The position numbers and the translations under genes are program-made. The notes beneath the pieces were generated by a model that ran no database searches, was not told where the DNA came from, and saw only the letters and a list, made by a program, of their open reading frames with translations. DNA of 64,000 nt from an uncultured Gemmatimonadales bacterium. Lineage in GTDB: Bacteria; Gemmatimonadota; Gemmatimonadetes; Longimicrobiales; RSA9. Positions within the stretch are counted from its first letter, which is position 1, and each line of letters starts with the position of its first letter. Where the stretch lies: assembly GCA_963798085.1 (NCBI GenBank), contig CAWCRS010000002.1:64001-128000 (forward strand), written 5' to 3'. Positions 1 through 64,000 of the stretch are shown in pieces.

Positions 1-250
1 GCACATCGCCGGCCGGCAGACTCCGAGCCCGCTCCCCTCGCATGGCAAAGAAAGCGCGACGAAAATGCCCTCTCCTCTTCCCTCCGGAAAGCGCTTCCGG
101 CAGCGGGGGGCACCCCGCGCCATCCCGAAGCGTAAAGCGGCGGCAGCGGTAGCGGTGTATCCAGCGAGGGACAGCAACCCCGCCCGCACTGCCGGGATCA
201 TAAACGGCGACAGGACCGCCCGGCGCGACGACCCGGAAAAAACAGAGCGA

Positions 251-803
251 ATGCAGCTGGAATCCGAGTACATCAGGCGGGCCCGCAAAGGCGATGGCGA
301 GGCTGTGCGCGAGCTGTATCGGCGCTACGCACCCCGCGTCTATGCCGTGGTCCGGCGGCTGGCCGGCGATGATGCGCTGGCGGAGGACTGGGCGCAGGAA
401 GCCTGGGTGCGCGCCATTCGCGCGCTGCCCGGATTCCGCGGCGATGCCCGCTTCTCCACCTGGCTGCACCGCATCGCCGTTAACAGCGCATTACACGGGC
501 GGCGCTGGCGCGACCGCCGCACCCGCAACGAAGTGCAGCTGCCCGCGGTGCTGCCCGGTGCACGCGCCGATCAGACGGCGCTGCGCCTCAGTCTCGAGCA
601 GGCCATGCAGCAGTTGCCCGACGGCATGCGCCAGGTGCTGGTGCTGCATGACGTGGAAGGCTACACGCACGAGGAGATCGGCACATTCCTCGGCGTCACG
701 CCCGGAACCTCGAAGAGTCAGCTGTTCAAGGCCCGGGCCCGCATGCGCAAGCTGCTGCGCTCCGCGCAGGAATTCGAATGGAGAGGAAGCATGCAACATT
801 TGA
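251..803 (+). CDS. ECF RNA polymerase sigma-70 factor (frameshift near 780)
   Basis: Region 2 (AEDWAQEAWVRA..FSTWLHRIAVN) and region 4 (VLHDVEGYTHEEIG..GTSKSQLFKAR). The natural end is probably ..GEEACNI* at 803 in another frame; the given ORF runs on into the anti-sigma start. Confidence 0.9.
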
Positions 804-1488
804 TGATCGAGACGATCGCCCGCCTGGTCGATGAGCGCGCCATCGCCTGAAGAGGCGGCGCATCTCGCCGACTGCGACGCGTGCCGCACCGAACTCGAGG
901 CCATGCGCGCGGACGCCGCTGCGCTCGCTGATCTGCCCATGATCGAGCCGCCGCCCACGGAGTGGCCGCAGCTCGAGGAGCGCCTGCTCGAGGAAGGCCT
1001 CATCCGGCGGCGCGCAGGCGAACGCCGCTGGCAGAGTAGCGCACTGCGCACGGCGGCCAGCATCGCCCTGTTCGCGCTGGGCGCGGCATCGGGCATTGCA
1101 TGGACGCGTGTCGACCGGCCGCTCGGCCTCACGCCCATCAGCGGCGGCGCGTCGCCGCTGATGCTGGGCCAGATCGAATGCCGCCACGCCCACCATCATT
1201 GCGGCCACGGCGCCGGCTTCGCCGGAAGAAACCATCCAGCTCTACCGCCAGGCGGAAGCGTTATACATGGACATGGTGACGCGCGTGTCCGAGATGGAAG
1301 ACCAGCGCCCCGGTGCTGATCCCGTTGCCCGCCTGGCCACGCTCGAGAGCATTGCCGCGATCACACGCTCGGCGCTCGATCAGGCGCCCGCGGATCCCAT
1401 AATCAACGGTTATCATCTCACGGCGCTCGCACAGAAGGAAGCAACCCTGCGACAGATCGCGGCGTCGAAGAATGGCAAATGGTTCTGA
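791..1488 (+). CDS. Zinc-binding (HxxxCxxC) membrane anti-sigma factor, split by about 2 frameshifts
   Basis: MQHL..ETIARLVDE, then HLADCDAC (ORF 831-1319), TM segment TAASIALFALGAASGIAW, C-terminus in ORF 1267-1488. Lies directly after the sigma gene. Confidence 0.7.
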
Positions 1489-1504
1489 TAACGGAGTGAT
1501 AGTC

Positions 1505-2662
1505 ATGAAACACAACCGCTCATTCGTCCTGATCGCACTGCTGCTGGCGCTGGGCGCGCAGCAGGCGGCAGCGCAGCGCGGTGGCGCGATCGCGCAGCGC
1601 GCCGCTTCGCCGGCACAGCGACGCGGCTACCTCGGATTCTCCTATGACCCGATCACCATCCGCCTGGCGGGCCAGCCGCGCGCCGCCGTCGAAGTGGTGG
1701 ACGTAGTGCGCAACTCGCCCGCCGAGCAGGCGGGACTGCAGGTCGGTGACACCATTGTCAGCATCAATGACATCCGTGTCAGCGAAGAATTCCTCAGCTC
1801 GCTGGGCACCACGCTCGCGCCCGGTGATGCCGTGCGCCTGCGCGTGCGCCGCGCCGGTCGGGATCGCGATCTGAACGTCGAAGCCGCGCCTCGCCCGGCC
1901 GACTACGACACGCCGCCTGACTTCAACCGCAGCTGGTCCTTCGAAGTGAGCCCCGACTCCATCCGCCGGCGCATGCGCATCTACCTCGACTCCGCGCGCA
2001 TCAGCCTGGACAGTCTGCACCTGCCCAGGCTGCGCGTCGAGCGCCTGCCCGGTGGCGGCAGCGTGTACATGTACAGCGACACGGGTCGCGTGAAGTTCTT
2101 CCCCATGGACAGCACGCTCTTCCGGCGCGACGGCGGCGGCTTCTGGATGTTCCCGCCTGACAGCGCATTTCGCTTCCGCTCGGACAGCTTGCTGCTGCGC
2201 GCGCTGCCCGGCAAAGGCTTCTTCTCGTTCGACGGCGACAGTCTCATGCGCATGCGTTTCGACACCCTGCGCATGAAACTCGGCGAGCTGCCGCGCGGCC
2301 GCATCTACGGCCTCAATGGCGACAGTCTGTTCCAGTTCCAGCCGGGTCCCGACCGCGGCTTCGGCGTGGGCATCCTCGGCATGCGCGCGGTGGGCGGCGC
2401 CGAGCTGACCGACCTGAATCCCGACCTGGGCGAGTATTTCGGCGCCGACCAGGGCGTGCTGGTGGTGCGCGTGCCCAATGGCACGCCGGCCGAGCACGCG
2501 GGCCTCGAGGCGGGTGACGTCATCGTCAGCGCCAACGGCCGCGACGTCTCCTCCGTCGCCGAGCTGCGCCGTGCCATTGCCTCGGCCTCGTCCCGTGCCA
2601 ACATCCGGCTCGAGATCATTCGCAAGAAGGCGCACCGCACCATCGACCTGCGCCAGGACTGA
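1505..2662 (+). CDS. Secreted two-PDZ-domain protein
   Basis: Signal peptide MKHNRSFVLIALLLALGA. PDZ motifs GYLG..SPAEQAGLQVGDTIVSIN and GTPAEHAGLEAGDVIVSANG. No trypsin domain visible. Confidence 0.8.
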   Translation: MKHNRSFVLIALLLALGAQQAAAQRGGAIAQRAASPAQRRGYLGFSYDPITIRLAGQPRAAVEVVDVVRNSPAEQAGLQVGDTIVSINDIRVSEEFLSSLGTTLAPGDAVRLRVRRAGRDRDLNVEAAPRPADYDTPPDFNRSWSFEVSPDSIRRRMRIYLDSARISLDSLHLPRLRVERLPGGGSVYMYSDTGRVKFFPMDSTLFRRDGGGFWMFPPDSAFRFRSDSLLLRALPGKGFFSFDGDSLMRMRFDTLRMKLGELPRGRIYGLNGDSLFQFQPGPDRGFGVGILGMRAVGGAELTDLNPDLGEYFGADQGVLVVRVPNGTPAEHAGLEAGDVIVSANGRDVSSVAELRRAIASASSRANIRLEIIRKKAHRTIDLRQD

Positions 2663-2761
2663 GGGGTCGGCGCCGCCCTCCGGTCCCCTCCAGGGCGCAC
2701 GACCCGGCCCCCGTCCGTCGCGGCATTTTGCGCGGCGGGCGGGGGTCCTTACTTTGCCACT

Positions 2762-3751
2762 GTGTCGAAACAACCACGCGTCAATGACATCATCACACCC
2801 GAGTCGTTCGCGGTCGCGCCCGGACTGCTCGGTCTGCCACTGGCCAAGCCATGGCGACGCGCGTGCGCTTTCCTCTTCGACCTGATTCCCGTCGCCATAC
2901 TCTCGAAGGCCGGCGTCGTCTGGTTCCTCGCGTTCCTCGCAGCCACGCTCGTCTGGCGAGGCCTCTCGTACGGCAGCGGCCGCGCGGGTCCGGGACTGCC
3001 CGCGTTCGCGCGCGCAGGCATGGGCTTCCTCGCACTCATCGCAGTCCTGAGAGTGGGCGGCGCACTGCGCCGCGATGTGAAGAAGCTCGAAGGCGACGAC
3101 GCGAATCCACCATCCGCCGATTCCATTGCCCGCATCGTCAGTTCGGCAATGGCAACGGCGGGCGTATCCGGCGCGGTGCCAGGCCTCGACGCTCTTCCTG
3201 CCAATGCATCGCTGCACGGCGATACCACGCTGCTGCACTTCGCGCAGGCCCTGCTCGCCGGCGACACCAGCCGCGTCCGCGCGCTGCGCGCCGGCGCGGA
3301 GACCGCGATGCACGCTTCGCAGCCTGATTGGGCCGCGACGGGAATGGCCGACCTGGCACGTCGTAATGAGGAGTTAAAGAAGGAGAACGATCGTCTGAAG
3401 AAGCAGAGCGCCTCGCCGCACGGCATCAAGGCCGTCATCTCCGCCATGCTGGATGACCTGGGCATTGGCTTCGGCTGGGGCGCCCTCTACTTCACCACAC
3501 TGCTGGTGCTGGGCCATGGACAGACGCCCGGCAAGCGATTCATGGGCATCCGTGTGATCCGCCTCGACGCCGAGCCCATCGGCTGGTGGATGGCCTTTGA
3601 GCGCTTCGGCAGCTACTTCGCGTCCTTGTCTACGGGCCTGCTCGGGTTCGCCCAGATCTTCTGGGACCGGAATCGCCAGGCACTGCACGACAAGTGCGTG
3701 GAGTCCGTGGTGATCCGTGTGCAGCCGGGAGCACCCGCGGCGGCCGACTGA
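2762..3751 (+). CDS. RDD family membrane protein
   Basis: LAKPWRRACAFLFD, GQTPGKRFMGIRVI and RQALHDK motifs. Confidence 0.85.
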   Translation: MSKQPRVNDIITPESFAVAPGLLGLPLAKPWRRACAFLFDLIPVAILSKAGVVWFLAFLAATLVWRGLSYGSGRAGPGLPAFARAGMGFLALIAVLRVGGALRRDVKKLEGDDANPPSADSIARIVSSAMATAGVSGAVPGLDALPANASLHGDTTLLHFAQALLAGDTSRVRALRAGAETAMHASQPDWAATGMADLARRNEELKKENDRLKKQSASPHGIKAVISAMLDDLGIGFGWGALYFTTLLVLGHGQTPGKRFMGIRVIRLDAEPIGWWMAFERFGSYFASLSTGLLGFAQIFWDRNRQALHDKCVESVVIRVQPGAPAAAD

Positions 3752-3772
3752 GCAGCGCTCCCGCTGGACCCA

Positions 3773-5110
3773 TCAATGCCGCAACACCCGCAACAGTCGC
3801 TCGGCCGCGCGCTCCCCGCTCATCACTGCTCCTTCCACGGTGGGCGCCACCAGATAGTCCCCGGCCAGGGCGACGCGCTCCGGCAACCATTCTTGCTTCA
3901 GCCGCACCAGGTGACGGATGTAGCCGGGATAGAACTGCGTGTGACTCTCTGGATGGCGGTAGACCTTCATCGCGCGCGCGTTGCGCGAAAGACCCGGCAA
4001 CACAGCGTCCAGAGCCGGCAGCATCTGCGCCGGCACGTCGTCGGGTGCGGCCGCAAGCAGCTCCTGCACGGCGGCGGGAGCTGACAGCAGGAGCACCGCG
4101 CCCCGGTCTGCTGGCACCTGTCCTGTCGCCTTCGAGGATGGCAGACACACTGCGGCCACGCGTGCACCGGCCCGCGTGCGCCGTGGCAGGCCCAGACCGA
4201 ACCAGCCGGCACGCACCGGCCTCTCGGTCACTACTGCCAGCGTCAACGCGCCGGCCACACGCACGCCCTCCAGCCACGACTGCATCTCGGCCGCGCCATC
4301 GAGCAGCGCGCGGGATGCTGCCGCCGGCACTGCCAGCACGACGGCACTGTAACGCGCATCGTCGCCTGCCGACGTCAGTGTTATGCCATGCGCGTCGGCG
4401 TGCATGCCCTCGACACTGGTGTCCAGCCGCATCGTGACACCGGCTGTTTCCAGCGCAGCCGCCAGTGCGGCCGTCAGCGCGCCCGTACCGCCCCGGACCG
4501 CGTACAGCTTCACGTCCAGCCCGACACGCGCCAGCGCGTGATAGAACGCCGCGCTGCTGCCCTCGGGAGTGGCGCCGTGGTAGGCGGCAAGGAACGGATA
4601 TGCCAGCAACTCGACAAACTCGTCGCCGAGCTCGCGCAGACCCCATGCACCAATCGATTCGTCGTCCAGCGCAGCGCCGCCACTGCCCGCCAGATCGTTG
4701 ACATCGAGACCACGGCAATGCGTGCTGAGGTACGTCAGGTACCGCGTCGCGAGTCGCAGCTTGAGTCCAAGGGGCAGTGCGGATGAGGCCGCCATACTGG
4801 TTACGGAGCCGTACCCAATGGCGTGGATCTCCTGTTCCCGCCACAGCGCATCCCGCCCGGACGTGCGCACCAGTAGTCGCTCTGCCGCTATCTCGTGCAG
4901 AAGCTGCCGCAAGCGGGTGTAATTCGAGCCGATCATCTGCACCGCGGTATCAACCACTACGCCGTCCAGAAGCTCGCTCCGCACATTGCCGCCCATCGTG
5001 TCCAGCCGTTCGTAGATCTCGACGCGCTGCCCGGCTTTCACCAGCCGCCAGGCCGCCGCCAATCCCGCCGGCCCTCCACCCACCACGGCTACTGTGCCCG
5101 TCGCCGGCAT
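3773..5110 (-). CDS. FAD-dependent oxidoreductase (protoporphyrinogen oxidase/amine oxidase family)
   Basis: VAVVGGGPAGLAAA dinucleotide-binding motif, E..GG, and C-terminal LAGDY...VEGAVMSG. Confidence 0.85.
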   Translation of the reverse strand: MPATGTVAVVGGGPAGLAAAWRLVKAGQRVEIYERLDTMGGNVRSELLDGVVVDTAVQMIGSNYTRLRQLLHEIAAERLLVRTSGRDALWREQEIHAIGYGSVTSMAASSALPLGLKLRLATRYLTYLSTHCRGLDVNDLAGSGGAALDDESIGAWGLRELGDEFVELLAYPFLAAYHGATPEGSSAAFYHALARVGLDVKLYAVRGGTGALTAALAAALETAGVTMRLDTSVEGMHADAHGITLTSAGDDARYSAVVLAVPAAASRALLDGAAEMQSWLEGVRVAGALTLAVVTERPVRAGWFGLGLPRRTRAGARVAAVCLPSSKATGQVPADRGAVLLLSAPAAVQELLAAAPDDVPAQMLPALDAVLPGLSRNARAMKVYRHPESHTQFYPGYIRHLVRLKQEWLPERVALAGDYLVAPTVEGAVMSGERAAERLLRVLRH

Positions 5111-5148
5111 CGCACGATCACGTCATGCGCCCGCTCACGGCCCCGCAG

Positions 5149-5184
5149 AAAAAAAGGCGTCGGTGGCCTGTCGCCACCGACGCC
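5149..5184 (-). terminator. Rho-independent terminator
   Basis: 12-bp perfect stem GGCGTCGGTGGC/GCCACCGACGCC with a 5-nt loop, followed by T7 on the minus strand. Confidence 0.85.
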
Positions 5185-5223
5185 CCTCTCGGGCTCCGGT
5201 CGTTGCTGTCTGCTGCTCTGGTG

Positions 5224-5394
5224 CTACGCCGCGCTTCGCCGCCCGAACGGTATGGCCGGGACGGGCCGCACTTTGCCACCCCAGATGAACGCCGCGACCG
5301 TTGGCCGGCGCGGCGGCTCGAATCCCAATCGGATCACGATACCGGGCACCACGGGCGGCTTCCGCTTCGCCGGAAGCTCGCGCTTCCCATCCAT
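5224..5394 (-). CDS. Small basic hypothetical protein (56 aa)
   Basis: GAGGAGGAG RBS immediately before the ATG; followed by a strong terminator. Confidence 0.5.
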   Translation of the reverse strand: MDGKRELPAKRKPPVVPGIVIRLGFEPPRRPTVAAFIWGGKVRPVPAIPFGRRSAA

Positions 5395-5550
5395 TGCTCC
5401 TCCTCGAGTCTGACACGCCGGCCGCAAGTCCGTAAGCGGCAGGCACGAGCGCGCCGCACGTGAAATCACGGCGCTCCCACTCTTCAGGCAGGGAATAGAC
5501 CAGAGCCGAGCGACGGGCGTAAGTCAATGTACTGCAAACGGTTGCGCTGA

Positions 5551-5859
5551 TCAGCTGACAGCGCGCGCGCCCCCGAGCGTCCGCTTTCGTGATCGCACCT
5601 GCGTGTCGGTCCGACACAAACGCTGCCACGCACGGAAGTCGGGCAGTCGCAGCCGCTCGAGCAGCAACGCGTCGACCGCATCGCAAAGCAGGATTTCGGT
5701 GAGCGGGTACTGGCCATCCGGTGCATGGAAGAGTTGCTGCACCGCCTCCTCGGCAAGGTCGAGGAGTTCGTCGCGGGTCAGGCTCGACTTGTATTCCTCG
5801 AGCTGGTCCTCGACCCACAACAGATATTGCTGGCGTGGCATGGCATCGGGTGCCGTCAT
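5551..5859 (-). CDS. Hypothetical protein
   Basis: Globular, helical composition (QYLLWVEDQLEEYKSSLTRDELLDLAEEAV). Confidence 0.65.
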   Translation of the reverse strand: MTAPDAMPRQQYLLWVEDQLEEYKSSLTRDELLDLAEEAVQQLFHAPDGQYPLTEILLCDAVDALLLERLRLPDFRAWQRLCRTDTQVRSRKRTLGGARAVS

Positions 5860-5978
5860 CGTGCGGAAAGTGTACGGTTGCGCGCGCGTGCGCACAAGAA
5901 CGACAATGACGTGATCGCAATACAGTGTTGGGTCCCAACGCGCTGTTTAGATGATGGGCAGGCGGCGGGCTCAGATCA

Positions 5979-6632
5979 TCAGGGTGTCGGTTTCGCTCCA
6001 TTGCCGCACGTGCGCCTGCGATCGGCGGTGATCTGGCGCGTGAGCGCGGAGTCGGCCTGAAGTTGCACCGCTCGTGCGAGCGTCTGGCAGGCGGCCTCGC
6101 GCCGTCCGCTCAGCGCCTGCGCGCGTGACAGCCAGAGGAAGCCTTCCGTGCGATGGGGACTGTTCGGGTAGTCGTTGACGAGACGTTCGAGGTAACCCGC
6201 CGCGCGGGCTGCGGCGTCTGGCGACTTTCCGGTGCTGGCCGCAGCGCTGAGCCCCTGACCGAGGCGAAGCAGCGCCAGCGAGGCCGCGTCCGAGACCGGA
6301 TAGCCAAGCGCGACGCCGAGGTAGGCCGCCTGGGCGGCATCCCAGGTGGCTGCAAGCCTGGCCTCGAGCAGAAGCGCGTGCGCACGCATGGCGTCGGTGG
6401 TACGCGGGTCGCCTTTCGGATGCGTCGCGTTCCACTGCGCGAACGCATCGCGGGCCTGTGACATGCGCCCGGCATCGATCAGCGCAGTAATGCCGGAGAA
6501 TCCCGTGTCGGCAGCCATGGCGCGCTGGCGCGCCAGCACAGGCCGGCAGAGCAGTGGCACCGCGAGCAGCGGAAAGAGCGCGGCGCAATGCCGCCAGTGA
6601 GTCCTCGTGTGTGGGCTGCGTGGCGGAGTCAT
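5979..6632 (-). CDS. Exported TPR-like protein (CpoB/YbgF-like C-terminal TPRs)
   Basis: Signal-like N-terminus, YP.S..A..ALLRLG and DYPNS..TEGFLWL..ACQTL repeats; 4-bp overlap with holA. Confidence 0.6.
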   Translation of the reverse strand: MTPPRSPHTRTHWRHCAALFPLLAVPLLCRPVLARQRAMAADTGFSGITALIDAGRMSQARDAFAQWNATHPKGDPRTTDAMRAHALLLEARLAATWDAAQAAYLGVALGYPVSDAASLALLRLGQGLSAAASTGKSPDAAARAAGYLERLVNDYPNSPHRTEGFLWLSRAQALSGRREAACQTLARAVQLQADSALTRQITADRRRTCGNGAKPTP

Positions 6633-7636
6633 GCGGCTGCCGTGTGACGGCTTTCCAGGCGCAGCAGAAGTTCCTCCATGACGCGGTGCTCTTCGAGTGA
6701 GCTGGACTTGAGCAGGCGGTCTGCGCGCTGCACATCATCGAGGGCGGCATCGAGACGAATGAGGGACCAGGAGCGAGCCTGGCGCGCGAGCCGCGAAGCC
6801 AGCCAGCGCTGGTGCGGCGGCAGAATCTCGAGCGTGGCTCTCTCGCCGCCCGTGAGCGCGACCCCGATACGCAGCAGCTGGGAACCAAGGCCGGCCAGCA
6901 GGCCCACGGCGTTGTCGGCCTCCAGCAACGTTGCCAGGGCGTGACGCGCATCGACGAAGCGCGCATCGCCCACCAGATCGAACCAGTCCCAGCGATTGTG
7001 GCGCGGAACGTAGCCAACGAGTGCACGAACGTCCTCGACTTCGATCCGCTTCCGGTCGGCTGCGTAATCCGTGAGCTTGTGCAGCTCCTGCACGAGTCGG
7101 CCCAGCTCCGGCCCGGCAGCAGCGGCCAGTGCGCGCGCCGCCCCCGGCTCGAGCGTGACGCCCGCGTCGGCGGCGTGGCGGATCAGCCAGTCCGGCAGTT
7201 CCCCCTGGGGCAGCGCATTGACGCGGCAGTCCATCGCGTTCTTCGCCAGCTGTTGCCAGATGCGCGGAGTGTTCTTCTCGTCGATCTGGGCGACAACGAC
7301 GAACGCCAGCCCGGGGAGTTTCCGATTGATCAGCAGTTCGAGAACAGAGCGGGCACGGGCGTTGGCTGCGAGCGCCTGCGCCTCACGCACCACGACGACG
7401 CGCCACTCGGCGAGCATGGGCGGCGTCTGACACACGGATGCCAGTGTTTCGGGATCGAGTCCCGGACCCCTCAGCTGGTCGAGATTGAAATCGCGTGTGG
7501 CGGGATCGAGGTGCGCCGCGATGAGCAGCTGCACCGCCTCTTCCTTGAGGTACTCCTCGTCGCCGTGCAGGAACCATGTGCCGCCCCGCTCTCCGCGCGC
7601 GACCGCCTTCCGCAGTGCGTCGACGGTGAGAGGCAC
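6629..7636 (-). CDS. holA: DNA polymerase III subunit delta
   Basis: FLHGDEEYL, RDFNLDQL, QTPPMLAEWRVVVV, ELHKL, DRLLKSS. Confidence 0.92.
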   Translation of the reverse strand: MPLTVDALRKAVARGERGGTWFLHGDEEYLKEEAVQLLIAAHLDPATRDFNLDQLRGPGLDPETLASVCQTPPMLAEWRVVVVREAQALAANARARSVLELLINRKLPGLAFVVVAQIDEKNTPRIWQQLAKNAMDCRVNALPQGELPDWLIRHAADAGVTLEPGAARALAAAAGPELGRLVQELHKLTDYAADRKRIEVEDVRALVGYVPRHNRWDWFDLVGDARFVDARHALATLLEADNAVGLLAGLGSQLLRIGVALTGGERATLEILPPHQRWLASRLARQARSWSLIRLDAALDDVQRADRLLKSSSLEEHRVMEELLLRLESRHTAAA

Positions 7637-7639
7637 GGG

Positions 7640-8254
7640 TCAGTTGGGCCGGACGATCCCGGTGAGGACGGTGCGGCCGCCCGTGTTGTGCAGCGGTGGC
7701 ATGATGCGGAGCGGCGAGTACGGACCCGGGAAGGGATCGCTCACCGTGGGCGGCCGCAGCGGCGCGCGGCCCGGACTCATGGGCCCGTACCACCAGTCCC
7801 AGTCGTCATCCGTGCGCACCACGCTGTTGCGGTTGCTAACCTGCTGTTCGGGCTCCGCCGCCAGCGCGGTCACGGTGCTCGTGCGGCTATTGGCGGGGTG
7901 CGAGAAGAGCGGGCTCCACGCGACCAGCGCCACCATTCCGGCGAGCGCCAGGGCGAGAGCCGTACCGGACTGTGCGGCCCTGCGATGCTGCGACACTTCT
8001 TCGTCCACCGCACGCATGCGTGCGTGCAGACGGAATTCGAAGCCCGGTGTCGGCTCTACCGGGCTCAGCGCCTGGACTTCACTCAGCCCGCGACTGAGCA
8101 CGCGCAGGTAACGCGCGCAGGCCGCGCACTGCTCCACGTGAGCGCGCAGACGCGCGCTGTCGGCGGTGGACAGCACCTGGTCAATGTACTCACCTGCAAG
8201 CTGTATGCAGTCGTCGCAGGTGAGTGGTGCAACGTGCGGAACCATGCTCGACAC
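7640..8254 (-). CDS. zf-HC2 anti-sigma factor
   Basis: TCDDC...YID...HVEQCAAC followed by a TM helix. Confidence 0.8.
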   Translation of the reverse strand: MSSMVPHVAPLTCDDCIQLAGEYIDQVLSTADSARLRAHVEQCAACARYLRVLSRGLSEVQALSPVEPTPGFEFRLHARMRAVDEEVSQHRRAAQSGTALALALAGMVALVAWSPLFSHPANSRTSTVTALAAEPEQQVSNRNSVVRTDDDWDWWYGPMSPGRAPLRPPTVSDPFPGPYSPLRIMPPLHNTGGRTVLTGIVRPN

Positions 8255-8382
8255 CCTGTGGGAACCACGTGCCCGCCATTCTCATGGCCGGCCGCTCGTA
8301 CGTGCCTCGATTTCTGGCCTTGCCGTCGAAGCAGGGGTTTCTACGGAGCATGCACCGAGGATGTTCCGACGGTCCGTCAGGC

Positions 8383-8637
8383 TCAGTTGCCCAGCTCGAC
8401 TGCATCCACACCTTCGGCCGTCAGCCTGGCCATGCCGCCCTGATAATCGTCGACTTTGACCAGGCCCTTTTCCTCGAGGTACTCCAGCACCCGGATCGAC
8501 GCATCGCGGTCCATCTCGAGTGAAGCGCCCACCTCGAAGACGTCCACGAACTGGCTGACGCTCGCTCCCACCCGGTCGTACAGCTTCCGCAGGAACGCCT
8601 TGCGCCGGGCGTGTCGCAGTTTCAGGTCCTCGCTCAT
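8383..8637 (-). CDS. Small winged-helix-like hypothetical protein
   Basis: FLRKLYD...VLEYLEEKGLVKV....RLTAEGVDAVE is a wHTH-like pattern. Confidence 0.65.
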   Translation of the reverse strand: MSEDLKLRHARRKAFLRKLYDRVGASVSQFVDVFEVGASLEMDRDASIRVLEYLEEKGLVKVDDYQGGMARLTAEGVDAVELGN

Positions 8638-8681
8638 GTGCCTGAGTGTGGAGTGCTGCACGGCAGGGGCGCAACGGCTGG

Positions 8682-8715
8682 AAAAAAGAACCCCGCGGGG
8701 GCTCACCCGCGGGGT
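8682..8715 (-). terminator. Rho-independent terminator after the ECF sigma gene
   Basis: ACCCCGCGGG/CCCGCGGGGT stem followed by TCTTTTTT on the minus strand. Confidence 0.8.
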
Positions 8716-8771
8716 CCGGCGGTTCCGCGTCCGTACGCGGTTCACCCCCGACAGACTGCGTCCGGTACGCG

Positions 8772-9415
8772 CTAGTCCAGCATCGGGGAGATGAGGTTGG
8801 CGAAGTTGTTCCTCGCCCGATTCAAGCGGCTCTTCACGGTGCCCAGGTTCACACCTGTGATCTCGGAGATTTCCTCGTACGTCTTGCCTTCCATTTCACG
8901 CAGCACGAACACCGTCCGGTGATGCTCCGGCAGCTGACTCCACCGCGCGTTCCGACCATCGCCTTGAGGTGTCGCTTCCGGAAAAGGTCATCCGGTCGAT
9001 ACGTGTTGTCTTCCCACTCGAGCGGCCGGTGATCGGAGTCCCAGTTGCGCTTGATCGTCTGGAAAAGCACCAGCGGGTTGCGCGAGCGGTTGCGCAGCTC
9101 GTTCTTCGCCAGGTTCCCCGCGATCGTGTACACCCACGTCGAGAACTTCTTGGTCTGATCGAACCGGTGCAGATGGCGGTAGACGCGAATGAACGTCTCC
9201 TGCACGAGATCCTCGGCGCGATCACGGTCACCAATGGTCCGGTAGATGAAGTTGATCAGCCGGACATGATAGCGATTCGCCAGCTCGGTGAACGCCCGCT
9301 TCTCGCCTGCGAGAAAGGCCGCAGCCAGCCCGCTGTCGTCCAGTTCGGCGAGGCGCGGCTGAGCGCCGGGTTCTGCGTCCCGGTGCAGCTCGATTGTCCG
9401 ACTCGTCCCGATCAT
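8772..9415 (-). CDS. ECF sigma-70 factor (SigW/RpoE-like), frameshift near 8950
   Basis: AEDLVQETFIRVY..KFSTWVYTIAGNLAKN. Region 4 (LPEHHRTVFVLREMEGKTYEEISEIT..LGTVKSRLNRAR) is in another frame ending at TAG 8772. Confidence 0.9.
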
Positions 9416-9742
9416 CGTTCCCTCGCATCCTTGGAGGCGATCACCGGCCGGGCGGTTGCCCGGCTCTGTGTGCCTCCGCGACCCGACCCGTTCCGCCGCT
9501 GGGAAAGAGCACGAATCATACCGGCCAGCCACTTCGATCCACCACTCTTCGCGGTCGGGTCCATAAAATTGTACCACATATAGTTACGCATTCTGGACCC
9601 ACTCGGATTCAACGCCAGGGAGCGTCCCGTTGCGGGGACACAATCGGGCCGCCGGTGGCACAAAAAACGGTCAGACTGACATGAGGCCGCGTCGGTCGCA
9701 TGACCTGTATGACGCGCAAGCCGGCGGGATGTGGACAGCGGC

Positions 9743-10339
9743 TCAGGCTCCCATCACGAAGCCAGCAGCATAAAGCAGCGTGCAGATCGTCTTCCCATCC
9801 GTGATCTCGCCATCGCGGATCAGCTGCAGAGCGTGGGAAAGGCGAAGCGGGAACGGCTCGAGGAATTCATCGTGATCGAGCGACTGCGTCCCGGCCACCA
9901 GCGCGGTCGCCATGAAAAGATGGATGCGTTCGTCGGTGAAGCCCGGCGTCGTGTAAATCACGGTGAGAGGGCGCAGGGTCCCGGCCACGAGTCCGGTCTC
10001 TTCTTCCAGCTCGCGGCGCGCCACGTCTTCCCATGGCTCACCAGGGTTCTGCGGTCGTCCCGCCGGCACTTCGAGCATGACGCCGCCCGAGGCGTAGCGG
10101 TACTGGCGAATCAGCAGGATCTGCGGGTCGGGTCCCAGCAGATCGCTCAGCACGGGAAGCACGGCCGCCGCACCGGAATGCCGAATGATCTCGAGCTCGC
10201 CGGTGCTGCCGTCCGGAAAGCGCACGGTATCGATCGCCAGGTTCACAATGCGCCCCTGATAGATCGGCCGACTGGCAATCCTGCCGGTTTCGATTGAGTG
10301 CGGTTGTTCCGCCGGATCCGAGGTCGGGTCGGCCGCCAT
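9743..10339 (-). CDS. NUDIX hydrolase (ADP-ribose pyrophosphatase-like)
   Basis: IRQYRY..LEVPAG..ARRELEEETG Nudix box, YTTPGFTDE, ITDGKT. Confidence 0.9.
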   Translation of the reverse strand: MAADPTSDPAEQPHSIETGRIASRPIYQGRIVNLAIDTVRFPDGSTGELEIIRHSGAAAVLPVLSDLLGPDPQILLIRQYRYASGGVMLEVPAGRPQNPGEPWEDVARRELEEETGLVAGTLRPLTVIYTTPGFTDERIHLFMATALVAGTQSLDHDEFLEPFPLRLSHALQLIRDGEITDGKTICTLLYAAGFVMGA

Positions 10340-10346
10340 TATTCCC

Positions 10347-11708
10347 TCATTCGGGAACCGCGTGGACATGGACCGCATCCCGCACCAGGGCCTCGAGCGA
10401 GCCCTGAATCGCGCTCGCATCGCCCACCACGCATATCGTGAGACGATCCGGTTGCAGGTGCTGGCGGGCGACGCGCGCGACTTCACCGGTGTTCACAGCC
10501 TGAATGGCTCCGCGGTAACCCGCGAAATAGTCGTCAGGCAGACCGTAGACCACGAGGTCCGAAAAGCGCGCCGCCACCTGTTCCGTGGTCTGCAGCTCCA
10601 GCGGAATCACGCCCGCGAGGTAGGCGCGCGCGTTGCTCACCTCATCCGCCCGCGCGCCGGCATCGTGCATGAGACGCAGCTCACGCAGGATTTCCTCCAC
10701 CGAGCGCGCGGTCACTTCCGTGGCAACCGCGGTCTGCACCATGAACGGACCCGGTGCGCGGCGGAACGCGAAGCCGCTGCGCACGCCGTAGGTAAAGCCG
10801 TAGCGCTCGCGCAGGCTGAGATTGAGGCGACTGGTGAAGGCGCCGCCTAACACTGTGTTCATGACGCGCAGGGCGAAGTGGTCCGGGTGGTTGCGCTCGA
10901 CGCCCACGTGCGCCACGCGGATCTCCGACTGGACGGAGCCGGGCCGGTCCACGATGTGGATGACGGTGCGCTCCTCGAGCTGCGCCGCAGCCGGCGATGC
11001 ACCGGCAGGCGAAGGGCCGGACCAGTCACCGAAATGACGAGCCACGAGGTCACGCGCCGCCCCGGGCTCCACGTGTCCCACCAGAATGACCGCGGTGGCC
11101 TGCGGCTGGACCCGCTGCCGGTGATAGGAAACGACATCATCGCGGATCAGGGCGCGCACGCGCTCCGGCAAGCCGATGGGCGGACGACCATAGGGCGCGT
11201 CGTCGCCGAACAGAAAATGCAGCACCATGTCGTTGGCCAGCGCGCGCGGCTCCTTGCGCCGCTGCAGGATCTCCGCGAGCTGCTCGTCGCGCACGCGTTC
11301 GATTTCGGCCGCCGGGAAGTCAGGCCGGCGCAGAACATCCGCGATGAGAGCAAGGGCCGGGTCGAGGCGCTCCACAGCCGTTGTGACTTCCAGCCAGGTG
11401 GCGTCCCAGGAAGCCTCGGTGTGCAGCTCGAGGCCGAGCCGTTCGAACTCCCACGCCAGCTTCTCCCCGGTCCGGCCGCCTGCGCCGCTGTCCAGCGACT
11501 CTGCCATGAGAGTAGCAAGACCGGCGAACACGGGCGGTTCGTGCAGGGTGCCGGCATCCAGCGCCACCCGAATGGTGACAAGCGGCGTTACGCCATGGCG
11601 GGCGGCGAGGACGGTGATGCCATTGTCGAGGCGACCCCGCCAGACCGCGGGCGGCTCATAGGGACGCAGCTGTCCCGGTTCCGGCGCCTCGGTGCGGAGC
11701 GTGCTCAT
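10347..11708 (-). CDS. M16 family peptidase, non-catalytic subunit
   Basis: LDNGITV..GLATL, no HxxEH, VLGGAFTSRLNLSLRE..GFTYG. Confidence 0.85.
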   Translation of the reverse strand: MSTLRTEAPEPGQLRPYEPPAVWRGRLDNGITVLAARHGVTPLVTIRVALDAGTLHEPPVFAGLATLMAESLDSGAGGRTGEKLAWEFERLGLELHTEASWDATWLEVTTAVERLDPALALIADVLRRPDFPAAEIERVRDEQLAEILQRRKEPRALANDMVLHFLFGDDAPYGRPPIGLPERVRALIRDDVVSYHRQRVQPQATAVILVGHVEPGAARDLVARHFGDWSGPSPAGASPAAAQLEERTVIHIVDRPGSVQSEIRVAHVGVERNHPDHFALRVMNTVLGGAFTSRLNLSLRERYGFTYGVRSGFAFRRAPGPFMVQTAVATEVTARSVEEILRELRLMHDAGARADEVSNARAYLAGVIPLELQTTEQVAARFSDLVVYGLPDDYFAGYRGAIQAVNTGEVARVARQHLQPDRLTICVVGDASAIQGSLEALVRDAVHVHAVPE

Positions 11709-12997
11709 GGCCGTCCCCCTTCCAGAGGCAGGTACCAGAGCAGGGCACGGTTGTCCTCGCGCAGGAAATCGCGCGCCAGTGAACGCACCGCCGCGGTCTG
11801 CACGGAGCGGAGCCGGTCGACCTCGGTATTGATGCGACCGGGATCGTCGAACAGTGTGGTGTACATTCGACAGATGGTCGGCGCGCTCGTCGGCACGCTG
11901 CAGCTCCGCGAGCTGGCGGGACTCGATCAGATTCTTGGCGCGCTCGACGTCGGCATCCTGCACGTTGGCGAGCACGGCGATCTGCTCGAGCAGGCTGGCC
12001 TCGGCGCGATCGGGCGCCACACCCGGCCTGGCCGTGGCCCACACCGCCAGCATGGAAGCGCCTGCCACAATGGGGAATGCGTAGGCGCTCACGTCCTGCA
12101 GCACGGCAGCGCGGCGCACCAGCGTGCGATAGAGCAGTGACGCCTTGCCCCAGGTCAGGATGTAGGACGCCACCATGGCCGCGTAGAAGCGATCATCGCC
12201 GTAGGGCGGGATGCGCCACGTCAGGTAGAGGCGGGCCAGTGAAATGTCCTGCTTCACGGTCTCCCGCACTTCGCGCCCGAGGCGCGCGGGCAGCTGCACG
12301 CGACCGGGCAGTGGCGGCACCGGCGGACCCGGTTGAATGCCGCCGAAATAGCGCTCGATGCTCTCGCGCGCACTGGCCGGGTCGATGTCGCCGCACACTG
12401 ATAACACCGCGTTATTGGGCGCGTAAAAGGTGCGGAAGAAGTCGCTGACGTCCTCCAGGCTCGCCGCATCCAGATCCGCCATGGAACCGATCACCGAGTG
12501 ATGATACGGGATGGTCCGATCGGGTACATGAGCGTCTGGATGCGCTCGTCCCAGTCACCGTATGGCTGGTTGTCGACCCGCCAGCGCCGCTCGTTCTTCA
12601 CCACGTCGCGCTGGTTGTCCAGCTTCTCCTGGGTCATCGCGGGCTGCAGACCACCCATGCGATCCGCTTCCAGCCAAAGGCCCAGCTCGAAATAATGAGA
12701 AGGCAGGGTCTCGAAGTAGTTGGTGCGGTCCAGCCAGGTGGATCCGTTGAGCGTGCCGCCCGCCTTTTCTATCAACGCGAAGTGGCCATTGTCCGGCACA
12801 TTCACCGAGCCCTGGAACATCATGTGCTCGAAGAGGTGAGCGAAGCCGGTGCGCCCGGGCCGCTCGTTCCTGGAGCCCACATTGTACCAGAGGTTGACGG
12901 CGACGACGGGTAAGCTCGGGTCCGGTGAGAGAATGACACGCAGGCCGTTGGCGAGCCGGTGCCTTTCGAAAGGAATTTCGATCACTTTCCGATTCAC
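11705..12997 (-). CDS. M16 family zinc peptidase, catalytic subunit (frameshifts near 12490 and 11870)
   Basis: LANGLRV..VGSRNE..TGFAHLFEHMMFQGS (HxxEH); continues in ORF 10347-12494 and then ORF 11705-11896. Confidence 0.85.
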
Positions 12998-13048
12998 TGA
13001 GGGCTGAAGGATGGTGCATCTGAACGCGCAGTCGGAGCGCGTCCGGGG

Positions 13049-14426
13049 TCAGGAACGATCATCATTGATGAGGACGGGACCAATGCCGAGCTGCTCCAGC
13101 GGCCCGCGCACGACACCGGCGTCTCCGACCACAGCGACGGCCATACGCTGCGGATCGAGGTAGCGCTGCGCCGCGGACATGACGTCATCCGCACTGACAT
13201 CGGCCATGAGCCCGGCGTATCGGCTCCAGAAATCATCGCCCAGTCCGTACAGCTCCGTTTCCGCCACGCGTGACGCGATGCCGGCGTTGGTTTCGAATGC
13301 GCGTGGCAGGCCGAGCACGAGATAACGCCGCGCGCGGTTCAACTCATCGGCGGGCACAGCCTCCTGCCGCATTCTCTCGATCTCCTCGAGACTCTCCGCC
13401 AGGGCGCGAGCCGTGGCATCGGTGTGGACGGCGGCACCGGCCACGAAGGGCCCTGCACCGACGCGGAATGAGAAGCCGGAAAACGCGCCGTACGTGTACC
13501 CTCCCGCCTCGCGCAGCCGTGCGTTCAGGCGCGACGTGAACGATCCTCCGAGGATCGTGTTGAGCACAACGAGCGGGAAGAAATCCGGTGACGATCGGGG
13601 CACGCCAATGGTTCCCAGTCGTACCTCGGATTGGGTCGCGCGAGAGCGGTCCACGAGGTGGATCGCGGTCGGCCCGGGTTCCACGACCGCTGGCGCATGG
13701 ATTTCGGGTGCGCTGCCCGGCGCCCACGCACCGAACGAGCTCTCCAGCATGGCTTCGGTGTCTGCCAGCGTGGCGTCACCTGTCACCACGAGGAACGCAC
13801 CGGCGGGACGATACCGGTCGCCGTGGAAGCGCACAAGCGAATCACGGTCCAGTCTTTCGATGGTCTCGACCGTACCGCCCACGGGTCGGCCATAGATATG
13901 GTCGCGGCCGAAAATCGCGCGAGCAATGGCGAAACCGGCCAATGTGTCCGGGTCGTCCAGGTCCTGCTGGATCGCGGCAATGCGCTCCGCGCGGCCGCGC
14001 CGGAACTCATCCGCAGGGAAGCTCGCGCGACTCGCCACCTCGCCTGCGATCGCGAGCGCCGGCCCGAGCTGGCCGGCGAGCACGTGCAGAGAGAATGGCG
14101 GTGGAATCCCAGCTGGTGGCAGCGTCGAGGCGTGCCCCCAGGTCCTCGAGGGCCTCGGCGAGCGCCACCTGCGTGCGCTCTGGCGTACCGGAATCGAGCA
14201 GCTGCGCCGTGAGCGAAGCCCGGCCGGCGAGCCGCGGCGTATCGGTGGCGGCGCCGGCCCGCACGACGAGGAGCGCGTCGACGACCGGGAGGCGCCGGCG
14301 TTCGACCAGAAGGACCTTCAGGCCATTGCGCAGCCGCGTGGCCTGCACGGCCGGCAGGCGCAGCGGTGCGGGCGGGCCGGGCACGGGGATGCGCGGGCGC
14401 GCGGGTCTCGCGGCGCGACGGCTCAC
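13049..14426 (-). CDS. M16 family peptidase, non-catalytic subunit (frameshift near 14085)
   Basis: LRNGLKV..GRASLTAQLL; ILGGSFTSRLNARLRE..GYTYG. Confidence 0.85.
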
Positions 14427-15730
14427 AGCCCGACCTCCCGCGCGGCGGCCAGCTCGGCGTGGCCTTCGGGCACCACACTCAGCGTCACGCCGTGCACGCC
14501 GGCGAGGAAGCGGCGCGCGGCGTCACGCACGTCGGCGGCACTAACAGTCTGGTAGCGATCGAGGTCGTGCTGCGTGTAGTGCGGATCGTGCAGGTGGTGT
14601 TCGTACAGGTTGAGGCGATCAGCTCGCCCGCCGAAGCCGCCGACGGTCTGGAGATCATCAATGAAACCGGTGGTGAAGGCGTGCCGTGCCCGGGCGACTT
14701 CGCCCTCGTCCGGACCGTCTTCGGCGAGGCGTCCGATCTCGCGACGCACCAGCGCCTCGAGCGGCGCCAGGGTATCGCCCCCGTGCGCGGTCACCGTGAT
14801 GACGAAGCTCGAACCCAGCTGCGCGCTCTCCTGCTCCGCGGAAACCTCGACGGCCAGCTCGGCGCTCACCAGCGAGCGATACAGACGACTCGCCTTGCTG
14901 CCGGCCAGCACGTGCGCCAGCGCGTCCATGGCGGCGTCACCGGGCGCGAATGCCGCAGGCGAGTGCCAGGCGATGAAGAGGCGGGGCAGCTGCACGACAT
15001 CTTCCAGTACCAGCCGGGCGCGCGGCGGCGCTAACGCGTCTGTCAGCATGCGCCGACCCGGCCGCGCGCCTCCCGGAATGGGACCGAAGTGCTGGTCCAC
15101 CAGCGCGCGCACTTCCGCCGTATCCACGGCGCCGGCCACCACGAGGCTGGCATTGGCCGGTGTGTAATGCTGGCGGCAGAACGCGGCCGCATCGTCGAGC
15201 GTGGCGGCGGTCAGGTCATCCATGAAACCGATCACCGGCCAGTGGTACGGATGATCCAGCGGATAGAGCGCGCTCAGGATACGCTCGTGCGCCAGACCGT
15301 AGGGCCGGTTCTCGTAGCTCTCGCGGCGTTCGTTCATCACCACATCGCGCTGCGTGTCGAAGCGGTCCTGCGTCAGCGCGGCGAGCAGGCCGCCCATGCG
15401 ATCCGCCTCGAGGAACAGCGCCAGCTCGACGGCGGACGCCGGCACCGTCTCCCAGTAGTTCGTGCGATCCGCCGTGGTCGAGCCGTTGTTGGAGCCACCG
15501 GCAGCCTCGAGCAGCCGGTCGAACTGGCCCGTGGGCACGTTGGCCGAGCCTTCGAACATGAGGTGCTCGAAGAGATGCGCGAAGCCGGTGCGACCGGTCT
15601 GCTCGTCGCGGGAGCCGACGTGGTACCAGATGTTCACGGCCGCGAGCGGCGCGTTGCGATCCTCGTGCACAATGAGGCGCAGCCCGTTGGCCAGCGTGAC
15701 GACCTGGCAGGGCAGATCGATGCGAACACG
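14423..15730 (-). CDS. M16 family zinc peptidase, catalytic subunit (start uncertain)
   Basis: LANGLRL..VGSRDE..GFAHLFEHLMFEGS, NGSTTADRTNY. Confidence 0.88.
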   Translation of the reverse strand, partial: RVRIDLPCQVVTLANGLRLIVHEDRNAPLAAVNIWYHVGSRDEQTGRTGFAHLFEHLMFEGSANVPTGQFDRLLEAAGGSNNGSTTADRTNYWETVPASAVELALFLEADRMGGLLAALTQDRFDTQRDVVMNERRESYENRPYGLAHERILSALYPLDHPYHWPVIGFMDDLTAATLDDAAAFCRQHYTPANASLVVAGAVDTAEVRALVDQHFGPIPGGARPGRRMLTDALAPPRARLVLEDVVQLPRLFIAWHSPAAFAPGDAAMDALAHVLAGSKASRLYRSLVSAELAVEVSAEQESAQLGSSFVITVTAHGGDTLAPLEALVRREIGRLAEDGPDEGEVARARHAFTTGFIDDLQTVGGFGGRADRLNLYEHHLHDPHYTQHDLDRYQTVSAADVRDAARRFLAGVHGVTLSVVPEGHAELAAAREVGL

Positions 15731-15734
15731 GCTG

Positions 15735-16325
15735 TCAGCGCCCGCCAAGCACGGCCTCCCCGGGCAGCAGCACACTCTCGCGCAGCACGTAACGCCACTG
15801 CGATGCGCGGGCCCGGTCGATGGGATTCCAGGGAGTGGGCGCGCGATAGGCGCGGATGCCGGCGCGCCGCGCCAGCAGCTCGAGGCGCAGCATGTGGTAA
15901 CTGTCGCTCACCAGCAGCGCGCTCTGCAGGCCGTGCGTGCGCATGAGACCCGCCGCCGCGTCCATGGATGCGGCCGAAGTGGTGCCCCTGCGGTCCACGA
16001 GGATCACCGAATCAGGGACGCCGCGATCGACAGCGTAGCGACGCGCCACTTCGCCTTCGCTCACGGTGTCACCCTCACCCACGCCGCCGGTGAAGATGAG
16101 GTGTGCGGCCAGACCCCGCCGGTACAGGTCCAGGGCATGGTCCACTCTGGCCTTGAGCACGGGCGATGGCCGCCCGTTGTACTGGGCCGCGCCTAACACG
16201 AGAATAACATCGGCCGGGCGCAGCCCGGGTGTGGCCCCGGCGACCAGGATCAGGCCGACACTTGCCAGCCAGATGGCGAGCATGCCAGCGGCCAGACCTG
16301 CGGCGAGCAGGAGCAAGCGTTTCAC
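15735..16325 (-). CDS. YdcF/ElyC (DUF218) family protein
   Basis: N-terminal TM, ADVILVLGA, ARVDHAL, IFTGG, LVSDSYHMLR, RE motif. Confidence 0.88.
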   Translation of the reverse strand: MKRLLLLAAGLAAGMLAIWLASVGLILVAGATPGLRPADVILVLGAAQYNGRPSPVLKARVDHALDLYRRGLAAHLIFTGGVGEGDTVSEGEVARRYAVDRGVPDSVILVDRRGTTSAASMDAAAGLMRTHGLQSALLVSDSYHMLRLELLARRAGIRAYRAPTPWNPIDRARASQWRYVLRESVLLPGEAVLGGR

Positions 16326-17165
16326 AGCGGTTGTGTGAGGCGTTCGTGCAGGGCCGAGGGCGCCAGCTCATCGCGCAGCAGCTGGCGTGCGGCATCGGCA
16401 CCGGCGGCGAGCCGCGCACCGGCTTCCTCGAGCAGCGGCACATCCGTACCCTCGGCCGCGTACTCGGCGCGTGCGAGCGCTTCTTCGGCCGCGTCGGTCC
16501 AGCCGGAGGCCGCGGCCGCCAGCCCCGCGAGGATCTGGGCTTCCGCGTCGTCGGTGCGCTCACGTGCGCTGGCCAGCAGCTGCTCCGCCGCGTCCTGATC
16601 GCGGCCCTGCTCGAGATAGACGAGTCCGAGCAGGAGTCTGGTCCAGGAATCATCGGGAGCAAGCTCGAGTGTGTCCTCCATTGCTTCGGCCGCGCCCGAC
16701 ATGTCGCCCTTGAGCGCGAGCGCCACACCCAGCTCGCCGCGCGCGACCGGATCTTCGGGCGTGAGTCTCACGCCTGCGCGCAGGTGCTCGAGCGCCTCTT
16801 CGAACAGGCCGGCGCGCGCGAGGTACGCGCCGTACTGGACGCGCGCCATGGCCAGATCGGGCTGGGTGAGAGCAGCCGCGCGCAGGGGGCGCTCGGCATT
16901 CTGGATCATCGAAGGCAGCCAGTCCGGAACCCGCAAGTGACAGCAGATGCGCGTCCATCGGATCCTGCGCGAGGCAGCGCTTGAAGAGTTCGTAGGCAGC
17001 ACCCTCGTTGCCCAGCTCGCGCTCGGCGACGCCAGCCCAGCAGAGCAGGTACGGCTCCTCCGGCTCGTCGCGCAGCGCTTCGGCCAGCAGGGTAGCCATT
17101 TCTTCCCAGCGACCTTCGTCACCGAGCGCCAGCGCCTGGTTCAGGATGCCGTCGACGTCATCCAT
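16322..17165 (-). CDS. Tetratricopeptide repeat protein (frameshift near 16900-16930)
   Basis: TPR-like helices across ORFs 16650-17165 and 16322-17122. Confidence 0.75.
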
Positions 17166-17169
17166 TGGA

Positions 17170-18378
17170 TCACGCGCCGTATTTGGCGAGGCGACCCGCG
17201 TGTGCCAGAGCGAGCGACATGATGCGCATCGCGGGGAAGATGCCCAGCTCGCCCAGGCGGCAGCTGCGTTCGCCGAACGTCGCGCCAGCGTCCGGACGAC
17301 ACCAGCGGGAGGCGATCAGGATGGGAACCGGGTGCCAGGAGTGCGCGCGCAGTGCTGCAGGCGTCGAGTGGTCACCCGTCACCACGAGCACATCGGGCCG
17401 CGCCGTTTCCAATTCCGGCAGCAGCGCGTCCACCGCTTCGATGGCAGCCACCTTCGCGTCGAAATTCCCGTCTTCGCCGCGCGAGTCCATCGCCTTGAAG
17501 TGGATGAAATGGAAGTCGTACTGCGTGAACTGGTCGACAAGCGTGCGCACGCTGGCTGCGTCGGAGTCCGGTCCGGGATTGATGCGCATGCCTACGAGGC
17601 GAGCCACGCCGCGATACATCGGGTAGCGCGCGATGGCCAGAGCGTCCAGCTGGAAACGCTCCCTGAAGCCCGGAAACCGATGGAATGCATCGATGCCGCG
17701 TGCCAGCAGCGCATTGGCTTTCGGCTCATCGGCCAATGTCTGGAAGGCACGCTGCAGAACGCGCTGGAGAACGTCGGCCGTGCGCTGCGCGCCACGTACC
17801 TTTGCGGTGGCGGGCAACGGCGCGACACCGGTTTCCTGCGGGTCCGTGTCCGCCACTTCTGCTGCCAGCCCTTCGCCGCGCAGCACCAGCACCGCGCGAT
17901 GCTCCTTCTCCGGCTCGAAGAAGACCTGCACGCCGTCCACGGGCTGCGCTGTGGTGCGCAACTTTGCGACGATGCGCCGATTCTCGTCATCACTGGGCCG
18001 ACCCGCGCGGCGATCGATGATCAGACCCTGCTTGTCGATGGTAGCGAGATTCAGGCGAACGGCAATGTCGCCATGCTCCAGCTCGAAGCCCACACCGAGG
18101 GCGGACAGCACGCCCCGTCCGATGTTGTACTTCACGGGGTCGTAGCCGAAGAGGGCAAGGTGTCCGGGCCCGCTACCGGGGGCGACGCCGAGTTCGACCG
18201 GCACGTGCAGACCCAGCGCAGAGCGCGCCGCGAGGCGATCCAGATTGGGCGTGCGCGCGGCTTCCAGCTCGGTCGGGCCCGTGTCGTCACGTGGCAACCC
18301 ACCCAATCCATCCATCACGAGCAGGACGATGCGTCCGCCCTCGCCGTGTACCAGATCGTCCGGAAACGTCACGCCCAT
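17170..18378 (-). CDS. apgM: 2,3-bisphosphoglycerate-independent phosphoglycerate mutase (ApgM type)
   Basis: VMDGLGG, TELEAARTPNLD, PGSGPGHLALFGY, DRRAGR, VTGDHSTP, HSWHPVP. Confidence 0.9.
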   Translation of the reverse strand: MGVTFPDDLVHGEGGRIVLLVMDGLGGLPRDDTGPTELEAARTPNLDRLAARSALGLHVPVELGVAPGSGPGHLALFGYDPVKYNIGRGVLSALGVGFELEHGDIAVRLNLATIDKQGLIIDRRAGRPSDDENRRIVAKLRTTAQPVDGVQVFFEPEKEHRAVLVLRGEGLAAEVADTDPQETGVAPLPATAKVRGAQRTADVLQRVLQRAFQTLADEPKANALLARGIDAFHRFPGFRERFQLDALAIARYPMYRGVARLVGMRINPGPDSDAASVRTLVDQFTQYDFHFIHFKAMDSRGEDGNFDAKVAAIEAVDALLPELETARPDVLVVTGDHSTPAALRAHSWHPVPILIASRWCRPDAGATFGERSCRLGELGIFPAMRIMSLALAHAGRLAKYGA

Positions 18379-18560
18379 CCGCTCATGCCTCGCTGGTGTG
18401 ATCGTGTGAGCCAGCCACAAGCTAGACAGCCGTCCGGGGTGGGCAAGGGCAGAACTGCCCATCGACTGTGGGGCTGCTTCCCGGCCCGGCTCCCTTCCGC
18501 TCTTCGGCTCTCGGCCTTACCCTTGCCGAAAACGGTCACCTGCGGCAACGCGTGAGCGCC

Positions 18561-19676
18561 ATGAATGAATTCCTGCCATTCGTGATGGAACGCTGGCAGT
18601 CGGTCTGGGAAAACCGGGTCGACTACAACCTCTCCGAGAGCGGCGTGCAGCCGCTGACGCTGGGCGAACTCGAGCAGCTGGCGGGTGCATCGGTCGACGA
18701 TGTGCCTCTGGGATACGGCCAGTCGAACGGGACCGAGCGCCTGCGCCAGCGCATTGCCAGGCTCTACCGCGGCGCCAGCGCTGCGAACATCTGTGTCATG
18801 AACGGCAGCGCCGAGGCCAATTTCGTCGTGCTGTGGACCCTGCTGCGGCCGGGCGATCGCGTGGTTGTCGTCACGCCCACGTACATGCAGGCGCCGGGAC
18901 TGGCTGCGTCACTGGGCGCAAATATCCAGAAGATCCCGCTGCACGAGGCGTCGGGCTGGCAGCCGGACCCGGCGGAGATCGAGCGCGCGCTGTCGGAGGA
19001 AACCCGGCTACTGGTGATCACGAATCCCAACAACCCGACCGGTGCCGTGCTCTCTCCGGAGGCAAGGGCGGCGCTGGTGCGTGGCGCCGCGCGCGCGGGT
19101 GCCTGGATCCTCGCGGATGAGGTGTACACGGGCGCGGAAAGAGAAGGCGACGAGACACCGTCCTTCTTCGGCTCGTATCCGAAGGTGATCGCGACGGGCT
19201 CGCTCTCGAAGGCGTACGGCCTGCCGGGTCTGCGCATTGGCTGGGCCGTAGCGCCGGTCGAGATCGCGGAAGCGCTCTGGGCACGCAAGGACTACACGAC
19301 AATCTCTCCCGGCGAACTCACCGACCACCTCGCTTCGCTGGCGCTTTCGCCGGCTGTGCGGCCGCGCATTCTTGCCCGCACACGCCAGCGGATCCAGCGA
19401 GGCTGGAGTCTGCTCGAGGACTGGATGCGCGTGCAGGGCTGCTTCGTGTGGCAGCCGCCCGCGGCGGGCGCCATCGCCTGGGCCCGCTATGACCTGCCCG
19501 TGGAATCCGGTGAGCTGGCGGAACGGCTGCGCAGCGAGCGCAGTCTGCTGGTGGTGCCCGGCGAGCATTTCGAGATGGAGCACTATCTGCGCATCGGCTT
19601 CGGCCTGCCGGAAGACATACTGCGGCACGCACTCGACCGCTTCACGGACACGCTCGTCGCGGCGGCGACCACCTGA
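18561..19676 (+). CDS. PLP-dependent aminotransferase class I/II
   Basis: NPNNPTG, ADEVY, GSLSKAYGLPGLRIGW. Confidence 0.92.
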   Translation: MNEFLPFVMERWQSVWENRVDYNLSESGVQPLTLGELEQLAGASVDDVPLGYGQSNGTERLRQRIARLYRGASAANICVMNGSAEANFVVLWTLLRPGDRVVVVTPTYMQAPGLAASLGANIQKIPLHEASGWQPDPAEIERALSEETRLLVITNPNNPTGAVLSPEARAALVRGAARAGAWILADEVYTGAEREGDETPSFFGSYPKVIATGSLSKAYGLPGLRIGWAVAPVEIAEALWARKDYTTISPGELTDHLASLALSPAVRPRILARTRQRIQRGWSLLEDWMRVQGCFVWQPPAAGAIAWARYDLPVESGELAERLRSERSLLVVPGEHFEMEHYLRIGFGLPEDILRHALDRFTDTLVAAATT

Positions 19677-19691
19677 GGGTCTGCAAGAGAA

Positions 19692-19723
19692 AGCGGGAGA
19701 GGACGCTGCCGTCCTCTCCCGCT
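19692..19723. terminator. 14-bp inverted repeat between convergent genes (possible bidirectional terminator)
   Basis: AGCGGGAGAGGACG-ctgc-CGTCCTCTCCCGCT; only a short T-tract on the minus strand. Confidence 0.5.
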
Positions 19724-19748
19724 CATGTATTGCCTCGAGGTTTGCGGC

Positions 19749-20447
19749 TCAGGCCGGCGCCGCCATCTCCGACGTCGCCTTCTCACCCACGATCCAGCCA
19801 TTGAGCAGCTCGATCACGCGATCTCCGTACGACGCGTTGGTCTCGGAGTGGGTGACCTGGATGATGGTAGTGCCCTGATCATTGAGCTGCTTGAACAGCT
19901 CCATGATCTCCTTGCCCTGCGCCGAGTGCAGGTTACCGGTGGGCTCGTCCGCGAGCACCAGCTTCGGATTGGCGATCACCGCGCGCGCCACCGCGACCAG
20001 CTGCTGCTGGCCGCCGGACAGCTGATTCGGGAAGAGATCCTTTTTCCCCACGATCTGGAAGCGGTCCAGGATATCCGCCACCATCGCAGCGCGCTGGCCC
20101 CGCGGAATGTCGCGATAGGATAGCGGGATCTCGAGATTCTCGTACACCGTCAGATTATCCAGCAGATGGTACTGCTGGAAAACGAAACCGATGTTGGCCT
20201 TGTTGAGCGCTGCGCGCTGGCGGGCGTTCATCTTGTGGACCGGCTGATCCAGGAACCAGTACTCGCCTCGCCACGCATGATCGAGCAGACCGAGGATCCC
20301 GAGCAGGGTGGACTTGCCGGCCCCGGATGGACCCATGATGGTCACGAACTCGCCGGGTTTCACGTCGAAATCGATGCGACGCAGCAGGAACAGCTGCCCC
20401 GCCTTCGACTCGACTGACTTCTCCATGCTCCTGAGCCGGATCAGCAT
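19749..20447 (-). CDS. ABC transporter ATP-binding protein (LolD/MacB-like)
   Basis: [28 protein letters not shown]. Confidence 0.92.
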
Positions 20448-20719
20448 CACGCCTCCTTTTCGGTACGCTCGCCCGCCTTTTCCCGGCGTGCGCATTCATC
20501 AAAGTACGGGAAATCTCCGTGCCGTGCTTCGCGAATCCCGGCATGTCGTTGGATGGCTCCGCGTTGGGCCGGGTTGCCGCCGCCATCGGTACACCCCGCG
20601 GGTGTTGGAGTGCGGGACGCGTCGTCCCGGAAATGGTGCGCGGATACCAATCGACCTCGCCGGGGGGTGGAGCGGCGAGGTCGATGGGCGCGGGACGGCG
20701 CAAAGGGCGCGGCGGCCCG

Positions 20720-22495
20720 CTACCTGGTCTTGAACTCGACTGGAATCTGCACCCAGACGGGGATCGTCTTCGAGCCGTTCTGCGCGGGCTCGAAACGCAT
20801 TTGCCCGGCAACCTTCTCGGCGGCGTCATCGATGGCGACCCGACCGCTGCTCTGTGCCAGCCGGATCTCCGTCACTCCGCCACTTTCGTCGATGCGCATC
20901 CACAGCACTGCGGTACCGGAGATGCCGGCGTCACGCAGCTGCGGCGGGTAGTTCCGCTCGAGCAGCGCGGCGACCACATCCTGATTCGTGATCCGCGGCC
21001 TGCGCGTCATGGGCGTGAAGAACGGGCCGTTGCCGGCAACGGATTCGGAAGAGGCGGTCGCCGATTTCATCTCGACGAGCATTGTCCCGCGTGACACCGA
21101 CGTGCTCATTTCGGGCTGCACGCGCGGCAGATTGTCGAGCTCGGCGGCAGTCGCGGTGGCGGGACTGCGCGCCGGCGCGCCGACCGCGGCTCCAGCCTTG
21201 AACACGATCGGGATCTGCACCCAGACACCCACCGGCACGCCATGATTCTCGGCCGGCGTGAAGCGCATCATTTCCGCCACGTGCCGTGCGCTCTGATCCA
21301 GTGCCTCGTAGCCGCTCGAGCGGTAGACCATGGTATGCAGCACGGCGCCTTCGCGATCGATCTGGAACCACATGGTCACCGTGCCGCCGATGCCGGCATC
21401 GCGCAGCAGCGGCGGGTAGTTGCGTTCCAGCGCACGCCCCACCTCCTGGCCGTTGGCGAGGCGGGGCGCGAGCGTCATGGGCGTCCAGAATGGCACCGGC
21501 ATCGTGTCGGCGCGCTCCGCGCGCGGCGCCACCGAGGGCAGCTCAATGGCCGGGAAAGGCACGGCCGCACGGAATCCTAACCTGCCGTTAGAAGGTGCCG
21601 GAGCCGTGGGATCGCGCGTAAAGGCGGCGGCCAGGGTCAGCAGCAGAGCGACGCCGGCCAGCGACAGCACCCGCCGCAGATCCACACTGCGCGCGCGCTG
21701 CGTGATGTGGCGAATGCGCCGCTCGAGGAAGGAAGCCGGCTCCGCCAGTGCCACGCCCAGCACCGGACGGGAGCGACGGCGCCCGCATTCCAGCAGCAGT
21801 GCGCCGTAACTGCGTGCATCCGGTGCGCGGCGCAGCACGCGCGCGTCGCAGTCCAGTTCGATGGCCTGACGCAGGCGCCGATGCTGCCACCAGAGCGGCA
21901 GATTCCAGGGCGCCACGGCGATGGCCAGCAGACCGAGCAGCGCGAGCCGCGAATCTCCCGCGCGCGCATGCTCGCCCTCGTGCAGCAGCATCAGCCGTCG
22001 CACCCTCGACTCGAGACTCAGGGCCCATTCCGGAACGAGGATCAGCGACTGGCGGAACCCGTACACCGCGGGTCCGCGATCCTGCGTCACCAGCACGCGG
22101 ACGCCATCCAGGCTCAACACGCGCCAGTAGCGCCGCTCTCCGCGGATCTGCGCCCACGACAACACGACTACGCCCAGCAGTACGGCACTGCTCGCCCCCC
22201 ACGCGAGCAGCAGCAGTTCATCCAGCGATGCGCCCATGGCGCCACGCGACGTCGAGGCCGACGCGATGGGTGCCAGGGGAATCACCATGCTGTCCGGCAC
22301 CGCCGGAACCGACTGCACATGCCAGCCCGCCCACGCCAGCAGCGGCATGGCCAGTGACAACGCCATCGCGGCCGCCCAGGCCCACCGCCCCGATCGCGCT
22401 CCGTCCCGCAGCGCACGCTCACCAGCGACCGCCGCCAGACCCAGCAGGTTCGCCACAATGATCGAGTACAGAAACCAGGCGGCCACAGTGCTCAT
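20720..22495 (-). CDS. M56 (BlaR1-like) metallopeptidase fused to two TonB C-terminal domains
   Basis: TM segments, HEGEH, PWNLPLW..ELDCD; two NYPPxLRDAGIxGT...FxPA..VWVQIP TonB_C repeats. Confidence 0.9.
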   Translation of the reverse strand: MSTVAAWFLYSIIVANLLGLAAVAGERALRDGARSGRWAWAAAMALSLAMPLLAWAGWHVQSVPAVPDSMVIPLAPIASASTSRGAMGASLDELLLLAWGASSAVLLGVVVLSWAQIRGERRYWRVLSLDGVRVLVTQDRGPAVYGFRQSLILVPEWALSLESRVRRLMLLHEGEHARAGDSRLALLGLLAIAVAPWNLPLWWQHRRLRQAIELDCDARVLRRAPDARSYGALLLECGRRRSRPVLGVALAEPASFLERRIRHITQRARSVDLRRVLSLAGVALLLTLAAAFTRDPTAPAPSNGRLGFRAAVPFPAIELPSVAPRAERADTMPVPFWTPMTLAPRLANGQEVGRALERNYPPLLRDAGIGGTVTMWFQIDREGAVLHTMVYRSSGYEALDQSARHVAEMMRFTPAENHGVPVGVWVQIPIVFKAGAAVGAPARSPATATAAELDNLPRVQPEMSTSVSRGTMLVEMKSATASSESVAGNGPFFTPMTRRPRITNQDVVAALLERNYPPQLRDAGISGTAVLWMRIDESGGVTEIRLAQSSGRVAIDDAAEKVAGQMRFEPAQNGSKTIPVWVQIPVEFKTR

Positions 22496-22866
22496 CGCGC
22501 CCCCTCTCGCAGCCGTGCTTCCAGCAATTCCATCATCCGCTCCATCTGCGGAGCCGTCAGCGCCCGCTCCGCCACGAGATGCGTCAGCAGCATCTCGGGC
22601 GAACCGCGGAAGACCTTGCGCACCAGTCGCCGCACGGCACTGGCACCCGCCTCTTCCCGGCCCACGCGGGGGATATAGCGATAGGCACGGCCTTCTTCCT
22701 CGTGACGCACCCGGCCCTTGTCCTCCAGGGTCCGGAGAATCGTCAGAACGGTTGTGTAGGCGAGGTCGTCCGGCAGCCGCTCCTGCACCTCGGCGACAGT
22801 CGCCGAGCCGAGGTCCCAGAGCACTGCCATGATGTCGAGTTCGCGATCCGTGAAGGAGATCTCCAT
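22492..22866 (-). CDS. BlaI/MecI/CopY family repressor
   Basis: FTDRELDIMAVLW..ATVAEV..LAYTTVLTILRTLEDKG. Confidence 0.93.
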   Translation of the reverse strand: MEISFTDRELDIMAVLWDLGSATVAEVQERLPDDLAYTTVLTILRTLEDKGRVRHEEEGRAYRYIPRVGREEAGASAVRRLVRKVFRGSPEMLLTHLVAERALTAPQMERMMELLEARLREGAR

Positions 22867-22878
22867 GGGTCCTTTTCT

Positions 22879-22892
22879 ACTAGGGTTATAGT
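22879..22892. promoter_or_regulatory. Putative BlaI-family operator palindrome ACTA-N6-TAGT
   Basis: ACTAGGGTTATAGT directly upstream of the RBS of the blaI-like gene. Confidence 0.5.
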
Positions 22893-23052
22893 CAGGATGC
22901 ACCCGCCGATGGCGCCGTGTCAAGCGTTTTCTCCGACTATGTCGCGGCACAACGCAGCAGGGATTTGAGCCGGAGCGGGGCAGGGTCCGACACTATGAGG
23001 AAATCGCGCTGCAGCCCCGGTTCCATACCGAGTCTCGAACCTGTCGCGTGCC

Positions 23053-23955
23053 ATGTTATCGGAGTCGACACCGTCTTCGCCGTCAGGCGCCGCACTGATC
23101 CTGCGGCGCGCGATCTTTTCGCGTGCCCGGCACGCGCGCATCACCGGAATGGCGTTGGGCGCGCTGCTGCTGGCGCTGACGCTGGGACTGGTGTATGCGG
23201 CGCCGGCGGTGCGCGCGGGTCTGCTCCTGGCGTTGCCGGTGGCGATGCTGAGCTGGTTCGGCGGTCCATGGGTTGGCCGTGCCGGTGCGATTGCGGCGGC
23301 GGGGACCCAGCTTGCTGTGGATGCGGCGAGCGGTCCGGCAACCCCGACGATGGTGGTCGGCGCGATCATCGCGGTGCTCGTGTTGTCAGGAGTCGCGTGG
23401 GCGGTGCCGGTGCTCCGGTTCGCCGCGCAGGGCTACCGGGAGCACGCACAGACTGACCCACTGACGAATCTGGGGAATCGGCGGTTCTTCCGCGAGGTCG
23501 CCGCCGTGGAGCTGAATCGCACGCGGCGCTACAGTCGGCCGCTTTCTCTGGTCTATCTCGAGGCGGATGCGTTCGAGCAGCTGCGTCATGTGGCGGGACA
23601 TGCGGAGGCGGATGAGCTGCTGATCCAGATGGCGAGTGTGATCACGGGCGCGTTGCGCACATCCGATGTGGTGGCTCGACTCTACGGCGCGGAATTCGCG
23701 ATCCTGCTCCCCGAGACGGACGGGCGGGGTGCGCAGGTGGTGGCGGACAAGCTGCGCGAGCATTTGTCGCGGGTGGCTTCGGCGGCGGGGTACGAGCTTC
23801 ATTTCCGGGCGGCGGTCGTGGGCTTCGAGGACGGGCCCATCACGCTCGAGGCGTTGTTGCGACAGGCCGACGAGACCATGCTCGCGGCCCGGCGAGGTGC
23901 GGCAGAGGTTCTGGCGTACCGTGACTATGTGCACCCGCCCATGCAACTGGTGTAG
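23053..23955 (+). CDS. Membrane GGDEF-domain protein with degenerate active site (YGAEF)
   Basis: About 4 TM segments, TDPLTNLGNRR, LRTSDVVARLYGAEFAILLP. Confidence 0.85.
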   Translation: MLSESTPSSPSGAALILRRAIFSRARHARITGMALGALLLALTLGLVYAAPAVRAGLLLALPVAMLSWFGGPWVGRAGAIAAAGTQLAVDAASGPATPTMVVGAIIAVLVLSGVAWAVPVLRFAAQGYREHAQTDPLTNLGNRRFFREVAAVELNRTRRYSRPLSLVYLEADAFEQLRHVAGHAEADELLIQMASVITGALRTSDVVARLYGAEFAILLPETDGRGAQVVADKLREHLSRVASAAGYELHFRAAVVGFEDGPITLEALLRQADETMLAARRGAAEVLAYRDYVHPPMQLV

Positions 23956-23977
23956 GCGACGATTCCGTTCGGAGAGC

Positions 23978-24014
23978 CGGCGCCGCGGCATGCAAGCCGC
24001 GGCGCCGTTTTTTT
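23978..24014 (+). terminator. Rho-independent terminator
   Basis: CGGCGCCGCGGC/GCCGCGGCGCCG stem plus T7. Confidence 0.85.
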
Positions 24015-24309
24015 CGCGTCGAACGGTGCGCAGAATCGTCGCCTGCAGTACCTAATTCCGTGCGCTGTGGCGGGGCGGGTCGCAGCGTAGCGCACGTGCG
24101 GCGCGCGTGCTCATCGAGCCTCTCCGGATGATGCGTTCCGGCTCAAGAAAAGGTGTGCGTGGCTCGATCCTTAAGGAGTCAATCGCCACCTCCCCTCCGG
24201 GCATGAGGGTTCGCGACCTGGACGACGTCGCCGAGGTGGTCAGCAACCCGAATCTTCCGTCCTTTGCCACCGTGGCTTTGACAACGAGGGCGGGCTCGAC
24301 CGGAAGCCA

Positions 24310-25878
24310 ATGGAAGGCTCCTTGTATTTGAACTCGCCAGTCGGAAACGGTGCGCTCGTGAGTGCCGAGGCTGCATGGCGTGGCCTGGCGGTGCTCGCTG
24401 ACTGGAGCCAGGGACGCCCGGGCGGCGCGCAGCTGGCGCAGCGGCTGGGGCAGGATCGCCTGGCTGCGCAATCCGCACTCGGTGTTCGCAATTACCTCCA
24501 CGAAATCCTGGTCGATGCCCGTGACGACCCCGATGGTCCGGCGGTTGCCGGGGATGTTGCGGAGTTTCTGAGCGAGCTGCCCGCGCCGTTGCTGTCTGCC
24601 GTACTGCGCGCGGAGATCGATGAGCACAAGCGCTCGTCGTTCCTGGAGGCGGCCGCGCAGCGGCTGCCGATACCGGTGCTGAAGCGTGTGGCTGCGGGTC
24701 TGGCCAGCGCCTATGAGCGACCCTACCCGATGAGCGTGCGTGCCTCGATCCATACGCTGGCCAGCGCGGCCACTGCCGGTGAGCATGCGGCCACGCATGC
24801 GGAGCCGTTGCTGCGCGAGACAATTCGGCGGCTGTTCCATCACTGGGTTCGACAGCGGCGGACAGCGGTAACGCAGGGGTTCGAGCCGGTCCTCGAGAAG
24901 CTGGAGCGGCGACAGGCCGGCCGTTCGGTTCCGGAAGCGGAGCGCATTCTGGAAATGGCAATCGAGTGCGACTCGCAGGGCGAAGTCATGTGGGTGGCGC
25001 TGCAGGAAGTGGTGGAGGACGGGGGCACGGCGAGGGTCATTGATCTGATCAAGACGGCGCCGGAGGAGGCCGCAGTAGCGGCGGCTATCATGAAACGCAT
25101 CGGCAAGCCGCAGGAGTTACGCAACCTGCTGCGCGCGGAGCCGCTCAATGGTGCGGCCGTGGACGCGCTGCTACGGGGCATGGGCATCGCGGCGGCGAAC
25201 GTGCTGCTCGAGGAGCTGGTGGAGTCCACGGCGCGACTGACACGGCGTTATCTGATGGAACGGCTGGCGCGCTTCGGCACGGAGATCCAGCCGCTGGTGG
25301 AAGGGCGGCTCAAGGACCAGCGCTGGTTCGTGCAGCGCAACATGCTGGCGTTGATGCGCAACGCGAAATGCGTCGCCGAGCCTGCCACAGCCGGGCGCTT
25401 CCTCGCGCACCGTGATGCGCGGGTACGGCGCGAGGCGGTGCTGTGGTGTCTGGAGAGCCAGGGCATGCGCGATGAGGCGCTGGTGGCGGCGCTCGGTGAT
25501 CGCGACGTGGCCGTGCTGCGGCCGGCGCTGCAGTCGGCGCGCAGCCAGCTGCCCACATTGGCGGTGCCGGTGCTGGCCAAGCGCGCACTGGATGCCGATT
25601 TCCCGCCCGAGTTTCGCGTGCTGGCGCTCAGTCTGCTGGGCCGATCCGGCTCGGCGCTCGCGCTCGAAGCGCTGCTGCACTTCGCGCAGAATGGCAAGAC
25701 ACTGCTGGGCAAGCCCCGCCTGGCGCACAAGTCACCGGAAATGCTGGCTGCGGTCAGCTCGCTGGCGCGTGCCTGGCCGGGCGAACGTCGGGCGCACGAG
25801 CTGTTGTCGCAGGCCAGGAAGTCACGGGACCGCGAAGTAGCGGACGCGGCAAGTGGCAAGACGGGAGCCGAAGCGTGA
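24310..25878 (+). CDS. HEAT-repeat-like helical protein
   Basis: LKDQRWFVQRNML and HRDARVRREAV repeats; 4-bp overlap with the HD-GYP gene. Confidence 0.7.
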   Translation: MEGSLYLNSPVGNGALVSAEAAWRGLAVLADWSQGRPGGAQLAQRLGQDRLAAQSALGVRNYLHEILVDARDDPDGPAVAGDVAEFLSELPAPLLSAVLRAEIDEHKRSSFLEAAAQRLPIPVLKRVAAGLASAYERPYPMSVRASIHTLASAATAGEHAATHAEPLLRETIRRLFHHWVRQRRTAVTQGFEPVLEKLERRQAGRSVPEAERILEMAIECDSQGEVMWVALQEVVEDGGTARVIDLIKTAPEEAAVAAAIMKRIGKPQELRNLLRAEPLNGAAVDALLRGMGIAAANVLLEELVESTARLTRRYLMERLARFGTEIQPLVEGRLKDQRWFVQRNMLALMRNAKCVAEPATAGRFLAHRDARVRREAVLWCLESQGMRDEALVAALGDRDVAVLRPALQSARSQLPTLAVPVLAKRALDADFPPEFRVLALSLLGRSGSALALEALLHFAQNGKTLLGKPRLAHKSPEMLAAVSSLARAWPGERRAHELLSQARKSRDREVADAASGKTGAEA

Positions 25879-26642
25879 TGGACCGGAGTCAACGCGAAGA
25901 AATCGAGCCGTGGGTGGAACGCCGGCGCGAGCCGAGCATTGCCGGGTTGCGTGTCCCGGACGAGGTGGACGCGGCCCAGTGGATCCACCAGCAGGTGGCC
26001 GAAGGCAAGCGTCTCCCCGTGGCAGAAGCCGAAGCGCTGATTAACGCGCTGTTTGCCGATGTGCGCTGGAGCGGGCGGCCGCTGCTGCCGCCCGTAGCCG
26101 TGCGCGATACTGCCTACCTGGCGGGAACCCACGCGGTAAACGTGGCCGCGCTGAGCATGGCGCTGGCTGATTCTCTGCAGTTCGAGGAAGTCGCCGTGCG
26201 GCGAGTGGGCGTGGCGGGCCTGCTGCACGACATCGGCATGACGCGGCTGCCCGCGGAAATCGCGGGCAAGTCAGGCCAGCTGACGCCGGAGGAGCGCGAG
26301 CTGGTGAAGCGCCATCCGGTGGAAGGCGCGCGCATTCTGCTGGCCGCGGACGCATCGCTGGATCTGGCCGCAGTGGTAGCCTACGAGCATCACCTGCGCA
26401 TGGACGGCAGCGGCTATCCGCACCTCGTGTATCCACGCTCCGCACACTACGTGAGTCGCCTGGTGCAGCTGTGCGACGTGTTCGTCGCGCTGGCTTCGCC
26501 GCGGCCTTATCGCGCTGCGTGGCCGCTGGAGATCATCCTGTCGTTTCTGAGCGAGCGCGCCGGTTTCGAGTTCCATCCCACGCTGTCGGGGGCGCTGACG
26601 GAGCTGGTGCAGCAGTTCGTGACGCGCAACGCGGCCGCCTGA
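25875..26642 (+). CDS. HD-GYP domain phosphodiesterase
   Basis: HAVNV, LLHDIG, HP..G, EHHLRMDGSGYP, CDVF, RPYR. Confidence 0.88.
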   Translation: MMDRSQREEIEPWVERRREPSIAGLRVPDEVDAAQWIHQQVAEGKRLPVAEAEALINALFADVRWSGRPLLPPVAVRDTAYLAGTHAVNVAALSMALADSLQFEEVAVRRVGVAGLLHDIGMTRLPAEIAGKSGQLTPEERELVKRHPVEGARILLAADASLDLAAVVAYEHHLRMDGSGYPHLVYPRSAHYVSRLVQLCDVFVALASPRPYRAAWPLEIILSFLSERAGFEFHPTLSGALTELVQQFVTRNAAA

Positions 26643-26651
26643 CGGCCTCAC

Positions 26652-27543
26652 TCACTCCTTGTCCTTCTGCAGTGCCTGACGGATCTCGTCCAGGCGCTGT
26701 TTTTCCTCGTGGTTCACAGCCGGAAAGCGCAGGGGCAGTGCGCGCATCGTCTGGACGATGATGCGGGCTACGCTGAGACGCATGTAGGGTTTGGAGTCGG
26801 CGGGGATCGCGTACCAGGGGGCCCAGGCGCGGGACGTGGCGCACAGCGCCTCCTCGTAGGCGGACATGTAGTCGTCCCAGCGCGCCCGCTCCCGCACATC
26901 AGCGGCTTCGAATTTCCAGTTCTTCGAGGGTTCGTCGAGCCGGGCGAGAAAGCGCTTGCGCTGCTCCTTCCGTCCCACGTGAAGCCAGAACTTCAGGATG
27001 ACGATGCCGTTGCGCGCCAGGTGCAGCTCGTGATCGCGGATGGAGTCGAAGCGTTCTTCCCAGAGGCGCTGCACGTCGGTGTCGGGCAGGCGCTGGCGCT
27101 CGAGATACTCCGGGTGCACGCGCACGACGAGCACTTCCTCGTAGTAGCTGCGATTGAAGATGCCGATGCGTCCGCGCTCCGGCAGGCAGAGGCTGGTGCG
27201 CCAGAGGAAGTCGTGGTCCAGCTCCGCCGTGGATGGACTCTTGAAAGCGTAGACCTGACAGCCACTGGGATCGACGCCCGATCATCACCGCACGGATCGT
27301 GCTGTCCTTGCCGGCTGCATCCATCGCCTGGAAAACGAGCAGCAGCGCGTAGCGGTTGTCGGCAAAGAGCACGCGCTGCAGTCCGTCCAGCTCGCTGATG
27401 GCCTGCTGCAGCTGCTCGCGGCAGGCATCATTGTCGGGCGCATTGTGCGGCGGGGATGTGGCGGCGGCGGCAACGCGGAAGGAGCCGTCGAAGGGCACGA
27501 GCCAGGGGCTGGGCACGGGCTCGCGCGCGGGTCTGTATTTCAT
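26652..27543 (-). CDS. ppk2: Polyphosphate kinase 2 family (class III-like), frameshift near 27283
   Basis: [16 protein letters not shown]; second frame gives [56 protein letters not shown]. Confidence 0.9.
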
Positions 27544-27800
27544 GCGGACTCCGTTCGCCGGGGCGCGCGGTGGCGCGATAACAGGATATTTCCGATCATC
27601 CGTTGCACCGTTCGGGGGCGCCGCTTCCCATGGCAACGGGCCGGCCCGAGCACGGTATGGTGCTCGTGTGGCCGAGGACAAGGGCGGATGACCCTGGCTG
27701 GCCGACGCTTGTGCGGGTTCGCGCATTTGATGTAGCGTTCCTGATCTGATGCGACGACGCGCACCGCCTCGGTGCGTCGCTCTCCCACCGGGAGCAAGCC

Positions 27801-29306
27801 ATGCCCGGGATCTTCGTGTGCTACCGCCGTGAGGACAGCGCGGGCCACGCCGGTCGACTCTACGACCGACTGGCGCAGCATTTCGGACGGAACCGGGTGT
27901 TCCGCGATGTGGACCATCTGCGCGCGGGTCAGGATTTCGTGCAGGCCATCGCGCGCGCGGTGGGCGGTTGCGACGCGTGCGTCGTCGTCATTGGCCGTGA
28001 CTGGCTGCATAGCGTGGATGAACAGGGCCAGCGGCGTCTTGACCAGCCGGAGGATTTCGTGCGGCTGGAGCTGCAGAGCGCCCTGGAGCGGGGGATCCTC
28101 ACAGTTCCGGTGCTGGTCGACGGTGCGGCCATGGTGCGCGCCGCAGAAATGCCCGGGCCGTTGCGGGCACTGGCCAGGCGCCAGGCGGTGGAGCTGAGCG
28201 AAAGTCGCTGGGACTTCGACGTGCAGCATCTGCTGCGCGAGCTGAGTCCTGCGGTGCGACAACCGGTCGTGTCGTGGAAAAGAAGGATGGCGTGGGCTGC
28301 CGCAGCCGTGCTGGTGCTGGCGGCGGGCATCCTGGCCGCGCGGCCCTGGTGGACGCACAGCTGGTGAAGCGGGAGGACGCGGGCGATGCCCATGCGGCCG
28401 GAATGGCCGCGGAGTCGGCACAGGGAGGCCTTTCGCCCTCGGGCGACAGCGCCGCGCTGGTACTGGCCGGTCGAGACACAGTCGCCGCGCTGCCCGCGGA
28501 CAGCACGGCGCTCGACGGTGCGCGCGGCGCCGGACTCGAGCCATGCGCCGGTTCTGGTACGCGTGCCGGACCTGCGGGGCCGTCCGCTGGCGGATGCGCA
28601 GCGGGTCCTGACCGCGCGCGGCCTGCGCGTGGGCGATGTCACAGAGAGCGCGAATCACCAGTCGCTTCCCGGTTCGGTGTTCGCGCAGAGTCCCTCGCCT
28701 GACGCGAGCGTGGCGCCGGGCACGGTCGTGCAGCTCAGCGTGGAAGCGCTGGCCGCGCCTCGCCGGACCGTGCTCGCCCCGAACCTCGCCGGCATCAGCC
28801 TGAAAGCCGCCATGGACACGCTGAAGGCGCTCGGCCTGCGCGCGGGTCGCGTGCAGTACTTCACGCTGGGACAATACGCGCCGGGCACCGTGTACGGGCA
28901 GTCGGCGCGGCCCAACACGGAATTAGCGGTCGACACCGTGCTGAATCTGTGGGTGGAAGCCAAGCCGGAACGGGATGCCCTGCGCAGCGGGCGGCAGTTC
29001 CTGGCCGCCAGGCGGCTGCTGGATCTGGACTTCGACCGCGGCGCCGGCAGCGCCGGTGCAGACCTGGTGTTCGATCCACCGGCCGGATTGCGCGCGCTCA
29101 ACGGCGCCATGCTCATGGCGGCGGGAGGATACCCGTGGTACGGTCCCAAGGCCTGTTCCGCCATGAAAGCCTCAAGGCCAGTGCCGGCCACGGAGGGCAC
29201 GCAGCTCTGCGTGCGCACGAACGGCGGGCACTTCGCCATGATCCACGTACACAGCGCAGACCCGCAGGGGCGCGAGGTGGAGTTCAGCTTCACGACCTGG
29301 AAGTGA
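27801..29306 (+). CDS. TIR domain - TM - 2xPASTA protein (interrupted by an in-frame TGA at 28365, probably from compensating indels)
   Basis: [32 protein letters not shown] (TIR_2-like); [34 protein letters not shown] and APNLAG..GTVYGQS PASTA repeats. Confidence 0.75.
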
Positions 29307-29331
29307 GCCGCCAGCTGCTCCTGACAGGCCG

Positions 29332-30548
29332 TTAGCGCGGCCAGCCGGTCTGCGGCAGGCGCGGCGTGATCTTCAGCGCGTTCTGGAAATAGACCTTCTT
29401 CAGCACGCTGTCCGGCAGATCGATGCCGTAGAGCTTCCAGAACGCGTGATAGTCGCGGTAATAGTCGAAGTAGTCGTCCTTCGTCTCGAACACGCGCCAG
29501 TAGTACGGATACTCCTCCGGCTGGAACGAGTCCTTGCCGAAGAGGATGCGGTCCTGGTACTTGACGAAGAAGTCGTGCGCTGCGCGCGGCTGGCGGCCGA
29601 TGTCGTACAGCACCGCGCCGACCTCGGTGTAGACGTTGGGCATCGCGTCGAGCATCTTGCGCCAGGCGTGCCGAGGTCGTTGGCGTGCCAGCCCATGTGC
29701 GCGGCGACGAAGCGTCGTCTTCGGGATGCCGGCGGAACAGGTTGTCCCGCTCCGTCATCAGCTCCTCGAACGACGGGAAGCTGGTCCTGCGGGTAGCGGC
29801 GCTCGGCGAAGAGCGCGAGCTCGAGCCAGCGCTCGTTCGTGTAGTCGATCGGCTGGAAGAACTCCTGCGGATCGGCGGTGTGGATGAACACAGGGAGTGT
29901 TGAGCCGGGCGCACGCCTCCCAGATCGGATCGAGCTCGGGATCATCGATGCTGGAGGCGGGAGCCGTCGGGCTTGCGGATCGAGAGGCCGAAGCTCTTCG
30001 AGATCTCGCCCACGCCGACGGCACCGGCCGCGACATCGGCCTCGAGCTGCGCCACGGCTTTCTCGCGCCCAGCCCGGGCCCGACGTTGCGGAAATCGATG
30101 CCGGCGAGCGGGAACACGCGATCCTTCATCTTCGGCGAGGCGTGGATCACGGCCAGCGCGCGCTGCAGCCGGTCGCCTGACATGTTGTCCGCGGCGACCA
30201 TCAGCCGGACGTTCAGGCTGTCGAGGGCGGCGCCGAGGCTCGTCGAGACCTCCGCCGAGCCGAGCAGGCCCTGCGGATGTCCGTGGAAGTCGATGGCCGG
30301 ATACTTCGCCTGCGGCACGAGGTGCTCCGGCGTCGACGAGCGTCGAGTGCGGGCGATAGTCGAGAATGCTGGGCGGCGGCAGTGCTCGGGCGCCATGCAG
30401 TGTGCGCGGCCGGATCTCCGTCGTGCCCGGCGGGCACGATTCGCCCGGCCCTGATGGGCGTGCCCCGGCCACCGCGACCCTGTGCCGCTGCGGCATGGCA
30501 GAGGACGAACACGGCGGTCAGACCGGCAAAGCTGGCAAATCGACGCAT
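29332..30548 (-). CDS. Secreted amidohydrolase family protein (multiple frameshifts)
   Basis: Signal peptide MRRFASFAGLTAVF; IDFHGH, GVGEI.K, VFIHTADP, AAHMGW, DRILFGKD spread over several frames. Confidence 0.8.
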
Positions 30549-30748
30549 GGCTGCTCCTGGCGGTGTGTGCGGGGATCTTACCGATGACGGCGGCGATCGG
30601 GAAACCGATTGCGCGGCGCACCGGCCGCACCTGGCTGATCCAATCCAGCTCTCCCGTTCGAAGTTCTCGCGTGTGGCCAGCGGCAGCGCTGCGCGGGCGC
30701 GTTTCTGCCCTGCGCCGTCTCCCCCGACGAATCGCCGCGCCGCCATGC

Positions 30749-30774
30749 TGAGAGGAAAGCGCGCGGGCTGCGTC
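30749..30774 (+). promoter_or_regulatory. Putative ECF promoter (TGAGA-N15-TGCGTC)
   Basis: Similar motif at similar distance upstream of the paralogue at 43093. Confidence 0.4.
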
Positions 30775-30812
30775 TCTTGTGGGTGGGAATCCACCTGCAG
30801 CCGGAGTACAGC

Positions 30813-32240
30813 ATGCGCTTGCGCAACGTGATCCTGCTCGGCCTGATCGCGATCTTCGGCTGCAAGTGCGAGGATGACGGGCCACCGACGACCTGTCCCG
30901 AGAACCCGCTGGTGTGTATTGCCCAGGCGCCCCCGATCTACGTCAATGTAGCGAGCGCATCCCATCAGCAGGCCTACATCGGCTCGGCGGTAACGGAGCC
31001 TCCCCGTATCCGTGTCACGAATGCCACTGGGGGCGAGGCCGGGTGCACTGTGATCTTCTCGGTCTATTCAGGCGGTGGGCTTCTGTTCGACGGGGGAGTT
31101 GCCCTCGAGGGATCGACTGCGAGCGTTCTCACGACGGATGCGAACGGATACGCAAACGTCCTGGCCTGGAAGGTGGGTCTGAATCCGGGCGCCAACGAAG
31201 TGAGGGTTTCCTCTCCCGTGTGTCTCAGCTCGATCGCGTCGATCATCACGATCCGCTCCAGCACGTTCACCGCCAATGCATTGCCGCTGGATGCGCAGGC
31301 CCTGGTCAAGGTGGAAGGCGATGGCCAGAGCGCAGCCGCGGGGGACACCACCGCAGTGCGGCCGCGCGTTCGTCTGACCGGCCAGCAGGGTCTGCCCGTG
31401 GCCAACCAGGCGATCCTGTTCCGGGTGGTGAGCGGCAACAGCACGATCGGCGGCCAGACGTCGGGCATCGTGATGACCGATGCCAATGGGTATGCCCGCT
31501 GTCCGCTGTGGCGCATGGGCCCGCAGCTGGCGGGCGCGGAAGTAGTCGAAGCCACGTTCGCGGGTCTGCCGGCCGTGCAATTCACTGTTAGCCCGCACGC
31601 CGGCGCACCCATGAGCATCGCAGCGGCGAGCGTGCCCGCGGGCGACGCCGGCGCGCCGGCCCAGCCGCTTCCGGAGGTGCTCGTGACGGATGCCTTTGCC
31701 AATCCCGTTGCCGACGCGGCCGTGCTGTTCGAGGTACTCGCGGGCGGCGGCACCGTCGCGGGCGGCACGCAGACATCGACTACCACGGACGCCGCCGGAA
31801 AGGCGAAGCCACTGAACTGGATCCTGGGCATGACACCGGGCCTCAACCAGCTGCGCGCCAGCGTGCTGCGCAACGGCCAGCCGGACACGGGCGTAAACGG
31901 CAATCCGGTCACCTTTGACGTAACGACGGTGTCTGGCGGCACCATTGTCGTGCAGGTGACCGTCTACGGCTTCCCGCGCGCCGGCGTCGCTGTGGTTGTG
32001 AGCGGAGCAGCTTTACGCACCGGCACGACCATCGCGGATGGCACGGCCACCTTCGCGGGTCTGCCGGCCGGCCAGTATACGGTGACCATCACACCACCGT
32101 CGGGCATATTCTTCAACCCGACGTCGCAGAACGTTTCGCTCAGCGTGGGGCAGACGCGCACGGTTGCCTTCGACGGCTTCGGCGCCAGCGCCGGCCGCGG
32201 GAAAGGGAACTCGCTGCAGGTACGGTCGCTCCTGCGCTGA
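30813..32240 (+). CDS. Ig-like repeat lipoprotein (Big/carboxypeptidase-regulatory-like domains)
   Basis: Lipobox-like IAIFGC, GDGQSA, TDANGYA repeats, Thr/Val/Gly-rich beta strands. Confidence 0.75.
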   Translation: MRLRNVILLGLIAIFGCKCEDDGPPTTCPENPLVCIAQAPPIYVNVASASHQQAYIGSAVTEPPRIRVTNATGGEAGCTVIFSVYSGGGLLFDGGVALEGSTASVLTTDANGYANVLAWKVGLNPGANEVRVSSPVCLSSIASIITIRSSTFTANALPLDAQALVKVEGDGQSAAAGDTTAVRPRVRLTGQQGLPVANQAILFRVVSGNSTIGGQTSGIVMTDANGYARCPLWRMGPQLAGAEVVEATFAGLPAVQFTVSPHAGAPMSIAAASVPAGDAGAPAQPLPEVLVTDAFANPVADAAVLFEVLAGGGTVAGGTQTSTTTDAAGKAKPLNWILGMTPGLNQLRASVLRNGQPDTGVNGNPVTFDVTTVSGGTIVVQVTVYGFPRAGVAVVVSGAALRTGTTIADGTATFAGLPAGQYTVTITPPSGIFFNPTSQNVSLSVGQTRTVAFDGFGASAGRGKGNSLQVRSLLR

Positions 32241-32446
32241 GCGTTTGCGAAGAGGCCAGGCGCGTGCGCCATGTAGGGCGAATCCTCGCCCGCGCACGAG
32301 CAGCTCCTGACACATGCTCGGGCCGCGCGTTCCAGATTGCAGTTGATCCCGCGCTCGAGCAATGGAGCCGTGCCGACGGGGGCACTGTTGCCGGGACAGC
32401 AGGACAAGCACGGGATCGTTCCCAGTCACTCGACCGGAAGAACGAT

Positions 32447-33373
32447 ATGCGCGTGCTCGTGACATGGAGTTCGAAACGCGGCGGCACGGAAGGCATCGGC
32501 CGCATCATCGGCGAGACGCTCAATGCGCACGGCTTCGAAGTCGTCGCCACTCCCGCACACAAGGTTGGCAGGCTGGACGGCTTTGACGCCGTCATTGCGG
32601 GTGGCGCGCTGTACGCGGGCCGCTGGCCCGCGAACGTGCGCAGGCTGCTGCAGCACAACGTACGGCGCCTGCGTGAGCTTCCCGTCTGGCTCTTCTCCAG
32701 CGGGCCGCTGGATGACTCTGCGGATCGCGAGGCGCTGGCCGCCACGCAGCAGGTTGCGGTGCTGGCAGAGCTCATCGGCGCGCGCGGTCATGCGACGTTC
32801 GGCGGGCGCCTCACGCCTGACGCACGCGGCTTTCCGGCGAGCGTGATGGCGAAGAAGCACAGCGGCGACTGGCGCAATCCCGCGCTCATCCGCGCCTGGG
32901 CCGACGAGCTGGCTGCCGAGCTGCCCACCGCCCGACCCGGTGCGCACGTCGACCATCCTGCGCGTTCGCTGACACGGCTGATCGCACACGGCGCGCTGGG
33001 CTGGCTGCTGTCGACGGTCGTGCTCGAGGCGCTGCTGTGGGTGGCCGGCCGGGGCACTGCGATCGCCGTGCATGCGCTGGCAGCACCGCTCATCTTCACG
33101 CTGGTCGCAGTGCGCTATTTCCGGGAGCGCGGAGCGCGCGACGCCTTGCCCACCGCGCTGGCGTGGGCGGCCCTGGTTGTGGTGCTCGATCTCGCGATCC
33201 CGGGTGGAGTGGTGCACCACAATCTCGTGCTGTTCACGAGCCTGGGGGCGACGTGGCTGCCGCTGGCGCTCCTGTTCCTTGCCGTCTGGATGACGGGCGA
33301 GGTCAAGTCGATCGAGGTGCCCGGGAACTCGCCTGCGACGGCAACGGCGAAGGAAGTGGTACACACGAGTTAG
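32447..33373 (+). CDS. Flavodoxin-domain (HemG-like) protein with C-terminal 4-TM domain
   Basis: VTWSSKRGGTEGIG, DAVIAGGALY, WLFSSGPL, GDWRN..IRAWA, then hydrophobic helices. Confidence 0.8.
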   Translation: MRVLVTWSSKRGGTEGIGRIIGETLNAHGFEVVATPAHKVGRLDGFDAVIAGGALYAGRWPANVRRLLQHNVRRLRELPVWLFSSGPLDDSADREALAATQQVAVLAELIGARGHATFGGRLTPDARGFPASVMAKKHSGDWRNPALIRAWADELAAELPTARPGAHVDHPARSLTRLIAHGALGWLLSTVVLEALLWVAGRGTAIAVHALAAPLIFTLVAVRYFRERGARDALPTALAWAALVVVLDLAIPGGVVHHNLVLFTSLGATWLPLALLFLAVWMTGEVKSIEVPGNSPATATAKEVVHTS

Positions 33374-33379
33374 GCAGCC

Positions 33380-34301
33380 TCACGCGCCCGGGTTCATTTC
33401 GCCGTATCCGACAATGACGCAGCCGCCGGCAATGCGGATCTCCGAAATGGCGCCGCCCTTCAGGTCTGCTTCCATTTCAATGAGGCTCGGCCTGCCCATC
33501 TCGAAGCCCTGCTCGACCCGGCAGGTGAGTCCGGTCGCGGGCACTGCGGACTGCCGCCACAGATAGCCCGCGAGCGCGGCGACCGCCGCGCCCGCTGCCG
33601 GATCCTCGACAATGCCCATGGCCGGCGCAAACATGCGCGCCCGGATCATGGAACCCTCGAGTTCGACATCGCGTGTGATCACGTACACATGAGGGGACCA
33701 GGATGCCAGACAGCACTTCCCGCCAGACGGCCAGGTTGAGACTCACCTTTCCCAGAACGCCGCGGTCACGAACGGGGATGAACAGGAACGGCACGCCGCA
33801 GGAAGCCCGCAATGCGCTCCACTCACCATCGCCGATGGCCTCGACCGGAAGTGACAGCAATTGTGCCAGTACATTGAGGTCCGGCGGCTCCGCTCCGAAC
33901 TGCGGCAGGCTGGGAACGCGCAGTTGCGCTGACAACCGACCCGCTGCTTCCCGAATCACCACCGGCACCGGTCCCATGCCTTCCTCAAACACAATGTTTG
34001 CCTGACCGCCGGCCAGCGGCACGACGCCCACGTCCGCAAGCACACAGGCAGTGCCGACCGTCGGGTGTCCAGCGAATGGCAGTTCCGCCTGCGGCGTGAA
34101 AATGCGCAATTTCGCAGTGTGCTCCGGCGAGGCGGGCGCAAGAACGAAGACGGTCTCCGAGAAATTCAGCTCCCTGGCAATCTTCTGCATGACCGCAGGC
34201 GGCACCGTGTCCGCCCACGGAAAGACGGCAAGCTGATTGCCGCCGTATTGCGTGCTGGTGAACACGTCAGCCAGCACGAATCAATGCCGCCCGTCGCTCA
34301 T
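33380..34301 (-). CDS. PhzF family phenazine biosynthesis-like protein (stop codon near start, frameshift near 33700)
   Basis: [53 protein letters not shown]. Confidence 0.85.
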
Positions 34302-34476
34302 GCGCGCCTCCGTATCGGTCAATGTGCCCGCGATACCAAGCCGCGCAATTCGTGGAAGTGCCCGTTCTGCGTTGCCGAGTGGTGACTGACACCGTGCTCG
34401 CGGAGCCGGCGCACGTCGGCTGCGTTCCTGGCCGGATCGGCTGCGCTCGCGGTGAACCGTTATCGGTTGCAGCCCA

Positions 34477-35799
34477 CTACATGTTCGCCGGATTGCTCGG
34501 GCAGGCGTTCTTGTGGCCCATCAGCTGGGCAGGCGCGAACATCTGCTTGCAATACGGGCACGCCTTCGTGCCACCCGTGGCTGCGGACCTGACCACCTTG
34601 TCCTTGTTCTCGTAGCGCGTGAGGGCAGAGCGCCAGTTGTGTCTGGCTTCCGTGCACAGACCGCGCAGCCGGGTCTTCAGCTGATCGGGAAAGGTCGGAC
34701 CGTACGAGACCTTCTGGTCGTCCTCACTCGGCAGAATGCGCGTCGAGATCACGTCGAAATCGTAGAAGGCGAGCGAGCCGCCGCCCGTGGGCGGCTGGTC
34801 CCAGAAGTGCTTGCGGCGGAGTTTCAGCTCCCCCAGGATCGCGTTCACGTTGATCCTGTCGACAGCGGCCTCCGGAAACGGGTTCTTGCCGCCGGTCTCG
34901 CGCTGCCATTTTTCGGTGTTGAAGGCGTGGACGTTGTCGACGCGGACCACGTACACGCAGATCTCCGTCTCCACATGGTCGACCACGCCGTTCTTGCGCA
35001 CAGCCCTGACTTTGAGCCAGTGCGCGGCCGCAGCCTGGTCATCCTGCGGCTTCCAGTCCTTCAGCGGCTTCGCACCCAGAGGGAACAACGAAGCGTCGGA
35101 GAGCAGCGGGTAGGGCAGGATCTCGGCCAGTTCCTTGGCGACGCTGACCACCGTGTGCAGGCAGTTGTCCCGGTTGATGCCTTTGCGCAGGAAGAGAGAA
35201 TTGGCGTAGACCTCGAGTCCCAGCGGATTCCAGGGTTGATCAAGGCCGAATTTCGCGTAGACGGGATCCTTGCTCGAGCGCGCCCGCGCGTGGAAGCCGC
35301 CCTGCTTGACGAGCGTCTCGTAGTTGCGGCTATCGGCGCGGAAGCCGAGCTTGACCAGCTGTTTGGCGCCTTCCGTGCCGTATTCCATCGTTTTCAGAAG
35401 AATGGCGGCGCCATCGGCTGCACGGTCCACGCGTACGCCGGCGCCGCCCGTGCTGATGGGTCCGCTCAGCGGCACTCGCTTGAAACCCAGTACGAGCAGG
35501 GTGGTCAGCACCGTGCGTTTCTTCTCCGCCGGCATGCTGTCCAACCCCGCCACGGGGCGGAACCGTGAACCGTCGGCCTGCAGCACGGCGAAGAAGGCGT
35601 CGCACAGCCTCCCCTTGTCGCCGTCCGTCAGCTCGGGCGCCTGCCGGGCTTCCTCCCAGAGGTAGTTGAACCAGAAGCCGAAACTCCGCTTGACGGGATC
35701 GCCGAACGGCGAGACGACGTTCGCGATCGACGGCCACCGGCCGGCCCGCTGGTTGGGCGCGGTCCTGTTGACGGAGGGAGGCGTGTACATGCGGCGCAT
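34477..35799 (-). CDS. Putative ADP-ribosyltransferase (cholera/pertussis toxin-like R-S-E fold) with C-terminal C2HC zinc finger
   Basis: FRADSR..GGF, VVSVA, CVYVVRV..HAFN..NPFPEAAV..I...ILG; C-terminal CPYC-x11-H-x3-C. Confidence 0.6.
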   Translation of the reverse strand: MRRMYTPPSVNRTAPNQRAGRWPSIANVVSPFGDPVKRSFGFWFNYLWEEARQAPELTDGDKGRLCDAFFAVLQADGSRFRPVAGLDSMPAEKKRTVLTTLLVLGFKRVPLSGPISTGGAGVRVDRAADGAAILLKTMEYGTEGAKQLVKLGFRADSRNYETLVKQGGFHARARSSKDPVYAKFGLDQPWNPLGLEVYANSLFLRKGINRDNCLHTVVSVAKELAEILPYPLLSDASLFPLGAKPLKDWKPQDDQAAAAHWLKVRAVRKNGVVDHVETEICVYVVRVDNVHAFNTEKWQRETGGKNPFPEAAVDRINVNAILGELKLRRKHFWDQPPTGGGSLAFYDFDVISTRILPSEDDQKVSYGPTFPDQLKTRLRGLCTEARHNWRSALTRYENKDKVVRSAATGGTKACPYCKQMFAPAQLMGHKNACPSNPANM

Positions 35800-35994
35800 C
35801 CGGAAGTGGGTGAAGCAGGCATCATTCGGGCGGGGATGCTAGCGCAGGCCGCGGTGCGCGGCAATGCCGCTGAGCGCTGCGGGCGGCGCCGTCTACAGCC
35901 GTGTTCGCGGACTGCAGCGACGGCCGGCGTCGCGGGCGCAGGCGAGCATGGGCGTGGACGGACACCGAGACAGTCGTTGCGGCGACGAGGGAAA

Positions 35995-36068
35995 TGCGCC
36001 CGGCGCGATTCGAACGCGCGACCTTCGGCTCCGGAGGCCGACGCTCTATCCAACTGAGCTACGGGCGC
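35995..36068 (-). tRNA. tRNA-Arg (anticodon CCG); CCA not encoded
   Basis: GCGCCCGTAGCTCAGTTGGATAGAGCGTCGGCCT-CCG-GAGCCGAAGGTCGCGCGTTCGAATCGCGCCGGGCGCA forms a cloverleaf. Confidence 0.97.
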
Positions 36069-36079
36069 TGCAAAAAAAA

Positions 36080-36470
36080 CGGGAAGCGAATAAGCCGGGT
36101 TCTGTCTCCCTCGCGGGAGGCGGATCATTTCTCTGGGACCGCGGTTGCCCGACGGCCTCGTGCAGCCTACCCGGGACTGCTCGATCATTGCTGACCGACC
36201 GGCGCGGGCCGCGCCTCGTCCCCTATTTGGCCTTGCTCCGGGTGGGGCTTGCCGTGCCACTCCCGTTACCGGGAGCGCGGTGGTCTCTTACACCACCATT
36301 TCACCCTTGCCTGTGCCCTCGCGGGCCATCGGCGGTGTGCTTTCTGTTGCGCTGTCCGTCGCCTCGCGACGCCCGGCTGTTAGCCGGCACCCTGCCCTGT
36401 GGAGCCCGGACTTTCCTCCGCTCCCGATCCCTCCGTGGACCGTGGCGCGGCGATCCGCACTCGCTTCCCG
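36080..36470 (-). ncRNA. rnpB: RNase P RNA (bacterial type A)
   Basis: GAGGAAAGTCCGGGCTCC, GGGTGAAATGGTGGTGTAAGAGAC, GAGCAAGGCCAAATAG, ACAGAACCCGGCTTA; terminal P1 pairing CGGGAAGCGA/TCGCTTCCCG. Confidence 0.97.
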
Positions 36471-36643
36471 AACATCGTCTGCACCTGCCCGCGCGCGCTC
36501 TCCGGAATTGCAGACGGGTCAGGCTGTGACACATCGCCCCGCGGCGCTCCGTCCGGATGCTCCGGGCGGGACCGGCGGGGCAATGTTGTTGCGAAACGAA
36601 TGCTACCGGCCGGGTGACGATCCGTCAACCCGAAGCAGTGTCG

Positions 36644-37156
36644 TCAGAAGCGAAATCGCACCGTGATCAGCTCGGCGTACAGCACGGGGTCGTTCCAGCC
36701 CCCGTTGCGGGCCATGGCCCAGAGCAGCCGCGGTCCGATCTTGAAGCGCGGTGTGCCCCAGAAGGCGGCGCCGTAGAGTCCGACAAACCCGCCCGGCCAG
36801 CAGTCGCTGTTGCCGCAGGCGCGCACGCCGCCGACGCCGGCGCGTATCCCCAGATCGACATCCAGCCGATCGTTCGGCTTCTGGCGCAGGAACGCACTCA
36901 CGTGCGCCAGCTGCTGGAACGAGTGGTAGCTCTCCTGCCGCGTATTAGGCGCGAGGGTGCGGTCCAGCACATCCACGCCACCACCCGCAGCCAGACCCAG
37001 GAACACGCCCGGGAACAGGCGATGGGCAAGGCTCACCGCAGCGCCGAACGGGCGCACTTCCATGCCGAACTCGTTGGCGGTCTGCGCGGCGACGGGAGAC
37101 GTGGCTGCGGCAAGCACCACGAGAAGCTGCAGGAACAGCGTCGTCAGACTGCGCAT
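36644..37156 (-). CDS. Exported hypothetical protein, possible small outer-membrane beta-barrel
   Basis: Signal peptide (..PVAA-Q), alternating beta strands, C-terminal TVRFRF. Confidence 0.55.
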   Translation of the reverse strand: MRSLTTLFLQLLVVLAAATSPVAAQTANEFGMEVRPFGAAVSLAHRLFPGVFLGLAAGGGVDVLDRTLAPNTRQESYHSFQQLAHVSAFLRQKPNDRLDVDLGIRAGVGGVRACGNSDCWPGGFVGLYGAAFWGTPRFKIGPRLLWAMARNGGWNDPVLYAELITVRFRF

Positions 37157-37575
37157 GCTGCGTACGATTGAAGCGTCGCCTTCCATATTCCTGCGACCTC
37201 TGGCGTCCCGGCCGGGGAGGACGGGACATGGCTGCACTGTTATTTCACAACGCGCCAGCGCCTCGAGACAAGACTTTTGAATGCGTCGCCGCCATGTTCA
37301 TCCTGCGACGCGCACACCGTTTGATGCGTCAAAACCGGGCGCGAGCAGTCACAACTGAAGGATCGACCCCCCGACGAGGAGACGTGATCGAAGCGCTGTG
37401 ATGATCGCTGCGCTCCACAGTGGACACGTCGAACCCCGCCGTCCGTTGCAGGGTCTCCGGCAAGCCTCGCGTCGCCTCTGACGCGGTGTTGTGCATCCCC
37501 TGCCCTGTTGCCGGTCCTATCCAATGACGGCCGACCCGGGCCCGGCGTTTGCCAATCGGACGGGTCATGGGGCGA

Positions 37576-38055
37576 TCAGCGCGAGCGGAGCCGGCTGTCC
37601 AGGTCGGCATACGTGATCACGGCGGCAGTGGCGGCCCGCGCGCCGGCTCGCGCGAAGCGGAACGTCACGGCGAACGTGTCGCCGGGCGCCAGCACGCGCC
37701 GCAGCCCGCCCAGCATGCCGTGGTAGCCCCCCGGCCGCAGGCGGAGCGTGCCACCCGCCGCGATCGGGATGGCCCGCACCGGCTGCATGTGCGCCATCGC
37801 GCCCATGGCCATCGGCTCGTGCAGCCCGGCGCTGTCCGCAGCTGCTGTCGCGAGGCCTAACAGTGTGTCAGGAAGGGTGGTGCCGTTCACGATGGTCGCG
37901 TACAGCGCGCCCGGCCCGCCCGCGGCCGGCGCGGGCACGTACACGTCGCGGATCGCCAGCACTGCCGGCGCACGGCGGCCGCAGCCGCACAGCGCGAGGC
38001 CCGCCACCAGCGTCCCGTGCCGGATCCACGCTGACACGGCTGTAGACGACGACAC
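37576..38055 (-). CDS. Copper chaperone PCu(A)C lipoprotein
   Basis: LCGC lipobox, GALYATIVN, LHE..M..M, LRPGGYHGML, PGDTFAVTFRF; start approximate. Confidence 0.85.
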   Translation of the reverse strand: MSSSTAVSAWIRHGTLVAGLALCGCGRRAPAVLAIRDVYVPAPAAGGPGALYATIVNGTTLPDTLLGLATAAADSAGLHEPMAMGAMAHMQPVRAIPIAAGGTLRLRPGGYHGMLGGLRRVLAPGDTFAVTFRFARAGARAATAAVITYADLDSRLRSR

Positions 38056-38066
38056 GCCCGACACCA

Positions 38067-38399
38067 CTACGCGCTCCGTCGCAGCCACGGGCGCAGCACG
38101 CGATACTCCGGTATGGCAGTGATGCTGGCGCGACGAATGCCGATGAGGCGCCGGCAATGCAGCCGGCCGAGCGCATCCTGCACGGCCCGCCGCGACAGGC
38201 CCGTGCCTTCCGCCAGCTCCCGCAGACTCACCGCCACGTCCACCTCGCCCGCCACCCTGCGAAAGAGCCAGAGGTATACGAGGAACGCGGACGGCTGCCG
38301 GTCGTGTCCGACCAGATCCCCCATCAGCGTGTCCACGATGTAGGCATCCAGCTCGATGCTGTCCTGGCTCACGACGCCTCCTGAGGCATTCATTGCCAT
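38067..38399 (-). CDS. Helix-turn-helix domain protein
   Basis: SLRELAEGTGLSRRAVQDALGRL. Confidence 0.75.
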   Translation of the reverse strand: MAMNASGGVVSQDSIELDAYIVDTLMGDLVGHDRQPSAFLVYLWLFRRVAGEVDVAVSLRELAEGTGLSRRAVQDALGRLHCRRLIGIRRASITAIPEYRVLRPWLRRSA

Positions 38400-38506
38400 A
38401 GCAGACACAGCCTGCCTTGCGGGACCGCCGCACGCATGGCTTCGTTGCGCGTCGCGACGCAACGGGGAGACACTCCGGGCAAACTCATGAACACGGAATG
38501 GGCACC

Positions 38507-38872
38507 ATGATCAGAGGCATCAAGTTCGCCAGCATCCCGGTGTCGGATCAGGACCGGGCGCTGGAGTTCTACACGACGGCGCTGGGGTTCAAGGTAGTGA
38601 CGGACCAGCCTTTCGACGATGCGCAGCGCTGGATCGAACTGCGCATACCGGGCAGCGACACGGAGGTCGTGCTGTTCACGCCGGACGAGCACCGTGACCG
38701 CATTGGCACGTTCTCGCACGTTTCCTTCTGGACCGACGATGTGAAGGGCACGCATGCGGAGCTGAAAGCGAAGGGTGTGGAGTTCGAGCAGGAGCCGCAG
38801 ACCGCGGATTGGGGCACGGCGGCGATCTTCAAGGATCCGGATGGCAACGTGTTCGTGCTCGGATCGAAGTAG
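38507..38872 (+). CDS. VOC/glyoxalase family protein
   Basis: IPVSDQDRALEFYTTALGF, FKDPDGN. Confidence 0.9.
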   Translation: MIRGIKFASIPVSDQDRALEFYTTALGFKVVTDQPFDDAQRWIELRIPGSDTEVVLFTPDEHRDRIGTFSHVSFWTDDVKGTHAELKAKGVEFEQEPQTADWGTAAIFKDPDGNVFVLGSK

Positions 38873-38977
38873 CCTGGACGGGCTCCCGCAGGCCGCGACT
38901 TCCTTGGCCGCGGCCATCCCGCCGCTCTGCCCGCCGATCATTGACCGTCGGGCGCGCCCGACGTTACCTCAGCGTAC

Positions 38978-41905
38978 ATGACGGCTTCCTGGCTGCTGGC
39001 ATTCGCAACGTTGTTGCCTCAGGGCGGCGCTGGTGACACGGCCAGGGCGGTGGTGCATCACGCGCAGGCCGCGGTGGAGGGTGACAGCGTGGCTGTGGTG
39101 GAGCGCCGCTGGCGCCGTGAGGCGGGGGTGGTGCGGAGCGCGCGTGCTGCGCTTCTCGGTCTGGCGACCCTGGCGCAACTGACCTACCAGCCGGCTCGAG
39201 CCGAGTCGCTGTACGTCTCGCTGATCCGGGCCCGGGATGACGACGCCATTGCGCGCGAGTCGAGAGTGGGCCAGGCGCACAGTCGCGTGGCATTGGGCGA
39301 TCTGCAGGCCGGCGATTCGCTGTTCGCGCTGGCCGCGAACCGTGCGCGGGCGGCGGGCGACAGCAGCCGCGAGGCGGAGGCGCTCCTGTCGGGCAGTCTG
39401 ACGCGGCTGCGTGTTGCGGACGCCGTGCGCGCCCTGCGCCTCGTCGACCTTGCAGACTCGGTGTTACCAGCCAGGGATGACGAAGGCGAGGTGCAGGCCC
39501 GTTGCACGCGTGCCTGGATCGATGCGACACGCAGTGTGGCCAGCGCCCGGCTGGCAGCGGACTCGGGCGCCGCGGATGCGCACCGTCTGGGTTTCCGCCG
39601 CATGGAAGCGTTCTGCAACCATGTGGTGGCTTCGGTCATCGACCAGCTGGGCTACACGGACAGTGCGCGCCAGCACCTGCGGCTGGTCGAGCGCCTGCAG
39701 CGCGAGACGCATGATCGCAGCGCCCTCGCCGCCACGCTGCAGTGGCGGGGTTACATGTCGTTCAACACCGGGCATTACGCCGAGGCGAAGCGCGATCTGT
39801 ACGCCGCGATCGAGGAAGCGGTCGCGTCCGGCAACCGCTCGGCGCTGGCGTGGTCGTGGCTGTCGCTGGCACAGGTATCGCTCGCGCTTTCCGACCTGCC
39901 CACAGCGACGACGTACACCGAGCGTGCGGATTCACTGCTGGAAGCCCAGGGCGATCTCTGGGGCCGCACCGCCGCCGCCGCCGTGCGTGCGCGTATTGCG
40001 CGTCACACGGGTGACCTGGAGCTGGCACGCGCTGCCGCACTCCGCTTTCGTACGGGTGCGGAAGCGCTGGGCGGGAGCTGGCGCGTCACCGCGCTCTCGG
40101 TGCTGGGCGCAGTCGCCGAATCCGAAGGCAATGCCGGCCAGGCGAAGATTCTGCTGGACAGTGCCCTGGTGCTGGCGCAGCGTGATCACCTGCTCGGCAT
40201 TCAGTTGAGCCTGCTGGCCGACCTGTCGCGCGTGGAGCTGAAGCTGGGCGACCCGCGCGCGTCGCTGCGCCGGCTGTCCGGGCTGCCGCCGTTTCACTCG
40301 TCGCCCGCCTACCGTTACTCGCAACGCATCAGCTCGGCGGCTGCCCTGCTCGCACTGCACGATCCTGCCGCAGCGGAAGCCGAGGTGCGCTCGGCGCTCG
40401 ATTCGCTGGAGGCATGGCGCGCCGGACTGGATGATGCCGATCTGCGCGTGGTCGCCTTCTCTCTCACGGATGATCGACCGGCGGAGTCGGACCTCGCGAG
40501 TGTGCTCGTGGGTCTGGTGGATGCGGGCCGCGTCGAGGCCGCGTTCGAGTTTGCGGAGCGTCGTCGTGCTCGCCTGCTGCTGGACCGGCTGGCGTTGCTG
40601 GCCGACACAGGGGCTGCGCCCGGCACAGGCCAGCACATGGATGCGGCGGCGCTGCGGCCCGACGCGCTGCGCCGATCCCTGCCCGACGCGCACACCGCCA
40701 TGCTCGAATTCGCGACCGGTGATGCGACGTCGCCGGTCAGCGCCTACGTGGTGACGCAGACCGCCGTGGCCGCCGTGGTGCTGCCGCCGCTGACGGCGGT
40801 GACCGATGCGATAACACGCCTGTTATCGCTTGCGGAAGGCGGCAGTGCGGTGGCTTCGCCGGCGGAGCAGCTGGGTGCGTCGCTGCTGGCAAAGGTGCTG
40901 CCGCTGCTGCCGGACTCGATCACACGACTCGTCATCATTGCCGACCGCGGACTGCACGATGTGCCCTGGGAGCTGCTGCAGCTGCCGGATGGACGCGCGC
41001 TGCTCGATCGCTACGTCATCAGCACCTCGCCGTCGGCGTCGGTCGCGGCCAGGCTGTGGCAGCGGCCGCGCGCAATGCAGGCGGGCGGCGTGCTGGCGTT
41101 CGGCGCGCCGCGTTTCCCGAGCCTGCAGGCAGGCAGCGCGCAGAGTGCGCCGGTACGTGCAGCGTTCCTGGAGAACGGCGGGCTGCCAGGCTTGCGCTAT
41201 TCGGCGGCGGAGGCGAAGCGCCTGCGCACGCGGGCCGTTGCCGGCGAAGTTCGGCTCTCGGGCAATGCCAGCGAGGCCTACCTCAAGCATGCCGACCTGC
41301 GCAGCGTCAGCGTGCTGCATCTGGCCACACACGCGCTGGTCAATGATCGCAGTGCCGAGCGCGCCGCACTGGCTCTGGCGCCTGGCGACGGCGAAGACGG
41401 TTTCCTGACACCACCCGAGCTGGCCGCGCTGCGTCTGCCGGTGGATCTCGTGGTGCTCTCTGCCTGTCGCACGGCGAGGGGACCGGTGGCGGGGAGCGAA
41501 GGCGTAACGGGCCTCTCGACAGCGGCATTGCAGGCGGGCGCCCGGGCGGTACTCGCTTCCACATGGTCCGTGAGCGACGAAGCGAGCGCCGCGTTCATCG
41601 AGCGCTTCTACCATCAGGCCGCGGCCGGGCTCGACGCGGCCGCCGCCCTGACCGAAGCCAAGCGCGCGGCGCGTGACGCGGGCCTGCCGCCGCGCGACTG
41701 GGCAGCCTTCAAGCTCATCGGTGATCCCTTCGTGAAATTGCCGCTGCACGAGCCGCCGCCCGCGTTGGCACTGCGCACGAAGCTGGCGCTGGCCGGCGGG
41801 TTGCTGCTGCTGACCCTCGCTCTGGCTCAGGGTGTCAGGCGCAGTCGCCGTAAGGTCGACACCGCGCGCGTACCATCCTCGCGCACCGCTTCGACCCGCC
41901 ACTGA
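38978..41905 (+). CDS. TPR-like + CHAT (caspase-like) domain protein with C-terminal TM
   Basis: LHDVPWELL, ASEAYLK, VLHLATHA, DGFLT, LVVLSACRT, GARAVLASTWSVSD, DWAAF. Confidence 0.9.
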   Translation: MTASWLLAFATLLPQGGAGDTARAVVHHAQAAVEGDSVAVVERRWRREAGVVRSARAALLGLATLAQLTYQPARAESLYVSLIRARDDDAIARESRVGQAHSRVALGDLQAGDSLFALAANRARAAGDSSREAEALLSGSLTRLRVADAVRALRLVDLADSVLPARDDEGEVQARCTRAWIDATRSVASARLAADSGAADAHRLGFRRMEAFCNHVVASVIDQLGYTDSARQHLRLVERLQRETHDRSALAATLQWRGYMSFNTGHYAEAKRDLYAAIEEAVASGNRSALAWSWLSLAQVSLALSDLPTATTYTERADSLLEAQGDLWGRTAAAAVRARIARHTGDLELARAAALRFRTGAEALGGSWRVTALSVLGAVAESEGNAGQAKILLDSALVLAQRDHLLGIQLSLLADLSRVELKLGDPRASLRRLSGLPPFHSSPAYRYSQRISSAAALLALHDPAAAEAEVRSALDSLEAWRAGLDDADLRVVAFSLTDDRPAESDLASVLVGLVDAGRVEAAFEFAERRRARLLLDRLALLADTGAAPGTGQHMDAAALRPDALRRSLPDAHTAMLEFATGDATSPVSAYVVTQTAVAAVVLPPLTAVTDAITRLLSLAEGGSAVASPAEQLGASLLAKVLPLLPDSITRLVIIADRGLHDVPWELLQLPDGRALLDRYVISTSPSASVAARLWQRPRAMQAGGVLAFGAPRFPSLQAGSAQSAPVRAAFLENGGLPGLRYSAAEAKRLRTRAVAGEVRLSGNASEAYLKHADLRSVSVLHLATHALVNDRSAERAALALAPGDGEDGFLTPPELAALRLPVDLVVLSACRTARGPVAGSEGVTGLSTAALQAGARAVLASTWSVSDEASAAFIERFYHQAAAGLDAAAALTEAKRAARDAGLPPRDWAAFKLIGDPFVKLPLHEPPPALALRTKLALAGGLLLLTLALAQGVRRSRRKVDTARVPSSRTASTRH

Positions 41906-42456
41906 CGGGCGCCGAGCGCGTGCTCGAGACGCATGGGCACGATGTCTAACGCGGTGTCAGGCGATTGCTGCGTCAGCAGCACGGCGCCGGTGCTGTCCAG
42001 CAGCTCGAGGCGATAGAGGCGGGCGCCGGCCGTGGCATGCCACACGAAGCGCGCGGATTCCGCGGCGGACGTCGCAGCGCCAGCTTCCGGCGTGATCAGG
42101 GCAATGGCCCCGCCGGCGGCGCCGCGCATGGCCGGCGCCGGCTCGGGAGTCATGCGCCAGACGACCCACGTGCCCAGCAGCAGGACCAGCGACGCCGCGA
42201 TGGCCAGCGGCAGCCCCAGCCGGCGGATCGATTCGCCATGGCTCGCCTGCTCGGTTGCACGCAGCAACTCGAACTCGCTGGCGCAGCGGTTACAGCGCAT
42301 GACGTGGTCCAGCGTGCGCATGCGCTCGCCTTCATCGCCCGTGCGGTCAATGAGGGCGGTGATGGCCTCGGCGGGCGGGCATTCCTCCGGCGTGTCCGCA
42401 GCGCGGCGGGCGTAGCGGGCGCGCAATTCTGCGTCGCCTGGCTGTTCATGCGTCAT
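41827..42456 (-). CDS. Zinc-binding membrane anti-sigma factor with extracytoplasmic beta domain
   Basis: ECP..DHVMRCNRC, TM LAIAASLVLLLGTWVVW, then FVWH..YRLEL..WRVEA. Confidence 0.75.
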   Translation of the reverse strand: MTHEQPGDAELRARYARRAADTPEECPPAEAITALIDRTGDEGERMRTLDHVMRCNRCASEFELLRATEQASHGESIRRLGLPLAIAASLVLLLGTWVVWRMTPEPAPAMRGAAGGAIALITPEAGAATSAAESARFVWHATAGARLYRLELLDSTGAVLLTQQSPDTALDIVPMRLEHALGARQWRVEAVREDGTRAVSTLRRLRLTP

Positions 42457-42973
42457 GGGCCCCCTCGGGCGCGAGCTGCGCGCGCAGGTCCGCGAGTCCG
42501 CGATAGAGCAGGTTGCGCGTCTTGGGCTCACTCCAGCCGAACAGCTGCCCGATCTCGCGCTGCGTGTAGCCGGCGAGGTACATGCGGACCACGCCTCTCC
42601 TGGATTCCGCCAGCGTGCCGACGGCGCGCTCGAGAGTAGCGGCGGCTTCGTCGCGTTCCACCGGATCCGGCTGCGTCTTCGCCATGGCTTCCTCCGGCGC
42701 TGCGTCCAGGTGGATTGCGGCATGCTCGCCGCGGACCCGCCGCCGGCGCATCCGGTCGATGAGCACGGCGCGAACCACTCTGTAGACATAGGACGCAGGG
42801 AGGCGGGAAATCCTCTCGGCTTCGGGAACGGCCTGCCATACGCGGATGCGGACCTGCTGCATGATCTCGTCGAGATCGGCATGGCTGGCCGCGTGGCCGT
42901 GGGCCAGCCGCAGAATGCGGCTCTGGCAGCGGTGCAGCAGTGCATCCAGCTCGCGTGACAGCGCGTCAGTCAT
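42446..42973 (-). CDS. ECF sigma-70 factor
   Basis: DLDEIMQQVRIRVW, SYVYRV..IDRMRRR, GYTQREIGQLFGWSEPKTRNLLYRG. Confidence 0.88.
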   Translation of the reverse strand: MTDALSRELDALLHRCQSRILRLAHGHAASHADLDEIMQQVRIRVWQAVPEAERISRLPASYVYRVVRAVLIDRMRRRRVRGEHAAIHLDAAPEEAMAKTQPDPVERDEAAATLERAVGTLAESRRGVVRMYLAGYTQREIGQLFGWSEPKTRNLLYRGLADLRAQLAPEGAHDA

Positions 42974-43031
42974 GCCGGCAAACGTAGCCGTCTGCCCACG
43001 GACGTGTGAAGCAGGGGACAAATCCGTAGAG

Positions 43032-43058
43032 TGAGACGCGCGAGGTCCGCCGTGCGTC
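43032..43058 (+). promoter_or_regulatory. Putative ECF promoter (TGAGA-N16-TGCGTC)
   Basis: CGTC-type -10 element; shared with the upstream region of 30813. Confidence 0.4.
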
Positions 43059-43092
43059 CTTTCATGGCGGAGGTCCCATCGGAGGCGGCTTC

Positions 43093-44481
43093 ATGCGGAA
43101 TCGCAATGTCGTCCTGCTTGCACTCATGCTGCTGGGAAGCTGCAAGTGCAACGAGGACAGCACGAGCATCGACCCGTGCACTTTCACTGATACCTGTCCG
43201 AGCGACAGCCCGGTCGTTGTCGCAGCTGCCAGCGCCACACTGCAATCCGTGCCCTCCGGCGGCGCCGTGCCGGATCCTCCCGCCATACAGCTGTTGCGTG
43301 ACGGTCAGCCGTTCGTCAATCCGCTGTGCCTGGTGACCTTCAGTGTGACCGGTGGAGGCGGGCAGCTCTACAGTCTGACGGCCCCGGGAGGCGCCACATC
43401 CGCGCTGGTGCTGATGACCACATCGGTGGCGCGCGTCGACCGGTGGGTGCTGGGCACGGCCACAGGACAGAACGCCGTCCGCGCCACGGTCGGCTGCTCC
43501 GGGTTCTACAACGTTTCGTATCAGTCGCGGGATTTCGTCGCCAACGGCGTAACCGAGCAGGCCGGGTTCATCACGAAAGTGGCGGGCGACAATCAGAGCG
43601 CAGAGGTGGGTTCGCCGCTGATCGATCCGCTTCGTGTCCGCGTCGACGTGCGACCCGGTGTGCCGCTGCCCCTCGCCAGCGTCGCCTTCCGCGTCGCATC
43701 GGGCGGCGGCAACCTGAACGGCCCGACCACGGTATTGGCCACGACCGACGCCTACGGCTTCGCCAATTCACCGATCTGGACGCTGGGCAGTGCAGCCGGT
43801 GTGCAGACCACCGAAGCGTCCGTGACGAACCTGCCCGCCGTGACGTTCACCGCCCATGCGCTGACGCTGACTGCGGCCCAGGTCAGCGCGTCGAGCGTAC
43901 CCGCCGGCGCCGCCGGCCAGCTCGCCAGCCCCGCTCCGGCCGTTCTCGTGCAGGACCGGCTGGGCAACCCGATCGCGAACGCCAGTGTGCGCTTCGCCGT
44001 CACGGCGGGCAATGGCAGCACCAGCGGCAACGGGGTGCTTTCTGGCGCCAACGGCATTGCGATCGGCGATTGGCGCCTGGGCAGTCCGGGCGTGAACACC
44101 CTTACAGGTACAGTCATCAGAGGCGGCGTGGCGGATCCCAACGTGGCCGGCAATCCGGTCACATTCACCGTAAACGTCGTAGCATCGAGCGGAATCCGCG
44201 TGATCGTGACGATCTACAGCGAGCCGGTGTCGGGCGTGACTGCTACCATCAGCGGCCCTTCCTCCGCCAGCGGCACGACAGACAGTAACGGCACCGTGCT
44301 GTTCGCGCCGCTCAATCCGGGCACCTACTCGGTGACGATCGTTCCGCCCGCATTCACCTATTTCGATCCCACCACGCAGCAGGTGGTGGTCGTCAACGGC
44401 CAGACCACGGACGTCGTGTTCGAAGGATATGGGGCGTTGGCCATGGCCGGCGCGTGGCGAGGCGCCGGTCGGAACTGGTAG
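43093..44481 (+). CDS. Ig-like repeat lipoprotein, paralogue of 30813-32240
   Basis: LLGSC lipobox, GDNQSA, TDAYGFA, GNPVTF, and the same C-terminal domain. Confidence 0.78.
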   Translation: MRNRNVVLLALMLLGSCKCNEDSTSIDPCTFTDTCPSDSPVVVAAASATLQSVPSGGAVPDPPAIQLLRDGQPFVNPLCLVTFSVTGGGGQLYSLTAPGGATSALVLMTTSVARVDRWVLGTATGQNAVRATVGCSGFYNVSYQSRDFVANGVTEQAGFITKVAGDNQSAEVGSPLIDPLRVRVDVRPGVPLPLASVAFRVASGGGNLNGPTTVLATTDAYGFANSPIWTLGSAAGVQTTEASVTNLPAVTFTAHALTLTAAQVSASSVPAGAAGQLASPAPAVLVQDRLGNPIANASVRFAVTAGNGSTSGNGVLSGANGIAIGDWRLGSPGVNTLTGTVIRGGVADPNVAGNPVTFTVNVVASSGIRVIVTIYSEPVSGVTATISGPSSASGTTDSNGTVLFAPLNPGTYSVTIVPPAFTYFDPTTQQVVVVNGQTTDVVFEGYGALAMAGAWRGAGRNW

Positions 44482-44496
44482 TGCGGATACGCTCGC

Positions 44497-45675
44497 TCAG
44501 AACGCGCTGAAGCCGGTCAGGTCCTGGCCCAGGATGAGACCGTGCACGTCGTGCGTGCCTTCGTAGGTGTAGACGGACTCGAGGTTGGCCATGTGGCGCA
44601 TGGCAGAATACTCGACCAGGATGCCGTTGGCGCCCAGCAGGCGGCGGGCTTCGCGTGCCACGTCGCAGGCCATCGAGCAGTTGGCGCGCTTCGCGAGTGA
44701 GACCTGCTGCGGGCGCACCTTCTTCTGATCCTTGAGCCGGCCCAGCTGCAGGCAGAGCAGCTGACCCTGTGTTATGGAGGTGAGCATTTCCGCGAGCCGC
44801 ACCTGCTGGATCTGCTTGGCGCCAATGGGCTCGTCGAACATGACGCGCTCCTTCGAGTAGCGGAGCGCTTCATCGAAGCAGGCCATGGCCGCGCCCACCG
44901 CACCCCACGCGATGCCATACCTTGCCTGTGTCAGGCACATCAGCGGACTCTTGAGGCCCTTCGTTTCCGGTAACAGCGCGTCATCAGCCACGCGCACGTC
45001 CTGCAGGGCCAGCTCACTGGTATCCGATGCCAGCAGCGACAGCTTGCCCTTCTGGTCCCGCGCCGTGAAGCCGGGTGTGTCCGTGGGAACGATGAAGCCG
45101 CGGATGGACTCGACATCGCTCAGCTCGCCGGTCTTGGCCCAGATGATCGCGATGTTCGCCATGGAGCCGTTCGTGATCCACATCTTGGCGCCATTCAGCA
45201 CCCAGCCGTCCGCGGTCTGCTTCGCAGTAGTAATCATGCCGGCGGGGTTGGAGCCGTAATCCGGCTCCGTCAGGCCGAAGCAGCCGATCACCTCGCCAGC
45301 CGCCATGCGCGGCAGCCACTTCTGCTTCTGCGCCGTGCTGCCGAACGCGAAGATGGGATACATGCAGAGCGCGCCCTGCACCGAAGCGAAGGAACGGATG
45401 CCGGAGTCGCCGCGCTCCAGCTCCTGCATGATCAGGCCGTAGGCGACATTGTTCAGTCCGGCACAGCCATACTCTTCGGGCAGATTCGCGCCGAGCATGC
45501 CCAGCTCCGCCATCTGCGGTATCAGCTGCTTCGGAAAATGCCGCGCGATGTACGCTTCCTGGATCACCGGCAACAGGTTGTCATCCACCCAGCTGCGCAC
45601 GGTGTCACGCACCATGCGTTCATCCTCGCCGAGCAGCGAATCCGTATCGAAGTAGTCTATGCCCTGGAAGGCCAT
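44497..45675 (-). CDS. Acyl-CoA dehydrogenase (glutaryl-CoA dehydrogenase-like)
   Basis: QELERGDSGIRS, GCFGLTEPDYGSNP, NGAKMWITN, LGANGI, NLESVYTYEGTHDVH. Confidence 0.9.
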   Translation of the reverse strand: MAFQGIDYFDTDSLLGEDERMVRDTVRSWVDDNLLPVIQEAYIARHFPKQLIPQMAELGMLGANLPEEYGCAGLNNVAYGLIMQELERGDSGIRSFASVQGALCMYPIFAFGSTAQKQKWLPRMAAGEVIGCFGLTEPDYGSNPAGMITTAKQTADGWVLNGAKMWITNGSMANIAIIWAKTGELSDVESIRGFIVPTDTPGFTARDQKGKLSLLASDTSELALQDVRVADDALLPETKGLKSPLMCLTQARYGIAWGAVGAAMACFDEALRYSKERVMFDEPIGAKQIQQVRLAEMLTSITQGQLLCLQLGRLKDQKKVRPQQVSLAKRANCSMACDVAREARRLLGANGILVEYSAMRHMANLESVYTYEGTHDVHGLILGQDLTGFSAF

Positions 45676-45887
45676 GGTTGTGGCGCTCGTCCTGGTTCTG
45701 GTTGGCGCGGAAGGTAGTCGGCGGCAGGGAATCTGAAAAGCGTTTCCGGGGCTGGGGCTCGGGCTGGTTGCTGGGCAACGACACCCGAGAGAATCGGAGT
45801 TCCATCCGTTCCGGAGCCGCCGGCAACGCAGTTCCCGGTCGAGGCGTGTTCCGCTGGACGGCCGGCAATGCACGGGACGCCGGTCTG

Positions 45888-46911
45888 CTACCCTAACCGC
45901 CTGATAATGGCAGCGGCGAAGTCGGCGGTGCCACTGCGGCCGCCCAGATCCGGCGTCAGCGTGTCGTGCACCTCGAGGGTCTGCTGTGTGGCGCGACGCA
46001 CGCGCTCCGCCGCTTCGCCCTGCCCCACGTGTTCCAGCATCATGCAGGCGGCCAGGATCATGGCCGTGGGGTTGGCGATGCCCCTGCCGGCGAGGTCGGG
46101 CGCGGAGCCGTGCACCGGCTCGAACATGGCCGCTTCCCGTCCGATGTTGCCGCCCGGCGCCATCCCCAGGCCACCCACGAGGCCGGCCATCTCGATCGCT
46201 CAGGATGTCACCGAACATGTTCTCCATCACCAGCACATCGAACTGCCAGGGATCGAGCACGAGCTGCATGGCCGTGGCATCAATGATCCGGTCGTCGAAG
46301 GCGACGCGGTCTGCGTACTCCTGCGCCACACGCCGGCCCTCGTCGAGGAACAGGCCCTGCGTGTACTTCAGGATATTGGCCTTGTGCGCGAGGGTCACTT
46401 TGCGCCGGCCGTGCGTCACTGCGTACTCGAAGGCATAACGCACAATGCGCTCCGCGCCGAAGCGCGTGATGATCATGACGGACTCGGCCGCGGCACGCGG
46501 ATCATCGCCCATGCCGATGTAGTGCTCGACGCCCACGTACAGGCCTTCGGTGTTCTCGCGAATGAGCACCAGGTCGATGTCATCGTAGCGGCCGCCCGGC
46601 ATGAGTGTGCGCGCCGGACGCACGTTGGCGTAGAGGTCGAATTCCTTGCGCAGTGTCACGTTGATGCTGCGGAAGCCGACGCCCACGGGTGTAGTGAGCG
46701 GCCCCTTCAGCGCGACGCGCGTACGGCGGATCGAGTCCAGAGTCGCGTCCGGCAGCGGTGTGTGCAGCGCATCGACTGCCGCCATGCCCGCCAGCTGGTA
46801 GTCCCATTGCAGCCGAGCGCCCGCTGCCTCGAGGACGCGCAGCGTTGCAGCCGTGATGTCCGGTCCAATGCCGTCGCCCGGAATCAGGGTCACGGCGGCG
46901 CCAGTGGTCAT
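45888..46911 (-). CDS. Isocitrate/isopropylmalate dehydrogenase family (NAD-IDH-like), frameshift near 46195
   Basis: [59 protein letters not shown] in a second frame. Confidence 0.9.
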
Positions 46912-46992
46912 TCGTCGTTCTTCCGGCTCAAATGGCTTCGATGAGGGAATCGCACCGGCGCGAGGCCCGGCGAAACGCAGATTCCGCCCGAC

Positions 46993-47590
46993 TCACTTCC
47001 CCGCGATGACGCCCGCCAGCGCATTGGCGGCCGTGGCGGCGGCGGCGGGGGAGCCTTCGGCCGCGGGCTTGCCGGCGACGACGCCGAACCAGAGAACGCG
47101 GCCGCCATCGGTCTCGATGAGGGCAAGGCTCATCTCCGACGTGGCCCGCGGCCGTGTCGCCGGGCGCGTACCAGGCGGCGACGGGCAATAGTGCGAATCG
47201 CGCACCCAGCAGCACACCCAGGCTGTGGAGATCGCCGAACAGCGGGTCGCCGATATTCTTCACCTGCGCGCGACGGAACGCGGAAACGGCCAGCGCGTGC
47301 AGGTCGATCTCGAGTCCGGGCGAGCGCGCGAGCGCCCGTTCCATCGCGGGTGGAAACACCCACTTCACACCGGGCAGCCGCTCACCCAGCGCGAACGCGA
47401 TCTCGCGGTCCAGCCCCGGCACCGGCTCCTTCGCCAGCGCACCCGGCCCCGGCTGCGCCGGCAGCATCATCACGGTCGCCCCCGTCATGTCCGGCGGCCG
47501 CGTCGCGTTCCCCGCCGCCGGCGGCGCCCGGTGGGCACAGCCCGCCAGCGACAACGCGTAGAGCGCCATGCTAATGATCTGTTTGGTCAA
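46993..47590 (-). CDS. Hypothetical lipoprotein (frameshift near 47135)
   Basis: LSLAGC lipobox; C-terminus ..LALIETDGGRVLWFG.. in ORF 46993-47217. Confidence 0.55.
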
Positions 47591-47654
47591 GCGATTTCTG
47601 CTCCGTTGACGACCGTGAAATGCGTTTCTGGGGCTGAAGCGACGCAATCGCAGT

Positions 47655-48473
47655 TCAAAGCATGTACCCGCCATCCACGGGAATCACGGCGCCGGTGACG
47701 TGGCGTGATTGCTCGGAGCAGAGGAAGAGCACCACGTGGGCGACGTCCTGGGGATCGCCGAGGCGGCGCAGCGCGCTGCGTTCGCGGGCGCGGTCCAGGA
47801 TCTCGGATGACACGCCCTCCGCCAGGCGGGTGGTGCGAATATAGCCGGGCGCGACCGCGTTCACGTTGATGTTGGACGGACCCAGCTCGACGGCGGCCGC
47901 GCGCGTCAGGCCGATCAGGCCCGCCTTGGACGCTGTGTAGTTGGCCAGACCGAATTCGCTGCGCAGTCCGTGCACCGATGCGATGTTGACGATCTTGCCG
48001 AACTGCTGGGCGCGGAACTGCGGTGTGCAGGCGCGGATCATGTTGAACGCGCCGGTGAGGTTGGTCTCGAGCACATCCGACCACTCGTCGTCTTCCATGC
48101 GCCAGAGCGCACGGTCGCGCGCAATGCCCGCGTTATTGATCAGGATGTGCAGTCCGCCCAGCGATTCGGCGGCTTCATCGACGAAGCGTCTGACGGCTGC
48201 GGCGTCGCGTACATCACACTCGCGACCGAAGACGGTGACTTCGAGCAGGCGCAGCTCGGCGGCGGTGCGCAGGGCGGCTTCGGCGGTGCGACCATCGCCT
48301 TCATCCATCCAGTTGAAGGCGACGTGTACACCGGTGCGTGCGAAGGCGAGGGCAATGGCGCGGCCGATACCGGTGGCGCCCCCGGTGACGATGGCGCCGT
48401 GACCGCGCAATTCGGCGCCCGTCCGCACCAGCTCGGGCCGGGGGTCCGCCACGACCGCCAGCAGTTCGTCCAC
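47655..48473 (-). CDS. SDR family oxidoreductase (FabG-like); start uncertain
   Basis: VTGGATGIG, LINNAG, IVNIAS, YTASK, NAVAPG, VDGG. Confidence 0.9.
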   Translation of the reverse strand: MDELLAVVADPRPELVRTGAELRGHGAIVTGGATGIGRAIALAFARTGVHVAFNWMDEGDGRTAEAALRTAAELRLLEVTVFGRECDVRDAAAVRRFVDEAAESLGGLHILINNAGIARDRALWRMEDDEWSDVLETNLTGAFNMIRACTPQFRAQQFGKIVNIASVHGLRSEFGLANYTASKAGLIGLTRAAAVELGPSNINVNAVAPGYIRTTRLAEGVSSEILDRARERSALRRLGDPQDVAHVVLFLCSEQSRHVTGAVIPVDGGYML

Positions 48474-48696
48474 GTCGCTCGCATCACCCGCCCCGGACTT
48501 GCCGGACGCGAACGGTCCCCGCGCTAACACGCCTCGGTCCCTCGGGCTGCCATGACACCTGCGGCCAACCGCGCCGACGGCAGCAGAGCTGCCCGGGGCG
48601 CGCGCCGGGAGGATGCCCCGTGCGCCATTGCCTGTCAAGCAGATTTCCTGCGGTGGGACCGGAACCTGGAGGGACAGCGTCGCCGGCGAACCCGCC

Positions 48697-49377
48697 TCAG
48701 CCCGAGGCCTGCTGTTTCTCTTCGGCGTGATGCTTCACCATGCGACCCTCCACCATGTAGACCACATCCTCGGAGATGTTGGTAGCGAGGTCCGCGATAC
48801 GCTCGACATTGCCGGAAACCAGCAGCATGTCCATGCCCGCGGAAATGCGACGCGGGTCTTCCATCATGTGTGTGAGCAGCACGCGGAACGTGTTGTCGTG
48901 CAGCTCGTCTACGCGGTCATCGCGCCGCAGGATGTCGCGCGCCAGGCGGGTGTCCGCGCGCACGAACGCGTCGAGCGCATCCTTGAGCATGGCCGTGCTC
49001 AGCCGCACCATTTCCTCGAGCTCGGGCAGCACGGGAAAGAGCGGCGCTTCCAGAAGCCAGTGCACGGTATCGGCAATGTTGACCGCGTGATCGCCGACGC
49101 GCTCGAGCGCGCTCGAGATCTTCATGGCCATGGTGATGAGGCGCAGGTCCTTGGCCATGGGCTGCTGCAGCGCCAGCAGTTTGACGGAGCGTTCCTCGAT
49201 GTCGACCTCGAGGTCATCGAGCGCGGCATCCTGATCGACGACTTCGCGGGCCTTCGCCTCATCGCGTTCCAGCAGGGCGGCGACGCCTTTGCGCACTGCA
49301 TCCTCCGCCAGGCCGGCCATCTCGACCAGGCGTGTCTTCAGTGCGTCCAGCTCGTCCTGGAAATGGCGCTGCGTCAT
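48697..49377 (-). CDS. phoU: Phosphate signalling complex protein PhoU
   Basis: [38 protein letters not shown]. Confidence 0.96.
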
Positions 49378-50216
49378 CCGAACCTGCCGGTGATGTAGGC
49401 TTCCGTGCGCTCCTCCTTCGGATTGGTGAAGAGGCTCTGTGTCGGCCCGTACTCCACCATTTCGCCCAGATACAGGAACGCGGTGAAATCACTGACGCGC
49501 GCCGCCTGCTGCATGTTGTGCGTCACGATGACCACGGTATAGACCTGCTTCAGCTCGTAGATGAGGTCCTCGATCTTCTGGGTCGCGATGGGGTCGAGTG
49601 CGGAGGCCGGCTCGTCCATGAGCAGCACTTCCGGCTCCACCGCGAGTGCGCGCGCGATGCACAAGCGTTGCTGCTGTCCGCCCGAAAGGGCAAGGGCGCT
49701 CTTGTCCAGGCGGTCCTTCACTTCCTCCCAGAGCGCAGCCTGCCGGAGTGAGCGCTCGACCTTGGCATCCATGTCCCCGCGATACCCGTTGATGCGGGGA
49801 CCGAACGCCACGTTATCATAAATCGACTTGGGGAACGGGTTCGGCTTCTGGAACACCATGCCAATGCGGCGGCGCACGTCGACCGGATCGATGCCCGGGC
49901 CGTACAGGTTCTTGCCCTGAAAGATGGCTTCACCCGTGACGCGTGCGCCCGGCACCAGGTCGTTCATGCGGTTGAAGCAGCGCAGCAGTGTGCTCTTGCC
50001 GCAGCCGGACGGGCCAATGAAGGCGACCACCTTGCGCTCGGGCACACGCAGCGAGACGTCGCGCACGGCCAATGTCGGTCCGTAGAAGACGCTGAGATCG
50101 CGCGTCTCCAGTTCAATGTTTCCGGGTGGCGCGAAAATGGACGTCATCGACTCCCGCGAGCGTGCGGTCTGCCCATCGGGTGAGGTGGGCGCGGCATCCC
50201 TGGTGCCTGGCTCCAT
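49374..50216 (-). CDS. pstB: Phosphate ABC transporter ATP-binding protein
   Basis: [55 protein letters not shown]. Confidence 0.96.
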
Positions 50217-50218
50217 GA

Positions 50219-51358
50219 TCAGAACGAGACCTGCGCCTGGAAACGCAGCGCGTGTTCGCTGTGGAAACGGTCGCCGGAGGGCATGTACACGTCCCAGTCC
50301 AGCATCAGCCGGTTGTGGCCCTCGAAGTAGAGGTTGACGCCGGGAGTCAGAAGCACGCCTTCGTCGCCTGATGCCTGATGATCAGGATCGGCCCAGCTCA
50401 CGCGGGCCAGCGGCTCCAGGCCCTGCACCCGCCCGCCGGAAACCGCGCGATACCACGCCAGCACGCCCTGCGCGCCGCGAAACGTTGCAGCGGCGGCGAA
50501 GTTGCTGCCGGTGGTAGCTTCCGCGAGAAGATGCGGGCCGGGCCGACGGAAGGCGCCCAGCTCGACATCGGCCTCGAATGCGGTGCCATCCAGCCGCGGC
50601 TGGGCGCCGCTGCCGGGCACTTCGTGGTAGCTCACTGCCGTGCCCACAACCAGCGGCGCATGGCCCGGCGCGTGCCAGCGCAGGTGACCCGCATACGACT
50701 TGGCGCCATTGCTGTCGATCTTCTCGGGACCGGCGCCGTTGAAGATACCCGCCTCGTACTCGATGGCGTGGAGCCGGCCGTGTACCGCGGCGCCCAGATC
50801 GAAGCTGTGATAGCCCAGCACGTCGAGCACGGTCTGCTCTTCACCCAGCATCGTCAGACCCTTGAAGCTGTGGAGCACGGGCGAGCCGGCCGCTTCGTCG
50901 CGCAGCTCGTACGCCTGTTCGAGACCGCGAATGCGGAGCCCGCGCTCGATGATGGGAAGCTCCTGCGAGCTGCTCATTTGAAACAGGCCGAATGCCTTCT
51001 TGAACTGGCCCAGCCGCACTTCGAAGCGAGGATCGAAGGAAAAGGTCATGTACGCCTGTCGTACGGCCACCTTCGCGTTGGCGAAGTCCATGTCCAGGAT
51101 GGCTGTGATCCAGTCATCCACCTCAATGTGCGCACCCATGCGCACACGACGCGTTTCGAACGTCGTTGCGGCGATCTGCGCATCGGAATCGGGCTGTGCC
51201 AGGTCGGCGGCCCGCACACTCGTGCTGTTGAACTGGAACTGCACTCGACCGAACAGCCTCGCGGTGATGTGACCGTTGCCGGACTCCTGCGCGGCGGCCG
51301 GGCTGGTCAGTGTCAGCCACAGCAGACCAGCCGTCGTCACCGTGAACGAACGCCGCAT
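50219..51358 (-). CDS. Phosphate-selective porin (OprO/OprP family)
   Basis: Signal peptide, [34 protein letters not shown]-terminal F; Pho operon context. Confidence 0.8.
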
Positions 51359-51549
51359 TGCCTCTCCTGCCTCGGGTGTCAGTGTAACAGCGGGGCAGGA
51401 TGATGGGGCCGCGGCGACGAAAAGGCGATTGCCGGAAGCAGGCGTCAGCAGGCACCGTCCTCGGCGACCGGTGGGGTGTGTCCGGGAAACGTGGTGGGGA
51501 TCATGGCTGGGCGCAGTCACGGCGGGTCGCACCTCGGGTGACGGCCGGG

Positions 51550-53025
51550 TCACGACGCAGGCTGCGCGGCCGGCAGTCGCACGCGGATGGTGGTCCCCTT
51601 GCCGAGCTCGCTGCTGGCCGAGACCTCACCCTCCATGCTTTCCACCATGTGCTTCACGATGCTGAGCCCGAGGCCGGTGCCGCCATCCGCGCGCGAGCGC
51701 GCGGGATCCACGCGGTAGAAGCGCTCGAAGATGCGCGGCAATGCATCGCCGGGGATGCCGGTGCCGTTGTCCTGCACTTCGATGGTCACGAAGGGGCGAC
51801 CCGCGTGCGGACCGGACGCCCCGTTGCTGGAAGGTCTGCCGGTCTCCGTCCGCAGCAGTACACGGATGGTGCCGCCCGGTGGTGTGTAGCGCAGCGCATT
51901 ATCGAACAGGTTCAGCAGAATGTGGCGCAGTGCGGACGCGTCCGCGCGTGCATTCAGGTTCTTCTCGGGACCCACGAAGAGGATGCTCTTCTCGCGCGCT
52001 CGCTGTGCGCATGTCTCCCACACGTCATCGATGAGCCCGCCCACGCCAATGTCTTCCACGTCCGGCCGCCATGTTCCCGACTCGAGACGCGAGAGGTCCA
52101 GCAGATCGTCCACGATGCGGCGCAGTCGTTCGGCATTCTTGTGGATCACTTCGAGGAACTGCTTGCGCATGCCCGGCTCGAGATCATCGGACATCAGCGT
52201 CTCGACGTAGCCGCGAATGGATGTCAGTGGCGTGCGGATCTCGTGGCTGACATTGGCGACGAAATCCCGCCGCACACCTTCGAGGCGACGCAGCTCCGTC
52301 AGGTCCACGAGGGTGAGCGTCGCGCGGGGCGCTGCCTCACCCATGTTCGAAATCGGTTCATCCTGCGCGATGGGGTGACCTGCGACGAGCAGTCGCCGGT
52401 CATCGACTGTGACTTCCGCGGTCTGCGTCCCGTCCGTGCCCAGGCGATCCAGCAGCCCCCGCAGCTCGGCGCCGCGCACCAGTGTAGGCAGTGGCCGGCC
52501 CACACAGTCGTCGGGCAGGCCCAGCAACACTCGCCCGCCGGCGTTCGCGCGCAGAATGCGGCGATCTGCGTCGAGCAGGAGAATGCCTTCCGTCGCAGAA
52601 TTGATCAGCAGTGCCAGCTCGTCGCGTTCGCGCTGCCAGTGCTCGCCGCGCTGCTCAAGCTCCGTTGCCAGTCTGTCGATGGCCGTAGACACCGACTGCA
52701 GCTCGGTGATGGGCGGGCGCCAGCTGGATCTCAGCCCTTTCAGCCGGTTGCCCGCGTCCGTACGCAGCCTCGCCAGAGAGCGTGTGGCCGCAGTGGACAC
52801 CGTGATGGCGATGGCGATACTGAGGAGCAGCGTGAGGGCCGCGAAAATGATGAACGCGGTGCGGAACTCGTTGAGCACGCCATTCAGCTGCGTCGCATCC
52901 ATGAGCGGCGCGAGTCGCGAGCGCAGGAATTCGGCCGCTGCCGCATCGACCCAGAAAAGACCAAGGATGGTGAGGGCGACGAAGGCCAGTACCGCGATCG
53001 GCCGCAGCCGCCAGACCTGCTTCAT
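51550..53025 (-). CDS. phoR: PAS-containing sensor histidine kinase PhoR
   Basis: RRDFVANVSHEIRTPLTSIRGY, NALRYT, FERFYRVD.ARSR..GGTGLGLSIVKH. Confidence 0.9.
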   Translation of the reverse strand: MKQVWRLRPIAVLAFVALTILGLFWVDAAAAEFLRSRLAPLMDATQLNGVLNEFRTAFIIFAALTLLLSIAIAITVSTAATRSLARLRTDAGNRLKGLRSSWRPPITELQSVSTAIDRLATELEQRGEHWQRERDELALLINSATEGILLLDADRRILRANAGGRVLLGLPDDCVGRPLPTLVRGAELRGLLDRLGTDGTQTAEVTVDDRRLLVAGHPIAQDEPISNMGEAAPRATLTLVDLTELRRLEGVRRDFVANVSHEIRTPLTSIRGYVETLMSDDLEPGMRKQFLEVIHKNAERLRRIVDDLLDLSRLESGTWRPDVEDIGVGGLIDDVWETCAQRAREKSILFVGPEKNLNARADASALRHILLNLFDNALRYTPPGGTIRVLLRTETGRPSSNGASGPHAGRPFVTIEVQDNGTGIPGDALPRIFERFYRVDPARSRADGGTGLGLSIVKHMVESMEGEVSASSELGKGTTIRVRLPAAQPAS

Positions 53026-53750
53026 TCGGCTCCGTCACGGACGCGGTAGCGGTACCCGAAGCCGCGCACGGTTTCGATCATGCGGCCGGCTTCGCCCAGC
53101 TTGGTGCGCAGCCGCTGCACATGCATGTCGACGGTCCGGGTTTCGATGCGGGCGTGGATATCCCACGCGTCCTCGAGCAGCTGCTGCCGGCTCTGCACGC
53201 GGCCTCGCCGCTCCAGCAGCGTAACCAGCAGACGGTACTCGGTCGGTGTGAGGTCAATGTTTTCTGCGCCCACGGAAACGCGCATGGCATTCAGGTCCAC
53301 GATAACGGCACCGCCGCGCAGCGTGCGCCCGGAACCCGCGACTGCCGGCGCCTGCGCGCGCCGGAGCACCGCACCCACGCGCAGGATCAGCTCGCGCGGA
53401 CTGAAGGGCTTGGTGACGTAATCGTCCGCACCCAGCTCGAGGCCTTTCACGCGATCCGCCTCGTCACGACGGGCCGTGAGTACGACCACCGGTACGTCCG
53501 ACAGCTCGGGACGCCGTCGCAGATCCGACAGGACATCGTAACCGGAGAAGCCGGGCAGCATGAGGTCGAGCAGGATGAGGTCGGGCCGTTCGCTCTCCGC
53601 CGTTTCCAGGGCTTCCTGGCCGCCCTCCGCAGTTCGCACGCGATAGCCTTCCTTGGTCAGGTGATAAGCGACGAGTGCGGAGATGTCCCGTTCGTCCTCG
53701 ACCACCAGGATCCGTGCGGGCGCCGGCTTCGTGTTCTTCCTGTCGCTCAT
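53022..53750 (-). CDS. phoB: OmpR-family response regulator PhoB
   Basis: VVEDE, LDLMLP, GADDYVTKPFS, LTPTEYRLL, RTVDMHVQRLR; Pho operon context. Confidence 0.88.
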   Translation of the reverse strand: MSDRKNTKPAPARILVVEDERDISALVAYHLTKEGYRVRTAEGGQEALETAESERPDLILLDLMLPGFSGYDVLSDLRRRPELSDVPVVVLTARRDEADRVKGLELGADDYVTKPFSPRELILRVGAVLRRAQAPAVAGSGRTLRGGAVIVDLNAMRVSVGAENIDLTPTEYRLLVTLLERRGRVQSRQQLLEDAWDIHARIETRTVDMHVQRLRTKLGEAGRMIETVRGFGYRYRVRDGAE

Positions 53751-53911
53751 CGGCCTCCACCGGGAAGACAGTATCGCGTTCCGCGGCTCACGAACTGGCC
53801 GCAGAGTCCCATGGAGGTTTATCGCATCGCCGTCTACAAAGAGTCATTGGATTGTAACAATCGCATCACGCCCCCCCGGCTTCAACGGGATAAGCGTACT
53901 TAATGTAGTAA

Positions 53912-53929
53912 GTTACGGCGTTGTTACAA
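53912..53929 (-). promoter_or_regulatory. Putative Pho box
   Basis: Minus strand TTGTAAC-AACG-CCGTAAC: two heptamers at 11-bp period, about 160 bp upstream of phoB. Confidence 0.6.
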
Positions 53930-54005
53930 AGCCAGGTGGGCGTTCCGCCGGGCGCCCGGCTGCCGGACCGGGGGGCCGCTGTGGAGACCTGCCGTCGCGC
54001 AGCCT

Positions 54006-54455
54006 TCAGTGCTGGATGAGTCTGCGCAGCCGCTTGACGGTCCGCTGAATGCTGCGCAGCTGACGGATATGACCTTTGCCGCGTGCCGGTCGTGTGTCGA
54101 CGATTACCTCGAGGGCGCTGGTCGCATCCTGGACGGTGAGCGGGTGCGGCGACTGGTCGAGCGACTCGTCGCCTTCGATGGACTGCAGCAGGTCGGCAAT
54201 GCGACCGCCCACGCGCAGGTCGAAGCCCTCGAGCGCCTGGGTCAGTTCGGCGCGCAGCGCGCGCAGCTCCTGCGTCAGCTGGACATTCAGCCGCGCCCGC
54301 TTTTCGCCTGTCTGCCGCCGCTTTGACTGCGCCTCCTCCGCCGGCGCTCTGCCATCTTCTCCGGGGGTCGCGGCCACGGCGATGGGCTCGTACCGGGCGC
54401 GCTTCGTGTTCGCGCGCCGCGACTTGCTTCTCTTGCTTACCTCGGTGGCTGTCAT
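54006..54455 (-). CDS. Basic helical hypothetical protein
   Basis: 4-bp overlap with the upstream kinase gene; Arg/Lys-rich termini. Confidence 0.65.
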   Translation of the reverse strand: MTATEVSKRSKSRRANTKRARYEPIAVAATPGEDGRAPAEEAQSKRRQTGEKRARLNVQLTQELRALRAELTQALEGFDLRVGGRIADLLQSIEGDESLDQSPHPLTVQDATSALEVIVDTRPARGKGHIRQLRSIQRTVKRLRRLIQH

Positions 54456-55165
54456 GACAGTTCGTGCGTGGGATAGAGTGCCTGGAGTTGCCGCCGTATC
54501 CGCTCTTTCAGTTCAGATTGGATGGCAGGTATCGAGCCATTCGCATTGATTGGTTCAATCCCGTACCGATTCTGTAGCTTCCGGAACTCGGCGCGCAAGC
54601 GTTTCTGGTAACGAATGAAGCTGCCGAACCAGTCGCGTTCGAGTCCGAGGTCCATGCCGGATTCCCAGTAGTCGAGGTTGCCGTGGGAGGCGAGGGTACG
54701 GTCGACGAGTGTGCGATCGGAAACCTGCAGGCAGAAGATGGCGTCCGGGACGAGCGCCTTGGAGTAGAGCGAGGCCAGCCACTCCGGGTCGGCGCCGCGC
54801 ACGCTGTCCCTGGCCATGGGTGTGAAGATGTAGCGGTCAGCCAACACCACGGAGCCTGCGCGCAACGCCGGCACGATGGTGTTTTCCAGCTGGTCGAAGA
54901 AATCGGTGGCGTAGAACAGGGACATGGTGCGCGGGCTGAGCACATTGCCCTGCTTGGCGAGTTCCAGCTCCTTGCCGACGAGGCGGGAGCGCTTGAGTCC
55001 GATCTGTGCGACCGGGTAGCCGTTCTGCTGCAGCCACTCCGCGAGCAGCCCGATGTGGGTGGACCGGCCCGATGAGTCCGGACCCTCGATGACGATCAAT
55101 GCGCCCGTGAGCCGGGACAGGTCCAGGCCGGGCGGCGCCGTGCCGAAGCAGCGTTTGGGATTCAT
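54452..55165 (-). CDS. Thymidylate-kinase-like protein (variant P-loop GPDSSGRST)
   Basis: LIVIEGPDSSGRST, VLADRYIFT, YWESGMDLGL. Confidence 0.85.
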   Translation of the reverse strand: MNPKRCFGTAPPGLDLSRLTGALIVIEGPDSSGRSTHIGLLAEWLQQNGYPVAQIGLKRSRLVGKELELAKQGNVLSPRTMSLFYATDFFDQLENTIVPALRAGSVVLADRYIFTPMARDSVRGADPEWLASLYSKALVPDAIFCLQVSDRTLVDRTLASHGNLDYWESGMDLGLERDWFGSFIRYQKRLRAEFRKLQNRYGIEPINANGSIPAIQSELKERIRRQLQALYPTHELS

Positions 55166-55842
55166 CGCGGGACTCGGGTGCGGAAGCGGCTCAGGTCTAC
55201 GCCTTCGGAGATGATGGCGCGCACGGCCTGCTGCTGGTCGTGCACGTTCTGTGTTGCGTCCATGACTGTGAAGTTGAACTCGCTGGCCAGCCTCTCGTAC
55301 TGCTCCATTACGCTTGTCTGGAACATGCGGAAGCTCTCATGGATGTCGGACGAGAGTCCCAGATCCATGCCCGCCTCGAAGTACTTGAGTTGCGGCCGAC
55401 CCTCGAGAATGCGGCCGAGCGCGGTTTCCAGCGGCAGCCGGAAATACAGCGTGTAGTCCGGGATGCGGGCAAAGCCGTACATGTTGCGCACCCACTCCGG
55501 GTCGCACCCGCGTACGGCGTCGCGCGCGAACGATGTGAAGATGTAGCGATCACAGAGCACGATATACCCGCCGCGCAGCATGGGCAGGATCTGGCGCTCG
55601 TAGCGGTCGGCAAAGTCCGTGGCGTGGATGACGCTGAAGGTGGTGGGTGTGAGCAGCTGCTTCTTCTTGCCCCGCCGCGTGGCCGCTTTCACCAGCGAGC
55701 TGGAGTTCCATTCCGTGAAGTGCACACGCAGCCGCAACCCATAGAGCCACTCGTGCAGCAGGTGGATCTGTGTGGACTTGCCCGAGCCATCGAGGCCCTC
55801 GACGGCGATGAGCACCCCGTTGTCGCGCTTTCTCGTAGTCAC
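55162..55842 (-). CDS. Thymidylate-kinase-like protein (dTMP kinase family)
   Basis: IAVEGLDGSGKST, VLCDRYIFT, YFEAGMDLGL. Confidence 0.88.
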   Translation of the reverse strand: MTTRKRDNGVLIAVEGLDGSGKSTQIHLLHEWLYGLRLRVHFTEWNSSSLVKAATRRGKKKQLLTPTTFSVIHATDFADRYERQILPMLRGGYIVLCDRYIFTSFARDAVRGCDPEWVRNMYGFARIPDYTLYFRLPLETALGRILEGRPQLKYFEAGMDLGLSSDIHESFRMFQTSVMEQYERLASEFNFTVMDATQNVHDQQQAVRAIISEGVDLSRFRTRVPR

Positions 55843-57465
55843 GCCTTCGCTTCCTCCCTGATGCGGATCCTGAGGCCGAAGGTCTTTTCGAAGAGACCCG
55901 CCTTGCGCTGCACGGCCCAGCGTTCGAGCAGCAGATCACCGGTGCCCAGCAGCTCCAGCTGCACGGCGCCATCCTGCACACGCGCGCGCACCTCGTGCAC
56001 GGTCTGCAGATGTTCGCGGTCCAGCGCATCGGCCATGCGTACGATGGCCGTCGAGATGCGTCACGCGGCTGCGCTCCTTTTCCGAGAGCGCCATAAAGGC
56101 TTCGTGGTGTGCGGCCGGCTCACCCTTGCGGTGATAGCGCGCCACATTGGCGGCCATCAGGATCTCGCGCTGCGTGAGACCCGGCAGTTCCGATTGCGAG
56201 ATGATGTAAAGTGAATGTTTGTGGTGCCGGCGATAATTGATGAAGAGCCCCACGTCGTGCAGCGTGGCGCCGGCAATGAGTACGCGACGGTCCGCCTGTG
56301 TGAGTTTGTGCACCTCCTGCAGCTGCTCGAACATGGAGAGCGCGAGGCGAGCCACGTGCCGGCCGTGCGCGGCGTCGAAGCGGAAACGGCGGCCCAGCGC
56401 GATCGCACCCAGCAGCACGATGTGCTCCTGCCGCTCGACGTGCGGCTCGTGACCCGAATAATCATCGACGATGTCCAGCACGATGCCATCCTTCAGACCC
56501 ACATTGGGCACGTGGATGACATCGGCGCCCGCCTGCATGCACAACTGCTCATAGACGGTGGCCGCAGGCAGGATCACATCGGCGCGGTCCTCGCGCAGGT
56601 CCAGCTCGTGCACACGCTGGCGGAACGACATGCGCGCCAGCTTCTCGGTGACCGCACGCAGCTGAGCCAGGGGCAGCCGGCACACGCCATTGGCGTCCGG
56701 CTGTGCGCCGGCCAGCTTCGCCAGCGCTTCGATGTTGCCACCCGTCGCAATGAAGCCGGCGCGGCGCGCCCGACCAACGTGCGGAATGCGCAGGGTCGCC
56801 GCGTATTCCTCGAGGCGGCGTCTGAAGCGGCCGGGCTCATCGCCTGCCACCTGCAATTCCTCGAGCAGTCGAACGGAGCCCATACCGTGCGACACACTCC
56901 AGTGTACGTCGCGGTCATCGACCAGCGAGACCTCGACGCTGCCACCGCCCAGGTCCACAAGGATCCAGCGATCCTCGCCCAGGGGAATGCGACTGCGCAC
57001 CGCCTGGTGCACGAGCCGCACTTCTTCCGCCCCGGTTATGATTTCGATCTCGATGCCGGTCGCCGCGCGCACGCGTTCGATGAACGCCTCGCCATTGTCG
57101 CTGTCGCGCACCGCGCTGGTGGCGACCGCGCGCCAGCGATCGATGCCCAGTGCGCTGATGCGCTCGCGATAGACGGCGAGCGCATCGACGGCGGCAGCCA
57201 TGGCCGACTCGGCGAGACTGCCGGTGAGGAACACATCGTGCCCGAGGCGAACCGAGGTGCGGACCTGCTCGAGCACGGTGTAGTGCGAGCGCGCCACGAA
57301 TTCCGCAGCCAGAAAGCGCAGGGCATTGGAGCCGACATCAATGCCGGCGACGCGCGTCGGGAAAATGCCCGTCAGCGGACCATCGCGGGTCCGGCCGAGT
57401 TCTCCGCCCTGAGGCGATTGGGTTTCCAGCGCCTCTGCCCGAGGCGAAAGCAGGCGATCCAGCAT
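55839..57465 (-). CDS. ppx: Ppx/GppA exopolyphosphatase with HD domain (frameshift near 56050)
   Basis: IDVGSN, VATSAVRD, EE, VDLGGGSVE, RADVI, GLKDG, LHDVG..HHKHS; C-terminus MADALDR.. in a second frame. Confidence 0.9.
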
Positions 57466-57688
57466 GGGCGCGCAATGTATTCGCTCCGCCAGCCGATTGC
57501 GAAACGAAGCGCGTAACGCGTCGGTCACGTGCCCCGGGCTGTGTTACGCGACGCTGGCGAGTCGAAGACAGCGCAGTGAGCCAGACATTCGGCGAGCGAA
57601 GAGCAACGTGGCTCTTGCCCGCGCGTGGGCCGCCGGGCTAGACTCGGCCGCCCGCCGGCCGGCTCGCTGATCGTTCCGGTCTGGCGTC

Positions 57689-59134
57689 GTGATGGAGCCG
57701 GGGGTGCCCATGGAAGAAAAAGCCCAGATCGACGTGACAGAGCTGGCCGATGCGTGGCCGCTGCTGGAGCTGGAAGATCGGGTCGAGGGCTTCCGACTCC
57801 TGGGCGCGGATGCCGCGGAGGAATTCTTTTTCGGCCTGGACGCGCACGACCAGGCCGAGATGCTGACCGCGCTGCCGTCCCCCGAGCGGCGCCGCTGGAT
57901 CCGACTGCTGCCACCCGACGACGCCGCCGACCTCATCCAGGCCGCGCCCGACGAGTTCCGCGCCGCGCTGATGGAACTGCTGGACGACTACACGCGCAAG
58001 GAAGTCTCCGCGCTGCTGGCGTATGCGGAGGATGACGCGGGCGGTCTGATGAGTTCGCGGTACGCGCGACTGCGTCCGGACATGACTGCCGACGAAGCCA
58101 TCGCGTACCTGCGCCGCCAGGCAGTCAGCTCGATCGAGCCGGAAACCATCTATTACGTCTACGTGCTCGACAGTGCGCAGCGGCTGCTGGGCGTGCTGTC
58201 CTTCCGCGACCTGTTCTCGGCGCCCGGCAACCGGCCGGTGCGCGAGATCATGCACACAGACGTGATCTCCGCGCCCGCCGACATGGACCAGGAGGCGCTG
58301 GCGAGGCTCTTCTCCGAGCACGACCTGCTGGCGGTACCCGTCGTCGACGAGAACGGCGTGCTCAAGGGCATCGTCACCGTCGACGACATTGTCGACGTCG
58401 TCCAGGAAGAGGCCACCGAGGACATTCAGAAGATCGGTGGTGTGCAGGCCCTCGACGAAACGTACATGCGCACCACGCTGTTCGAGCTGGTGAAGAAGCG
58501 CGCGGGCTGGCTGGCCGCACTGTTTATCGGCGAAACGCTCACCGCGTCCGCGGTCACGTTTTTCGAAGGCGAACTCAAGCAGGTGCTGTTCCTCGCGTCA
58601 TTCATACCACTGATCATCAGCAGCGGCGGCAACTCCGGTTCGCAGGCATCCACACTGGTCATCCGCGCCATGGCGGTGGAGGATGTGCGGCTGCGCGACT
58701 GGTGGCGCGTCATGCGCCGCGAGTTCCTGGCCGGCGGCACGCTCGGGCTCATCCTGGGCGTGATCGGCTTCATTCGTGTGGTGGCGTGGAACTTCATCAA
58801 GCCCTACGGCGCGCACTACATCCTGGTCGCCTTCACGATCGCGTTCAGTGTGGTGGGCGTGGTGCTGTGGGGTGCGCTGGTGGGCTCGATGCTGCCGTTC
58901 CTGCTGCGCCGCCTGAACGTGGACCCGGCCACCGCCTCCGCGCCCCTCGTCGCCACACTGGTCGATGTGACCGGCATCATGATCTACTTCTCGGTGGCCA
59001 GCTTCATCCTGCGCGGCACGCTGCTCGGCACCGCCATGGCCTCCAGCGACATGGGTCGGCTTGCTCTGATGGGTACGCGCGGTGTCAGCGCTCTTGCCTC
59101 ACAGGTTGCTGCTCTGGCCGGGATCCCGCACTAA
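57689..59134 (+). CDS. mgtE: Magnesium transporter MgtE
   Basis: PDDAADL, AGGLM, CBS pair, GIVTVDD, SSGGNSGSQ, DPATASAPLVATLVDVTG. Confidence 0.95.
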   Translation: MMEPGVPMEEKAQIDVTELADAWPLLELEDRVEGFRLLGADAAEEFFFGLDAHDQAEMLTALPSPERRRWIRLLPPDDAADLIQAAPDEFRAALMELLDDYTRKEVSALLAYAEDDAGGLMSSRYARLRPDMTADEAIAYLRRQAVSSIEPETIYYVYVLDSAQRLLGVLSFRDLFSAPGNRPVREIMHTDVISAPADMDQEALARLFSEHDLLAVPVVDENGVLKGIVTVDDIVDVVQEEATEDIQKIGGVQALDETYMRTTLFELVKKRAGWLAALFIGETLTASAVTFFEGELKQVLFLASFIPLIISSGGNSGSQASTLVIRAMAVEDVRLRDWWRVMRREFLAGGTLGLILGVIGFIRVVAWNFIKPYGAHYILVAFTIAFSVVGVVLWGALVGSMLPFLLRRLNVDPATASAPLVATLVDVTGIMIYFSVASFILRGTLLGTAMASSDMGRLALMGTRGVSALASQVAALAGIPH

Positions 59135-59551
59135 CTCTTCCTTGTGCCGCTGACCTCGAGCACGCGCTGCCACTGCTCGGTCGTGACCGGCCACACGGCG
59201 ACGCGCGGCATGCGCACGAACGACAGGGTGGCGAGCACCGGATCGGCCTTGAGCTCGGCGAGGGGGATGGGGCGGGCGAGCGGACGCACGGGCGCTACGT
59301 CGACCACTACCAGCTCCGGCTTCTTCGGATCCGGCCGGGCTTCTCCGGTGATCTTCGCGATGCCGACCAGCGCCTTGTCCGGCGCCGTGTGGTAGATCAG
59401 CACCTCATCGCCCCGCACGGCCTTGCGCATGCTGGACTGGGCGCGTGCGTTCTTCACACCATCCCAGACCGCCTGCTTTTCCCTGACCAGTTCGGGCCAG
59501 CCGTAGGCCGTCGGATCGGCCAGAAACACCCAGTTCAGATGCGCCCGCCAT
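59131..59551 (-). CDS. EVE domain protein (N-terminal frameshift)
   Basis: W.FLADP..Y, WDGVKNARA, GDEVLIYHT, PIPLAELK, RVAVWPV. Confidence 0.85.
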
Positions 59552-60811
59552 CAGCTCCTCGCTCCGTTGCGTGTGACTTCGTGCTCGCGGCAGCAGGCTT
59601 CGATCTCTTCCCGGGACAGGGTGTGGTTGCTGCGCTTGGCCAGCTCGAACACGTGCTGGCACAGCGCCTCGTCCGAGGCATCCCAGCCGTGCACGGAAAG
59701 CCAGTACTTCACGTTGGACATGCCGCTCACGTGGCTGACCTCGATCTCCTGGCTGCGGCCGAACAGCGCCGGCGGAACACCCGAGTAGACATTGTCAGCC
59801 AGCCAGGCATCGCCTTTCGCCCTCGCCTTGATGATGGCCGCGGCGTGCACGCCCGTCGCCGTGCGGAAGGCATCGCCGCCCTGCACGGGATAGTGCGGCG
59901 CGATGGTGACGCCGGTCGCCTGTGACACTTTCCTGCAGTACTCGGGCAGGCGGGAAAGGTCGGCATCGTGCATGCCCATGAGCTTCATGTTCACGAGGAT
60001 CAGGTCCATCTCGGTGTTGCCCACGCGCTCGCCGATGCCCAGTGCCGTGCCGTGCACGCGGCTGACGCCCGCAGCCATGGCCGCGAACGTGTTGGCCAGA
60101 CCGAACCCGCGATCGCGATGGCCGTGCCAGTCGACACCCACCGCTTCGCCGCTGGGTTGCACGATCTCATCCATGACGAAGCGTACGAGCCGCGTGGTTC
60201 CCTCGGGTGTGGCGTGGCCGACCGTGTCCGCGAGGCAGATGCGCCGCGCGCCGCAGGCGATGGCGGTGCCGTAGAGCTGCTTGAGCACTTCCGGTCGCGC
60301 CCGCGTCGTGTCTTCCGTCACATACATCACCGTGAGCCCCTCGCCGGTCGCGAAGCGCACCGCGTCTTCCGTAGCGCGCAGCATCCGGTCCAGCGTCCAG
60401 TCCTCGGCGTACTGCCGGATGGGTGAGGAGCCGATGAACGTGCACGCCTCGATCGCGACACCAGTCTCCTGCGAGATGCAGCGCAATCGGCTCGATGTCG
60501 GCGCGTACCGTGCGTGCCGCGCAATTCGCCGCAATACGCAGCCCGCCGCGAGCGATCTCCTGCGCCAGCGCGCGCACGTCGCTGACCGCACGCGGTCCGG
60601 CGCCGGGCAGGCCTATGTCCGCGGTGTGGATGCCGAGCGCATCCATGAGGTGCAGGATTTCGATCTTGTCGGCGATGGGCGGATCCAGCACGGAGGGCGC
60701 CTGCAGTCCATCACGCAGCGTCTCATCGTCCAGCTCCACGACGGGCAGACCGCGGAAATCGAAAGCACCGGGCGCCTGATTCCAGTCGTAGATCAGATCC
60801 TGCTCGCGCAT
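59551..60811 (-). CDS. 2-isopropylmalate synthase-like (LeuA/HMGL family, no regulatory domain), frameshift near 60480
   Basis: DETLRDGLQ, EDTTRA, LADTVG, WHGHRDRG, GIGERVGN, TGVHAAA, SGMSN. Confidence 0.85.
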
Positions 60812-60930
60812 GCTCCCCGCGTGGGCGTGGTGGGAATAGCGGTGGGCCCGCGTGCTTGCGGGACCGGCGGAAGATGGCCGGAGCGCGAAGTAATTGTCAA
60901 CGCGTCGGCGCGCGCACACATTCTCCGGTC

Positions 60931-62163
60931 ATGGTGCTCACGGGAGCGGACCTGGTGCGGCGGCTGGCGGACCGGCCGGCGCTGGCGAAGGCGAGGGCGC
61001 GCATCGTCCAGACGGATGCGCGCACCATCGAGGAGCAGCGCACACTGGCGCTGATTCCATCACCGCCATTTGGCGAAACGCAGCGTGCGGCATGGGTTCG
61101 TGGTCGCATGAGCGAGCTGGGTCTCGCGGACGTGAGCCTGGATGACGCGGGCAATGTGCTGGCCACGCTGCCGGGCGATGACGAGGAAGCGTCACCGATT
61201 GTCGTGGCCGCGCACCTCGACACCGTGTTTCCCGCGGAGACTCGTCTGGAGCTGCGCGAGCGCAACGGCCGCATCGGACTGCCCGGCATTGCCGACAACG
61301 CCCGCGGCCTGGCGGCCATGCTCGCCATGGCCCGTGCGATGCGCGAGTGCAATGTGCGTACGCACCGGCCCATCGTATTTGCCGCGACCGTGGGTGAAGA
61401 AGGTCTGGGTGATCTGCGCGGCGTCAAGCATCTCTTCCGCGAGCGCTCGCCGCTGCGTAAGGCGAGCGCGTTCGTCGCCGTGGATGGCACGGAGACGAGG
61501 CGCATCGTGACGCGTGCGGTGGGCTCGCGCCGCTACCGCATCACGGTGCGCGGGCCGGGTGGTCATTCGTGGGCGGATCGCGGCACCGCCAATGCCGCGC
61601 ACGCGCTGGGCGGCGCCATTGCCGCACTGGGGCGGGTTCGCCTTCCCGTCGAGCCGCCGTGGTCTCTCAGCGTGGGCCGCATGGGCGGGGGCACCAGCAT
61701 CAATGCAATTCCGGAAACCGCGTGGCTGGAGCTGGACCTGCGCAGTGAGAATGCGCGCGTGCTTGCGCAGCTCGATGAGCGGGCGCTCGCTGCGGTACAC
61801 GCAGCGGTAAGTGACGGCAATGCGCATCGCCGGCGAGGCACGGAGCCGCTGGTGGCGGAGATCGTGTCCATCGGCAACCGGCCGGCCGGCGAGACACCGG
61901 CGGAATCCGTGCTGGTGCAGGCGGCGCGCGCAGCCACGCGCTACATCGGCCGGCGTCCCGAGCTGGTGGCTTCGTCGACCGATGCCAATGTGCCCATGGC
62001 GCTGGGCATGCCCGCGATCGCCATTGGCGCGGGTGGCGAGTCGGGTGGGATGCACACGCTGAACGAGTGGTACGACAACCGCCGCGGTCCGGAAGGCGTC
62101 GTGCGCGCCTTCCTGATCATCGTCGCGGCGGCCGCGGCGCCTGGCGCGACATCGGAGGACTGA
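60931..62163 (+). CDS. M20/M25/M40 family metallopeptidase
   Basis: AAHLDTV, GIADN, GEEGLG, GGHSW, GGTSINAIP, STDAN, HTLNE. Confidence 0.9.
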   Translation: MVLTGADLVRRLADRPALAKARARIVQTDARTIEEQRTLALIPSPPFGETQRAAWVRGRMSELGLADVSLDDAGNVLATLPGDDEEASPIVVAAHLDTVFPAETRLELRERNGRIGLPGIADNARGLAAMLAMARAMRECNVRTHRPIVFAATVGEEGLGDLRGVKHLFRERSPLRKASAFVAVDGTETRRIVTRAVGSRRYRITVRGPGGHSWADRGTANAAHALGGAIAALGRVRLPVEPPWSLSVGRMGGGTSINAIPETAWLELDLRSENARVLAQLDERALAAVHAAVSDGNAHRRRGTEPLVAEIVSIGNRPAGETPAESVLVQAARAATRYIGRRPELVASSTDANVPMALGMPAIAIGAGGESGGMHTLNEWYDNRRGPEGVVRAFLIIVAAAAAPGATSED

Positions 62164-62246
62164 CGGTCCGGTCGCAACACGAAGTCTGGCCGAGGCCGAA
62201 TCGTCGCCTGCTCGAGTCCGTTCCCGCGCGGCGCCCGGGCCTGTGG

Positions 62247-63242
62247 TCAGGGGGCGGAACGAATCTCCGCATGATCGCCGATGCTGACGCGGCCGTGCAC
62301 GCCTTCTATCAGCGCGTTATCACCGATCAGGGAACCGTGCAGGTCGGCGTTGCGAATGGTGACGCGCGCGCCCACAATGGCGTCGCGGACGCGGCTGTTG
62401 CGCACTTCGGAGCCCGGCTCAATGCTGACATTGGGTCCGATGGTGACATTCTCCAGGGTGACACCCTCGGGAATGCGTACGGGACCGATGACAGTGACGC
62501 GGTCGCCGCGCGGCGGTGCGAGTGCTCGTCCGTGCTCCAGCAGGTGGCGGTTGGTGTCGAGCAGCGTTTCCAGCTGGCCGCAATCGTACCAGCCAACGAC
62601 TTCCTCGACGCGAATGCGCGCGCCGTGGTCGATCATGTACTGGAAGGCATCGGTGAGATAGAACTCGCCGCTCGGGCCGGGCGGGCGGTTCATGGTGTCG
62701 TGGATGCCCTCGAAGAGCAGCTTCCAGTCGCGGATGTAGTAGAGGCCGATATTGGCCAGCTTCGACACCGGCTCCTTCGGCTTCTCGATGATGCGCTTCA
62801 TGTTGCGCTGTTCGTCCATGACAATGACGCCGAAGCGCTGGTAGTCCTCCACCTCCCTGGCCCAGATCACGCCGGCCAGGCCGGGCGGCAGGCGGCGAGT
62901 GAGGCCGAGATCGGCATCGAACAGCGTGTCGACGAAGATGATGAGCACGTCCTCGTCGATCCACGGCTCCGCCAGGCGCACGGCCCCGGCGGTGCCATCC
63001 TGCACCGGCTGCTCCACGAAATGCGACGTGAAGGAGGGATAGTTGGCCCGCACGTACGCCTCTACCTGCTCCTTGAGGTGCCCGGTGATGAACACGGCCT
63101 CGCGCACGCCGAGGGCCTGCAGGTCGTCCAGGATGTAGCTCATGACGGGCTTGCCGCCGACGCGCAGCAGGGGTTTGGGCGTGGTGTAGGTGTGGGGCCG
63201 CAGTCTCGTGCCCTTGCCGGCCAGCGGAATGACGACTTTCAA
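62247..63242 (-). CDS. Sugar-phosphate nucleotidyltransferase (glucose-1-phosphate thymidylyltransferase-like)
   Basis: LAGKGTRLRPHT..PKPL, EKP, GEFYLTDA, WYDCG, C-terminal hexapeptide repeats. Confidence 0.9.
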   Translation of the reverse strand: MKVVIPLAGKGTRLRPHTYTTPKPLLRVGGKPVMSYILDDLQALGVREAVFITGHLKEQVEAYVRANYPSFTSHFVEQPVQDGTAGAVRLAEPWIDEDVLIIFVDTLFDADLGLTRRLPPGLAGVIWAREVEDYQRFGVIVMDEQRNMKRIIEKPKEPVSKLANIGLYYIRDWKLLFEGIHDTMNRPPGPSGEFYLTDAFQYMIDHGARIRVEEVVGWYDCGQLETLLDTNRHLLEHGRALAPPRGDRVTVIGPVRIPEGVTLENVTIGPNVSIEPGSEVRNSRVRDAIVGARVTIRNADLHGSLIGDNALIEGVHGRVSIGDHAEIRSAP

Positions 63243-63515
63243 GACGGCACCTCTCGGCTCGGGTTGCGTGTATTGTCGGGTGGAGCGCCGGCCAGGGCTG
63301 ATTTCGGATCTTCGCCTCTGGTTTCGGTACGCGCCGCCGAAAATACTGTCCGCAGCCGTCCGGTCCAGTCGCGGGCCGGCTGGAGGCGGGAGCCGGCCGG
63401 CGCGATGCCTGCATGGGCGCTCGAGGCAGGGGTCCGCCCCTCGGGCCTGACCGCCTCATCGCGGAAAAAGGTTGAGATGGAGCGGAAAAACGGCGAAGCT
63501 GTGAGGCAGGAGGCC

Positions 63516-64000
63516 ATGATGTACGTGCGCAGAATGATCGCAGTACTGCTGCTGGCGCCGGGAGCGCTCGCGGCGCAGATGCGGCCGGAGCCACCCACGA
63601 TCACGGTCAATGCGACCGCGTCGGTAGAGCGCGAGCCGGAACGCGCCACATTGATACTGGCGGTGGAGTCGGAGGCCACGTCGGCACAGGCGGCGGCGCA
63701 GGCCAACGCGGATGCCATGACGCGCGTGCTGGCGGCATTGCGACAGAAGGGCTTCTCGGGCGCGAACGTGCGCACGCTCTCGCTGCAGCTGGATCCGGTC
63801 TACACGCAGGGCGGACCCAACTCGCAGGAGCCGCCGCGCATCAGCGGCTACCGCGCGAGCAACATGGTGCGCATCGTAATCGATTCAATCGCGCGCGTCG
63901 GCGGCGTGGTGGACGCGGCCATTGGCGCCGGTGCGAACCGGGTTGCGGGCCTCAACTTCGAGTTGAAAGATCCAGACGCAGCAAGGCAGGAAGCTCTGAG
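63516..64000 (+). CDS. SIMPL (DUF541) domain protein, runs off the window end
   Basis: AGGAGG RBS; signal peptide; TITVNATASVEREPE, ANADAM..V, L.P.Y, GYRASN, VDAAIGAGANRV.GLNF. Confidence 0.85.
   Translation, partial: MMYVRRMIAVLLLAPGALAAQMRPEPPTITVNATASVEREPERATLILAVESEATSAQAAAQANADAMTRVLAALRQKGFSGANVRTLSLQLDPVYTQGGPNSQEPPRISGYRASNMVRIVIDSIARVGGVVDAAIGAGANRVAGLNFELKDPDAARQEAL

Follow-up and report, generated by a model that had tools for sequence, protein, structure and literature searches.

What does a stand-alone, cholera-toxin-like ADP-ribosyltransferase (ART) do for an uncultured Gemmatimonadales bacterium, and where does it act, i.e., within the cell that makes it or instead within some other cell? 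The gene lies in what we call the window, that is, the 64,000-nucleotide stretch of contig CAWCRS010000002.1 analysed here, and a first-pass annotation had suggested for its product a cytoplasmic and possibly anti-phage role. We give roughly equal chances of being right or wrong to a different reading, namely that the protein is a stand-alone, NAD-using R-S-E ART which serves as non-fused cargo of a contractile injection system, most likely a T6SS encoded on another contig. The secretion, activity and target of this protein are all things that we infer.

Gene and locus

The 440-aa ORF is a real gene. Its codon use is typical of the genome, with a GC3 of 0.86 and a CAI of 0.689, the latter greater than that of 69% of 507 background ORFs. 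A public protein collection holds the same gene, there begun at the second ATG, at 35790, to give 437 aa, and the contig pieces listed for a soil-metagenome run include five, 164-283 nt long, that each cover part of the ORF, with 0-2 substitutions apiece and 0 gaps.

The gene begins 195 nt past a tRNA-Arg on the same strand, as had been described, but that adjacency is incidental. None of 13 homologue loci checked has an adjacent tRNA, the nearest being a single tRNA-Met about 2.8 kb off. Integration at the tRNA was considered and rejected, given no att-like repeat of the tRNA-Arg 3' end on the contig, the typical codon use just noted, and the different genes which relatives carry after this tRNA. 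Directly before the tRNA is the RNase P RNA gene, rnpB, which the first-pass annotation had not listed; the rnpB-tRNA pair is kept in 3/5 same-family genomes, all without the ART gene.

Besides the tRNA and rnpB, the ART gene neighbours a PhzF-like gene. An all-against-all comparison of 400 ORFs of at least 45 aa from 49 homologue loci, many of these being short contigs, found no recurring partner gene, with sharing seen only between near-identical loci. In agreement with the earlier description of an unpartnered gene, no B-subunit gene is linked at the ART locus or recurs in the 49 loci, nor does an adjacent cognate immunity (or antitoxin) gene recur there. Annotated neighbours include neither an ADP-ribosylhydrolase partner nor defence genes, the latter having been the point of the neighbourhood comparison that was originally suggested. 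No relatives were found in IMG/VR, phage or plasmid records, searches which leave their absence unproven. One homologue is 75% identical to this protein, versus 38-45% identity between its host genome's housekeeping proteins and their best matches in this genome, a disparity which indicates lateral spread of the ART gene.

Table 1. Features of the ART locus, in window coordinates
Feature	Position	Strand	Remarks
Whole ART gene	34477..35799	(-)	440 aa, 49 kDa, pI 9.6; R-S-E ADP-ribosyltransferase of a family as yet unnamed
N-terminal leader, aa 1-14	35758..35799	(-)	Short, Pro-containing, low-confidence in model; no Sec/lipoprotein signal
Helical N-domain, aa 15-110	35470..35757	(-)	Family-specific; W43, Y46, E50, G105, F106 conserved
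ART core, aa 137-355	34735..35391	(-)	Cholera/pertussis-type
R154, predicted NAD-binding Arg	35338..35340	(-)	Strand 1; RxDxR with D156, R158; 119/119; lines up with R7 of cholera toxin
S219, Ser of strand 2 (218-221)	35143..35145	(-)	V-S-V context; 119/119
E310, probable catalytic Glu	34870..34872	(-)	Strand 5 (310-313); after F308-P309; 118/119
C-terminal helices, aa 359-407	34579..34725	(-)	Follow ART core in model
C2HC zinc finger, C414-x2-C417-x11-H429-x3-C433	34501..34560	(-)	Accessory; Pfam zf-C2HC_2 E=0.008, below cut-off
tRNA-Arg(CCG)	35995..36068	(-)	Upstream of ART gene; context only
RNase P RNA (rnpB)	36075..36471	(-)	Directly before tRNA-Arg; context only

Fold, active site and accessory parts

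The protein belongs to an unnamed family of 267 clusters at 50% identity, for whose core there is no model in Pfam, NCBIfam, PHROGs or PADLOC. Neither a single-sequence PDB search, a first profile against PDB, nor a viral fold library matched that core, and the ESM Atlas returned only matches under 0.9. The family profile's best PDB sequence match is cholera toxin A (E=0.005). The AlphaFold model (pLDDT 90.7, pTM 0.81) places R154, S219 and E310 on strands in canonical order, and the nine best VIA structural matches to it are nine R-S-E toxins (Z 5.5-7.1), including TreX (7.1, rmsd 2.9), EcPltA (6.6), Scabin (6.5), pertussis S1 (6.1) and LT (5.8), along with MTX and CARDS. Further down are pierisin (5.1) and DarT (4.1), and Z for the whole model is under 8 throughout. 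Foldseek gives pertussis, cholera and LT toxins probabilities of up to 0.98, at E above 1e-3; its BPIFA1/SPLUNC rows were rejected, with TM of about 0.2 and rmsd above 10. As modelled, that is, the protein is shown computationally to be a cholera/pertussis-clade R-S-E ART with a split beta-sheet fold, just as had been proposed from its motifs.

Those motifs all stand at the positions first given them, i.e., LGF-R154-ADS-R158..GGF, VV-S219-VA, CVYVVRV..HAFNTE..NPFP-E310-AAV..I..ILG and, for the finger, C414/C417/H429/C433. Conservation was counted over 119 aligned family members, most of which are only 17-35% identical to the query, and the near-invariance of R154, S219 and E310 at such identities makes the motif more than a matter of chance; conservation in homologues is what the original proposal had called for. 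The arginine motif is RxDxR in 80/119 and Rx[DE]xR in 114/119. The serine is found within [VIA]-[VI]-S-[VI] rather than S-T-S or S-T-T (0/119). In a gapless HMMER alignment E310 falls one position past E112 of cholera toxin, so that its place in the catalytic register is a presumed one.

The family departs from cholera-type ARTs also ahead of that glutamate. The ARTT loop of such enzymes is defined as aromatic-x-x-[Q/E]-x-E (PMC7827354), a motif which is absent here, with F/Y/C-x-E found family-wide in its place. Position -2 is F in 91, Y in 15, C in 10 and A in 2 of the 118 members with the Glu and is never Q or E, so the non-canonical acceptor position noted at first is a trait of the family. 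Also kept are W190-[HN]-P192, R205, D211-N212, P231 and T295 (the last in 116/119). A long insertion after the serine strand, likewise noted early on, amounts to about 40 aa: S219 and E310 are 91 aa apart (family median 93) versus 51 for S61 to E112 of cholera toxin, according to a table in PMC8120803.

By analogy with what is known of R-S-E enzymes, R154 and S219 would bind NAD and E310 would effect ADP-ribose transfer, or instead NAD hydrolysis. The aromatic -2 residue, together with the invariant patch of W190, P192, R205, D211 and N212, may form a family-specific acceptor site, with the acceptor therefore probably being read unlike Arg (E-x-E) or Asn/guanine (Q-x-E).

No signal peptide is present, as was said from the outset, with maximum 10-residue hydropathy of 1.04 within the first 40 aa and no lipobox, and hydrophobic N-terminal stretches (hydropathy reaching 2.0) are found in 2/119 family members versus 39/139 background ORFs. 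Family N-termini are instead Pro-rich, at least 20% of the first 30 aa being Pro in 22/119 versus 3/139 of the background. Folded alone, the helical N-domain has no matches beyond generic helical bundles, a designed protein being the best of them (Z 6.6), and no Foldseek match falls under E 1. Its being a portable delivery module was rejected, as 14/14 matches are full-length, family-sized proteins, with all six new ones possessing the ART core.

The C-terminal C2HC finger is present, as claimed, but its having a core sensory function is unlikely, with just 12/119 aligned members possessing it. It is found as well in 28/42 close relatives, as C2HC or C2H2, and within one subclade as read on a quick tree. 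The finger thus is, judging from the alignment, a subclade add-on which most of the family lacks, and may serve that subclade as an add-on targeting module.

Proposed delivery and its alternatives

Co-occurrence points to a T6SS. The T6SS sheath, TssC, is found in 21/22 carrier genomes, a sample which leaves out the cyanobacterial and verrucomicrobial members that the family also has. One carrier (G011) has a weak TssC match with TssF present, and the exception (G013) has an eCIS and no T6SS. Ignoring kinship and genome size, TssC is present in 3/3 carriers within this bacterium's own phylum versus 30/301 (10%; Fisher p 9e-4, or 0.009 without this genome), and, with the same caveat, in 8/8 carriers within the family of G005 (Acidobacteriota) versus 139/201 (69%; p 0.049, which is borderline). 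With kinship and size likewise left aside, it is found in 3/3 carriers titled Terracidiphilus or Acidobacteriaceae versus 24/211 (11%), and two carriers (G079 and G170) share one genus in which T6SS is common. At a single locus (L035) the homologue is flanked by divergent tssK and tssB, with 67 nt between it and the start of tssB, after which come tssC and the remaining genes of the cluster; a T6SS gene is among annotated neighbours in only this 1/49 loci. The genome under study encodes a full T6SS, with tssM, K, L, B, C, hcp, tagJ, tssA, E, F, G and clpV, as well as four vgrG, PAAR, DUF2169 and Rhs, and possesses in addition a full eCIS operon (sheath, tube, Pvc16, AAA ATPase, eCIS_core and baseplate), with both systems on other contigs than the ART gene.

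As for loading, a weak search covering proteins of 957-2730 aa only gave no fusion to VgrG, PAAR or Rhs, and Pfam and NCBIfam reveal no known recruitment domain (VgrG, PAAR, Rhs, MIX, FIX); T6SS cargo effectors often are without recruitment motifs (PMC13577199). No loading leader recurs in other proteins of this genome, nor do the upstream regions of 31 distinct loci, or the tssK-tssB site, share a promoter or sigma-54 motif. Delivery would be by T6SS, and for some distant members by eCIS, going by co-occurrence, the single copy inside a T6SS cluster, and the pair of DUF4157 fusions. With no immunity gene recurring, the target probably is absent from the producer, e.g., is found in protists or fungi, or else an activator from the target cell would be needed. 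This is the weakest step, and could go either way.

That the same enzyme is loaded instead into this genome's eCIS we consider unlikely. The complete operon would allow for it, and G013, with its eCIS only, is consistent with it. Two distant homologues (P0159 and P0170, i.e., 2/19 long or odd homologues scanned) are N-terminal eCIS_core/DUF4157 fusions, DUF4157-linker-toxin in layout, and DUF4157 is placed N-terminal to toxin domains among eCIS toxins, most of which, as validated, have no immunity genes (Geller et al. 2021, PMC8213781). The ART protein, by contrast with those toxins, lacks DUF4157 and is outside of the eCIS operon, and an ART in that paper's table, EAT1, is SpvB-like. The fusions fall far from this protein's clade on the quick tree, which has long branches and was used solely for placing them and for finger distribution. 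A homologue in G079 is 14 kb from Pvc16, but with about a dozen unrelated genes before the operon. Counting against the eCIS-only reading, the eCIS marker is present in just 10/22 carriers, versus 21/22 for TssC.

The first-pass reading, that a cytoplasmic ART or NADase is at work inside its own producer, looks quite unlikely. As a phage-triggered or stress toxin, silenced by its own N-domain or insertion and with the finger as sensor, the protein would fit with the missing signal peptide, solo gene, patchy distribution and basic pI of 9.6, and nucleic-acid ARTs (Scabin, pierisin, DarT) are indeed among the structural matches. PADLOC, however, gives 0 matches for the protein and 1 marginal match among 42 relatives, most members lack the finger, and, in distinction to DarTG-type anti-phage or toxin-antitoxin ARTs, the family has no recurring partner and no defence genes among its annotated neighbours. 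Such a role also leaves unexplained the T6SS co-occurrence, in-cluster copy and DUF4157 fusions, i.e., the family's ties to T6SS and eCIS. We see a slim chance that the protein is, rather than a toxin, a regulator of its producer's own T6SS, ADP-ribosylating a component or regulator of that machine. Co-occurrence, the place of the L035 homologue at the head of the tssB operon, and the missing immunity gene would all be accounted for, and in DraT there is already an R-S-E ART with a regulatory role (PMC8120803). The gene nevertheless is found in only 8/139 and 3/30 T6SS-positive genomes, its high divergence and variable tails, like the DUF4157 fusions, typify effectors, and no ADP-ribosylhydrolase accompanies it as an annotated neighbour. 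There is similarly little chance of its being an antibacterial T6SS effector in the manner of Tre1 or TreX, whose immunity is encoded elsewhere, comes from a general ADP-ribosylhydrolase or is achieved through folding upon delivery. The best structural match is TreX, a T6SS antibacterial ART, and every T6SS ART listed in PMC13617354 has bacterial targets. Antibacterial cargo effectors, though, usually are bicistronic with an immunity gene (PMC6653060), such as does not recur over the 49 loci, and TreX possesses the E-x-E that 0 members of this family have.

A broader and more tentative picture, on balance doubtful, is of an unrecognised, widespread, immunity-free, cholera-toxin-like family that is injected via T6SS or eCIS into protists or fungi and that ADP-ribosylates a new acceptor class by means of a rebuilt active site (aromatic-x-E together with an invariant W-H-P/R/D-N patch), a swappable finger steering one subclade to its target. 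The protein plausibly would be aimed at microbial eukaryotes, and may target nucleic acids.

Relation to known toxins

TreX, the Rhs C-terminal T6SS ART of Xenorhabdus bovienii (PDB 8S2M), shares with the ART protein R-S-E clade and T6SS context, aligning over 120/128 residues at 15% identity. According to PMC11606950, TreX consists of a small domain encased by Rhs, with R-S-ExE, immunity protein TriX, target FtsZ and chaperone TrxA. The ART protein instead comes from a stand-alone gene, has 440 aa, F-P-E and extra domains, and lacks a partner gene. With cholera toxin A1, heat-labile enterotoxin, pertussis S1, EcPltA and CARDS (Z 5.5-6.6), the likeness is one of RxDxR..GG and strand order, along with an R-x-H-x-G strand that lines up with RVHFG of cholera toxin. 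Unlike that group, the ART protein has no signal peptide, B-subunit gene, STS, or Q/E at -2, and does have the 40-aa insertion, N-terminal helical domain and environmental hosts. The guanine-specific Scabin, ScARP and pierisin resemble it in fold, in a small and then hydrophobic residue after the Glu, and in being basic; they read guanine N2, however, with a W-x-x-Q-x-E (PMC7827354) whose Q is absent in 118/118. Tox-ART-RSE (Zhang et al. 2012, PMC3482391) has the RxDxR, S, E signature, with T6SS among its listed delivery routes, but it has [DN]xN where this family has [DN]-T (as per T295), and neither its listed immunity genes, Imm41 and ADP-ribosylglycohydrolase, nor Rhs/HINT fusions are seen in this family.

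The Q/E-x-E loop is the basis of the acceptor rule in cholera-type ARTs (PMC7827354), and as this family retains R, S and E without ever possessing that Q/E residue, its chemistry should differ. In the literature examined, T6SS ARTs are antibacterial, with TreX and TreThr being Rhs tips with cognate immunity proteins. A stand-alone, immunity-free T6SS ART, if real, would broaden the class. The broader picture above, if right, would place the family beside the cholera/LT enzymes as their environmental sister branch and would supply a first effector family, hence function, for T6SSs common in little-studied lineages (Acidobacteriota, Gemmatimonas-like and others); a literature search returned no paper on effectors of T6SSs in the Acidobacteriota family considered above. 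Nor did searching return an account of the ART family, such text searches being blind to unnamed families; members of this one might figure among the toxins listed by PMC8213781 and PMC3482391. New here is the tying of these ARTs to T6SS and eCIS. The family offers a handle on cargo injected by abundant soil bacteria (Acidobacteriota), and the cultured carriers named in records are Reyranella sp. CPCC 100927 and Vineibacter terrae.

Fold and conservation of the predicted enzyme

The 440-aa ORF encodes R154 in LGFRADSR, S219 in VVSVA and E310 in NPFPE, each where the first-pass annotation had placed it, followed by a C-terminal finger, C414-x2-C417-x11-H429-x3-C433. AlphaFold2, given a 42-sequence alignment, models the protein well (pLDDT 90.7, pTM 0.81), with R154 on strand 145-155, S219 on 218-221 and E310 on 310-313. 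Among 48,161 solved chains the closest to this model is TreX, an Rhs-tip ADP-ribosyltransferase (ART) of a type VI secretion system (T6SS) (Z 7.1, rmsd 2.9, 120 residues aligned), with the remaining best nine matches being EcPltA (Z 6.6), Scabin (6.5), pertussis S1 (6.1 and 5.5), LT (5.8 and 5.5), MTX and CARDS (5.5). Every Z is below 8, i.e., a single such score could reflect a common arrangement, but a ranking headed nine times over by one enzyme clade is, for the modelled structure, more than that, and it is this clustering which assigns the fold to the cholera-toxin (R-S-E) clade, as had been proposed. Foldseek is concordant (probabilities up to 0.98, though with E > 1e-3).

Independently of structure, cholera toxin A comes out as the PDB sequence closest to a 119-member profile (E=0.005), with the RxDxR..GG motif of the two paired, and a strand R-x-H-x-G aligns, below significance, with cholera toxin RVHFG. 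In this gapless alignment E310 falls one residue past cholera toxin E112. Because E310 is kept in nearly every member, and a variable residue, a G or A and a hydrophobic residue come after it in that order, we read it as the probable catalytic Glu, with a turn one residue shorter than that of cholera toxin.

Conservation was scored over 119 full-length members, with fragments and long fusions excluded. R154, S219, P192, R205, D211 and P231 are invariant, and E310 and W190 (118 each), T295 (116), R158 (115) and N212 (113) nearly so; conservation of the presumed catalytic triad in homologues is thus 119/119, 119/119 and 118/119. The ARTT rule, as worded in PMC7827354, is aromatic-x-x-[Q/E]-x-E. 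Here the position two before the Glu is F (91), Y (15), C (10) or A (2), and Q or E in 0/118, making the lack of Q or E, first seen in the F-P-E of this ORF, a family-wide trait. No member has STS or STT. The long insertion after the S motif likewise stands, the S-to-E distance exceeding that of cholera toxin (PMC8120803) by ~40 residues. The family has the fold, Arg and Ser features of R-S-E ARTs but lacks STS and Q/E-x-E; similarly, of the Tox-ART-RSE signature in PMC3482391, RxDxR, S and E are present whereas [DN]xN is not. On sequence and model, the protein is predicted to work as an R-S-E ART.

Extent and accessory parts of the family

A single-sequence search (8000 candidates scored) gave 43 relatives, and a profile of 42 of these gave 267 clusters at 50% identity, 221 with E < 1e-10. 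Named members, all annotated as hypothetical proteins, come from Reyranella, Vineibacter, Bryobacteraceae, Acidobacteriaceae, an uncultured Gemmatimonas, Myxococcales- and Spirochaetaceae-titled bins, an Actinomycetales bin, Symploca, Verrucomicrobiae and a gammaproteobacterium. The family is rare, found in 3/301, 8/201 and 1/211 genomes of three samples. No model in Pfam, NCBIfam, PHROG or PADLOC covers its core (the last three compared using the 42-member alignment), and literature searches did not bring it up, though supplementary lists could name members. The protein is no AB5 toxin, its motif sets it apart from guanine ARTs of the Scabin type, and it is not half of an effector-immunity pair. 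We view these proteins as a novel variant, at the level of a whole family, within an already known enzyme clade, and their proposed delivery is testable.

The N-terminal ~100 residues, modelled alone, form a helical bundle (pLDDT 84.5) with only generic structural matches, and are invariably joined to the ART core. The zinc finger (C2HC or C2H2) is accessory, occurring in 28/42 close relatives and 12/119 members family-wide, with a sister clade bearing a helical tail in its place. Its spacing presumably resembles that of ubiquitin-binding UBZ4 fingers, although the Asp which those use is missing.

Four members (P0085, P0110, P0122, P0175; two named Symploca) end in a common tag of ~25 aa starting LLNGxK..FD, possibly for delivery or loading. 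Residues 1-325 of P0152 are a long, low-complexity extension with repeated 'FDRM' segments preceding the ART unit, with neither Pfam nor Atlas assignment. Partial or interrupted copies (G445:C366:12728-13652; G321:C22; L011; L027) suggest gene turnover or assembly errors.

Secretion machines and competing readings

Features of the window and of the secretion loci of its genome (G000; the window is on contig C2)
Feature	Position	Strand	Remarks
ORF, 440 aa	34477-35799	-	predicted R-S-E ART family member
tRNA-Arg(CCG)	upstream of ORF	-	same strand as ORF
RNase P RNA	36075-36471	-	directly upstream of tRNA-Arg(CCG)
PhzF-like gene	downstream of ORF		adjoining-gene annotation
T6SS locus, full	C4:50000-110000 (L061-L063)		four vgrG, PAAR proteins, three DUF2169 genes, Rhs, tagJ, kinase/phosphatase/FHA genes
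eCIS operon, complete	C1:80800-104400 (L017-L018)		sheath, tube, Pvc16, AAA ATPase, eCIS_core protein, baseplate, DUF6519

The most likely reading, at roughly even chances, is that the protein is an orphan T6SS cargo effector using NAD on a target-cell acceptor. It would be synthesised in the cytoplasm, lacking a signal peptide (that absence is confirmed), attached non-covalently to the tube or spike of the T6SS, and set free inside the target cell, there using NAD to modify an acceptor recognised by a family-specific site. Co-occurrence is consistent with this route. The sheath protein TssC is found in 21/22 carrier genomes (the 22 including three, G011, G321 and G445, with partial or interrupted copies of the family gene), 20 at E < 1e-130; the carrier with a weak match has TssF. 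TssC is present in 3/3 carriers versus 30/301 genomes in the ORF's own phylum (Fisher p = 9e-4; 0.009 without G000) and in 8/8 versus 139/201 for the G005 family (0.049, or 0.071 once the seed genome is dropped), values overstated as kin are non-independent and genome size is uncontrolled. The family of G007 has a background of 24/211, with G007 and two Terracidiphilus/Acidobacteriaceae-titled genomes positive. Two carriers (G079, G170) belong to one T6SS-rich genus, inflating these statistics. In one locus (L035) the homologue lies between divergent tssK and tssB, 67 nt ahead of the tssB start, with tssK, tssB and tssC supported by Pfam and downstream hcp, tagJ, tssA, tssE-G and clpV identified by eye from translations. 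Such a position would also suit a T6SS regulator, a reading we hold to be quite improbable.

Cargo of an extracellular contractile injection system (eCIS) ranks as unlikely, if the best of the alternatives: the TssC-negative carrier, an Actinomycetales bin (G013), has eCIS genes instead, and 2/19 long or odd homologues bear an N-terminal eCIS_core/DUF4157 domain, which in eCIS is placed N-terminal to toxin domains (PMC8213781), but the marker Pvc16 occurs in just 10/22 carriers (backgrounds 18/301 and 59/201). A cytoplasmic defence enzyme or NADase, as first suggested, is less likely again. Across 49 loci, which reduce to ~40 once near-identical copies are discounted and many of which are on contigs of just 1-4 kb, 400 ORFs were compared, and immediate neighbours are common only to near-identical loci. 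Those annotated (one set of 99 ORFs, another of 61 out of 102 listed) are mainly housekeeping or transport genes, with neither a B subunit nor an antitoxin or defence gene among them; no recurring partner emerges across these loci, and the defence-island context sought did not appear among the annotated neighbours.

As an immunity gene is missing, the cargo effector's acceptor or activator may be present only in the target, pointing to protists or fungi. That step is weakened by bacteria-killing eCIS toxins, which also often lack immunity genes (PMC8213781). The T6SS ARTs named in PMC13617354 and PMC11606950 have bacterial targets, with TreX and TreThr being Rhs tips with immunity proteins. 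An antibacterial effector with unlinked immunity is, even so, as improbable as the regulator. TagJ and PpkA-PppA-FHA mark group 3 T6SSs, which, according to PMC6653060, span the anti-amoeba system of Xanthomonas citri and a predicted antibacterial one, so subtype leaves the target undecided.

Beside the L035 cluster, a second unexplained gene (L035:419-1255), without Pfam match, has in its second half an FWGHG motif which we take to resemble caspase-like cysteine proteases. At the G000 T6SS locus, a second ORF matches TssB and TssC models alike. For the Bryobacteraceae-titled family of G005, with TssC in 139/201 genomes and the eCIS marker in 59/201, a targeted literature search found no paper.

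Surroundings of the ORF

With GC3 of 0.86 and a CAI exceeding 69% of 507 background ORFs, the ORF resembles ordinary coding sequence of its genome, its GC (0.648) lying towards the low end of the range. No att repeat is present. The tRNA adjacency, previously thought notable, is not common to homologues (13 loci checked); the rnpB-tRNA pair is retained in 3/5 same-family genomes, with other genes behind the tRNA there. The ORF is intact despite apparent frameshift splits or fusions of housekeeping genes, including PPK2, an amidohydrolase-like gene, the PhzF-like gene and dehydrogenases (26652-27726, 29332-30496, 33380-34277, 44497-46911), probably assembly errors. A TIR_2-domain ORF and an overlapping PASTA-repeat ORF (27801-29306, +) are perhaps a single frameshifted membrane-anchored protein. 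A cluster at 38978-44481 combines a CHAT-domain protein, an ECF sigma factor and an Ig-like protein, with a similar Ig-like gene also at 30777-32240.
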